Source: Parasitella parasitica NRRL 2501 (lineage: Eukaryota; Fungi; Mucoromycota). From it: a stretch of DNA of 64,000 nt. Shown piece by piece: positions 1 through 64,000 of this stretch (positions within the stretch are counted from its first letter, which is position 1; each line of letters begins with the position of its first letter). The stretch is from positions 62,001 through 126,000 of the forward strand of contig MU619273.1 of assembly GCA_025201805.1 (NCBI GenBank), given 5' to 3'. Under the pieces are notes generated by a model. That model made no database searches. It saw only the letters and a program-made list of their open reading frames with translations, and was not told the DNA's origin. The position numbers and the translations under genes were made by a program.

Positions 1-470
1 GTTTACATTGCTTATGGAATTTGCTCACTTCTCTTATTTTTTCTAGGAGTATTTCTATTAGTATAAGTAGCTTTGACCACTTAGATCAGTTATATACTAC
101 CGTTAATCAATGCTTCATCCTTTGTACATGTATTCAATTGTAATCTCAATTGTTCTGCTTCTCGAAATCCTTTTTCAAGAGACATCAATTTAGATCGAAC
201 TGATATTGCCATGTATTCATCACCATCAAATAGTTTTTTTGCTACTTCACGGCATGCTTGTGCCTTATTCCTAGCTAATTTGCCATCATTTTCAGGCAAG
301 GTTAACCAATTCAATATTTTCTTTACTTCATCATCGGACCAGTATTTGTAGTTGCGAGGTTTTTTGGACAAATGGATATGTTCCTGAGATGCTTCGTTCG
401 AATGAGACGAGGAGGGAGGGGTTTCTGGGATAAACTTGACGTCGCGCGTGGGTGAGCCAGTTATTGACAT
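1..470 (-). CDS. Myb/SANT-like DNA-binding domain protein (partial, runs off the window start)
   Basis: ORF 90..470 contains YWSDDEVKKILNWL...SVRSKLMSLEKGFREA. A GT..AG intron near 55-100 continues the frame (EILLEKIREVSKF) to the window edge. Confidence 0.55.
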
Positions 471-1475
471 ATATAATTAGCTGTTATTTACAAGAAAACA
501 AGAAAAATAAAGAAAATAAAAAGGGGGCAAATAAGCTATTATTTTGTTATGTAAATGTGCGATGGAAGCGAAAATTGTCTTTTTGAATTCCAAAAAAAAC
601 AATAAAATAGAGATGTAATTATTTTTTTAAGAAAAAAAAATGAAAAGGAGAACGAAGAAGAAAGAAAAAGAGGACCAGAACAAAACAGAATCTGAAATGC
701 CTTATTTTGTATTGATTTTTTTTTTTTTTTTTTTTTATTTTTCAAACGTTATAAAAAGGGAAGGGCGAAACCTTTCTTGGTTTAAAAAAGCCGATTTTTT
801 TCTCTTTTCAAACATAAATTACTGTCAAACCCCATGTTAGCCTCAATTTTTGGTTATTTTTTGTTGCATATAACGAGATCTTGAAGCAGAGATCAAAAAC
901 CTTCAATGTCGGGATTTCATTTACTAACTAGAAACTACACAACATTAGGTATATCCGAGTTTGCCTGCAAGTGGCAAGGGGTTTTTTAGTATAAATCGAG
1001 ATAAAGTATAGTTATTAACAAAAATATTAAAATGTTTAGGACTTAAACGCTTTTTATATGTAATACAAAAGTCTATAAACTATAAACTTACGATGCCCAA
1101 AAAAGATTTTGAAAGCGGAGTTTATAGCGTCAATTAAAATGAGCCCTGATTTTGCATTTCGAAGTTTAAGGGGAATATTACGTTCAAATCATCCAAATAT
1201 TAAACATAATAATAGGCTTTTTTTTAATTTATTTCAAGATAGAGTTCAATCAATTGAATGGAAAATCAATTGGTCAAATTGGAGCTTGCTTTTTTATTTG
1301 TGGCTAAGAGCATACCATTTTTTCGCTAATAGACATTATACGGTTCCACAACGGACTCGGCAACCTAATAATGGTTTCAAAAGTCACAGGAAATGGTTGT
1401 AGGTGTGCAGAGTGGGATATCGGGACCCATATCATGCAAGGAAGAGGTTTTCATTTTGTATTTCATAAAATAGTA

Positions 1476-4400
1476 ATGGATTTCTCGTATTGTCTCACAA
1501 AGGATGTTAAACTTCCAGTGTCTATAAGAATGTAAGATGTTAAGTTTCAAATATTTCATGTAATAACAAGAAACAAAGTGCCACATTAGAAGGAAAACGC
1601 GATCCACTTCAGCAACAAGAGTAAATAGCGAGCTTACAAGAAAAACTTGACTAATAACGATATATTCATAGTAATTTACCTTATCTATATATTACAGTTC
1701 AATTATTTGCTGATAATAAACCATTAACCGTTCCTGTGAAGACTAGTTACAAAGCATTTCGAAATCACTGGAGGTATACTAGCTTTAATCGAAGGAATAT
1801 AATAGACTAACTCCATAATCAAAAGTTGGAATGAATGGCTTACTTTACCTATAAAATACTGTGATCTACCATCGTCTGCACAGTTTGCTATTACAGTATG
1901 GGAAACTATTGGACCTCGAAAAGTGAAGCCCGTTGGAGGCACTACTTTAAGATTATTTGGAAAACAATTGTAAGTTACATCCCGCTCAAATTGATAAAAC
2001 AAGACTAATTGCTGTGGTATTGTTTGGTAGCACACTGCGTAAAGGGAAACAGAAGCTACGTCTATGGATAGATTGTGAAGCTGATGGAAACCATGATACA
2101 TCTACACCTAGTAAATTATCCAATATAGATGATAATGACATGAATAAATTGGAAAAAGTACGTATTTCACACGAAATAACTAAAACAGATTACCTATTAA
2201 CGTAAGTCAGTTGATGAAACGATTTGATTGTGGCGACATCCGCCCCGAAGAATGGCTAGATGTCATGGCATTTCGCCAAGTTGAAAATATTCACAAGGTA
2301 ACAGCATGCTGTACACAAAATTCATTGTTTTGATTTATTATTGTGATAGAATGTATCCAGTACATCTAATGATTTAGCACTTTATGTCGATTTACCAAAA
2401 TTTGATTTTCCAGTAGTGTATGGAGAAATGGAATATGATTTACCAGGCCCTTTTACGATAGTTCAAACAAACACAGCGCAAAATATTAACGATAATGAGC
2501 CTTTGATGGCTGCCATGAGTCAACATATTTACCCTGATGATAACACTGTTACTGATCAAGATGCCGTGATGCATTATTCCATTATACTTGATCCTGATTT
2601 TCAGCGAGAAAACCCTGTGGAGGCCAAACATCGTCGTTTAGTTCGCAGCCATCGCAATGGTCCTCTTGACCGAGACCTAAAGCCTAATCCAAAGATTCGA
2701 GATGAGTTAAATGTATGTGAAATGTTAAATCTAAAGACTGAATAGCGTTTAACCGCGATTGCTAGAGTATTATGGGGTATCCACCTACCCAAAAACTAAC
2801 TCCAGAAGAAAAAGATTTAGTTTGGAAATTCAGGTTTTATCTCACAAGAGAGAAACGCGTAAAGTATTTGATCGTGTATAATGAGAATGGAATTGACACA
2901 AGGTAATAGGCCTTGACTAAGTTCTTGAAATGTGTTGTTTGGACCGATCATACTGAAGTTCGGCAAGCTGTGGATTTGTTACCTCTCTGGGTCAACATCG
3001 ACGTTGATGACGCATTGGAGCTCTTGGGGAAAGAATTCGAAAACAGATCTGTTCGTTCATATGCTGTCAATCAGCTTCGAAAAGCAGACGACGAGGCAAG
3101 GGCTATATCTGTCATAAAATTTATAATTTTTAATGTGTACTCTTACAGGATTTATTCTTGTATTTACTACAACTGGTTCAAGCATTAAAATTTGAATGCA
3201 CGTCTGATAAAACTCTTGATCCAAATGGGTCTTCATTGGCACAATTCTTAATTGATCGCGCAAGTAGTAATCCCATCTTGGGCACATACTTTTATTGGTA
3301 TGTTATTGTAGAAATCGATGATCTTGTGTGTGGAAAGTTATACGCCAAAGTTGCTTTTCATTTTATCGAAGCATTGATTCAGGTAAGTAACACTGATTTA
3401 AATCATTCCACAAGTCAATAATATATTTGTAGAGCCCAGAAGGTTACAAAAGAAGAAATGACATGAGATGTCAAGGTGTGTTGATTGAAAATCTAACAAA
3501 GTTGGCGCAAAACATACGAATCATGAAAGAACCTAGAGTCAAAAAGGTATGCATGAAAACAAAATCAAACGTAATATTTGAAGCTTTGGCCCTGACCTCA
3601 ACCTTAGATTGATCATTTACGTGCAAGAATTGCAGATCCTAAAGGCACATTGTTCAAGTTTAAATCTATTACTCTTCCATTGGAGCCTGATAAGCAGATT
3701 TCTGGTGTAGTTTCTTGTAAGTAGAAAGAAACATAATTAAAAACGTTTGCTTATAGCTGTGGTTTTATAGCGAAATCGAGTATTTTCAATAGTAATCTTC
3801 AGCCACTGCGAATCACATTCCAATGTCAAGACGGCTCAGAATACCCCATCATATTCAAAGCCGGTGATGATTTAAGACAAGATCAGCTCGTAATTCAAAT
3901 TATCTCACTAATGAACAGATTACTATTGAAAGAAAATCTCGATTTGAAACTGACTCCATACAAGGTTTTAGCAACTGCCGCTGATTCTGGTATGATGCAG
4001 TTTGTGCCATCCATGTCATTAGCTGCAGTGCTCAATGAACATCAAAACAACATTCTCAACTTTTTCAAAGCACATCACCCTAGTTTAGAGCCTGGCAATG
4101 TTTATGGGATCGATCCAAAAGTGATGGAAACCTATATTCGCAGCTGTGCTGGCTACTGTGTCATCACTTATCTATTAGGTGTTGGTGATCGACATTTGGA
4201 CAATCTATTGCTATCCACTGACGGCCATTTGTTCCATGTTGATTTTGGGTTCATCCTAGGCCGTGATCCAAAGCCTTTCCCTCCACCCATGAAGTTGTGC
4301 AAAGAAATGATTGAAGCCATGGGAGGAGCTAATTCGCCTCATTATTTGAGTTTCCAACAATATTGCTACACTGCATTTACGACCTTGCGTAGAAATGCGA

Positions 4401-4676
4401 ATCTTATTTTAAACTTGTTCTCCTTAATGGTGGATGCCAATATCCCAGATATTAAAATTGAACCAGAAAAAGCAGTGATGAAGGTATGCCATTTACACAA
4501 ATATAAATCTAAATTGGCACTCATTTTTGTACTAGGTTCAAGAAAAATTCAGACTTGATTTAACAGAAGAAGCAGCTATCAGTTACTTTCGTGGTTTGAT
4601 TTCCGAGAGCGTGAATGCTCTCTTTCCTCAAATCATGGAAACGGTTCATAAGTGGGCTCAATACTGGCGAAGATAA
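1476..4676 (+). CDS. VPS34: Phosphatidylinositol 3-kinase class III (multi-exon)
   Basis: Starts [19 protein letters not shown]. Has C2 domain (WNEWLTLP), helical domain ([12 protein letters not shown]), kinase motifs [21 protein letters not shown] and HVDFG, and C-terminal HKWAQYWRR*. Confidence 0.96.
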
Positions 4677-4851
4677 GATTTTCACATGCAGTTTTGAATA
4701 TTCAGGGCCAATTTGATTTGTTTAGTCATCTGCAATGGATATTATTTTCCCGTTTATTTAGTAAGATTTTTACCCACACTCCACAGCGCATTACAGTGTT
4801 GAATAAAAGACTACTTTTTCTTTCGTTCCCCTTTCCTCTCTCTTTTTCTAG

Positions 4852-5971
<1,120 letters not shown>

Positions 5972-6829
5972 ATAGCTTTACTATTACACATGAGGAAAGG
6001 ACAGAGTCAATGATTTTGAGAAAATCGTTTAGAAGTAATGCATATCATAAATTGACGTCCACTACTAAATATACGTTCAAATAAAATAAATAATCTAAAG
6101 CAAATTAAATTATTTCAATATATACTGGGGCAACATTTTTATCTCAGGATCCCATAGTGCCTTCAAATCAATACAATCTTTACATTACATATGGTAGATT
6201 GTAAAAGTTGTCAGTAGAAAACGGTAATTTTTATACAAGAATTGCATATAAACGTCTCTAAGTTTTGGTAAAAAAGTTAAGGCATGTTTTATACTTGGGC
6301 TAATACAGGCACGATTATCTGATAAGTGCTTGATTTCTATTGGCGACGCATATATCAAAATTTATGCGCAAAATCTTTTTTTTTTTTTGCAGTAGCGAGA
6401 TCAGACCTGGAAAACATAGGGTAAATTCAGTACTATCTGATGCATACTTTTATTTTGAATGAATTATCCTATGACACAACAAACCCTAATATTATGGTAG
6501 GGACAGGAAGATGACTAAAAATATCCGATTTATGGTTACTACCCATTTTATTATGGACATCCGTATGGATAGAAAAACTGATTTTAATAATTTATGTGTC
6601 GAAAACCATAAAAACAAGTAATAGTCTTTTGTAATTACAGTTATTGAAAAAGAAAATAACCTTAATGTACACTATAGCATTGAATTGCACGAAACAAACC
6701 GCTCAATTAATGACAAGTAATAATAAGATGTTGAAGTACTGCAACAGTAGCTTGATAAAAAAGCACACACATCCATATCTGTTTACAAAAAAAACATTGT
6801 TAATACTACACAAATAAATAACATTTTAT

Positions 6830-7272
6830 TAGCATCGTCGACGCGGTATGCCTTGACAAATAAGAGCGGTTCTTCCTACTCTCTTGGCCGGTCTACTGTC
6901 TGCTTTAACAGTATCTTGGCTCTCTAAATAATAAGATTTTTAAACGCATTATTAGTAAAGAGTCGCCTTATTCAATATTTAATACAGTGTTTGTGGTCTC
7001 CCAATCATTCAAGAGGCATGAAGTCGTCAAGACTTCGATCTTGAGAAAGACCTTTATCAAAGAAACCAGTATTACCGTCAGCGTTGGAGGTATTATTTCC
7101 GGGAAATTGCATCATGTACTAGTTATCAGAAATGGCACCAGCAGCAGAGGTTGATGTGTCAATAGCATCATTAGCAGAAGAAGGGGAGAGAGGCGCAACA
7201 ACAGAAGAGAGAGAAGGGGCATCAGCACCAGAAGGGCTTTCGCGAGCGAATAGCTTTTCACTTTTCTTCTTC
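6830..7272 (-). pseudogene. Degenerate coding remnant (Ser/Ala-rich), possibly the 3' part of the disrupted gene at 9710-10932
   Basis: Minus strand reads KKSEKLFARESPSGADAPSLSSVVAPLSPSSANDAIDTSTSAAGAISDN* with further broken frames; it abuts the left TIR of the Tc1-like element. Confidence 0.35.
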
Positions 7273-9708
7273 CAGAATCCTAGCCAGAATGATACTGTTT
7301 TTTATGGCTTCTGAAAAAAAAGAGTTCAAATACATGATAAAGGTCATGGTGATTGTGATAATACATATCAGGGTTTCTGAGAAAAATATCTCCCTACGAA
7401 TACTTCGAGTAATATTCTATTTTAGATTAAAAATGCCGAGAATAGGAAACATTTTAAAATGATATGCGAAATTGCGATGCCCTAATTATTGATCAAACAG
7501 CTATTATGCAGGAGAGGTATTTTACAATGAATGACTATTTGACTTTATTATCCCATTTTTCAAATGCAACGAAAAATTCTTTATCGACACTAACGACATG
7601 CACGTCAGATACCTAAAAGTAGACAACCACCTAACGGGACACAATGCAAAGTTGTTTGAATTTCATAAATGATAAACTATTTCAAATATATCTGTTAGAT
7701 ATTAGACATCTAATAAACAATATTATAAGCAACAATGGTAACAGGGCTTCTCTGTCACTAGCAATTAGCAGCTTATGAATTATTCACAAATAACAAGGGG
7801 TTATTACAGCAAAAACATTGCATCCATCAACTATCCTCTTCTGCTTCCAACTCGATGATCAGCACCTGCTTTATCATATTACTATGAAGAAAGTTATACT
7901 TGCAGCATTAAAAATACTTACTTTTATAGAGCTATGTCATGTACTAGAATTAATATTGACGTGATATCATCTCCAAGTAGGTATTTTTGCAAGTTAAAAG
8001 TAAGAACTTTATCTTCGTGTGCCATTTTTGACTGATTTTCATAATCAAAAGTGCCCTAAAAACATCAAAAATAGTATCCATTAGGAAAAAACTATATTGT
8101 ATACGATTTTGGTGCAATTTGAGCGCGATTTTTTTTTCGATGCAAAATGACGGATTTTTTCACTTTTTTCCTTGTACCTACACATCCTAAATCAACGATT
8201 ATGCACTATCCTCAATTTTAACCCCAAAAATGCAACTTTTTACTATAGCATATATTGGAGGAAAATGATTGTAAAAGGTCATTCCTTGATCTGAAAGACT
8301 GGAAATGCGCCCTGATCAAGCAAAATATTAACTTTTCCCTCTTGATCTGTTCTTGAGGTTTTCCTGACAGAATTTGTTTCATAGGCATACGGGGTCTTTT
8401 GAAGTAATACCATCGTGTAGAGCGCCAAAAAATACAGCTATTATCATAGACTGACAGCCGTGGTATGCATGGTATCAAAGAATGATACCTTGCCTTAAAG
8501 AAGTAATTTTGTTTTCGAAATATCCAAATTGAGTTTTTGAAAGAATTTTTCTTTCCTGATTTTGCACGTGTTTAATCTCCGCTATCAAAGAAAAATGGCG
8601 GTTTTTTGAAGAAAGCATTAGCTTTGAGACGCCACAGCTTAACCAATTTCAGAGAAAAACATTTGAAAGCTATTTTTTTTAAATTATGTGCTTCTTGGTT
8701 TTCTAATGGTGGTTCTTGCATGTCTGTACATAGCCTGACGATCTCACGCCCCGATTTTGAAAAATACTTTTCCGTAAAAAAATCAAAAAAGTCGTTACCT
8801 TCATCTGATGTCAACTTAAAAAGTACTAAAACTTGCTCTAAGCTATGCAGTAATATAACCAAAATGTGCCTTATAGTCTAATGCATTACTTTATATTACT
8901 TGTTTTGTGTTTGAGATTGATAAACATTGTTTTCTTACATTTTTTGTCTTTTGTCTGACAATAACACACTGAAGTTCGCGTAGACCAAACAAATAAAAAT
9001 AGGCGCCTTAAACCTATACAATGACTTTGCAAAGGCACACACTTTTGAACCATTCCAATATTATGGAAAAGATGGCACAGGTTTGACTAGCTGTTCTACT
9101 GAGTAATTGGATATAAAAAAACCCAGCTTGGTATATGTCTGACAAGACCTTCTACACAAGAAGATGCCAAACCAACTGAGGGTATAAGAAAATGCCGGAG
9201 AAAATGAAAAATCTGCCACCAAGGTAACACACCCATCCATAAAAAGTTATCTGTATAGCAATTTATGAAATCTTAAGGACACAAATCTGTTTATTTTAAA
9301 CCTTGCTCTCCGTTTCTGAATCCAATTAAAAGATTTTGATCCAAAGTCAACAGGCACACTTACACCCAGAATTACAGATGTTCGTCAATAGACAACCATA
9401 ACCTTTTTAGAAACTACCGTGGACTTAAAGATATGATGTAGATAGCTTATTTCACAACACAGTCTCTTTGTATTTTTACTATGAATAAAACAAAGCAACT
9501 ACTGTTTTTCTATAATTACGGAAATCTCACTTGAAATCTTTTTAGGGAGACATTTCTCTTCTTTTAGAAACTTCTTAGCTTCTATCAGAAATAAAGGTTT
9601 GTTACCAGAAACCATAATATATATTATCACAATCACTATGACCTTTATCATTTACTTTTTTTCTTTCAGAAACTGCAAAATGACAGTATAATGAGTCAGG
9701 GGTGCCAA
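7273..9708 (+). mobile_element. Decayed Tc1/mariner (IS630-like) DNA transposon with ~110-150 bp imperfect TIRs
   Basis: 7280-7395 is an imperfect inverted repeat of 9541-9702 (shared core ttctgaaa...atgataaaggtcat.gtgattgtgataata). 9223-9348 reads GNTPIHKKLSV*QFMKS*GHKSVYFKPCSPFLNPIKRF*SKV, a degenerate DNAPIH...SPxLNPIE motif with D34E spacing. A second copy lies at 61.8-63.9 kb. Confidence 0.8.
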
Positions 9709-9709
9709 T

Positions 9710-10932
9710 ATGTTTAATATTATTACCCTTTGGATTGTAATTATTCTCAAAAGATTTTAAAAGAAAGCAGTTGCCGCCCACTGGTGAATGCCTCTTTCTG
9801 AGGGAATGCCAATTGGTGAGCATTTCGTTTCCAAATTGGTATAATACAGTAGCCGCTCGATTTAAGGCTACTTTTTTTGCAAGCTTTTTTTAGCCTTATA
9901 TCGAACATAGCCTTATATCGTGCATGTGACTATTACTCTTAAAACAGTCACATGCATAGTTGATACGGTACTACAGCTATTAGATTAATTTGACACATGT
10001 CCAATCAAATTCATTTACTTCTTTATTCTTAAAAAAGCATATTTTGACAAACAATTATACTATGAGCATTAATCAACAATCAAGAGAGCGTCTCACTATC
10101 GAGCAAAAGTACGAAATCTGTAGCATAATGCTCAGTTTCCAACACAACACAAATTTAAATACCGTCAATTTACTGTAAAATAAGGCTAAAATTTCGAAAA
10201 TTTTCAGCCTTATATCGAATAAGGCTAATAAGGCTAACTCCCTGCTTAAAAAAAAAATTCACAAAAATTTTAGCCTTATATCGTGAATAGCCTTATATCG
10301 AACAGCCTTAAATCGAGCGGCTACTGTACTTCACTCTAATTGTGTCATCAATCTGACACCAGTATAGTTTCACTGTAAACCTCTTTGACCTCAGTAACAA
10401 AATTATGGCACTCAAACAAAGTAAAATTTTTGAGCTTGTTTCTGTGGAATTTGCATTTTTTTTTTCCTTTTCTTTGACATTTATAGCCGAGTGAGCATCT
10501 TTGGGTAAGAGGTCGTTGGGTTCTCTGATCAGAGTATGGGCTCTATCACTTGGAGTCAAATTTTTTTGCATTTGGAATCGAGAGATTCCAATTGCATCGG
10601 AATGTCCCGAACAGAAAGAGACTCTTCGATAACAGAGTCAGTGCTTTGGTTCTCCCAGGCTTGCTGAGCCAGATGAGAGGACAGAGAACATTCAAGCTTT
10701 GCAGCCATCTTGTTAGCTAAAGAGTCAGGGAAACCGTTTTCATTCAAAGCAGAGGAAAAAGTATCACTGATGCTGCTGCTAGTTTCAAACATAAGGATTT
10801 CCTTGCATTCGAAAAAGTAGCTATCAGTATCTCCGTTCTAGATTCGGACGCCCTAAATGCCTCTTCAACAGCATCGAAAACCAACTTTTCAGGATTTCCC
10901 TCAGCAGATTTCATGGCACCGGATTTTTGCAT
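9710..10932 (-). pseudogene. Frameshifted pseudogene of unknown family, interrupted by the MITE
   Basis: Three overlapping minus-strand ORFs (10744-10932, 10556-10792, 10308-10571). The frame continues across the MITE empty site: ...QIDDTIRVK-YYTNLETKCSPIGIPSERGIHQWAATAFF*. Confidence 0.5.
9847..10326 (+). mobile_element. Non-autonomous pogo/Tigger-type MITE (internal deletion derivative), TA TSD
   Basis: Perfect 23-bp TIR CAGTAGCCGCTCGATTTAAGGCT / AGCCTTAAATCGAGCGGCTACTG, flanked by TA at 9845-46 and 10327-28. Repeated subterminal AGCCTTATATCG. Internal ATG at 10062 gives MSINQQSRERLTIEQKYEIC, resembling a CENP-B/psq HTH start. Confidence 0.93.
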
Positions 10933-12564
10933 GTTAAGAAGAAGGTTGATTTACTATAAAATGTGTGGAGAGAGAGAGAATTATAAGTGACATAAAAAAT
11001 TTCCATTCATTTCGAATGGTCCAAGACCAATTAGATATGGTTTAACCATTTTATTACGAGCCAAAACCATTTTGGATCTGGTAGTACGTAGGTATTGTTC
11101 AACACAAGTTACACCACGTTTTATTTTCAACAAAAAAAATTAAAGATGATTTTGGGTGTTTAGTGATGAATTTAGCAATCTTACTATTTTTTTGTAGAAT
11201 GTTTGGAGGGGGGGGGGGCGAAGAGTGAAGAATCAACAACTAGAAACAAAGATTTTGGATAAAACACTAAAAGGAAGGCTGTAACGCTTAATGAATGATT
11301 ACCTTTTTTTTTTTTATTTTGTATAATGCTTCTGATCACGGATGATTATTTTGACTACTTCTTAGAGGATCATCAGTTGTTAGGATTTTATCGCACAAAT
11401 TGGTTGTGGTGCCTAAGCATATAATCTTGCCTTCACATATCCTAAACATTCACATTGTATTGTTCTTTATGTATGGTTATTATAATATACAACTCAAGTT
11501 AACTAGATGGTGTTAATGATACATATATGCTGATACATATTGTTGTTATTAATTATAATTATGCATATTCTAATAACTGCTGTGTCTTATTTAATAAGAG
11601 ATTGCATATGGTAATTTAATATTTGGGGTTTTCATGCATCGTTATAACATGCAATCCATCTTATTGATGAGCCAGCTTTTAATATATATCTAACATTCTT
11701 TTATTTTTAGTTACATATTATATGTATTTATCAGCATTGAGTCATTTATCGTAAATAGATACTCATGTACTATTGAGGCGCACCATCACACATCTTTTTC
11801 GTGATAAGCAATAAACTAAAAGCTCAAGAATCCCTTTTCATTTGGCCGAAGGCGGAGGCAAATGTATCCGAATACGAGAACCTTTTAAATTTACGCATGC
11901 ATATTGATTATTATATCTTCATTGCAGAATATAAAAAAGGAATACAGGATGAAATAGAAAATTATTGACTTTATGTTTCGATAATAATAGGTATTGGATG
12001 TTGTGAATTCAACATTTGAGGCGTCGATATGTACAGTGTACCTTGTAATATCTCGAGGAACAATAATCTGTTTGTTTCGTTAATCGAAATTCAATACAAT
12101 CGAGATCGCTGCATAGGTTTAGATCGTTAATACACTTATTAGGCTGCCCTAGAATGAGGACAAACTGTACTGGTTATCATTGGAGATTAGATAACAGGCA
12201 GATGTAATGGCGCATCTAGTCATGTGATTTCGTTTTATTTTATCGTACAGCAAGAGACCATGACATGACTCATCGTTTGTAACCTTGAATGAAATAAGAA
12301 AATTTACATAATTAATTAGCTCATGGACAATGAGAAATTCCACTTTATCAATGTCAAACCCTTTCCTCATTATAGTTTGATATATTCGACACTTGCAGAA
12401 TAAAAGATCATGTCTTTATGGCACACAAGTGCTCCCGGCTCTTCATGATGTCCATTTTAAAAGCCCCCAGGAACAAGAAGATTTTTTTTTTGTTTAAAAT
12501 CTCAATTTTTTGGTTCTGAACAATCTTCCTTCTTCTCTTTTGTATCAACCTCTTAAACTAACAA

Positions 12565-13825
12565 ATGTCTCCTCCTATTGCTTCTGGTCAATCCGAGTCT
12601 GGTAAGGCACGCTTTGCTGGCAGCGCCAGTTCTGGTATCCTTGAATTGATCATCTTCCACCCTGTCGATACCGTTGCCAAACGTTTAATGAGTAACCAGA
12701 ATAAGGTAAAGGAAAGAATTGCAGGGGCAAAAAAGAAATAATAGCTTAATTCAATTTATCACCTTTCAGCTTTGGATTTCAGGCCGTGCATTTGCTGAAA
12801 ATAAGGCTGCTGTTAACCAAGTTATTTTCAAGGTAAATAATCATGGCTTTTCATTGACAAGGGGTCATATGCTATGTCAAAAATTGACATTTTCGGAAAT
12901 CAAGATTTGATCTCTAACTATCATTCAATATAGGACGCCGCCAATGCAACCTTTTTGAAAAAGTATGCCTCTCTTTTTCCCGGTCTTGGTTTCGCTGCTG
13001 GTTACAAGGTTGCCCAAAGAGTTTACAAGTTTGGTGGTCAACCTTTTGTTAGAGACTATCTGAATAAGCATCATAGAGACTTATTTGTTAATACATTTGG
13101 CGAAAAGACAGGAAAAACTCTGATGCATGCTACTGCTGGTAGTTTGGTCGGTATTGGTGAGATTGCCTTGCTTCCTTTGGATGTCTTGAAGATCAAGAGA
13201 CAAACAAATCCCGAAGCATTCCGTGGACGTGGTTTCTTGACCATCGTTAAGGATGAAGGTATGGGTCTTTATCGTGGTGCTGGTTGGACTGCTGCTCGCA
13301 ACGCTCCTGGATCATTTGCTCTCTTTGGTGGTTCTGCTTTTGTCAAGGAATACCTGTTTTCGTTAGATGATTACAACAAGGCTACTTTCTTCCAAAACTT
13401 CTGCTCTTCCATTGGTGGTGCTGTTGCTTCTATTACCGTCGCTGCACCTTTGGATGTCGTCAAAACTCGTATTCAGAACCGTAACTTTGAAAACCCAGAA
13501 TCTGGATTTAAAATTATCAAGGATCTCGTCAAGAATGAAGGTTTTGCTGGCTTCTTTAAGGGTTTGACTCCCAAGATTTTGGTGGTAAGTTATTTATACA
13601 CTTAATCAGGGGTGAATTGAGAGAGCCAGAGATTTATTTTTAAGGATTTAAATATAATCCTTTTTAAAAATAATGCAACTGAGGGGTGTGGGGTTAATCA
13701 TTCTTCTCGATACTAATTTTACTACCTTTTGTTATTAATAGGTTGGCCCCAAGTTGATCTTCAGTTTTACTGTTGCCCAACAACTGATCCCTGTCTTCCA
13801 TAAAATGTTTGAAGGCCAACAGTAA
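12565..13825 (+). CDS. GGC1: Mitochondrial GTP/GDP carrier
   Basis: MSPP...GILELIIFHPVDTVAKRLMSN, LFPGLGFAAGYKVAQRVYKFGGQP, LPLDVLKIKRQTNPEAFRGRG; 4 exons. Confidence 0.93.
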
Positions 13826-15355
13826 ATCACGAAAGCATAAGCAGTTGTACAAAATTAGTTAGATTTTCACCAATTATATCACATCTTTTTCTTCTTTAAA
13901 CAGAATCGACAAATAAAAATTGTATCATAAAAGACCGAGTACAAAACTCCAAAATTGATTAATGCGTTCCAATCCCTATTGGTTTATGTCTTGCAGCAAG
14001 AGTGCATAACACAATGCTATTTTTAGCTCGCAAATGACGTTGGATACATGGATTAGTAAACACATCCTTTTTTCTACCTTGTTGCAATGTAAGTTTTCTC
14101 GAAATAATGGCTGGTACATTTTCGTAATGCTATCATGCACTTGAGGATATTCTATATATTTTTGCAACTGGATGTTGAACGGTTGTGACTAAATCGTGTC
14201 CTGAAATCGCAGATCAGAAAATTGAAATATGGATTGCACAATTACACGACAAGACACAAGTGGTTATAGAAAAAAAAACTGTGCAATAATACGAGTAGAT
14301 GAAAAGATATGAATAAGAAGAGGGAAAGAAAAAAAGCGAAAGAAAAGAGAAAGAGAAAAATAGAAAGAATGGAAAAAGTTGGCCTTTTTATATTTGAACA
14401 TCATAAAAAACCAACTCAGCTATTGAACAATGGCAAATCAACAAAAACACAAAACAACAATAGGTTTCAGTAGAAAGGGATCAAGGGTACGAGGCACGTG
14501 TGGAAACAATAGTGATGCTACATTTCGAGTAAATCCGTCAAGTATGTGAAAAAGTAATACAACACCTTGTGCTTATTTGGACTATGACGATGATGAGGTA
14601 AATAATAAATGCGTTCCTGAAAAATGCAAATCAAAATTTCCAAGACTTTTTGCCAAATAACGTGGGGAATAAAAATAATCCTTCAACGTAAAATACGTCA
14701 AGTTAAAAATAAGAAAATGGGTCAAAAACTTATTTAAAGAATTTTATTAATAGAAATGTTAGAGTCAAGCCAAAGGTGTATAGCTGATGTGGATTAATCA
14801 ATATGGAATCAAATTGAATTCAATAGAAAAAATACGAAAAGAAACGACGCACGGTCGTTGTGTATACTAATTACAAAAGAGAGGAAAAAAAAATTCGCCC
14901 GAACCTACCGAGTTACATATTTGGCATCACACCATCTTGGCATCACACAGAAGCACTTTTTGTGTTCTACACACAATAGAAAAAAATTTCGCGTTTTTTA
15001 GTAAACATTGTAAGAATTATTTTGGGATTTAGCCCCCTTCATTATACGATTTATTTTTTTATTAAAAGTTTAATATTAAAGAAATGACTAAATAAGGACA
15101 TGAATATATTTGTAGGGTCATTCCATACTTGGTCGAGATGACGGGGTAGAATAAAAAAACAGTGTATTTCTTGTGTTCAACATATCAAATCAAGGAGCCC
15201 AATCATATCAAAAATCTAATTTGGGAACATGCAGTCGTACATCTCCTAGGTTGCCCTTTTTTAAACAAATATAAATACAAGGACCTTTTCCCCAGTTTTC
15301 CTTTTTTTTTTCTACATCACATCATATTAAATCAAATCAGATTCAACCATAAAAA

Positions 15356-16156
15356 ATGACTTCTACAGCAATTAAAAATAATAATAAGCCTTTGAAGTGG
15401 GCCACCCAGCGTATTAATGCCAACAAGTCCACATACCGTGTTAATAAGCGCACGCCATTAAATAGCTCCACACGCACTGCTGCTGCTGCAGTAATGACAG
15501 CTGAAACTGAAAAAAATCCACATCAAGAAATTAAACGTTTGGAAAAGGAATTAGCTTTTACCTATGACAATATTGCGACAATCACAGTCCATTTCGAAAG
15601 TCTTCACCATGCTTATACCAGCAGCAAGCCAGAGCTGGATAAATCAAAATCTGCTACTCGCCTTGGTGAAATGGAAAAGGAGCTCTTGACCGCTTACGAT
15701 GATTTGGGACTCCAAGTTACTCATTTGGAACGCAAAATTGGTAAACTCGAAAAGAGAATTGCTCAATTGAAGCAGATTGCAGAAGCAACCAAGAAACCTA
15801 TAGTTGCCGCATCTACTGGACCAGTTTCCGTGCCTCCTCAAGTATCAGTTTCAGTAGCAGCACCAGCACCAGCACCAGTATCAGTATTGATTCCAGGACA
15901 ACAGTATGCATCTCCTTTGATCTACGATGAAATAAACTTGATTTCATCCCCTTGCTCATCAACAGACTCGTCGATCGCTGATTGTCAACTGGAAGCATCG
16001 GGATTTTATTGTGATGATTGGACCTTATCGCAGATAATCGAAGATCAAACCATGTTATTTGACAATTCTTTCCAATTCATGCCCTTGAACAACAGCTGTA
16101 TGGATTATTTCAACTGCGAAGATTTATTGTCATATCCCTCATTCATTATGCAATAA
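15356..16156 (+). CDS. Hypothetical intronless coiled-coil protein ('AYDDL' family, long form)
   Basis: 266 aa ORF with basic N-terminus, heptad region EKELLTAYDDLGLQVTHLERKIGKLEKRI and acidic/aromatic C-terminus; similar to 27927-28223. Confidence 0.75.
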   Translation: MTSTAIKNNNKPLKWATQRINANKSTYRVNKRTPLNSSTRTAAAAVMTAETEKNPHQEIKRLEKELAFTYDNIATITVHFESLHHAYTSSKPELDKSKSATRLGEMEKELLTAYDDLGLQVTHLERKIGKLEKRIAQLKQIAEATKKPIVAASTGPVSVPPQVSVSVAAPAPAPVSVLIPGQQYASPLIYDEINLISSPCSSTDSSIADCQLEASGFYCDDWTLSQIIEDQTMLFDNSFQFMPLNNSCMDYFNCEDLLSYPSFIMQ

Positions 16157-18799
16157 TTCTGTATATGCGACATTATCCTCTCTCCCGTGTTCACTCATTT
16201 GTAGTTATCAGCCTTATGACCCGTTTTACCTATGCAGCAACTATCAGAATACCAATGACCATATATAATGTATATGATTCCTTTAGTAATACCCTCTATT
16301 GTTAATTCTATGCCTACTCTTCCTTTCTTATGCCATACAAATATCAATATCTGTGTTAGACACACATTATATCTCACTGACTCATTTTCTCAGTATATAA
16401 ATCTACTTTTATATATAATACCTGTAAATAAAACTTTTCTAGTTATCAAAAAAAACTGTTTTGTCCTACTCTTTTTTTCCCTCAATGTAACATGGTACAA
16501 AATAACCTTTAAACTGTTATACAATATGAAACAACGGAACTTCCGGAATATGGCCAAATGTTGCGTTTAAGAAGTAATTTTAGGAAGACATAATCAAGCA
16601 GAACATGGTCAATCTCAACATGTCTTTGCTCGGTATTGCGATTTTCACGGTTTGTGATTTTAATGCGAGAATACACTGCGTTCAAATGGGAATTATCGAA
16701 TGAGAGTTTTCCCGTAATCTACATACATGTACATACAGCCACAACGTTTTATATATACGCCATATGGTGGTTGGTGGCATGTCGTTCGGCGCCACCATGA
16801 GTACTGTACCTAAAAATGATATCATGAAAACTAAACATTTTGCCGATAAAAACCCCATTCCTTCAGTTGTCAGCCTACCTGCTGCAGCTGCTGCATGTGG
16901 ATGTGCATGTATAAAATTAAATCATGACGTTTGTTTATCATTGTACAACATGGCACAGAAGCATTATTATACTTATTATTTTCAAACAGACATTTGGAAC
17001 CAATAAACTACTGACGGATAGTACCGTTTTTAGCTGATTTGACGCTTTGCAATTTGTTGCACAAAATTCACAATTCCAAGATCTCTCGGCAAAATGGCTT
17101 GCATAAATATTATCAATAATATGCATTTATAGAAAGACCGAGAGATTTCTTTTTTGTTAAAATCGACTGCTATTTTCCGTTTATTAGTATGCGCCACTGT
17201 ATGCAAACATCAACGATCAGACAAAAGCCTTTTAAATGTCGCACAGTGTGCAATATCATACTTTAAATTGCATTTTAGTTTCTTGATTTTATATATCAGT
17301 TATATTGGTTTAAAACGTCATACTCTTGTTTCTAAATGTATATATCTAAGATTTTTTTAGGCTACAGTGAATATAGTGCAAGGAGGCTTTCAGCCTAAAA
17401 ATCACGGCTATTGCTCGGTATACAAATAAATGACATCGTGAGATGCAAAAAAAATATTAGATCGGTACAAAACGGGTTAGTCTCAAATGCAGTGTGCAAT
17501 CGTAGCACGACTATTATTTTGTTGATTCAGGAACATCTAAATTAGTTAACAATCCGTCATTTCCGATAATACGTATATTTGTGTACGCGAATGTGTGACA
17601 CAAGACAACAAAAGACTAAAAATAAAACTAAAAGCGTGCTGTATCTCATACAAAATGCAAACATTATGCAAGCACATCTTAAATTTGGACAAATCAAATC
17701 AAATCCGTTTTTTTTTGGATGGTGCCCGCCAAGATTCTTGGCTTCGAAACTTTTTGATTTCTCGGATTTATGTAGAGTATAAATAAAATACATACAGTAT
17801 AGTAGATCGCATCCGAAAATTTCCATACCACCTAGTTTAGATCAAATATATATACTAGCCCTGGTATAATATATGAAACCTTTGCTCCCGGCTAAAACAC
17901 GCAGTGCATGGCATTGCTTTATTTTTTAAGAGTATATCATGGCATGGGTATATATGCAATATATAGACATATTAGGTACGAATCCTAGCATTTCAACCTT
18001 GAATCGTTTTTCAAATAATTAATAGACATGTTCCTCATATGAGTCATTATGGAAACTTAAGGCTCACTTTCCTGATTAGAAATAAACTTGCACACACATA
18101 AACACATACAAAAAAAAAAATCCCATTTTTGCTGTTAATATACGTACAATTATGTGTTATGTGATTAATGCATTCTTTACTAATTCAGGTATTTCCGTCA
18201 AAAGTTTATTATTAGGTCATGTTGTGGCCTTTATACCACATGATCCCACCAAGGTGCTACTCACAGGCCAACTTGAGTTGCCTTTTGTGAACCCATGTCT
18301 CTCCTGTATAGATATGGATAGCCACAATAGTACTGTCTGTCAGCACGTTGTTATCACAAGACAAGATAATTATCGTAAAGCATTGCAAATTACCTTGAAC
18401 CTAGAACATACTAGGTCTTTACACTGCGTCTGTTGCCAGCTATTTGACACTTGTGCCCCTAAAAAGATATACATCTAATTAATTATAGCAATGGTAATAT
18501 GAAACTGTAAATTTTCAAGGCATGTTTACCTCTGATATGTCAACACACCTAGTATTAGTATACTTTCATTAGCCATTCTCATTGAAAACAGGGCCATCAC
18601 TGAGTTCAAAATAGACACTATTTCCAGGTCGCCAAAACCACCTCAAAATGCATTCTTTGAAGAAAAAGACACCCACCTTTCTTCCCGCTATTCCTCACTT
18701 TGTGTAGGTCTAATGGTGATTTGAATTTTTCAAAACGACCTCGTCAATCGTAGAAATGGTCAACGACTCTCCTTTACCTCTGCTCTTATACCCTGACGC

Positions 18800-19599
18800 N
18801 NNNNNNNNNNNNNNNNNNNNNNNNNNNNNNNNNNNNNNNNNNNNNNNNNNNNNNNNNNNNNNNNNNNNNNNNNNNNNNNNNNNNNNNNNNNNNNNNNNNN
18901 NNNNNNNNNNNNNNNNNNNNNNNNNNNNNNNNNNNNNNNNNNNNNNNNNNNNNNNNNNNNNNNNNNNNNNNNNNNNNNNNNNNNNNNNNNNNNNNNNNNN
19001 NNNNNNNNNNNNNNNNNNNNNNNNNNNNNNNNNNNNNNNNNNNNNNNNNNNNNNNNNNNNNNNNNNNNNNNNNNNNNNNNNNNNNNNNNNNNNNNNNNNN
19101 NNNNNNNNNNNNNNNNNNNNNNNNNNNNNNNNNNNNNNNNNNNNNNNNNNNNNNNNNNNNNNNNNNNNNNNNNNNNNNNNNNNNNNNNNNNNNNNNNNNN
19201 NNNNNNNNNNNNNNNNNNNNNNNNNNNNNNNNNNNNNNNNNNNNNNNNNNNNNNNNNNNNNNNNNNNNNNNNNNNNNNNNNNNNNNNNNNNNNNNNNNNN
19301 NNNNNNNNNNNNNNNNNNNNNNNNNNNNNNNNNNNNNNNNNNNNNNNNNNNNNNNNNNNNNNNNNNNNNNNNNNNNNNNNNNNNNNNNNNNNNNNNNNNN
19401 NNNNNNNNNNNNNNNNNNNNNNNNNNNNNNNNNNNNNNNNNNNNNNNNNNNNNNNNNNNNNNNNNNNNNNNNNNNNNNNNNNNNNNNNNNNNNNNNNNNN
19501 NNNNNNNNNNNNNNNNNNNNNNNNNNNNNNNNNNNNNNNNNNNNNNNNNNNNNNNNNNNNNNNNNNNNNNNNNNNNNNNNNNNNNNNNNNNNNNNNNNN
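18800..19599. other. Assembly gap (N run)
   Basis: 800 Ns; ORFs spanning it are artefacts. Confidence 1.
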
Positions 19600-20752
19600 A
19601 TTAGCTTTATTAGATAGTAATCAGACATACAAATCCACAATTTTCCCTTGCTACCACAAGGTGAAAATTATATCCTAAATTTTTTTTGAGAACATGGTAT
19701 GGACTACATCTATGGATCAAGAGAAATAGTTTGGTATGCTTCAGAGTACTTGAAATACCCAGAAACTAGAATAGTGCACCAATCAAAGTGTGATTTTTGG
19801 TGCAACAATAACATTCACGGCATAGGTTACATTATAAAACATGGAATAAACACTAGTTCACAGATGGACATATAATCTCGTAGTAAAACCTTCTTCTCAA
19901 GGCACATTTGTCGATCAAATATGGGACAAGTATAGTATTCAAGGAGGTTTAATATGCTTATATTATATTTCATCATATCTGTCAAGCAATCTTAGGGTCA
20001 ACAAAGCTTAAATATATTTTTAACCATGCATCCCATATATGTAGTTGGAGTAAAATATACATTATTATGTTCATGCAGTCTAAATTTAAGTGATAGAACC
20101 CCTTTTTTATAAATTATTTGCTCTATAAGGATATTCGACTATTTTAGACACAAGTATAATACTCCTGGTAAATCTCATCACATAAATCTGTCCCTTTTTT
20201 TCCAATTTATTTTTGGACAGTTTTGTAGGGGATTACAGTAACACAATGTAGATCAGTTATTGTTATTATTAGATGCATATATGCCGTCATGTTGTCAAAA
20301 CTTGACAGATGAAAGCATCTGAAAAAGATAGTATGTGATCTTTACATAAACCTAACTTTTTGGATTTACTTTTTACTAAAGTCTTGATATTTCGTGTATA
20401 ATGTACATTTTATAGGCCTATACACTTACAAAGTGCATTTATACCGATCCTCACCATCAGTTATCCAACACTTTAAATATGAAAATCACTAGAATCTTTA
20501 ATCGTAAATTATAATTAAGAAATGTATTCGAAGCTACTTTGTGAGCGTTTCATGTAGTGTAGGGTGATTTGACCTTTGTATGTACAGCATATTTATAACT
20601 TGTTGTTTCGATAAAAGGATACAAAGTATCTTTTTCTTGTTTTTGTTTTTGCTATTATTTTACTCTTTTTCTTTTTTTTTTCCTTTCCTTTTCTTTTTGT
20701 CTTTATGTTGTTGCAATGATTGTTGGGAAGGAGGTGTCTTTTTTTTTGCGCA

Positions 20753-22411
20753 TCAGACTCGTCTTCTTCCTACACCTGTAGGTAGCTTTCCACCCCGTTT
20801 AGCTACAGCAACACCGTCGTTATTTCGTTCCTCTCTTCTTCTTTTTACAGGTTGGCGATATATTTGTGGAGCAGTAACTTGGGGAGTTTTGTTATTGTAG
20901 CTGTTGTGAGTGGGCATGGGCACAGTGTCCTCCTCCTTCAATTCATCAAAGTCGTCATCATCTGGGATTGTGTGGATGCTCTGTTGGGCTGATACCAGAT
21001 TTTCCGTTTCCAACCTCTCATTGACCCAGGTCATAGCTTCTAAAAATGCTTCTTTGCCCAAGTAAGCTTTACCTTCTCTGGTTTCGATTAGATACTCTCT
21101 TAGTGCTACAAAGTCTTGAGAAAAATGTCTAATGCTTCTAGGTCTTTCCACGAGCGATATATAGGTGCCAAACATGATGAATTCGATAGCCTTGACTGAA
21201 TTTTTCGGGGTGGCGGCACCGTTTTTAATCAGAACATTCTTCAACTCTTTGTCCATTGCAATGCCTTTAATCTGGTTCAAGACATATTCCACCTTATTGA
21301 CAAGAGCAGTTGATGGGGTTTCATTGCTGTGCACATAGGTTTGGAGGGCTTTGCCCGTAGCAAAGTTTTCTGTCCCGTTTCTAATAGTAAGCATAAGGTG
21401 TGCGATAAGTTGAAATAATGCTGCATGTCCTTTTCGCTGTAAGACTAAAGAAATCTCGTGGTTTTCGTCTGCTAATCGTCGACATTGCTCTGCGACCTGG
21501 GAATTAGTTGCTTTCAGTTTTTCTGCAGATGTGATGGCTACACCTAATTGAACACGAGAAAAAATCTCAAACTAGAAATCGGTCAATAACGTGTTTATTC
21601 ACCTTGCTCTAGTAAAACCTGGACATTTACCTCATCGTCTTCTGTGATATCTAAATATTCAACTTTTTGAAATTGTCAATCATGGCATACGAGAGCGAAC
21701 GACTGCAAACAAAGCTTACCACAAACAAATTCAAATTTATTGAATATGTCAAATTCTTCATTGCTGATGAAGTTATTGGGCTCTCTTTGAGCTTCTATCA
21801 AAAAAAAAAAGAAAAAAAAAAGTCAATACTCTAGTGCCATATCTACAAACAAGTCTTTACTTCTTAAGGCAGCTTCCGTCTCGTCATCCGCATCTTGATC
21901 TAGACGTTCGATATAGTATTTTTCAACAGCTTTTCCCGAAGAGGTATCCACATAAGGAAGAAGGTTTTTCAGGAATCTACTTGGTCAAGTCTAATATTAG
22001 GATCAATCCCTTCAGCTTTCTTTGGGCAAGATACTCTACCGTCTTGCTGAGGTCAATCTCTGTTTGCCATCAATGACGATTCGGACAAGTTGCCCCCTGA
22101 TTCGCCGTACAGCAAACAGTAGCGGTGGTATATAGTAATTGTTGATGATTGAATCTATCAGTTCACTCATTTTATTCGATTCCCAAATAATTTCTCTTTG
22201 ATACGGCGCATCCTAGTGTATCTTGTTAGTGTCTATAAACGGCAAAACAGCTGCACTACCGTACCAGTTGTATTTCCCCTCTCGAAATCATATCTAGCCC
22301 CAAATAAAAAACCTTTAGAACCTTGTCAACCCAAGATAATTGATATGTACCTTTTATCCGATGCACAGAGAGCATTCTGGTTCTAGGAGTTGGCAATCGT
22401 TTTACTGTCAT
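20753..22411 (-). CDS. DUF262 (GmrSD N-terminal / ParB-Srx-like) domain protein, 7 exons
   Basis: Spliced translation: MTVKRLPTPRTRMLSVHRIKDMISRGEIQLDAPYQREIIWESNKMSELIDSIINNYYIPPLLFAV...RIVIDGKQRLTSARRF...FEIFSRVQLGVAITSAEK. These match the QR, DGQQR-like and FxxxN-like DUF262 motifs, with no internal stops. Confidence 0.88.
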
Positions 22412-22576
22412 TTTCAATAATCTTTTTTCAAGAGTATTGGTTGTTCAAACAAAGTAGCTGCTCATCTTGGATTGCTTTAAAAGCGCGTTTCTTCGAAACA
22501 CAGTAAAAAACAGTCATTGAAAAGCACACATTCCACTTTACTGCTGCGAAACTCTCTTTTTGTTTGCAACATCAAC
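22412..22576. promoter_or_regulatory. Short bidirectional promoter between DUF262 and ZGRF1-like genes
   Basis: 165 bp between the two divergent ATGs; contains AAGCGCGTTT (ACGCG core, MCB-like) near 22481-22490. Confidence 0.5.
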
Positions 22577-24089
22577 ATGGCAGAAAATACAATTAGTAAT
22601 TTTATAGTACTATTCACTGCTCAAAAAACAAAGAAATTCAAAGTTTGGCAAGATGGTATGGACATTAATCTATCCACAATAGAACAACAAAGATTCACTT
22701 ACTAATTCATGTACTCAATCTTTCAGGGACAATGAAGTATTACAGCTTTAATAAAAGGGTAGATCTTGTAGTGACTCATGAATATAGCCTACCGTTATAT
22801 TGACCAACTACATATTAGCTGACACTTATCGACGAAAAAGGCTACAATATAGACAGGTACTTTATACTGCCATGACATGGCTTGCTTTTGCTTGCTAACA
22901 TTTACTAGAAAATTTCACAAAGGGGGCATTCCAATGGTGGGCGATGAGATAGATTTTGATAACCATATTGTAACGATTGAGTCTTTTGGAACAACAGAAA
23001 TTGCGTGTAATGCACATCAACGGATAATACCAAACCACAGGAAACCTACACTAAACGCAGCACCACAAAATCCTGATAATCCATCGCCGCAATCTACCTA
23101 CTCATCAGCCTCAACATCCCTCTTCACACCTACATCTTCATCCACTGCAATCCCTTCTAGATATAATCAGCAACCAATGCGTACATTGCAATTCAAACCG
23201 CCTTCTGTGATTCCACGAAAAAGATTGATTAAAGTAGATCCAGAGGAAATGGAGGAGGAAAATGCTGTGGAGGCTTTTGAACCTAGAGCACCCCAAGCGG
23301 TACAACAACCGACAGATCACCCAATGTCATTCGAATCGAGCATTGAAACATCAGGGTCTCGGGAATCAGCTCAAAATCAGTCATTACGCCCAAATTCTAC
23401 CTCGAATACAAACCAGCAGCATCAGCAGCCTAGCATATCCAGTATACCCCCCGCCACAGTAGCACCACCGCAGGAGCAACCGAATCTCTCAGAATCATCA
23501 ACACCTGCTTCATCGCCGGCTAAAAAGAGAGTCCGAGTAGGATTATCCAAGAAAACAACGTCGGTACTACATCAAGTAAACACAGCGAGCAGTACTGGCG
23601 TATCACCGTACAGGCCTCCAACTGTTGCAAGTAGATCAGCAGCAACGCCAACAACAACGCCATCAGTAACTCTAGCTCCTTGTTCTCCTTCATTTACAAA
23701 GGCTTCTAATATTGGAAATAATTTTATAGAAGCAGCAGATACTGCCAACTTGCCACCATCAACATTATCTTGTGAGCAAAACGAGAGCAGTAGTAGCAGC
23801 TGCAATGGAGAATCTAACGCTTCGAAACCTTTCAAAAGCCCTTTCGCAGAGGGAAAGTACGTACTGTTGTAGTATCTTCAAACACTCGTACTAACATTCT
23901 ATAAAGCTATACATCCTTGGTACTTCAGTTTCCAAATAGCAAAAAGGCACTATCAATCATTAAATCCAAAAACTACCCAAAGCGTTCAAAAGTTGTACCT
24001 GTCAAGTTCAGTAGCACCATATTGTACAAGGAGACATTTAGGAAAGTTATTCAGGAACATTTAGATGTGAGTATTTTACAGTATTCATT

Positions 24090-24132
<43 letters not shown>

Positions 24133-26600
24133 AGGTGGTTTACTCTGGTAATAATGTGATTCTATACATTCACAGGTCTTGCTACTTAATTTTGGCATGT
24201 TTTTTTACGCAATGTACGAAAAATTTGGCAAAAGCAAACAAGGGCCAGATTTGGAACGTGCGCTTCGATCAAAAGGTATTGGACTTTATGTCGACTGTCA
24301 GCTCAAGGGAGATTTGCGGTACAGCGAAAAAAGATTCCGACTGATGATTAAAGGTGGCAGTCGAGAGCATTACTCTAAATACAACAAGGACGATTTGTGG
24401 GCTATTTCCAAAGTATCTACGTTTGAATCTAGCCAAACTTTCCTTGCTAGAAGCACATACTTTGGCCCCTTCTCCGATGGCGCTTTAGAGATCGATTGCA
24501 TGTCCCCCAGAGACGTTCGAGTTGCAGCCAAGGTCTTCAAGGAAAGCCATGCTGTTTATGCTATTCGTACTATCTCAGCAAGCCAGGAATGCATGATGTT
24601 GGATACGCTAGATAACAAGTTGGAACAACTGCCTTTACTTCCCCATCTTTTATCAAATAACGATAATAAAAAAACAAAGAAAACAGCGTCGCTGTTGCCG
24701 GAATTGGATTGTATTCGACTAACTCGTCAAGACAATATCGATGTAGACGCAAAATTAGCAGATTATATCCGCACATACGGATTAAATCAAGATCAGGAAA
24801 GGTACGCTGTGGAGTATTGAAGGCGGTAGAATTGCCACAGGATTACTTATTGGCTTCTTCTTAGCGTATTGCGCCAAGTAGCAAGATCTGTGATTGTTAG
24901 CCCAGGATGGAACGAAGCTGCTCAAACCCCCTTCGTCTTGGTACATGGTGTTTATGGGTCAGGCAAAAGTTTTCTTGCAGCAGTTATTATCATATTTATT
25001 CAAGATATTGTCGACACAGCTTCATCAAGAAGGGAGCCTGAGGATGCTATTCAGTTCAAGATCTTGGTGTCTTCGATGACTGTAAGTTGGTTTGTCATTA
25101 ATCCCGACGATTGACACTGATATCCACACTAGAATGTCGCGGTTGATCGCATCTTGCAAACGCTGTTAAAGCTTGGCTATGATCAATTCATTCGTATTGG
25201 AAGCATGAAGAAGATTGCCAAAAACATACTGCCGTTTACATCTAAAGCAAGAATATCTGGCAATGAAGAGCTAAAGGAACTGGAGCAAATGTTAGGGGAT
25301 CCGCTCAATTCAGAGGAAGACTCAGATAATATCTCGACAGCAATTCAACGATTTCGTCAAACTGAAAGCACGAATCAGTTGCTAACAGTCAGTGTTGTAG
25401 GAACAACGTTCATGTCTTCCACATTCGATATATTTATAGGCATGAAGTTCCCGCTAGTGTTGGTTGACGAGGCTTCTCAGCTAATGGAGCCTCTGACTCT
25501 GGTGCCCTTGACAAGGTTTTCTTGCAATCGACTGATATTAATTGGAGATCCCTTACAATTACCACCCACACTCGCTACAAATGCACAAGACGGAAAAGCA
25601 GGGAAGGGGCTCGACAAGACATTATTCAACCGCATGGCTGAATTGGGATATGAGGTACGTGTTGCGTATGACATGCCAATGGATAAGCAGCTAAAGCGTA
25701 TTCAATTTATGCAGTCTGTCATGCTGAGAACACAGTATAGAGTAAGTGTGGTTTTACCGGACTTGAGCTTTGTTTAGGAATTTTGTCATGATCCTTATAC
25801 GTGCATTTAGTGTCACCCTCGAATTTCGGGAATCAGCAATGCGTTATTTTATGAAAGGAGGTTAATTAATGGCGTTACCGACCAAGACAGAAAGCCTTTG
25901 ATAGACGGTCTACCGACGCTATTGTTTGTGGATGTAGGAGGAACGGTATATATTGGGAATCTTTCGACACAAAGTATGCCTTTCATGTTGATGCTTTCTT
26001 GTAGGAGCAGAAATCAATGCGCAGTAATTCTTTTTGGAATGATACCGAGATATCCATTGCATCGTATGTACTACAAACCCTGATTTCATTTGACATTTCA
26101 AGCAAAGATCTTGGGGTTATTTCGTTATGTAGGTGGAAGTTTTGTATGTGTGAAAAGCTATTAATTGTGTGTTTTTGAACAGATAAAGAGCAGGCGGACA
26201 AACTTTCAGAATACCTCGGCGCGAACACAGCATCGGATGCAGCGGCAACACTGAAAAGTGTTCAAATATCTACCGTAGACGCCTTTCAAGGAGGAGAGAA
26301 AGATGTCATCATACTGTCGACAGTTCGTACCAGTGAGAGTCAGTTCATGGATAACCAGCCTCGTGTCAATGTTGCCTTGACCCGTGCCAAGCGTCATTTA
26401 ATCATCCTGGGAAATAGAAATGTGTTTAATATGAATGAACTATGGTCCAAAGTACTATGGGATTGCCAAGGTATTGTGTTGTATAGCTTTTTACTAGAGT
26501 TCTGTGCACAACATTCTGACTCGGAATCTTGACTATAGAACATTGCATGAATGAGAATGGGTTAAGATCTTTATTAGCAAACATCGATAATAAAAAATGA
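22577..26600 (+). CDS. ZGRF1: ZGRF1/Mte1-like protein: N-terminal DUF2439 plus C-terminal UPF1/DNA2-like SF1 helicase
   Basis: N-terminal FIVLFTAQKTKKFKVWQDG (DUF2439), SKYNKDDLWAIS, Walker A VHGVYGSGKS, LVDEASQ, IGDPLQLPPT, TVDAFQGGEKD and RVNVALTRAK. Confidence 0.88.
24092..24132 (+). repeat. (GA)n microsatellite plus G-run within a ZGRF1 intron
   Basis: gagagagag...ggggggggggg seen directly. Confidence 0.9.
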
Positions 26601-26601
26601 A

Positions 26602-27404
26602 CTAAGGGCGATGATCTTCCTGTTTAGAATTGTTGCGCTGCTGCTTTCGTTTTATGAAGCTGTCAATTTCTCGATGCGGAAGAAAACTGCAGGCAGCAAT
26701 ACCAACAGCCGTAGTGTCTACTTGTTTGTTAGAGCCATTGGTTATAGTAGCTTTCGCGTCAGTGGTATCTGACCCATGATGGTTATGTGGCGCGATCTCT
26801 TTCCCGTAATCAGGATGATTGCGTGTTCTTTGTCTTGCTTGTCCCGTGTTGGCAGACGACGTGTCGAACAAAGCTATCTTTTGGATGATGTGGCGCGAAT
26901 ATTGAGCCTTTTTTTCGCTACCATTCTTGAGTGGTGCCTGGCGATGCTGGCAAGAAGAAATAGGGGCTTTTGTGGTTTTTATCAATGGAAAGCATTTCGA
27001 TTTCTCTTGCCAGTTCCATGTAGGCACTCCAATTTTTGAATACAGGCTCGTATCATCTAAAAATAGGGAGTCCTGCAAGTATATATTGGGTATTTCAGGT
27101 GACATGCTGGAGAAAGGGATGTTCCAATCGTGGTCAATCTTATCTAGCAAACTCTGCACTGTAGGAGACACACGCCATTTCATACTAGCCTCGTCTAAGC
27201 AGATGTCATCTGGAAGCTTTAGATCTTGGACAGCTCTGCTGTACTTTACAAGCGAAAGAAGTTGGTAATATATTTCTAATATGATTATTAATCATGTGTC
27301 TTTTGTGACAAGACGGTAAATAGCCATGTACTTTTGTCGATAACCACTGGAAAATAATCGAGTATATCAATGCGTATCTCATCGTCAACACATGCCATAG
27401 ACAT
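26602..27404 (-). CDS. Hypothetical protein (2 exons)
   Basis: MSMACVDDEIRIDILDYFPVVIDK, then a GT-AG intron, then KIYYQLLSLVKYSRAVQDLKLPDDICLDEAS joins ORF 26602..27183 in frame. Confidence 0.6.
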
Positions 27405-27926
27405 TTTGTTTGTAGGAAACCAAAAAAAATAGGTAGTTCGATATGAACTGGTATACGCAGCTGTATATAACAGTACTTACGGACCATCTACAGTTTATCT
27501 AAAAAACAGGAACATTCCATTTGATTGGTACGATTCTACGGCCCATGTGTTTATCACAAAGTATTTGGCATCTGCTTGATGTCAGTGGAGTCTTGGCTTT
27601 TCAATCATGTTTCGCGATGATCTGATCGATTTCATTGTCAACATATAACTTCTAGGATAAAAATGGAAAGCGAGAAGGAACAAAGAATCCGGAACTTGAC
27701 TAAAAGCGACACTATGTACTACCTGACATTTTTCATATCATTGTAATACGGCTAAACGTATCTTTTTGGAAACAAAGCAGAATCGCTCATTTGTACAATG
27801 ATTTCTGTTGAATTTTTCAGTATATGTATACAATGGAAACCTGCGGAAAGCTTCTCAAAGTATATAAAGAGCTCAGATTCCATCGTTTTTTTTTCTCCCC
27901 TTCTCTTCCACCACCTTTAATCCAAC

Positions 27927-28223
27927 ATGCACCCATCAAGGCATAGAAACAACATCCAAACTCAATACGAGGCAATCGAAGAACTACAGCAGCAACTACA
28001 TGAGCTACAAACGAATCGCGCGTCTATGGAAATTGTGTATACATCGCTCAAAAATGCCTTCTTGATATACCCTTGCACAGAATGGGACGAGGTGGACAAA
28101 GAAATCGGCAGAGCGTACGATGATCTGATGGCTCAAGTGAGGCAGCTGGATCGCTCATTAAAAAAATTGGACAAATGCATAAAGTCGACAGAGCAAGATG
28201 TCAACAAATCAACTCTTACATAA
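27927..28223 (+). CDS. Small intronless coiled-coil protein ('AYDDL' family, short form)
   Basis: 98 aa ORF with EVDKEIGRAYDDLMAQVRQLDRSLKKLDKCI; TATATAAA at 27861; similar to 15356-16156. Confidence 0.7.
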   Translation: MHPSRHRNNIQTQYEAIEELQQQLHELQTNRASMEIVYTSLKNAFLIYPCTEWDEVDKEIGRAYDDLMAQVRQLDRSLKKLDKCIKSTEQDVNKSTLT

Positions 28224-28332
28224 AAACAAGGGGGTGAGACAGAGAGAAAAAAAGAATGATTTATATCAGATTATCAATTAAAGAAAAGGTGGTATGTTTA
28301 CTACGGGGCTGGCCGACTACTGTTGCTACGTA

Positions 28333-29316
28333 CTACTTGTTGAAAGAAAATCCCTTCTTCTTTCCCTTCTCGGGTGTATTGGGTCTTCCTGATTCTAGAC
28401 GACGCTTCTTTTCCTCTAAATCGGCGCGTTGTCTGTCAAGAGCTTCTTTCATCTCTTTATGGCGTGCATACAACTAAAGCATATCATATAAGCATCCATT
28501 ACATGCAAAAATGACAATAAAAAAACCATTTTACCTCTGCTTCAGAATGTTTCAATTTGGCCTCTTTCTCAGTAACCTTGGCTTGGAATACTGCTCTCAT
28601 TTCGGATTCCATCTTGGCCAACTTTTGCTCGTGGGCAAGTCGTTCCTCTTCCATCTTTTGAGTTGGACTACACAAATGCAGATCTGTTAAGGAATGTGCT
28701 TCTCATATTTTTAACATAAAGAGAGCGACATGACTTACTTGACTTCCTTAAATACAGATGGGTCTTGCTGGATGCCCATGGCTGTCAATTTCTCAGTACG
28801 GTAGTTCTCGTAGAGAACGTCGTTTGTATACTCTTTCAGCTCTTCCATGTGGGTACTGTTTGATTGTTAGGTAAGTGTGTGCCTGTGTTAAGGAGAATTC
28901 TCCTAAATAACCTACCGGATCAACATTTGTCGGAGCTTTACGAAATCACAATGGTCCTCATTGTCAACCTCAATGATACCCCATGGATACATTCTACCAC
29001 GAACACGACGTCCATCAACATCAAATTCTTTGTCTGAGCCAACTACAGCAAATGGCATTTTGGACATGATCTCACTGTTTTCAGCAATGGTTTCCATGTC
29101 GTCGTATTCATAGACAGGAGCTTGATAGATTTGGATTTGATGATAGTTAATGTCTGCCAAAATGCGTTCCTTAAAGGCAACAACTTCCTCTTCCGTCATT
29201 GTATCGGCTTTAGCAATGATTGGGATCAAGTTGACACGAGTGTGAAGACGGCGCATGAACTCAATATCTACCGCTTTCAAACTTTATATGATAGGGTGGG
29301 TTAGCANNNNNNNNNN

Positions 29317-29349
<33 letters not shown>

Positions 29350-30111
29350 AGGGATTAGGGAGTGTATAAAATCATCCGTTAAACTACTTACGCATGACCT
29401 GTAGGAGAAATAAAGTAAAGGCAAGCATGAATACGGTTATCATTCATTTTTCTACGATTGACTCTGTTCTCTTGCTCTAGATAGGCATCGCAGCGAGACT
29501 CAATGTCATCCAGGATGGGCTTCCAGCTTTGTAGAAATGTTGAATAGTCAACTCAAAACAGCATTTGCACCACTTTACCTTTCTTCGTTGTTCACAAAAT
29601 CACCAAAACCAGGTGTATCTACGACAGTCAGCTTAAGCTTTACGCCATTTTCTTCGATATCAGCGGTAGTAGATTTGATTTCAACTGTTTGGGGAAGCTC
29701 TGCAGTCAATTCTGCTATCTCCTTTGGAGGATAAAGCTGCGTATTGAACAGTGTATTAACCAAGGTTGATTTTCCAAGACCAGATTCGCCTGTGTTTACT
29801 GGTTTTTAAAAAAAAAGATGTCTAAAGATCATAGCGTAACTTACCAACAACCATGCAAGTGAACTGAAAACCTGTTTTCACTGATTTTCTATGAACTTGA
29901 TTTGGTAAATTGGCAAAACCAACGTAACCTTGTAATTTTTTACGAATTACTGTAATCTAAAAATTGGGGTGGATTAGATAAAGAAGATTTCCCTTGATTT
30001 CCCAGGCAACACTTACCCCACTAGCTGTCGGCGTGGAGACTTGATCTATCGTTAACGTGTTAGTGGATTATTCCATATTTCAATCAATCAAATAACGTTA
30101 CCATTCATCAT
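28333..30111 (-). CDS. CDC3: Septin, Cdc3 group
   Basis: [60 protein letters not shown], and a C-terminal coiled coil ending KKGFSFNK*. A short N gap lies in an intron. Confidence 0.93.
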
Positions 30112-30629
30112 TTTTTGTATATAGTTTCAAGAACAAGAAGAAAGAGAAAAAGAAGAAAAAAAACAAAAAGTAGGTGTATTAGAATTCATAATAATCAAGG
30201 AGGCAATCAGAGTATATTTAAAGGGGTGAAAATATCAAGTTATGCATGCCATGATGTATATATATAAAACAGTATAATATAATCTCCTATATACTGTTAC
30301 TTGTATTCAACGCATTTTTAAAGATGAGCGAGAGATGTAGATCTTTCTTTCTTTCTTTCTGTTGCCATGGCAAATGGAATTATGGAAATGAGTCTAAATC
30401 GTCTTTGCAGGTTTCTTATTTCTTTCTATCTTTCCATGATTGACAACATGCTTTTTTCTTTTTTTCCAAGGTACCACAATTAATTGTGATGATTGGTTGG
30501 AAAATATTCTAAATTTGAATGTGGTCAAACAAAAAGCAGGTGAATCAAGAAATTTGATACCTATAAAAGAAGCCAGGTTATCCTGTCCTTCTCTTTTTCA
30601 ATTTTTTTTCCTTCATCCTTTCCCATCAA

Positions 30630-30998
30630 ATGACTTCTATCTACGATAACATTCCAACCCTTGATATCTGGTATCAAAGCAAGAATAGCAAAGGACCTGA
30701 ACCTTATCAAGTGGTTCCTTGCGGAAAGCAACGAACAAATAGCAATAATAATACTGTATCTTTTTCGACCGCTCCTCCTGCTGTTTATTGTTATGACAAT
30801 AAACAACAAAATCTTGAAAGGCCATTTCACAGAAGAAATAGCAGCTCTGAGCAAGGTAGGTCATCTTTTTTATAAATATATACATATACGTCGTGATGTA
30901 CTGACTTTAATCTGTTTCCAGTCAAGGAACTATTAAAGCATTACACCAACAAACTTTCAAGGCAGTTAAGCTATACCTCTCAATCTACCTACCGTTGA
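30630..30998 (+). CDS. Small hypothetical protein (2 exons)
   Basis: MTSIYDNIPTLDIWYQ...TVSFSTAPPAVY...; the intron at 30856-30921 splices in frame to VKELLKHYTNKLSRQLSYTSQSTYR*. Confidence 0.5.
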
Positions 30999-31144
30999 AG
31001 CGTAATCTGCTGTTTGATCTGAGATATACATGAGAAATCACACGCCCATACATTTACTACATGTACAAACTAATACTATTTTTATTTAATACCGCAATCT
31101 AAAAATCTAATTCAAAAATACCATCTAAACCACATTTAATAAAA

Positions 31145-32460
31145 CTACAACTGCTCTCTTGTCTTTTTAACAACAATAATCTCGTTTTCCAACAATGATT
31201 TTCGTTTGTTCTTGTTTTTTTCAATCTCGAAACTTTTCAAATCAGCCGTAAATAAAACCTAAATTTAAAAAAAAAATCGTTCTTTTAGCATCCTTTTGGG
31301 TAAACAAACCACGTTTAAAACGTACAGAATGAGCCCATCCACTATATTCTCCAAACAAGGTTCTAAAATGATCTCCAACCTGGATATACAATTTGCTATC
31401 AAGTGTTTTGCCCTTTTTCTTGCTGTTGAAGCCATAATCCCTTAGTGCAATCTGCCACACGTGTGTGTCTACTGGTATGGATTCCGTCTGATCCAATGAC
31501 ATGAGGCACTAAAGGGTCTTGTAAATTCAATGAAACATCTTCGTACAGCAATATTTATACCACGCAATCAGCCACTTTTGGTCCTACACCTTGTAGAGTC
31601 ATTAAAGACGATTTAGCTTCTTCGTAAGGTACATTTCTAAGAGTGTTGAGCCATTTTTCCTTGGATTCGGGGTGATCTGCTTTAATTTTGAGACATGTGT
31701 TGGCTATATACTTTGCCCTATACCCAAATCCTAACTCCCTCAGAATCGATTCGGTCTTGTCAGTTGCTGTGATCTCGTCCAAAGTAGGGAATGCATAAAA
31801 CTCTTGGTCATCTAACGTAGCGACTTTCTCGCCAAATCGAACGCACATCTTGTTTACCTTAACAAACAAAAAGCAGACTATTAATGACCAGATCCATTCC
31901 TTACTACAGTTCTCGCTTTTCTCTTACCATTTGTGAGATTCTACCAATATTGTTATTACTGCTGCAAATAAAAGAAATCAAATTTTCCCAAGGATCCTGT
32001 CGTAACATGCGAATGCCTTGCAAATTCTCTGACTTCCTTGCAAAATTAGTGTCCAGTTTGGCCCATCGTTTGTAGCAATCCTCCAACGAAACTTTATCCA
32101 GCTGAAAATAATCTCGAATTGCTGCTTCTGCTCCTGGTTTCAACTCCTGATTGTAACCGTATAATATTGTAGAAGCTATTTATAAAATGTTGATGCGCTT
32201 TTGTCCTTGCTGATATCTATGGACACTTACGAGTTTCTCGCAGTATGACCAGTTCGCCATCTAAGGTAGAGACCCTATTGTTATGTATATGTATTTCTTG
32301 TCTGAAAAACCAAGCAATAGTAATTGTTCGAAACTTACCAATTTTCATTCAGCTGTTTCCAGCGAAATGATTGTCCACATCGAAGAGTGTTTAACCTGAG
32401 TTCATTGGGCGATACATGAAGGTCTTTCCATAGTAAAGATGCAGATTGCAATTTCAACAT
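31145..32460 (-). CDS. OGG1: 8-oxoguanine DNA glycosylase
   Basis: LRCGQSFRW, LRQDPWENLISFICSSNNNI, LGFGYRAKY, HhH motif LQGVGPKVADCVCLM, IPVDTHVWQIA and GWAHSVLFTADL. Confidence 0.96.
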
Positions 32461-32892
32461 TAGCTGTATAGTATATGTGATATGTCAGAAAGAAAGACCC
32501 TAACCAATTTGACTACGGATAGAGGTCACTTGCAATTTTTGGTGTTTCATCAGACATAACAGTCAAAAATGCTGCTAACGGCCCACTTCAAACGATTTTC
32601 TCAGTTACTTTCAGGCAGATACAAACCATTTTGTATGCTAATATCATTACTTGGGTCTTTGGCCCATTGCTTATGTTTTTTTTATTTTTCTATTGAATGG
32701 TGAATTTTGTAGGATGAAACATTGACATTCGTTTTTTTTCGTGCAACACTCTGGTTGTAATTTGACAGAGTTCCAAGTTCAGTTTTTTGCACTTTCTTTC
32801 TCGTTGCCCTTTTTTTTTTTCTTTTTTTTTTTCTTTCTCACCTCTCTATACTCGTAATACTTATCGAATATATCGCCAAGAAAGATCAGCAA

Positions 32893-35173
32893 ATGAAGCT
32901 TCCTAAATCAGCATCAAGTAATAGCTGTTCTCTAGATATCAATCTAAAAGGATCAGCCAAAGTCCTTTCTTCAATCAGCGAAAGGAGTGTCAAAAAACAT
33001 ATCTCTGCAGTAAGAAACTACCATTTGACAGGCGTTCGTGGATATAGCAGCACGCAATTGAAGAAGCTGCCCAATACAATATCCCCCAATACATGTGTTG
33101 TGACAGATGGTATCAATGGTAAGTTTAAATTCATAGAGAAGGACAACAGCGCTTGGGGATTTCTCGTACAAGACAGGACGACACTACACCCTTTGATCAA
33201 ACATGTTGAAGAAAGAAAGACTAACGAATCAGCCGGATATTCGATTGGTGGCGATTCAGAATCTGCTATAAGGTACATACGTCTTTTTCGCCCCTTTTCT
33301 CGAGTTGATGTCTAAAATTCGTTAGAATTACGCATAAGGACGCTGAGAAGGATCACGCTTTCATTTACGGTGTGGTACGTTTTTTCTGAATCTACTGCTT
33401 TTAAAAATATTTATGCAATTTTGGTGTAGAAATCTAAAGACGAGAAAGGCAAGCATAAAGTGGCCGTGTATCTGTCGAACAGAAGGTATAGCATACAGCA
33501 ATAATTATCTTAACAGAAAAAAAAATTAAACCTTTACCATGAACAAATAGCTCAAATGGAATATGGATCAACGAAAAGAAGATGCAACTTACTACAATCG
33601 AATTATTTACTGAAGATGAGATTAGGTTTTTCGATCCTAAAAAACACAAGAACATAGCAGGTATATATTACAACAACGTCCTATATATCTGACCTCTTAT
33701 TGTTCCTTAGAAAACCCTGTCTATACGTTCGTAAGAAACCCAAACTGGGCTACATCATATGCTGAATCGATCCACGATCTTTTCATAACTGGCAGAAAGA
33801 TTGGATCTGGTTCATTTGGACAAGTTTTTTCTGCCCAATGCAAAGAAACAAAACAAATAGTTGCAATGAAAATAATTTACAAGAAAGCATTAGCACACAA
33901 ACCAAAGGCTAGGGAATCACTGCTTCGAGAAATTGGTGTCTGCTTGTCATTTCCAATCCATGTACGTATTTTTGTTTTGTTTTTTGTTTGTGTGTTTGCT
34001 TAGTTATTTTTACTGATTGTTACACACCAGCCTTGCATAATTCAAGTAAATCGATTATTTGATATAGATAACAAAATGTACATTATTATGGAATAGTAAG
34101 TAAAACTCATACTTTGTAAAGCATCGCGACCAATATCTCCTATAACCATCATAGTGGTGTTGACGGGGATTTGTTTGACAGCATAACATCTGGCGAAGTT
34201 GGCATGGAAGAATACAAAGTAAAGATTATATTTGATCAAATAGCGCATGCAATCGCTGTAAGTTATCTTTTTCGAAGCTATTGTATATTTATATTGATTT
34301 TTTTTTTCAGTTTCTTCATAAACGTGGGATTGTTCATCGAGATATCAAACTTGAAAACATTATCATGTGTGATAGAAAAACTTTGACAGTGAAGATTTGT
34401 GATTTTGGACTATCTACTTTTATTCGCAGCAACAGACTCCTTGAGACAAGCTGTGGAACCATCATGTATGGTAAAGTAAATTGAATCACCTAAAAGTTAC
34501 AGGGACAAATACATGGATTATAATGTTAAAAACAACAACCTTCTTATTTTTATAGCTGCTCCAGAATTACTAGAATCAAAAGGCTATGGCAAAGAAATTG
34601 ATATTTGGAGTTTGGGTGTCCTCTTATTCACTGCATTAGCAACTAGCACCCCTTTCTTTCAAGGTTTGTGTAGTTACACTGTGTTTCGTCTTGCAAATAT
34701 TAATTTTATCGTACACAGTAGGCGACGAAGGAAAAGAAGAGGATAGGCAACGTCTAAGGAACCAGATCAAGAAAGGGGATTTCGATTACAGTCTTCCTGT
34801 TTGGGATTCTATCAGTGATGAAGGTATGAACCTGAAACATTTTTAGATCATTATCACTAAATTTTTTTGTTATTATGCATAATAGCTAAAAACCTTATCG
34901 ATAATATGATCATGGTGGATAAAGAAAAGCGGTATAATATTGAACAAGTTATTGTAAGTAATATGGTTGCCGTATATTAAAAGATATATGTATACTTATT
35001 ATTTGGCAGGCACACCCTTGGCTTAAGAATATTGAGGTAACGTTTCTTGCATATAGTATCATACATAAACAAAGGCTCACAGCTGTCAATTTACATAGAG
35101 TGAAGAAACGCTGAAGGCTGGATTTCGTCGCAATCAAGCCTTGGTAGAATACCTCAATAATGAAAAAGCATGA
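32893..35173 (+). CDS. FHA-domain CAMK-group Ser/Thr kinase (Chk2/Dun1/Mek1-like)
   Basis: FHA-like segment (YSIGGD...DHAFIY...SSNGIWIN) followed by kinase motifs IGSGSFGQV, VAMK, HRDIKLEN, ICDFG, CGTIMYAAPE and DIWSLGV. Confidence 0.88.
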
Positions 35174-36174
35174 TGCAAAACTCCCTCTTCTGTGATGTTT
35201 TCCTCTTTAATTTTCTCATACTGCAATACTAGCATTAACGATACCTTATTATTCTCATGCATCCGAACTTTCCAATTCTTTCTTAGCAAATTATCATCTT
35301 TCCGAATTCGTCATTATCGCCACGAAAGACTTGATTCACATTCTCTTATATATCGCCATTCACTATCCGTATATGTCGTATGACCATAAACTAATAGTAA
35401 TATTTTCTCAAGTAGCAACCAAAGATATATCTGTCAATAAAACCATCTTCTGCACTTGACAAAATTTTATATGCTATTGTTCTTTTTTCAAGCATTGGGA
35501 ATGAGAAGATATCTCTAGTTTCGTGATCACTACTGTCAACTTCAAATATTCTTGCCAGTGCAGTGTATAAATTTCTTTAGAGACATTGCCCAGTGGAAAT
35601 CAAGTTATGCTCAGATAACGATAGTAATATTCATCAAATGAAGTACTACAGATTGGACTATTGTTGGATAAAGGTTATTGGCTCTTATTGTATTAATAGA
35701 TGTAACTTACTTATCGACTGGAATATTTGAATTAAGTTTTATTTCTTTTGCGTTTCTGGGTATCAGACTTTTAATCAATGAATATCTTTGGTCATATGCA
35801 ATTTTTGATGATCGCGATCTTCTTTATATGTAAAAGCCATAACGTCAGTACAACATTGAGCTTTATGAGCATCTTATCAGACTGTGTATGATATGGATTG
35901 TAGTATGATGCACAAGTACTCATAGACTTGGTTTCAATTTGTTGAATGCTATCAGGAGGTCTAATAATGGAGAACCTTTATTTACAAAAAAGGAGGGCAC
36001 TTCAACTTTATTATATAGACAATTCTAGTTGCTCAATAACTGCCCAACTAGTCGCATAATATATCAAAATGCGTGAAGAGCACAGTTTTCTGGACTGCAT
36101 AGTTTCATAAATAGGCGATAACTACTGTACTATCGGTTTTATTTAGCATGGAAAATTAAGTTAATGAATGGGTA

Positions 36175-38031
36175 CTATCTGCGCTGTTGTTGCTGAAAAG
36201 ACGATCCAGTAGTTATTACAGGTGCTCGTTGTTGTTGCTGTTGTTGTATTTGAGGTGGTAAACCCTGTTGTTGCGGTTGACCAGATAATGGAGGTCTTTG
36301 ATAAAAATTGAGTTGTTGCTGCTCTATCATACTTACTAACGGGAAGACAGGAATATTACTTGCCATTTCTTTAGGTGGAACGGGCGCAATCTTAACTAAT
36401 CTCCAGTTGTCTTTAGAGTAAGTGGGCGTGATATTTGCATAAGGAGGTAAATTCTCTGCTTTTTCTGTCGTAGGAAATGAGAATATTTTATGTGGTGGTA
36501 GTGTTCCTCTGTACGATGAATCCAACAATGGTAAACGAGTCATTGTGCTCTCGATAACATTCGAGTCAGTTGTTGCTTTTGGCGGTAATTTTGACAGCAT
36601 GTTCATCATGTGTTTCTCCAAAGATTTTGCTGTCAGAGATAATATTTTTTTTTGAATTAGACAAATATCACAGCATGAGCAAGTGAGCACATACCAATCT
36701 CTATTTCTTTCTCCTCTACTGCATCCCACATTGTTCTTCCTGCACTGAATCTACATTGTTGATACCGAACAAGCTCTTCTAATAATTGACTGTTTCTTTC
36801 TAATTCTTCTGCAGTGTTTTCAGGTTCCTTATTCATTGCTTCCTCGATGGCTTTCAAATCAAATCCTTCTTTTTCAAGCCATAATGCATTCAATTCCTCG
36901 TCGTTTGTTTCCATTTCTTCAACTGCTGGTCCCTCTGCATCTTTTTCTAATTGCTTTTGTTCCCATCTTTTGAAACGTTTTGCTGAACGTCCCATATATG
37001 TACTTTCGTATGTTGCATTTGCATTATTCGAATCAGATGCTGGTGCGAAGCTAGAGAAGGCTCCAAAATCAAGCCAATTTACTTTTTTTTTTTTTTTTTT
37101 TGAGTGCCCAGTTTATAATTATATTGGCTACAATTAAACAGTATCACTTACTGGGTACAATAGGCTTATTTTCATGTCTAGTAGTTTTGGATACGAAGGT
37201 TGGTGGTGGCGCTACGACGTCTTTCAATTGTGGCACTTCATTTGAGGCAGCTGATTGAGCTTTATGGACAATCAGCTCGTGTATGTTGTGTGCTGAAAAG
37301 AGAATAAAGTTAGAATTCGTACTTATGCCAATCACAATCAAGTAATCCATCACTCACGATAGTTAGTAATCGGCCCCACAGATGGGTCTTTAACAATCAT
37401 GTCTGTGAATGCATATCCATCATTTGTTGGTCGAAACAAGGAAATCAGCTCGATGACATTGTTGCTGTCCTCTAATTCTTCTTCTAGGCGAGATGCTTCT
37501 AATGATAGACTGCTGCTGGTATATGTATATAACTTCTTGAACGCGTCCAATTCAGGGATTGATTTCTTAACAATATGAATACATGCAGAAAAAACTGCAT
37601 CTAAATCAGTCTAATGTCATTGAGCTCAGTATATGTTAGTCAAACAATGTAATGGCTTGTTATCATTACCTTCAATGAAGAAAAATCTTTATATTTCAAC
37701 TTGTATACGCGCTCTATAATTGTCTCAAAAGTAATTGAGGCATCTGCTAATTTACTCCACAATAAGTGTTTTTTGTCCATACTACAAATGAACAAAGTGA
37801 GCATTCAAGATTTTTTTGCTTAGATATGGGAAATTACTTCGTGATATGATCAATAAAATGTATCATAACCTTTTGTTTAGGCGAGAGATCATTAGGGGCT
37901 TCCCGTTTCTTTCTATTATTGAAAGATTCTTGACGCTGCTCCTCATTAGATTCAGCCGTTATTGGTAATTTCCCATTCAATTTTGAGGGGTCTGTGTTAA
38001 CCGTGGATGAAGCAAGCCTGGTGGTAGGCAT
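36175..38031 (-). CDS. Rsc58/BRD7-BRD9-like chromatin remodeller subunit (degenerate bromodomain-like N-terminus)
   Basis: ITFETIIERVYKLKYKDFSSLKTDL (bromo-like), WLDFGAFSSFAPASDS motif, LEELVRYQQCRF, and a Gln-rich tail. Confidence 0.65.
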
Positions 38032-39989
38032 GTCTTGATATGAGTAATAATGAAAAGTAAGAGAAAGACATGAAATCATTTTCATAAATGAGTGATGTTA
38101 TGACTCCAAATTCTCCGCCCTACTCAGCCATGCTCAATAGTGGTGTCTTTAGAGATCTTCGGTGCAAACTTGATAGATTGTTATCTTGCTGGTATAGTGC
38201 GGCTGGTAATTTTGTTCGTTTAAAAAAATAGATGAAGATTTCCGAAAAATAAATAGTACTTACCTAGAAATAAGTGGAGCCGAAGTGTTGTCGTTTAGGA
38301 TTATGTTTTTAAAGAACAATCGACAAAAATCTTAACAAACGATCACTTCAAAAGGTGGTCGTTTCCGAAAAAAGTTGTCGATTTTAAGATTTGAATGCAG
38401 TTCTATCAAGGAATTCTAATAAGACGCTAACTGAGGACCCTACTGTCAGACGTTTGCAACAACCCGAAAGCAATCGTTATATGCTTCTAAGAGATCTATA
38501 CACGAAAAGGGATTTTGAAGACGATGTAGCTTTTAAAAAGCATTTTTCAAAAATAACCTGAAGTCTTATTTAGAAAGTTCATTCGAAGGAGCATGGAGGG
38601 ATTCACTTCTCTTTATGAATAGATAAAAGATGACGAGGTTTTTGTTAATAAGTTCGGACCTCCACAAAGAAGCGTTAAATTCTATATGATCGTCAACAAG
38701 ACATCAAACTTGAATTGTATAAGGCGGCTTTCCATGCCGATAGAAGTGACTCACAGATAATTAACAATTTAGGTTAAATAAGCTTCCAAACAACACTTTA
38801 CTTGACCACGAGTTTAAACAAATGGAATTTATAACTGGATATTTGGACCCTATCTTGCTTCCTCTTCTTTATCATTCTGAAAAATAATAGACATTTCCAC
38901 TGGTATGTATACTAATGACGTCAAAAATTGTCGTGTTGATATCTGCGACCATTTCCAACTTTGTTCAATCAGATTATGGAAGACACAGCGGCATGAAGAC
39001 CTGATGGTGGTATTGTGATCTTTGATCAAAGATGAGTTTATTTTATAGCTGGATTTTGCGAAGTTAAGCCCGATTTTGCCATAGTTGACCCGATTAAAAC
39101 ACATAAAGATTTACTGCCACTCTCGCAAAATTCTGCAGGAGAACTATCGATCAGCAGAATGTAAAGAATATCATCGCCGTGAAAGCAGTTGGTAAATATT
39201 AATACATTATATTAAAAGCGAATTACGAACAAAATTATAGTCGCCTAATAGGATTTTAACTTACTGTGTGCATGTTTGTTCTTGAAAGCAAAGGTGTCTA
39301 CGCAATGTTCGAAGTTGTTTCGTTCCGTATTCCACGTTGCCTTACCGACTTTTACCTCACCTTGAATCTTCTCAAGCAAATAACCCTCTCTTTCAAGAAG
39401 TTTTGTGTTAAGGACGAGGAACGCGGAATGGCATCTGCTTCAAATCTTGCAACTTGCATGTTTCATAAGGCATACATACATATGTGTTTATGTGTACACA
39501 TTCTTTGTTGACTTAATAAACAATACCTTCTGACTCTAATAATTTAATGATTATTACGAATATATGTTATTCTATTCAAAGCGAATGAGCCTGTAGCTTG
39601 AAATAAATTGAATTGCCCAGCGAGTGCAAAATAAGAATGAAAAAACAAAAACTCCTTTGGGACAATAGGCACAAAGTAAAGGAAGTTTTTTTTTTTTTAA
39701 CAAAGAGAAATGAAAGGGGTTCATTAAGAGAAGATGGCCAGTCAATGAAGATGGATCCAGGGTTGATGAGGGGCGTGGGGGAGAAGAGTCCATTTTATGC
39801 AAGATAGGGCATATTGTTATGTCAAAATAAGTCAGTAAAATAAATCTGCCAAAGAGTTATACTTTTAATAGAAATACATATTTTGGATGTATTCATGTAA
39901 ACCAACATCAAATGCTAACGTCATAATGTACGACTGTAACTAAGGTTTACAATGTAAAGTATGCGGTGTAAATCCTACTTTTACCCACG

Positions 39990-40345
39990 CACGTTGGCTT
40001 TAGCCCCTTGATCTGGCTACAAGCCTTATAGCATGTTAGTGATATAACACATATGACAGGCCAGTGGCCTATCCAGACACAAGCCTTATTCTTTGATGAA
40101 GGTTTTTCGGTCAGTAGTTTGTTATTCAAACACAAAAAAGGACCTTCAAATGTTTAAGGAAGTTGCAGCCTGTTGAGGATGTTAAGCCATTAGAAGGAGT
40201 GGATTTATTGAAGAGCTGTTTTAGATGTAAAGGACAAGGAGAAGGACGGCGATTAGCAACCATCCGAGGCGTCAAGGAACAAGACGACTTATTTCTGGCC
40301 TTGTCATTCGTAACCACAAGGGGATCAGCCCGCATGTCAAAGAGG
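39990..40345 (-). mobile_element. Non-LTR retrotransposon (LINE) 3' end relic
   Basis: Frameshifted minus-strand frames give PLWLRMTRPEISRLVP*RLGWL / RPSPCPLHLKQLFNKS / NKLLTEKPSSKNKACVWIGHWPVICVI. From recall, these resemble the WRLGWLP..PCP..WPxIC C-terminus of Mucorales LINE ORF2. Confidence 0.7.
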
Positions 40346-40627
40346 TTTTCTTGAAGAATCGTTATGACTTACTTGTGTTTATGTAATTGACCAAGACTAA
40401 TAGATATTCCACATTTCATATTGGAATGTTGAATATTCAACCGATCCATAACCAATCCATTTGGAAAATGTGCTCACATACTGTGGATGTCTTCTTGAAA
40501 TATCTGTTTGAGCTACATGGGATCAAAACGAATGCTTTGTAGACCATTTTCTTTGTGTGATTGGATAAAGTTGCGTTTGAACAAAATTTTTCTTGATCTT
40601 TTTAATTTACAAAACACAAAAAAAGAG

Positions 40628-41647
40628 ATGGCAGAACTAGTTGGGGAAGATGGTTTTGTCAAAGTGGAACGCTTCAAATATAAACCTATTGCAAGCAATA
40701 AAAAAAAGAATAAAAAGAATGCCAAGTATACATTTAAAGATTCAGACGATTGGAGCATCGATGATATATCATTAAACTTGAAGCAACGCAAGTAAGCAAA
40801 CATTATACGTGGCTCAAGCATGTTATTCATTGCCTACGTATAGAGAAACACTGATCAATAGTCGATTTTACAAAGACTTGTTGGGTACATTATTCCAATG
40901 TTTAGTATAAAAAAAAGCTTGTTAGTAACAAATACATTTAGTGATTTTTGAAGTTCACTTGATGAAAACGAAGCCCCAAGACATCGTATGTTACGGCATA
41001 GGATCCATGCAAAAGTCGAAAAATGCACAGTATCAATTAGTTTTAGCATTGCTACTGCGAGAAATGTTAGAAGTAAGTCGTGTTCCCTACAGATTTACGT
41101 ACCAAGTTTCCTGAATAAACTTGACAGATTACAGGTACCATGTACATCTTTGATCCGGTCATGACAACATTAGACGAAGAACTATGTCAATTGCATAAAG
41201 TAGAAATCATAAAAGAAAATGAAAATGGTAAACGACTTGCCGAGAAACCTACGCTATTTTTCATGCCTCACTGTGGCAGAGGACTATACAGTAATACACT
41301 AAGCGCTAATTGGAATAAGGAACATCTGCCAAATGTTACTATTATCGGTAACAGATTTGACATGTATGTTGGAAGGTAAGCAATACGTACTTGTGGTAAT
41401 TGCAAGTTACTGAAGATCCTTACTTAGTCAACTGGAAAAAGACCTTAGAAGAGAATGCCCATATCTTATCCCTGCTGTTGATATCCTGGATATCGTCTTA
41501 TTTCCCAAAGAATTTGATAATAACCAGATATTCAATGACCTTTCAATTCAAACTTTTCCAAGAGACACTATTGAAAAGTTAGAGCCCGGATTTTGGCTAG
41601 AATTACCAGTAGAAATAGAACTTTGCAAAATAAAGAAAAGCATATAG
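40628..41647 (+). CDS. SRR1-domain protein (SRR1/BER1-like)
   Basis: DIVCYGIGS, AQYQLVLALLL, IFDPVMT, PTLFFMPHCGRGLYSNTL, IIGNRF and IFNDLSIQTF. Confidence 0.88.
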
Positions 41648-41665
41648 AATTTATTTATAAAGTAC

Positions 41666-42696
41666 TTATAACGAGATATCCATTGAATCGCCATCAATTA
41701 CAGTAGTGAACTTTTCAATTGATTCCTTCAACACAGCTGTTGTACCTCTAGGGAAACGATAACTTTGTTCTTTAACTCCACGTTCATTGGGACGACCATA
41801 GTTACGAAGGTAATCAGCATCGTCTTTTGTAATTACGCAAACATCAACATTTGAACCTGATCCAAGGTCGTTAAAGATACCGGCTTCGATAGCCTCCTGA
41901 ACAATGTCAATAGCTTCTTGGCGTTCCATATTGGGCTTCCATTTACTTTCGAATACGCTCATTGCTGCTAAAGAACCTGAGCCCATAGTAACGTAGGGTA
42001 ATTTATCGGTACTGCCGTGAGGATAAACGGTATATAACTGAGGTCCGGTAGCATCAAAACCACCCAGAACAAGAGCAGCACCAATATGACCTTGATACCT
42101 AGTTTCAAATGTCTGTTTAGTCGCTCTATGATTCGATATTTAGTTCATGTAAATACTTTACTTGTACAACATTTGTTTCAATAATGTCATGGCCGTGACA
42201 ACACGAGGCTTTCTACCAGTTGATAAACTATGCAATTCGATTTGAGAGCTAATAAGGTTGGTGGTAAACTCGGTATCTGCAGCAGTACCTGCACCACAAC
42301 AGTAACTATTCCAACGAGTTAATTATCCAAAGGAGACATCCGATTATATCTGCTTACATGTTGGGAGCAATGTAATGGATCTTTTCGCAGTTTTTATCTG
42401 CAACAATAGGGCCTTCAGTAGCTCTAGTATCCGCACCTAAGCAAATGCCATCCTAATACAGCACTTGAGCATCTACTACCACATCCAAATCTTCCCTATC
42501 TCTTACCTTAAAAACAACACCAACAATAGTGGTACCGGTGCTAGTAGCTTTGGGAGGTTTAGCTCCATTACACTCAAGTGCCTTATTTCTAAGAATATGT
42601 CAGATGTTGAAATCCTGGAGAGCCATGCTTCTGGATTTACCTTGAATAGTTTTCAAAGCTAAAGCCACCTTTTCCTAAAGTTGTCTTGGTTGCCAT
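41666..42696 (-). CDS. PUP1: 20S proteasome subunit beta2
   Basis: Propeptide GGFSFENY..., catalytic [28 protein letters not shown] and [13 protein letters not shown]. Confidence 0.96.
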
Positions 42697-42977
42697 GATA
42701 TATAAGAAAATAGTTGAATGTATGTGAAAAACAACAAATGTGTGGTTTGTATTCAGTGAAAAGCAACAGCATGCGTAAGATCGGATTGACGCGTAATTGC
42801 ATCGATGTCACATTGTAGCTCAGTGAGTTCCGGAGCAAGCTTTTATATACATATATGCGAAAGGTCTCACTGTAATGTTGGGCATTGTTGGAGTATAATT
42901 ATATAGAATCCCTTTTTATTTTGCATATTACATGAAATAAGTTCTCAAAAAAAGACATGCAGAAGGTGCAGTAATAG

Positions 42978-44002
42978 CTAATCTTTCAATAGTGCACCAG
43001 CTACAGCTAATTTATCTGCCTTCTCGTTACCATCGTATCCACTATGGCCAGGAACATACGTGAACTTAATGTCTCCTTGTCTGTTTCCAATTAAATTAAC
43101 AATCGGCTCAAACAAATCTCTATTCTGAACTTCTTTTCCATTAGTGCCTCTCCATTCTTTTTTGACCCAATTTTTATACCAAACAGTTGCTGCATTGATA
43201 ACGTATTGAGAATCAGTTCTAATTTCTAATGGTTCACTGCTATTTTTTGTTTGATCTAAAACATGCAGTACAGCCATTGCTTCAGCTCTTTGGTTCGTTT
43301 GTCGCTCGCCCTTCAACCTAGCGCTCACGTTGCGGGGATCATTGTCCCCCCAATACACACCGTAACCAGCGCGGGCACATGATTTGCCATTGTTTGACGA
43401 AGCACCATCCGTGTACACAATTGTGTAAGGTTTTTTTTTTAGCTGACTAGATTTGCGGCGTAGCCCTGTGTTTTGCGATTTTTTAGGTCTTGCGTTATCC
43501 GCGGTGAGCTCTTCACGATTTCTCTTCAGGCCTACCAAAGGCGAAGGTTTTAAAGGTTGATTAAAGTCATCGGCGGCTCCGCGACTGAACTGTTTGAATA
43601 TGTTTACTCTTGTTGCTTGAAAATGTGGCACTGGCTCTGGAAGTTTAAAGCTGCCGGTTGGATTACCCAATTTCACGAATGCTTCGGCTTCTGTTAGTGT
43701 TGGAAATTTTTTGAATTGAGCCTTACTAACTCCTTTGACTTGTGCTTGGCAATCAGGCCATGTATTGTAAACGCCAGGCTTTTTTCCAACCTTTACTGCG
43801 TAGTAAGCTTTAGAACCCATTGTGGCAGATATATATCGTCTTGTTGCAAATCCAAAAATGATAGATATTGTATAAAACTGAAGAAAGGTAGGGATGCAAA
43901 GTTTCAGGTAACTTTTTACACCTCGCGGTGATTAATTTGGCCTCTAGTCGTAGTCCAATGTCCGAGGACCACAACAGCCATCTTGAGCAAGAATGGTGGC
44001 AT
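42978..44002 (-). CDS. RNH1: Ribonuclease H1 (hybrid-binding domain + RNase H) with a predicted spliced N-terminal extension
   Basis: YYAVKVGKKPGVYNTWPDC (HBD), VYTDGASSNNG, QTNQRAE, IRTDSQY and GHSGYDGNEKADKLA. An upstream exon from ATG 44002 splices in frame; the core ORF starts at 43820. Confidence 0.92.
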
Positions 44003-45333
44003 GTTAACGATAATACTTGATGAAAACATTCTGTTGAGGCCAAGAATAAAAAAGAATATATGCAATGCTTAGGACATGGAGAGTTACCTAGCTCTTTAAA
44101 GTATTTTTTTTAGTGTGCTGGGATATAGAGTGAAAACACGTGAGTAGATGGCAAATTTTTCTTGAGGTTTATTGCTATTTGCACCATCTTAGGATTTAAT
44201 ATTTGAGGCTATTAAAAACATAAACCGGGGTGAAATAGATATACAGCGCCTGCGGCCTGTAGACAGACTGCCTTCATAGTTGAAAATGAGTTTCAACTTT
44301 TCTGCTAACATAGGAAATTACTTTGGTAGAATCGTACTGCAAGGAAGGCATATATACAGTAATTAGTCGTTTCAAGCGTTCGTGATGGTGTAAATAGTAC
44401 TTGTGATGGTGCGAAAAATGGTTAACGTATATAAAACGTAAGATATGAAACGTGAAACCAACAATTATTGGAAACAGTCGAACATTAACATCGAGTAACC
44501 CATTGTCATGCATAATCTCTACAACACAGCGAGAAAAAATCAAGTGTGTGTGCGTGCAAAAAGAATGCAATAAAATGTCATAATATCTGATTGCACACTT
44601 TAAATAATAGTACATGAATACAGAGTAGAGTCCAATTACGTTACAAACAAAAAGCTTATGTACGTAGATTACAACTGTTAGCTACATCAAGCAAACGTTT
44701 ACGGAAGTACATAGATGGTGAAATTGATAGATAGCATTTACTTTGCACAGCATCTCGGCTATAGATTTTGCATCTAGATATTTCCAAAGTTGTCCATGAG
44801 AATTATAAAAACCTTGTATGATAATGACTGTACAGTAGTACAACGGGAAAAATATTATGAGTGGATGTAAATATGCGTTTATTTACAAAAATTCAGTTGA
44901 ATGTTATTTAGCTGTTTATGGTATAAACATTGTGCAAGCTATACCAAACATTGGCATGGCGCCCCAAACTTATTTTATCATATATCAAACAGCACTGGTT
45001 TACTTACCTATCCACTGTGCGATGGTTTACTAGTTTAGTGATGAATGGCATTAGACATTTCAATCCCCTTACCCACCACATTTACATTGAGAAGCTGCAT
45101 CACGCAATTGGTTTCAAGTATTGCGATGGGAAGTCTGAAACGCCAGCTATATAATGATATAGTAATAATAGACGTCATTTTTCGTTTTTCCCGGATGCTA
45201 ATTTGAGTTGACAAATTTCGCGGACACTAATACATCATGATCTATTCAAGATGTTCGTGACGCTCGATGAACAGCTATAAAAAGGCGTTACAAGGTCCTC
45301 GTATAACTTTGTAATATTTTTCAACTTGTGATC

Positions 45334-46554
45334 ATGTCTAATCAATCAGTTATTACTCTGTAAGTGTTTCCATGGCGCCTCACATATCAAATCTGTATAC
45401 AACTAACGCAGCGTATACAGTAACACCGGAAAGCCTATTCCTGCTCTTGGTTTTGGTACTTGGCAGAGCAAGCCATCTGAAGTCTATGATGCCGTTCTCA
45501 CCGCACTCGATACTGGGTAAGTAATGACTGAGTTGAGGTTTTATGAGTGTTCTCTTATGTGATATGGTGAGTGTAGATACAGACACATAGATGCAGCTTT
45601 TATTTGTAAGTTTATTGTCGGGAGGAGTCATTGTTTGCATAAAAATTTGACACTTTGTAAACAGATGGCAACGAAAAAGAAGTTGGTAAAGCCATCAGAG
45701 ATTCTAAGGTTCCTCGTGAAGATCTTTTCATCACAACAAAGCTGTGGAATACCTTTCATCGTCCTGAAGATGTTGCGGAAGCCCTCCAAAAGTCTCTCGA
45801 TAACCTTGGTTTAGACTATGTTGACTTGTACTTGATGCATTGGCCCGTCGCTTTCAAGCCGGGACAAGACCTCATTCCAAAAGATAAGGATGGAAAGATT
45901 CTCTTTGACGAGACAGACTTTACCAAAACATATGCTGTAAGTTGATAACACTGGCGACCTGGGAAACATCGAGATATTGATAACGGTTATCTAGGCCATG
46001 GAGAGGCTTGACAAGAACAAAGCCCGTGCTATTGGCGTTAGCAACTTCAACTTGAACAAGCTGGAAAAGCTTGCTAAAATCCAAAAGATTGTTCCTGCTG
46101 CTAATCAAGTTGAGCTACACCCTTTATTACCTCAAGATGATTTAATCAAGTACTGTAAGGATCACGGAATTTTGGGTAAATATTGCATAGTATGTACCAC
46201 AAAACGATCTGATCAGTAACTTTTCTATTTCGTACAGTTACTGCTTATTCTCCCCTGGGCAGTACCAATTCTCCCTTGTTCAAGGATGAAACTGTTGTCA
46301 AGATTGCTGAGAAGTACAATGTGTCTCCTGCACAAATTCTTATTTCTTGGGGTCTTAAGCGTGGTTACTCTGTGATCCCCAAGAGTGTCACTCCTTCCCG
46401 TATTAAATCCAACTTTCAAACAGTCGAGCTCAAGGACGAAGATTTTGAAAATTTGAATCAAGTTGTCAAGGCGGAAAAGGCCACGAGATTAGTTGATCCT
46501 TTCAACTTTTGGGGTGTTGATGTTTTCGACGAACATAACCAAAGTTGTTTGTAA
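45334..46554 (+). CDS. Aldo/keto reductase
   Basis: [46 protein letters not shown] and [11 protein letters not shown]; TATAAAA near 45276. Confidence 0.95.
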
Positions 46555-47499
46555 AATAAATTGCTACATATTCTTTGTACACTAAACACTATTTGGGATA
46601 TCCGAGTTTTTATATAGTATTGCTTTTCTTGTTAACACGGCTAAAGAAAACCCCAAAGTTTCGTGAGTTTTATGGGCATACTGTCACAAGAGAAAGTATG
46701 CTCATTACTTATCATAATTTGCAACACGTCAAAGATTTCAATGGATCAAGTGTATTGGTATGCTTTAGAGCGAACGTGCCACCTGTATTTGTTTACAAAT
46801 TTTTTCAGGATAGGCAGTTATGGCCTCCCCCCCCCACCCCCTCGTTATCAACATCACGATTTGAATATCTTAATTTGGGGCTGTAGATAGTGGAGTGTCT
46901 GATTTTGCGGGAAAGAAAAGAAGGGGTACAAGTTTATGTAAATCTAGAAAAGGAATCTAAGAGTGTGATGATTTTTCGCTATATGTGTCTGAATACATTG
47001 AAGGAGATTGTCCACACAAAACAAGCAAACATGAAAACAGAATTATGCTGATCTCCCTCCCATTTGCGCCTCCCTTCTTTCACGACCCCTCTTTCTAACC
47101 ACCAATGACATTCATGTGTGTACCGTGATATTCATCATATTATGCAAGGATAACATTTACAATCATATTAGATCATAAAGTGCTCTGCGTTGTATCAAAG
47201 ATTGATCAAGTGGCACGGAGTAACAGTTCCTCAAGACTAATTTCTTTGATTGATACAGCATATAACCACCTTAATTATAGCGAGTATTTGTTTAATTTCT
47301 TTCTCAAATTTTTCCTTTCCTTTCCTTTCCTTTCTTTCTCTTTCTCCTTCTCTTTCTTTTTTATTCATAAAAACAAATCAAAAAAAAAACTTCAAAAAAA
47401 AAACACACATCTAATACGGTGCATACTACATTCGTTTGATTTAATCTATTTCTCGTCCCTCTTTGTTATATATAACCACTCATCACAGCATATTAAAAA

Positions 47500-48635
47500 A
47501 TGGGACAAATCATATCATCCTTGAATCTCCGCGGCAATGATTCAATTGTGCCTGAAATAAACTTCGATATAGAAAGTAAGTAGACACCAAAAAAGAACAA
47601 TGAATGTTACGCTTACGAAGAAAATACATAGATGCCACACCTTTGTCAGATGAAATGGGAGTGTACGAGGAGCTTTACAAATTACTAGTAGAACCCAACT
47701 CAAACATGTTAGAAACTATCAAAAATCTTAAACCTGCTTCAGACGAAATTCGAAACGCAATAGCGACACCAAACGAGGATACTGAAAACAAAGCACGGGA
47801 AGCTGTTTTACCTACTGTAAAGGCTTTGCACGAAATCTACAAATATTCTTCCGAGTTGGGTAATAAGGAGCTAATCGTGACAAATTTGCGTTTTTATTGA
47901 TTTCTTGTAATGTGATGTATAGAACATGGTATTCCTAAGCTCCTCGAAAATGTTCTATGCCAAGAGGGCGATAAAACAAAAGACCTTGAAAGACATCCGG
48001 GATTGACAAAGATATTTGCTGAAGTGCTTGACTTTGTATTTGAATTTGATTATGAAAAGATTAAAAACCCAGCGATGCAAAATGCTTTCTCGTATTATCG
48101 AAGACTTTTGCAAACAGGAAGAGCAGAGTCCGCACTGACCCCCATATCACCAAAAGAAGAGCAACCAGAGCATTTAGCTGTAATTGGAGATGATTTGAGT
48201 AATCAGATTTCATTGTTCATTGCATCTCATACACCCTTGCTGAAGAGTGTGATTGATACAACTACAGAGTATGTCAAATCCAAGCATCTTGTGAAATATA
48301 CCAGCGAATGGTTAGCCAGTATCTGGGCTGCATGTCTTCATACGCTGAATTCAAACCACAAGAAATCAAACAATGGCTCAGTAGATACATTTTACTTGAA
48401 AGTCATGGTAGTATCCATCATACTTTATGATCATATCGATCCAAACGGTGCATTTGCTAAAACCTCGCCAATCGATATAAAAGGTTCACTGAAAATAATT
48501 CAATCTGTAAACCAAGCCAACCAGCAAGAACAATGCAGCATATCTAACCTTGTCAGTGCTTTGAAATACAATTCAAAGCATTTGTATGATGAATCTACAC
48601 CAAAAGGAATAAAGAACTTTGTCATGGCCATTTAA
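47500..48635 (+). CDS. CYRI/FAM49 (DUF1394) Rac-interactor homolog
   Basis: MGQIISSL (Gly2), INFDIENATP, IFAEVLDFVFEFD, PAMQNAFSYYRR and LKVMVVSIILYDHIDPNGAFAKTSPIDIK. Confidence 0.88.
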
Positions 48636-48736
48636 AAACGGACCATTCCGATTATTTGTTTGTGTATTTTATGTATATAATAAAATAAGCTTTATTCCAC
48701 ATGAATTGAGCTCTTTTTTATGATCTACTACTCATC

Positions 48737-49631
48737 ATGGACGATACCAAAAGTGACATTACAAAACCAAAACCATACTTGGGACTAACTCTATCTCGAT
48801 GGGTTATTCTGTTATCAAGCTGTCTAGTACTGTGATAATGATGCACGCTTAAAGTTGAATACAAGAGATTAAATAATCCGTTTTACATAGCTTCTTTCAT
48901 ATGGCTCCATTGCTCTAATAGCTGCCCTAACTACATATGTAAAAAGCTACAAAAAGGCTACCATTATTACCATTGTGAACAAGGATTTATTGAGTTGTAA
49001 GTCTCATCTCTTGGATTCAAATGTATGCATTTCTAAATTTGCTATAGCCATATTTTGTGCATCCTCCTTTTGCGTGATCGCTGCAGTTATTGGTATCTTG
49101 GCTGTGATAAGAAAAGACAGGCACTTTTTAGCATGTCATACATTGTTGCTCTGGCCATGCCTTGCACTTTTAGCAACAGTTGCCTATCTTGCATACGGAG
49201 AAACAACATGGGATTTAAAGACACAGCTTGGCATGCAATGGCGATACGATTTCACGGCAGATGAGCATTATCAATTGCAAGAAAATCTACGATGCTGCGG
49301 CTTTGAGAACTCGTCAGACCATGCCAAATACAAATCAAACTGCTCCCAAGAGTCGCTTCTGCAAGGCTGTCATGAGAAATTGTTCTCATTTGAATCTGCT
49401 TTCTTAGCCAAAGTATACTCGATATGTTTCGGATTGATCCCAATTCACATGTTGGTTATCGTTGTGGCCTTGATCTACTCTCGCCCATCTACTCCCGGCC
49501 GCTATTATGCTAAGCCAACGCTAGTATCTATTAGATCTCCATCACTCAAGGATGAATATGTTCCTCATAGTCATGACGCTTCAAGTAAGCCTACTCATCA
49601 TTGCTTGGCCTGTGAAAACTGGACATTTTAA
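48737..49631 (+). CDS. Tetraspanin-like membrane protein (fungal Tsp2-like)
   Basis: Four hydrophobic segments; LQENLRCCGF...C...GC in the large extracellular loop. Confidence 0.75.
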
Positions 49632-50103
49632 ATAAAATTTGGGAGTTCAAATTCAAGCACGAGGACGAGGACGATCCAATCATGACAATCATTGGGCTTG
49701 AAGCTACAGTCTTTTTTTTTTTTTTTTGTTCTCCTCTTTCTCGACATCCTTCCCCTCTTTTCTCTCTTATTCCTCTTTTCTCTTCTTCATTTTCTTTGTT
49801 GTTGTGCAAAAAGGAAATTTATACACATATATTTTCATTAATCTAAATACGCCCAAAACAATCAAATCGATTTCCTTCTTTTCTCAATACAGGTAGAAAA
49901 CGCATTAATGAATGTAGATCTTAATGGAGAGACTAACGATTTTTCGATTTTTTTTTTTCTCTCTTCCATCTTGTTCATAACTGTGCACTTTTTATTAACC
50001 TCGTGTTTCTGACCTGGCAACAAACGTGCTATCTCTTTTTATTGTCATACCTTAATTTTAACATCCAATCATTTGTAATCAGATTTCACTTAAAGCCGAA
50101 AAG

Positions 50104-50996
50104 ATGATGCTCTATAAACTCGTTGTGCTTGGCGATGGTGGTGTTGGCAAGGTAAAGCATTGAAAAGAAATCGTAGTTTGATACACAAGTTGCTTAACAA
50201 ACTCCTTTATACATCAAACTATATAGACTGCTCTGACTATTCAGGTATATATTATTTAAACATTTTACATGATACGGTTGTGAATGAAATTTAACTTTTC
50301 ATACCACACTCCAGCTCTGTCTCAATCACTTTGTCGGTATGTGCTTTATTTCGTTACGCCCTCGATAAATTAGACTAACCACTTTTTATTACTTTTTGTA
50401 GAGGTACTAATACAGTTTGATAAATTCCTTGTATTTGTCACTAAAAAAGCTACTCTAGACTTATGATCCTACTATTGAGGATTCGTACCGCAAACAAGTT
50501 GTTATCGACGATCAGCCATGTGTACTCGAAGTATTAGATACAGCTGGACAGGAAGAATATACTGCATTGAGAGACCAATGGATTAGGTAACATGTCACAT
50601 ATTGGCAAGAAATTTCGATACTAAAATCAAAACATCAGAGATGGTGAAGGCTTTTTGTTAGTATACTCGATTGCTTCTCGCTCGACTTTTGAACGCATTG
50701 AGCGCTTTCGTAATCAGATCTTCAGAGTGAAGGATCTTGATAACGTACCTATGATGTTGGTTGGAAATAAATGTGATAAAGTGACAGAAAGAGAAGTTAC
50801 ACGAGAAGAAGGATCTGCGATGGCTAAGCAACTAGCTTGCGATTTCATTGAAACTTCAGCAAAGACCTGTGTCAATGTTGAAAGATCATTTTATCAAGTT
50901 GTCAAAGCTATCAGAGCTCAGCGCGAAGGATCAAAACCTGGTGGACCCAAAGGAAAGAGTAAGAAGGAGAAGAAGAGTAAATGTTTAATCTTGTAA
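50104..50996 (+). CDS. ras2: Ras GTPase (fungal Ras2-type)
   Basis: [59 protein letters not shown], polybasic tail and CAAX (CLIL). Includes 18-, 22- and 2-nt exons. Confidence 0.93.
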
Positions 50997-51719
50997 ATCC
51001 TGCATCCCAACCCAACCCCTCCATTCATCCCTTTCTTTTTATTCTACTCTTACCTGCTTATTCTTATTAACTAAATTTTATAAATTGTTATCAGTTGATT
51101 ACTACCATAATAATTGTAAAATGTCTCGCACCTTTTACCGCCATGTACTGTTTATCTCCTTTTTTTTTTGGAAAAATAAAATATCATACAAAAATGATCG
51201 AGTTCTCACATTTGGACGTCGATTGTGTCAATAAAAAATCATGCATCATTGTTTACATAAACCAAATAAATCATTGCTGTGGGGTAGTAAACGTTCAGCA
51301 TTCAACGCCTCCTCCATAAAAAGTTTGAAGGCGAAGCATTACTAACAGGAACAAACAGGAGTATTTTTTTGTGATTTTTTTCAGTAAATACTTGGATGTC
51401 TAAATTAATTGAATGCTTAAAAATAAAAGTATCGGAGCTTAAACTTGTAAGTGGTGAATGTAGCCCCTGTCTATGCCATCTTTTGATTTTGTGTAGCATC
51501 TAGTGTCTTCAAATAGTAAACTTTACCGAAGTATAAGAATATAGGTAATAGATGAACAAATAGCTTTGCTTTTTTTTTAAAAAAAAATTTATATCAAAAA
51601 TTGAAAAATCTTTAGAGTTTGTATTGATATCCTTGCAGTACTATTGTCAATAAGTCTTATTATTGGTATCGATTGAGTAAAATTAAGCAATTGAACATAT
51701 TGCAATATGTAATCATGGA

Positions 51720-52096
51720 TCTAATTAACGTATTCAGTTCCCAGAGATACAAAGACTTTCTAATCGACTTTTTTTGACGAGCAGCTCTTAGCAACTAGGG
51801 AAGACCAAACCGCACAATTCGTAGGGTTACCTTAAATAGTTCATGGTTTGGCAAGTTTATCAAGAATGATTGCAATTTGGCAGTAAAGCGAACGACTCGT
51901 CATCCTTTGAACAGATACCGTGAAGCTACATTCATCAAAATAAGGAGTAGGTTGAGAAGTAAACTCAAGCAGACATAGGTTGCAAGAGCAACTGCATATT
52001 TGTCAGCCAACTTTTATCTCATACTTGTCTCATACCAATATGAAGTTAAGAAAAGTAGGATCAACCACAAGAATTCCGGTCGTTGTTACAAGATTA
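51720..52096 (+). mobile_element. Tc1/mariner (IS630-like) transposase relic, running into a gap
   Basis: Broken frames read DFLIDFFDEQLLATRED, FIKNDCNLAVKRTTRHP and E*VEK*TQADIGCKSNCIFV, as in the HTH-to-first-Asp region of Mucorales Tc1-like transposases. Confidence 0.75.
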
Positions 52097-52861
52097 NNNN
52101 NNNNNNNNNNNNNNNNNNNNNNNNNNNNNNNNNNNNNNNNNNNNNNNNNNNNNNNNNNNNNNNNNNNNNNNNNNNNNNNNNNNNNNNNNNNNNNNNNNNN
52201 NNNNNNNNNNNNNNNNNNNNNNNNNNNNNNNNNNNNNNNNNNNNNNNNNNNNNNNNNNNNNNNNNNNNNNNNNNNNNNNNNNNNNNNNNNNNNNNNNNNN
52301 NNNNNNNNNNNNNNNNNNNNNNNNNNNNNNNNNNNNNNNNNNNNNNNNNNNNNNNNNNNNNNNNNNNNNNNNNNNNNNNNNNNNNNNNNNNNNNNNNNNN
52401 NNNNNNNNNNNNNNNNNNNNNNNNNNNNNNNNNNNNNNNNNNNNNNNNNNNNNNNNNNNNNNNNNNNNNNNNNNNNNNNNNNNNNNNNNNNNNNNNNNNN
52501 NNNNNNNNNNNNNNNNNNNNNNNNNNNNNNNNNNNNNNNNNNNNNNNNNNNNNNNNNNNNNNNNNNNNNNNNNNNNNNNNNNNNNNNNNNNNNNNNNNNN
52601 NNNNNNNNNNNNNNNNNNNNNNNNNNNNNNNNNNNNNNNNNNNNNNNNNNNNNNNNNNNNNNNNNNNNNNNNNNNNNNNNNNNNNNNNNNNNNNNNNNNN
52701 NNNNNNNNNNNNNNNNNNNNNNNNNNNNNNNNNNNNNNNNNNNNNNNNNNNNNNNNNNNNNNNNNNNNNNNNNNNNNNNNNNNNNNNNNNNNNNNNNNNN
52801 NNNNNNNNNNNNNNNNNNNNNNNNNNNNNNNNNNNNNNNNNNNNNNNNNNNNNNNNNNNNN
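52097..52861. other. Assembly gap (N run)
   Basis: 765 Ns. Confidence 1.
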
Positions 52862-52959
52862 AAAAAAAAAAAAAAAAAAAATAGTGGTGATGGTCCTTTC
52901 AAATTACCTTTCTTTCACCTATTCAAGTTTACTTTGAATACACTCATCTTATCTCCACA

Positions 52960-55831
52960 ATGTCCTCTAACTTGGATATAAGCGATGAAGATGACGAAGT
53001 TTTCTTTGAAGTCGAAGAAATCGTGCAAATGTTTATAACTGATTCTGGCACTCGCATGTTTGAGATTAAGTGGAAAGGTTATGGTTCAAAGTAGTAAGTA
53101 GGTCAAAAATGTGAAACTTGTGTATTTAAATTAACAAATTCAATTCAGAGTGAAAGATATCATTGAGATCTATACTTTCAAGTGATTTTAACCTAACTGC
53201 TAGTGAAAATACATACGAACCAGAGGAGAACTTGAATTGCCCAGAGATTTTAAAAGCATTTCTCGAAAACCACGAAAAAGAAAACAAGAACAAACATAAA
53301 GACGGCCGGCCTCCAGTAAAGAAAGTAACGTTCAATTTCAAAAACAATTCGAGTTTGTCGCCTGGGACACCGCCGGTTTTAGCGAAAAAAGGCCGTGGAA
53401 AGATTGAGGTTAGTCCGAGCAATAGTAATCACCAGGATAAGCATGTACCGATCAGCACAATAAAAAAAAGGGATAAAGGGAAAGATATGGAGAAAGGAAA
53501 GGAGAAAGAGAAAGGAAAAGAGAAAGAAACAGTGCAAGATAATGGCACGGATTTTGGTTTAGGGAATCAACAACAGCAGCAAAAAATATCCCAAGAAGAT
53601 CCACGAAAGAAGACATTATCGTTTTCATTTTCTTCTCCTTCAGCTCCACCCGTTCAAAGAAGCTATAATACCCCAACAAAAGTAAGTAAGTTTTGTTTCC
53701 TATCACATTCTTTACTTAATTTTTTTTTTCATTTAATACTTAGCCATCGCTTTTCATTCATCCACAACCTCCTTCCTCTTTCAAAACCTTGAAGCGATCC
53801 CTTACCCCGAAATCTCCAGTGAAACGTAAGTCTTGGACAATTGTTCAGCATATTGTAATAACTGAATCAATCTTTCGATTCAAGCGAATGTTGGTATAGA
53901 CAGCATATTGGATAATATTCACGGAACAAATCGACAGAATACATCACCTACCAAAGCAACATCATCCACACGACCTATTCAGCCTACACCCGGCACATTT
54001 TCAACTTATCAAAATACAAATCAATCTTTACCTAGTCCAACCGCTCAAAATTTTCGTAAAATTACTCCAAATATGCCGGATGTTACTGCCCAGAAGCAAT
54101 TGCCTCAGCAACAGCCGCAAATATCGACACACCTACCGTCGCATTCGCAACCCCCATCACCACAATTGCAACAGCATGAGCCTTTTTTCCAACAACTTCC
54201 TGTGTTACCTATAAAGCGACAGACATCGAGGCCTGACCCTAGACTGGTTGCCAATGAACGAAAAAAGCTCAAACTAAGCAACAACGAACCCTTTACGATC
54301 CAGGTCATTTTAAAGAAGGGAAACGAGGATGTTTGTAAAGTAATATTAAAAGGTAGTATGGATAAGGTGGTACAGCCTGTACGCATAAGGTGAGTTTCAT
54401 ATAGCTGTTCAATTAGGGGTCTGATATTAAACTATTGTCCGTTCAGGCACCTGCTACAATTACAAAATCCTAAAGGAAACGAAGTTGTCATCAAGACTTT
54501 CTTACCGTTGAAAAGATTGAATGATTTCCTGACAGACAAGATTATGAGCTTTATGTCAATTCTACCAACTGACCACTACATACAGGCAAGTAAATTAAGA
54601 GGATTCATGTCCGTGAACGAAATTGCTGGTGTAGTGTCCCATCCGCAAATGCCAACGGAAGCACTCTTTATCATGGCATCGAGAGACATGTCTAAATTAT
54701 CCAACATGCCAGCCGATACTGAAATCGACCCTGCCCGACTAGATCAACTGTGTGCTATATTCATTGGTAATCTGCCACCTCGCCCACAGTTGGATACAAA
54801 AGACTTGGATTATCTGGATACTGATGGAGAGCATTTGTTTACTTGGCGCCAAATGTGTAAATATTTCAAATTTCCACCACAGGTAAGTGAGCAGCATGAT
54901 ATATAAAAGAAAGACTCCTGATATTCACTCAATTAACCGTGCAGTGGAGGCATCAATATCAATCAACAAACTTTCTCGTTTATGGACATTCGGAATTAAG
55001 TATCATGTTGACAAAAGCAACGCAGAGCTTGCCTCCAGTAACCAAAAAGCCAACAAATGCTCTTTTGCCTCACAACATTATGATGGTAGCTAGTCACTTG
55101 ATTTATTCAAACCAGTATGTACTAATGTACACTATTTCAGTTTGACAGGTTCAATAATGAAGTCCAATTTAAAAACCTACTGAAGCACAAGCGAGAACCA
55201 GTTACTCAGATCTGGGAATTTGGTGTGCCTAATTTCTACTATGGAGACATAGAGCCTGCTTGCGAGGTGTTCCCTCAGCATTCAGGCGGGTTCATCACAA
55301 CAGACGTCAACAACATTGTCAATAACCCTCAAATCATAAAAGACATTTGTACCCAGATCAAAAAAGTAAGTGCTACGTCTGCGATATGATAGTTTGTATA
55401 TATCATTTATCTCTTGAGTGTTTAGTTTAATGATGTACCTATCGCATTTGGAGAATGGAAGTTTGTATTACCTCACAACTTTCTCCAGTATTTCAAAAGG
55501 ATGACAAGCAAAGGGCAAAATGGTACACGGTAAGTAATTCAGCGTCCGGTGGGGACAAATATACTAAAGCTGGTTTAGAATTCAAGAAGCAATCGTCAAC
55601 ATTACCATTGCCTTGAGTAATGGCGACATTGACATAATGCGAACATGGCCAGAAGAAAAAGAGGAGCCCAATTTTATAGTGTTCATGAAGCACGTCCTAC
55701 GTGAATATTATAAAACCCACCAGTACTTTGTCTACGTGGACGACATGAATTCAGTTGCTGCAAAAACCAAGGAGGCACACGTCAGTATAGATTTTGTCAC
55801 TACTGATAACATCTTCAAGACTTTTTCTTAG
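52960..55831 (+). CDS. Chromodomain protein with C-terminal SPOC-like/PIN-like region (Chp1-like architecture)
   Basis: N-terminal FEVEEIV...[27 protein letters not shown] (chromodomain), a long disordered linker, then a globular C-terminus (KLRGFMSVNEIAGVV...ALFIM; EVFPQHSGGFITTD). The chromodomain call is secure; the C-terminal domain calls are tentative. Confidence 0.75.
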
Positions 55832-55954
55832 TCTCTGTATGATTATTGTATATATTTCCTCATTGCACAATTTATAAAAATATATCAGTTACTTGTTGCC
55901 ACTTGGAATTTTATTTACAAAAGCAATTGTAGCTGTTTGGGTGTGTCTGGATGC

Positions 55955-56770
<816 letters not shown>

Positions 56771-57606
56771 TGAAATGATGATAAAATAGCAAGGAGAGAA
56801 AAGAGACGACGCGATCCCTTCCAAATGTAAATGGACCTCTGAGTCCTAATGCAAAAGATGTTGATGAAACAGTCTCAACATTTCTGCATGAACCAAAGCA
56901 GACTAAGGCGTATGATAGTACAAGAAGCTCTCATTCTTTAATTTCCAATTAATAAAGACAGGTCTCTGGTATACTGCACCATTATGGTTGCCATTTGGCA
57001 GGGGAAAATATCTTGAGCGCATAAATATTTACCTGCATTAACTTCCGCGCGGTTTCTATCAAAGTGATTTCTTTGTGTTGGTAGTCAAGATGCTAAACTT
57101 TGGATCACCAAATTTAACACATCCCTAAAATCCATAGGCGATATATATTTATTAAATCACAGTAAATATTCTCTATAAAGCCTAGAATAGTGCAAGTAAT
57201 ATTATTCACTAGATAATCTACCAATATTATATTATATGATTACTTGAATGTTTTCGAAATAGTGCAGAAATACTAACAGTTGATCGCATTTGTATTTCTT
57301 TGGTTTAATATGCTTTTTCATACACATGAAAGACTCAAGAGAAACGATACAAAATTCAGCAATTCTTTAGCACTAGACAGACTGTGTCCAGATGAAAAAC
57401 ATCGAATTAATAGCGACATGTGCTCTTCATACACTTTTTGAATGATTGTACTGCAGGTCCATTAAGAACTGATTTACGCAATCCATGCTACATCAACCGA
57501 AACAGTGACGCACAGGTGGCTTTTGTTGGTTCAAACTGCGGTGAAGAGCGTGTCTTCTTCCCTTCTGTTACTTAAACTCTTTTAGAGTACAAAAAGAGTA
57601 CAAATT

Positions 57607-59715
57607 ATGGACCCTAAACAGGTAAATGTCGTAACGAGTGTAAAGCCAAACAGAGGTTAATAGATTAAATTCCTGGTAGCAAGCGCTTATTGACGCAAAG
57701 AGAGCTGAAATTTTGGCCAAGCTGCAAAAATTTCAAAAGCCTGGAGGCTCTCTTAATCCTAGTGCACCACCTGCTCAAGCAAGCCCACGCCCAGCTCAAT
57801 CTCGCTCGTCAGCATCAATACCGACACCAGCACCAGCACCATCACAATCTAAACATAAATCATCTCGAGCTCCACCTGCCAAGAAAGTTGTACCGATTCC
57901 GGCGCCTCCCTCAGCAGGTACTAGTGGTGGGTTGAATTTGGTTGAACTCCAAAGACGAATTGCTGAAGCAAAGACTCGTCTTACTGGGGCTCCTGCTGGT
58001 GTAAGTTGATCTAATTAAATTTTCTGCTACATCTGCTAACATTCTTTCCCTTGCAATAGGGTCGTTCTGTGATCGGTGGCCCTTCTACACGTACAAACGA
58101 GACTAAACCGCCTGGCATGCCTTTCGACAAATCTGGGAAAATTGATCTAAAAGCAATGATGGACATTGGCATTATACCGAGACGAGAAACCACAAATTCA
58201 AGGGTGAATGTTAGAAAACTTGTTGCTCAAATATCCTCTGATTTTTTTTTTTTTTTTTGGAATAGGCCATGCAACGAGCAAATCAAGGCGCAACGCCCTC
58301 TATACCAGCTGCAGCCGAAAAAAAACCTCTGAAGATTCTAGACGAAGTGCCTGCCGATTTCACAGACCCTACAAAGAATCCTTACTTTGATCCGTCCATG
58401 GAAGTCAAAATTATACCTAAATCTCGTCGCTCACGACAATTGAAATTTGTGCAGCCTGGTAAATACATTGATATTGCTAATCAAGAAAGAGCTAAAGCAC
58501 AGCTGGAGAAATTGAAGCAAGAAATCACTGAGAGCGTAAAGAAGGCCGGTATGCAAACTGAATTGGATGTGTCAGATAAAGTGATCAAAGTATATATAAT
58601 TGTTTAGACAAAGCAGATGTTTGATTGATACTAAATAACTTTTATAGCGAGATGCTCCTCCAGCAGTAGAGTGGTGGGATGCGCCATTTTTGGCTAACAA
58701 GACATACGAGGATTTAAATGAAAATGAAATCAACCCTGATAAATTCGATACTTTGGTTACAATGTATGTTCATCATCCTGTTATTATTAAGCCACCTGGA
58801 GAAGTCAATGCAACACCTGTAGTCAGATCATTAATGTTGACAACAAAAGAACGCAAAAAGATGAGAAGACAACGAAGAGCAGAGGCATTGAAGGACAAGC
58901 GTGATAAAATTAGGCTGGGGCTATTGGAGCCGGATGCTCCTAAAGGTAAAATACGCAGTGTAGAACGCCATATAAATGAGTATTCATGAAGCATACTATA
59001 GTTAAAATCAGCAATTTGATGAAAGTTTTGGGAGAAGAAGCAATCCAAGATCCTACTAAAGTGGAAGCCAAAGTGCGAAAAGAGATGGAACTTCGCCAAA
59101 AGATGCACGACAAAGCCAATGAACAACGAAAATTGACACCTGAAGAAAGACGGGCCAAGATCTTGAACAAGCTCAAGGATGATCAGAAGACCTCCAACGA
59201 GGTAGCAGTGTTTAAGTAAGTTCCAAGTTGCGTGAAGGAGGTTTGTTTTTAATTCGAGGAATAGAATTAAATCTTGCTCTCATCCCAAGCTACGATACAA
59301 GATTGAAATCAATGCTCAACAGCATCAATTAACTGGCATTGTCATTGTTCATCCCAAATGCAACATTGTGATTGTTGAAGGGGGGCCCAAAGCCATCAAA
59401 GCCTACAAAAAACTGATGCTTAGACGTATCGACTGGAATGACATGCCGCCGCCCAAGAATTTAGAGGCAGATGAAGCTGCCATGGACATTGATCAAACTA
59501 ATCCTTACGGTCTTGCTGATGGAGAAGAGAACAAGTGCTTTTTGGTTTGGACAGGCCAGGTCAAATCAAAATCGTTTAAAAAGTTCACTTGGCGTTCGTT
59601 TGAAAGTGAAAAGATGGCTAGAGAAGAACTCGGTAAATGGAATGTAGAGAATTATTGGGATGTTGCTTTGGCCAGCACAGATGAAGAATTGGCTGCTAGA
59701 CAACCTCAATTATAA
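57607..59715 (+). CDS. PRP3: U4/U6 snRNP protein Prp3
   Basis: NPYFDP, VEWWD, LTTKERKKMRRQRR, KIRLGLLEP, ISNLMKVLGEEAIQDPTKVEAKVR and VEGGPKAIKAYKKLMLRRIDW. Confidence 0.95.
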
Positions 59716-59965
59716 ATAAAATTATCTTATATATGTATTTTTAATGACATATTGTTGAATGATCTTGTCAAGGCTTTGCATGGACCAAGCAATGTGCAAA
59801 ACAGTTGAAATCAGCTACACCTGATGAGAAACTCCGCGTTGCCTTCCTCCGGACAGTTTGTTGAAGGAAACCGGATTTTAATCAACCGAAGAAATCAAAC
59901 TACCAAAGAGGTTCCAAAACAACAACTGTTGTGCAACTCCTCTTCTTTTCTTTGTGAATTTAACA

Positions 59966-60578
59966 ATGGTGAGTAGATGATAAGCCAACCTATCCATCCA
60001 TCCATCTACCCATACAGACAGACCTAGATAGCCAGTTTTTAGATGCGTATCTACATTTGCGACAGATCGACAATGTCTATATGAATACAAATCTGAATGG
60101 GAGTGGAATGGTGGACGTTCGCCACATTGAAAAGCATTAGGAAATTGACTCTTTCCTTCAATATTCAATTTAGGTCAATATTCCCAAGACCAGAAACACC
60201 TACTGTAAGGGTAGCAAGTGTAGAAAGCACACTCCTCACAAGGTCACTCAATACAAGGCTGGTAAGGCCTCTCTCTTCGCCCAAGGTAAGAGACGTTATG
60301 ACCGTAAGCAATCCGGTTATGGTGGTCAGACCAAACCCGTTTTCCACAAGAAGGCCAAGACCACCAAGAAGATCGTTCTTCGTCTCGAATGTACTGGTAA
60401 GTAGCGAATTTTTATACTTTTTTTTTTTTTTTTTTTTTTTGCTGGAGAGTTATCCCTAAAATAATAATCATCGTGTATTTTAGCCTGCAAGTACAAGATG
60501 CAACTCGCTATCAAGAGATGTAAGCACTTTGAATTGGGTGGTGACAAGAAGACCAAGGGTGCTGCTCTTGTTTTCTAA
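59966..60578 (+). CDS. RPL42: 60S ribosomal protein eL42 (L44/L36a)
   Basis: ATG, intron, then [13 protein letters not shown]...[36 protein letters not shown]...[13 protein letters not shown]. Confidence 0.97.
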
Positions 60579-61827
60579 GCATATTGTGTTTATCTTGGCA
60601 TGGATCAATGCCATTTTGATCGTTTTCAAATAAAAACTTTTAAAAAAAAATACATTTGACCCTTTAGATCTACTGTTTGAAGAATCCAACTGTCATTCTT
60701 TCAGCGTCTGTGCCCCCCCCCCTGACTAAAAAGATAGTACATCACACTTGCTATATTTGCGGGTTGTTGCAAGTGCCTTGACGTAAAAACTATTGATGAT
60801 TCCAATTGCAGTATTTATCATCTATCGTATACTAAGATACAGAATTTCCCTAAATTTACTTGCTCAAAGTATTCTGAGAAATCAGTTGTTATCACACGCA
60901 GCTGTCAAACATGTGTACATCTATACAGTGCATAACAATAATTTTTTTGTATTTATATAGGCTATTCTGTATTTTAGAACATTAGCAGATGCGAATAAGC
61001 TTCTTTATTTTTAAAGCGTATCAAAGCAGGCTCTGATATGGAATCAATGCCTAATGAGAATCGATCAATACAAACAACAGCAAAAAAAAAAATTACTTCT
61101 ATGAATCGTTAGGCCTTTTAAGCTGGATTTCCATGTAATAAGCAACCTCATCCTCAAAATATCTATAGAAATATCGATATAGTTCAAACACACTTACATA
61201 CCTACCCAAATCATTCTAAATTTAAACTCTACTGTATTTTTCCTATATTGTTCCTTACACTAACTCTTAAAGTGTAAACATTATCAGTAATGACTATACT
61301 AAGATGATAGCTGTCTCCTTCAAATCCTCGCAAGAATATTAATTTAAACAGTGTGTAAGCCAGCTTTACGGCGTTTGCCTGTTGTGAGGATATAACTCTT
61401 CAAATGCAGAGGCCAAGAATAGTAATATAGCACTCAAAGATGTGTGCTTGTGTACCTATATATCATCAGGGACTTAATTGTATAAGACAATAGACAGGAA
61501 CCGGAATGTATTGTTAGAGTGGGTTTATTCAAAATACAAACCAAAGAATCGGATGAAAACTGATGAAAAGAATAGGATGTTTGGTAAACGAAGGAAGTAT
61601 TTATACTAAATGGCTTCAATGTCTAAGTCTCTGCAAGACGTTGGCTCACATGAATATAACCTAAACGCAGTGTAATTGGAAATATCATAAAAATCTTGGT
61701 CAGAAGAGTTTGTAATTAGAGACCAAATGTCTTGCATAAGCTGAGCTTTAGGTTGTAAAACAATTAGGAGTAAACTATAGCATTATCTGGATAATGATCT
61801 ATAATTAAACATGACGAATTCAAAACA

Positions 61828-63926
61828 TTAGTGGAAATACAAAGAGAACGTGTTATAAAATAAGCTATCTACATCATATACAGGTGTATGTTTATGAATG
61901 GGTGTGTTATCCTGATGGCAGATTGTTTCCTTTTCTCTAGCATTTTCTTATACCTTCAGTTATTTTAAGGTCTTCTTGTGTAGAAGGTCTTGTCAGACAA
62001 GTACCAGGTAGGGTTCTCTATATCCAATTGCACAGTAGAAGAGCTAAGCAAATCTGTGCCAACTTTTCTATAATATTCGAAAGGTTCAAAAGTGTGTGTC
62101 TTTTGCGAAGCCAGTTACGTAAATTTCAGGCGCCTAATTTTCTTTTTTGGATCTTCAGTATGTTATTGTCANNNNNNNNNNNNNNNNNNNNACGAAAACA
62201 ATGCTTGGTGATCTCAAACACAAAAAAAGTAATGCACTACACTATAAGACACGTTTTAGTTACACATTTGCATAGTTTAGAGCAAGTTTTCTGTACTTTT
62301 CAAGTTGGCATCAGATGAAAGGAAGCAATTTTTTTGACTTTTTTTCGGAAAAGTATTTTTAAAAATCGGAGCGTGAGATCGTCAAGCCAGATAAAAACAT
62401 GTAAGTACTACCATTAGAAAGCCAAAAAGCACAACATTTGAATAAGCTAAGTTACAGTTGTTTTTCTCTTGAACTGGGTAAGCTGTGGCTATTCAAAGCT
62501 AATGCTTCCTTCAAAAAAAAAAGGCACCGTTTTTCTTTGATAGCGGAGATTAAATGCATCCAAAATTAGGAAGAAAAAATTCTTTCAAAAACTCCATTTG
62601 GACAATTAGAAAACAAAATTACTTTTTTAAGACAAGATATCATCCTCTGATACTATGCATACCACGGCTGTCAGTCTATGATAATAGCTGTATTTTTGGA
62701 CGCTCTAAACGATGGTATTATTTCATAATTCTCGTATGCTTATGGAAGGAGTTGTGTCGAGAAAACCTCAAAACAGATTAAGAGAGAAAAGTCAATATTT
62801 TGCTTAATCAGAGCGCATTTGCAGTCTTTCAGATCATAGAATGACCTTTCACGATCATTTTCTTCCAATATATGCTATAGTAAAAAGTTGGATTTTTGGG
62901 GTCAAAATTGAGGATAATGCGTAATCGATGATTTTGGATGTGTGGATACAAGGAAAAAATCGAAAAAATCCATGATTTTGCATCGAAAAAAAAAATCATG
63001 CTCAAATTGCACCAAAATCATATATAATATAGTTATTTCCCAAAGGATACTATTTCTGGTGTTTTTAGGGCACTTTTGATTATGAAAATTAGTCAAAAAT
63101 GGCATGCGAAGCTGAATTTTTTGCTTTTAAGCTGCAAAAATATCTACTTGGAGGTGATATCTCGTCAATATTAATTTTAGTACATGACACAGCTCTATAA
63201 AAATAAGTATTTTTAATGCTGCAAGTATACCTTTCTTCATAATAATATGATAAAACAGGTGCGGCTCATCGAGTTGGAAGCAGAAGAGGATAATTAATGT
63301 AATTACCCCTTGCCATTTGTCAAAGTTGCTAATTGCTATTGACAGAGAAGCCGTGTTACCCTTGTTGCTTTGAATAATGATTAATGTCAGTTGAAGAGTT
63401 CCTTTTTTTATGTTTCTAATGCTAAGCATGTAAAATAGAGAGTGAAGTAGAGGCTGGGATTGAGGTTGAGAGTAATTTTACTGCAAAATTGAGCTTCATA
63501 ATAAGCTTCTGGTAGATTCCAGGTTCCAGACACTGTACTGTAGAGTATTACATTCTGAACAGGGGATAAATAAAGCTTACTTGGAGGTCTAATTTCTAAA
63601 GGATATGTCAGAAATAACTTACCAACATGTAGACTTTATGGAATTCAAACAATATTGTATTATGGACTGTTGGTGATTGTTCAGTTTCAATCTCTGAAGT
63701 ACATGTCGACATGTTGATAACGCGTTTTGATTGTATTGAAATATGGGATAATCTAAAATAGAAATCTAAAATTGTGATTGTCCCTACTTGAAATAAAAGG
63801 TTTGTTATCAAAGACCCTAATGTATATCATCACAAACACCTGACATTAATCATTTACTTGAACCTTTTTTTTTTTTTTTCAGAAACCATAAAAATATTGA
63901 CTTTTGTAAAATGACTAGGGATTCAG
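61828..63926 (-). mobile_element. Second, inverted copy of the 7273-9708 Tc1-like element (one TIR retained, internal deletion)
   Basis: The reverse complement matches 7273-9480 collinearly (e.g. aaaaatacagctattatcatagactgacagccgtggtatgcat is identical). TIR at 63815-63926 is followed by TA. It retains DNTPIHK and lacks the counterpart of ~9258-9430. Confidence 0.85.
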
Positions 63927-64000
63927 TAATAAGTTATAGGTTAGCAAGTTAGTTCAGCAAATCACTGCTTAAATAACATTCACATCTGCTTTAGACATTA

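Follow-up and report, generated by a model that had tools for sequence, protein, structure and literature searches.

Head-to-head pairing of a nuclease-less DUF262 gene with a ZGRF1-type helicase gene in Parasitella parasitica and the recurrence of this neighbourhood among Mucorales

In bacteria, the DUF262 domains of GmrSD and SspE sense modified phage DNA (PMC12065111), BrxU depends on the pocket residues S42, Q101 and R102 for its function, as described in PMC8565348, and PMC12065111 proposes that NsnA, the sensor subunit of Menshen, activates an ATPase distinct from itself. ZGRF1, a helicase, functions in recombinational repair according to PMC7473174. Databases tag the fungal DUF262 proteins automatically as GmrSD_N. 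That these proteins have no described function, as the original prediction held, agrees with our literature searches, which gave no study of the family: the only eukaryotes mentioned in the GmrSD phylogenomics paper are diatom, green-algal and heterolobosean ones, its main text does not contain "fung", and the supplements of PMC4619093 and PMC12065111 may list fungal sequences. Here we describe a locus of P. parasitica in which a DUF262 gene and a ZGRF1-type gene diverge from a common gap (Table 1), within a window of 64,000 nucleotides (the whole stretch of DNA that was analysed).

Table 1. Features of the DUF262-ZGRF1 locus, in window coordinates
Feature	Position	Strand	Description
DUF262 gene	20753..22411	-	seven exons (22411-22351, 22293-22265, 22212-22040, 21976-21861, 21794-21720, 21662-21631, 21571-20753); 434-aa ParB-DUF262 + ParBDB-like product
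DUF262 exon 3	22040..22212	-	motif I QRxxxW (Q35-W40), LIDS (S51), motif II DGKQR (D78-R82); predicted nucleotide pocket
DUF262 exon 7	20753..21571	-	motif III variant, helical ParBDB-like domain, acidic patch, KRRR, C-terminal A[RK]RG
Probable 3' UTR of DUF262 gene	20480..20752	-	poly(A) near 20480; 9-T loose end, single X7 contig
Gap between ATGs	22412..22576	.	165 bp; putative bidirectional promoter, activity inferred
ZGRF1-type helicase gene	22577..26600	+	13 exons; 1085-aa SF1 helicase

The DUF262 gene had been read as a stop-free, seven-exon gene of the minus strand carrying PYQRxxxW, LIDSIxxxYYIPP, DGKQRLTS and EIFSRVQxG, and both the structure and all four motifs were confirmed. Its 1305 coding nucleotides hold no internal stop, and its six introns, of 52-66 nt each, are all GT-AG. 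Introns 1, 2, 3, 5 and 6 are skipped, by listed joints, in a contig of run X7, which we took as RNA by guess and whose contigs carry neither level nor start; intron 4 is absent from the same contig by record arithmetic (107 nt, equal to exons 5 and 6), and none of the splice joints appears in the DNA run X1. A database entry under the name Parasitella parasitica matches exon 7 at 100% identity, its protein model starting at Met45. The gene is intact and spliced, and a pseudogene reading was dropped. By window ORFs and Pfam, the neighbours are ZGRF1, one gene without assignment, a septin and OGG1.

Profile searching bears out the identity of the product: exon 3 alone matches PF03235 with an E-value of 1.4e-13 and 51.8 bits (curated cut-off 33.2), and full-length homologues score 47-73 bits. 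With motifs I, II and III defined as in PMC12065111, and their roles taken from PMC8565348 and PMC12065111, motif II (DG[KQ]QR) is present in 108 of 110 fungal rows, and S51, Q81 and R82, the counterparts of the three BrxU pocket residues, are invariant in a 19-row alignment. At the motif III position FxRxQ stands in place of FxxxN, a conservative and clade-wide replacement that also occurs in giant-virus rows. Since the pocket residues are kept, NTP binding and hydrolysis are predicted. The ParB/Srx fold that had been proposed was recovered in a predicted model (pLDDT 74.7), which matches PadC (Z 8.7, rmsd 3.1, 94 aligned) and sulfiredoxins (Z 6.1-6.2); the top Foldseek matches are BrxU (E 6.5e-6), SspE and ParB. 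For the helical domain alone the best match is BrxU 238-418 (Z 8.2, rmsd 4.8, 160 aligned); among helical domains a Z near 8 is modest. The middle regions of two other DUF262-family proteins, SspE and DndI, align over 140-161 residues. A sequence profile of the helical part alone found no match among bacterial rows (probability 0.6); with the DUF262 profile, stand-alone DUF262 proteins of bacteria matched at probability 99.7 across 246 columns. PDB sequence searches and an NCBIfam scan with the DUF262 proteins returned nothing. After residue ~355 the protein is disordered, with an acidic and then basic tail (pLDDT < 50).

The absence of a visible HNH (DUF1524) partner, already remarked upon, extends well beyond this gene: Pfam finds no HNH in four full-length Mucorales homologues, in 47 further fungal homologues (51 altogether) or in the 23 other ORFs scanned in the window. 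Lacking a DUF1524/HNH domain, the protein is not predicted to cleave DNA. For all four full-length proteins the best PADLOC model is NsnA (PDLC03877; E 2e-15 to 1.5e-7), and the architecture is NsnA-like rather than that of a full GmrSD or SspE. The likening of the gene to GmrSD and SspE stands as regards the domain and gives way to NsnA as the closer model, and to giant-virus genes as the apparent nearest relatives; a phage collection searched for DUF262 yielded three weak records.

Members of the fungal family occur in chytrids, Glomeromycota, Basidiobolus, Mucorales, Pezizomycetes and Agaricomycetes. No Mucorales assembly has a second copy among the 120 rows listed, and the Mucorales sequences branch largely by family in our trees, as expected of a housekeeping gene; one Coprinopsis genome has at least eight rows among the matches listed, an expansion that looks, for that lineage, more like a conflict gene. 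The trees, a quick one of 85 rows and a careful one of 46 hand-picked rows, were built with loci thinned at 55% identity, with row P0118, which has no motif II, dropped, and without protist or algal homologues. Giant-virus rows group with the fungal clade in the careful tree with support 100/98, a grouping that does not fix the direction of virus-fungus transfer because the trees are unrooted and had no AU test. The top five Foldseek matches in BFVD are likewise giant-virus DUF262 proteins (E 7e-16 to 1.6e-12). Judged from these comparisons, the nearest sampled non-fungal relatives of the family appear to be giant-virus genes (Yasminevirus, Indivirus, Catovirus, Hokovirus, Tunisvirus; loci L001, L002, L084, L105 and L086), for whose products we found no described function. 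Introns and a single fungal clade bear out the supposed domestication in fungi; recent horizontal transfer or contamination was rejected on the grounds of introns, splicing and family-like branching.

These data bear on the proposal that the protein, as a sensor of modified or foreign DNA, forms a defence module of two parts with the ZGRF1 helicase, to which it would signal or which it would load. The sensing of modified phage DNA by GmrSD and SspE and the proposed ATPase activation by NsnA (PMC12065111) are in its favour, together with the fast evolution and the Agaricomycetes copy expansion of DUF262 and the HNH of giant-virus relatives (fused in L105, adjoining in L084). We nevertheless hold it to be decidedly improbable: neither the gene nor the ORFs scanned contain an effector, DUF262 is single-copy and largely vertically inherited in Mucorales, and ZGRF1 is a pan-eukaryotic repair helicase. 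Nor does the distribution of the family track the level of 6mA, which, in the data of PMC11258239, is low and scattered in Mucor (0.05-0.26%) and low in Glomeromycota and chytrids, phyla that have the family. With 6mA low in Mucor and the family common among fungi poor in 6mA, the suggestion that the protein recognises 6mA finds little support.

The exons of the divergent gene match PF10382 (DUF2439), AAA_11 and AAA_12 in Pfam, and its product runs from DUF2439 through a disordered linker to a UPF1-like helicase with intact motifs, so that its earlier classification as ZGRF1 type is upheld; identity to Mucoraceae orthologues is 71-78%. Ten of its introns come from X7 joints and the last two were picked by the longest open frame. 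The GRF zinc finger is absent from the window helicase by Cys pattern, and PF06839 from the Pfam lists of the Mucorales orthologues: the gene is a ZGRF1-type orthologue without this finger.

The two ATGs, at 22411 and 22577, indeed lie head-to-head at the distance first given. The MCB-like ACGCG noticed between them is present (22484-22488, minus strand) within a GCGCGT (22483-22488) that contains the CGCG and GCGC cores of PMC4862756, but it is incomplete, the full ACGCGT and longer consensus patterns being absent from the gap, and it is near chance level, with ACGCG in 2902 of 61584 N-free 165-bp windows (4.7%) and in 7.2% of shuffles. Continuous X7 contig cover of the gap was rejected as evidence because that contig runs on through several further genes.

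Adjacency in other species was scored by consecutive accessions of the orthologues alone. The pair is consecutive in 7 of the 13 other Mucorales species with both genes located, belonging to four families (Mucor ambiguus, Choanephora, Rhizopus delemar, R. arrhizus, Phascolomyces, Zychaea and Circinella umbellata); where R. arrhizus assemblies are broken, the helicase piece with an accession next to that of the DUF262 gene is the N-terminal one. It is apart in the remaining six, on the same contig in three and on different contigs in three, and in both non-Mucorales fungi checked. The expected synteny is kept in part, and an obligate sensor-helicase module is not supported, given the separated pairs; the pairing is old, and fits a shared promoter and a likely role in genome maintenance. 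Clusters common to Lichtheimia and other Mucorales, of at least three genes each, make up 7.6% of the Lichtheimia genome in PMC4133162, a loose control because it gives no genome-wide rate for two-gene adjacency. In a metagenome scan, among whose listed matches there was no Mucorales contig, none of the 227 DUF262 loci listed has a ZGRF1-type helicase match, the only match having been to the additional AAA portion of a single fused model. Identity to M. ambiguus over 13 species is 30-75% for the DUF262 core and 43-82% for the helicase; the core evolves faster.

Passive linkage, in which two genes with unrelated jobs stay together since a gap holding both promoters is seldom broken by rearrangement, is a possible but doubtful account of this pattern. 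It accommodates the Mucorales in which the pair is split, the separate persistence of both genes outside Mucorales and the compactness of the region, where one probable-RNA contig of run X7 chains genes from 20480 to past 30853. It explains less readily a pair kept across Mucorineae and Lichtheimiaceae, between which shared clusters are scarce by the figures of PMC4133162, and two products that are both predicted nuclear DNA-handling enzymes. As PMC2871058 presents the matter, conserved divergent gene pairs in fungi are more often functionally related, and short divergent gaps are also kept for reasons of spacing.

Within the otherwise unconserved disordered tail, and preceded by the acidic patch, sits A[RK]RG, which 33 of 34 Mucorales proteins but 1 of 76 other fungal rows carry within their final 70 aa. 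This motif, which we take to resemble stretches of histones H3 and H4, would together with the acidic patch suit a chromatin regulator, built on a repurposed DUF262 core, whose tail mimics a histone and recruits chromatin readers, or acts as a decoy for them, at its own promoter or at others. We consider such a role very improbable: A[RK]RG may simply direct nuclear import or, as a signal of the RG type, bind nucleic acid, and the most histone-like member, when searched by sequence against the PDB, gave no histone match, although so short a motif would escape such a search.

The explanation that we prefer, tentatively and at somewhat less than even chances, is that this nuclease-less protein of DUF262 and helical domains acts as a DNA-binding switch, gated by nucleotide, that helps the fungus to maintain its own genome, and is co-expressed with ZGRF1 through the gap; a DUF262 gene kept beside a repair helicase in four mould families likely helps to maintain the DNA of its host. 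By analogy with BrxU, SspE and NsnA, the pocket would bind and hydrolyse NTP, the NTP cycle would switch the protein between dimer and monomer or between open and closed forms, and DNA would be gripped by the helical domain; the tail may provide nuclear import and, in replacement of the lost nuclease, a docking site for a host partner, and the pair may be retained since replication, or replication stress, calls for both genes. The model needs no direct DUF262-ZGRF1 binding. An alignment-free complex prediction for M. ambiguus (helicase 428-1090 and DUF262 8-344, without the tail and DUF2439) gave no verdict, with a score of 0.00. Counting against the switch are the species with separated genes, a cis site near chance, the fact that spacing alone can keep short divergent gaps (PMC2871058), the faster evolution of the core, the Coprinopsis copies and the Q for N in motif III. 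A more far-reaching version, which we judge improbable, has the gene taken up early from giant viruses, stripped of its nuclease and wired to ZGRF1 as a eukaryotic ParB-like, nucleotide-gated clamp that would mark stalled forks, lesions or foreign DNA for the helicase, its histone-like tail serving as a chromatin handle and the two genes forming a co-regulated pair in Mucorales. Conservation of the neighbours in four families gives the fungal DUF262 family its first functional lead, towards replication and repair. If its pocket is active, the family would offer a nucleotide switch of the ParB type acting on eukaryotic DNA and, alongside SBF, a second case of early fixation of a virus-related gene in fungi.

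Compared with the systems already described, the locus combines clear likenesses with clear differences: (i) Human ZGRF1, yeast Mte1 and the fungal helicase have in common an N-terminal DUF2439 and a C-terminal SF1 helicase, vertebrate ZGRF1 being 38-39% identical to the fungal protein over ~660 aa, whereas the latter has no GRF finger and is shorter (~1085 versus ~1900 aa; PMC7473174). (ii) In fungal SBF/MBF (KilA-N; PMC4862756), too, a DNA-binding domain related to viruses became fixed early in fungal history as a single clade, but their fold is unrelated, and SBF has a cell-cycle role where the DUF262 family has none described. (iii) The giant-virus proteins, 23-34% identical to one another, have CIDGKQR, FxRxQxG and acidic and basic tails as the fungal ones do, and differ in that some of them have a fused or adjacent HNH. 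(iv) The N-terminal and middle domains of GmrSD/BrxU and SspE superpose on the fungal protein, with the pocket residues kept, but these enzymes carry DUF1524/HNH and have 560-770 residues, against ~350 folded residues here. (v) In NsnA, too, ParB-DUF262 precedes a ParBDB-like domain of eight helices, motifs I and II are present and a nuclease is lacking, whereas the fungal gene has introns, FxRxQ for FxxxN and a long acidic/basic tail and, in place of the NsnB ABC ATPase and the NsnC effector of Menshen, is adjoined by an SF1 helicase.

The DUF262 gene is real and intact, and it is probably expressed. Its seven exons join into an open frame of 1305 nt that encodes 434 aa with zero stops, and its six introns are all GT-AG and 52-66 nt long. 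In a contig of X7, a sequencing run that by guess we take to be RNA, listed joints show five of these introns skipped and arithmetic on the record shows the same for the sixth, as expected from the spliced minus-strand gene of the original prediction; the same contig is also spliced across the helicase gene, and none of these joints was found in the DNA run X1. A database protein labelled Parasitella parasitica (P0001) matches exon 7 with 100% identity. This deposited model lacks exons 1-2 and motif I (QRxxxW) because its start was placed at Met45, and the longer model is supported by the X7 contig.

The two ATGs lie 165 bp apart (helicase ATG at 22577). The helicase gene has 13 exons (ten introns from X7 joints, two picked by open frame) and encodes 1085 aa; DUF2439 and an intact UPF1-like helicase domain bear out the ZGRF1-type assignment, and a GRF finger is absent from this protein. 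Tail to tail with it, and under X7 contig cover, stands an open frame whose end and the helicase stop are 1 bp apart. OGG1, some 5 kb beyond the helicase, and RNase H1 are two further genome-maintenance genes nearby. Two coiled-coil ORFs have in common a short stretch similar by eye, and are possibly paralogues. In Calcarisporiella thermophila, one protein model (P0046) carries a ZGRF1-type helicase plus a Vps4/fidgetin-type AAA ATPase in its Pfam list; this may reflect a real fusion or two neighbouring genes merged in the model.

Features of the window and homologues at other collected loci
Feature	Position	Strand	Remarks
DUF262 gene	22411-20753	minus	seven exons
C-terminal A[RK]RG motif, end of exon 7	20780-20815	minus	motif census; also in homologues P0106, P0255
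ZGRF1-type helicase gene	22577-26600	plus	
Open frame	26602-27291	minus	229 codons, no Pfam match
OGG1 glycosylase gene	31242-32179	minus	
RNase H1 gene	42978-43931	minus	
Coiled-coil ORF	15353-16156	plus	no confident Pfam family
Coiled-coil ORF	27921-28223	plus	no confident Pfam family
Virus-like homologue	L105:1191-2510		N-terminal HNH fusion
Virus-like homologue	L084:3751-5542		convergent HNH neighbour
Patescibacteria-type homologues	L148:4397-7254, L149:2455-7296, L163:4958-7248, L116:4375-7255		FxRxQxG motif

Exon 3 matches PF03235 above the cut-off, confirming the DUF262 identity. For the Mucor ambiguus orthologue, AlphaFold (pLDDT 74.7) gives a ParB/Srx domain to about residue 170, followed by a helical one at 175-350 and then by a tail modelled as disordered, and BrxU, SspE and ParB take the top Foldseek ranks for this model. 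Folded alone, the helical part best matches BrxU 238-418 (Z 8.2, rmsd 4.8, 160 aligned) and aligns over 140-161 residues with the middle regions of SspE and DndI, against only 53-87 for most other rows; its sequence profile alone gave no match. On this model it is the ParBDB domain described in PMC12065111, at a modest Z near 8. Counterparts of BrxU S42, Q101 and R102 (residues from PMC8565348) are unchanged in 19/19 aligned rows, and motif III has Q in place of N. NsnA is the best PADLOC model. HNH was found in none of 51 fungal homologues scanned, in line with the observation that no such partner is visible here. The tail bears an acidic patch, a basic stretch and the motif A[RK]RG, which is present in 33/34 Mucorales proteins vs 1/76 other fungal rows; in Mucor flavus and Helicostylum the motif resembles a stretch of the histone H3 tail.

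Three points speak against the original reading: (i) a site like the MCB-like one between the two ATGs occurs in 4.7% of windows of equal size; (ii) sensing of 6mA-modified DNA is disfavoured, the family being present in Mucor, Glomeromycota and chytrids despite low 6mA (0.05-0.26% with few clusters in Mucor, and low in the other two, in PMC11258239, where the main text does not name Parasitella); and (iii) a defence module is opposed by the absence of an effector among the window ORFs scanned.

Synteny of the pair, judged by consecutive accessions or locus tags read without strand in species with both genes found, holds in part. A second P. parasitica assembly has the two genes numbered consecutively, as do 7/13 other Mucorales species: Mucor ambiguus, Choanephora cucurbitarum, Phascolomyces articulosus, Zychaea mexicana, Circinella umbellata, Rhizopus delemar (RO3G_11006/11007) and R. 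arrhizus (several assemblies; in broken ones, the piece adjoining the DUF262 gene is the helicase's first 218 residues). These span Mucoraceae, Choanephoraceae, Rhizopodaceae and Lichtheimiaceae. In the other six they are apparently on the same contig (R. microsporus, 18 tags apart; Circinella minor, 20 tags apart, in an order possibly not positional; Benjaminiella, 215 accessions apart) or on different ones (Radiomyces, Chlamydoabsidia and Cunninghamella echinulata, with short contigs), and in 0/2 species outside Mucorales (Basidiobolus, Spizellomyces, different contigs) are they consecutive. Clusters of at least three genes common to other Mucorales make up 7.6% of the Lichtheimia genome (PMC4133162). 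In fungi, divergent pairs that are conserved are more often functionally related, but a short gap by itself also predicts conservation (PMC2871058). Passive linkage is the main rival, and we rate it as the less likely reading. Somewhat short of even confidence, we infer instead that the DUF262 protein would be a nucleotide-gated switch that binds DNA, that it would serve genome upkeep, and that one promoter may serve both its gene and ZGRF1.

Searching with a profile yielded 735 representatives with an E-value no higher than 1e-10 (150 listed), and the named matches, among the best 120 of 299, come from Mucorales, Glomeromycota, Basidiobolus, chytrids, Pezizomycetes and Agaricomycetes. In the main tree, accompanied by a quick tree of 85 rows, one branch (100/99) sets the fungal rows apart, and another (100/98) separates them, together with five virus-like rows, from 23 prokaryotic-type rows. 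At one collected locus (L001), the homologue lies among poly(A) polymerase and TFIIS genes of mimivirus type, and the five best viral fold matches are proteins that we take to be of Klosneuvirinae and marseillevirus type. Kinship of the fungal family with giant-virus genes is supported, but not its direction, because the sample was selected by resemblance to the fungal query, leaves out protists and gives an unrooted tree. Mucorales branching largely matches families; deeper fungal branches match the species tree only partly, chytrids grouping with Agaricomycetes (93/87). Coprinopsis sp. MPI-PUGE-AT-0042 has eight rows among the best 120 of 299, five on contigs all sized 475947, a local expansion vs the single copy of Mucorales. 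The four Patescibacteria-type homologues, which share the FxRxQxG motif with the fungal family, sit immediately after methylase, restriction, HNH or SIR2 genes, and their loci are candidate undescribed defence cassettes.

The fungal family is apparently unstudied. Its protein is NsnA-like, although the gene family is not part of a Menshen system, and it differs from GmrSD in not being a nuclease of that type.
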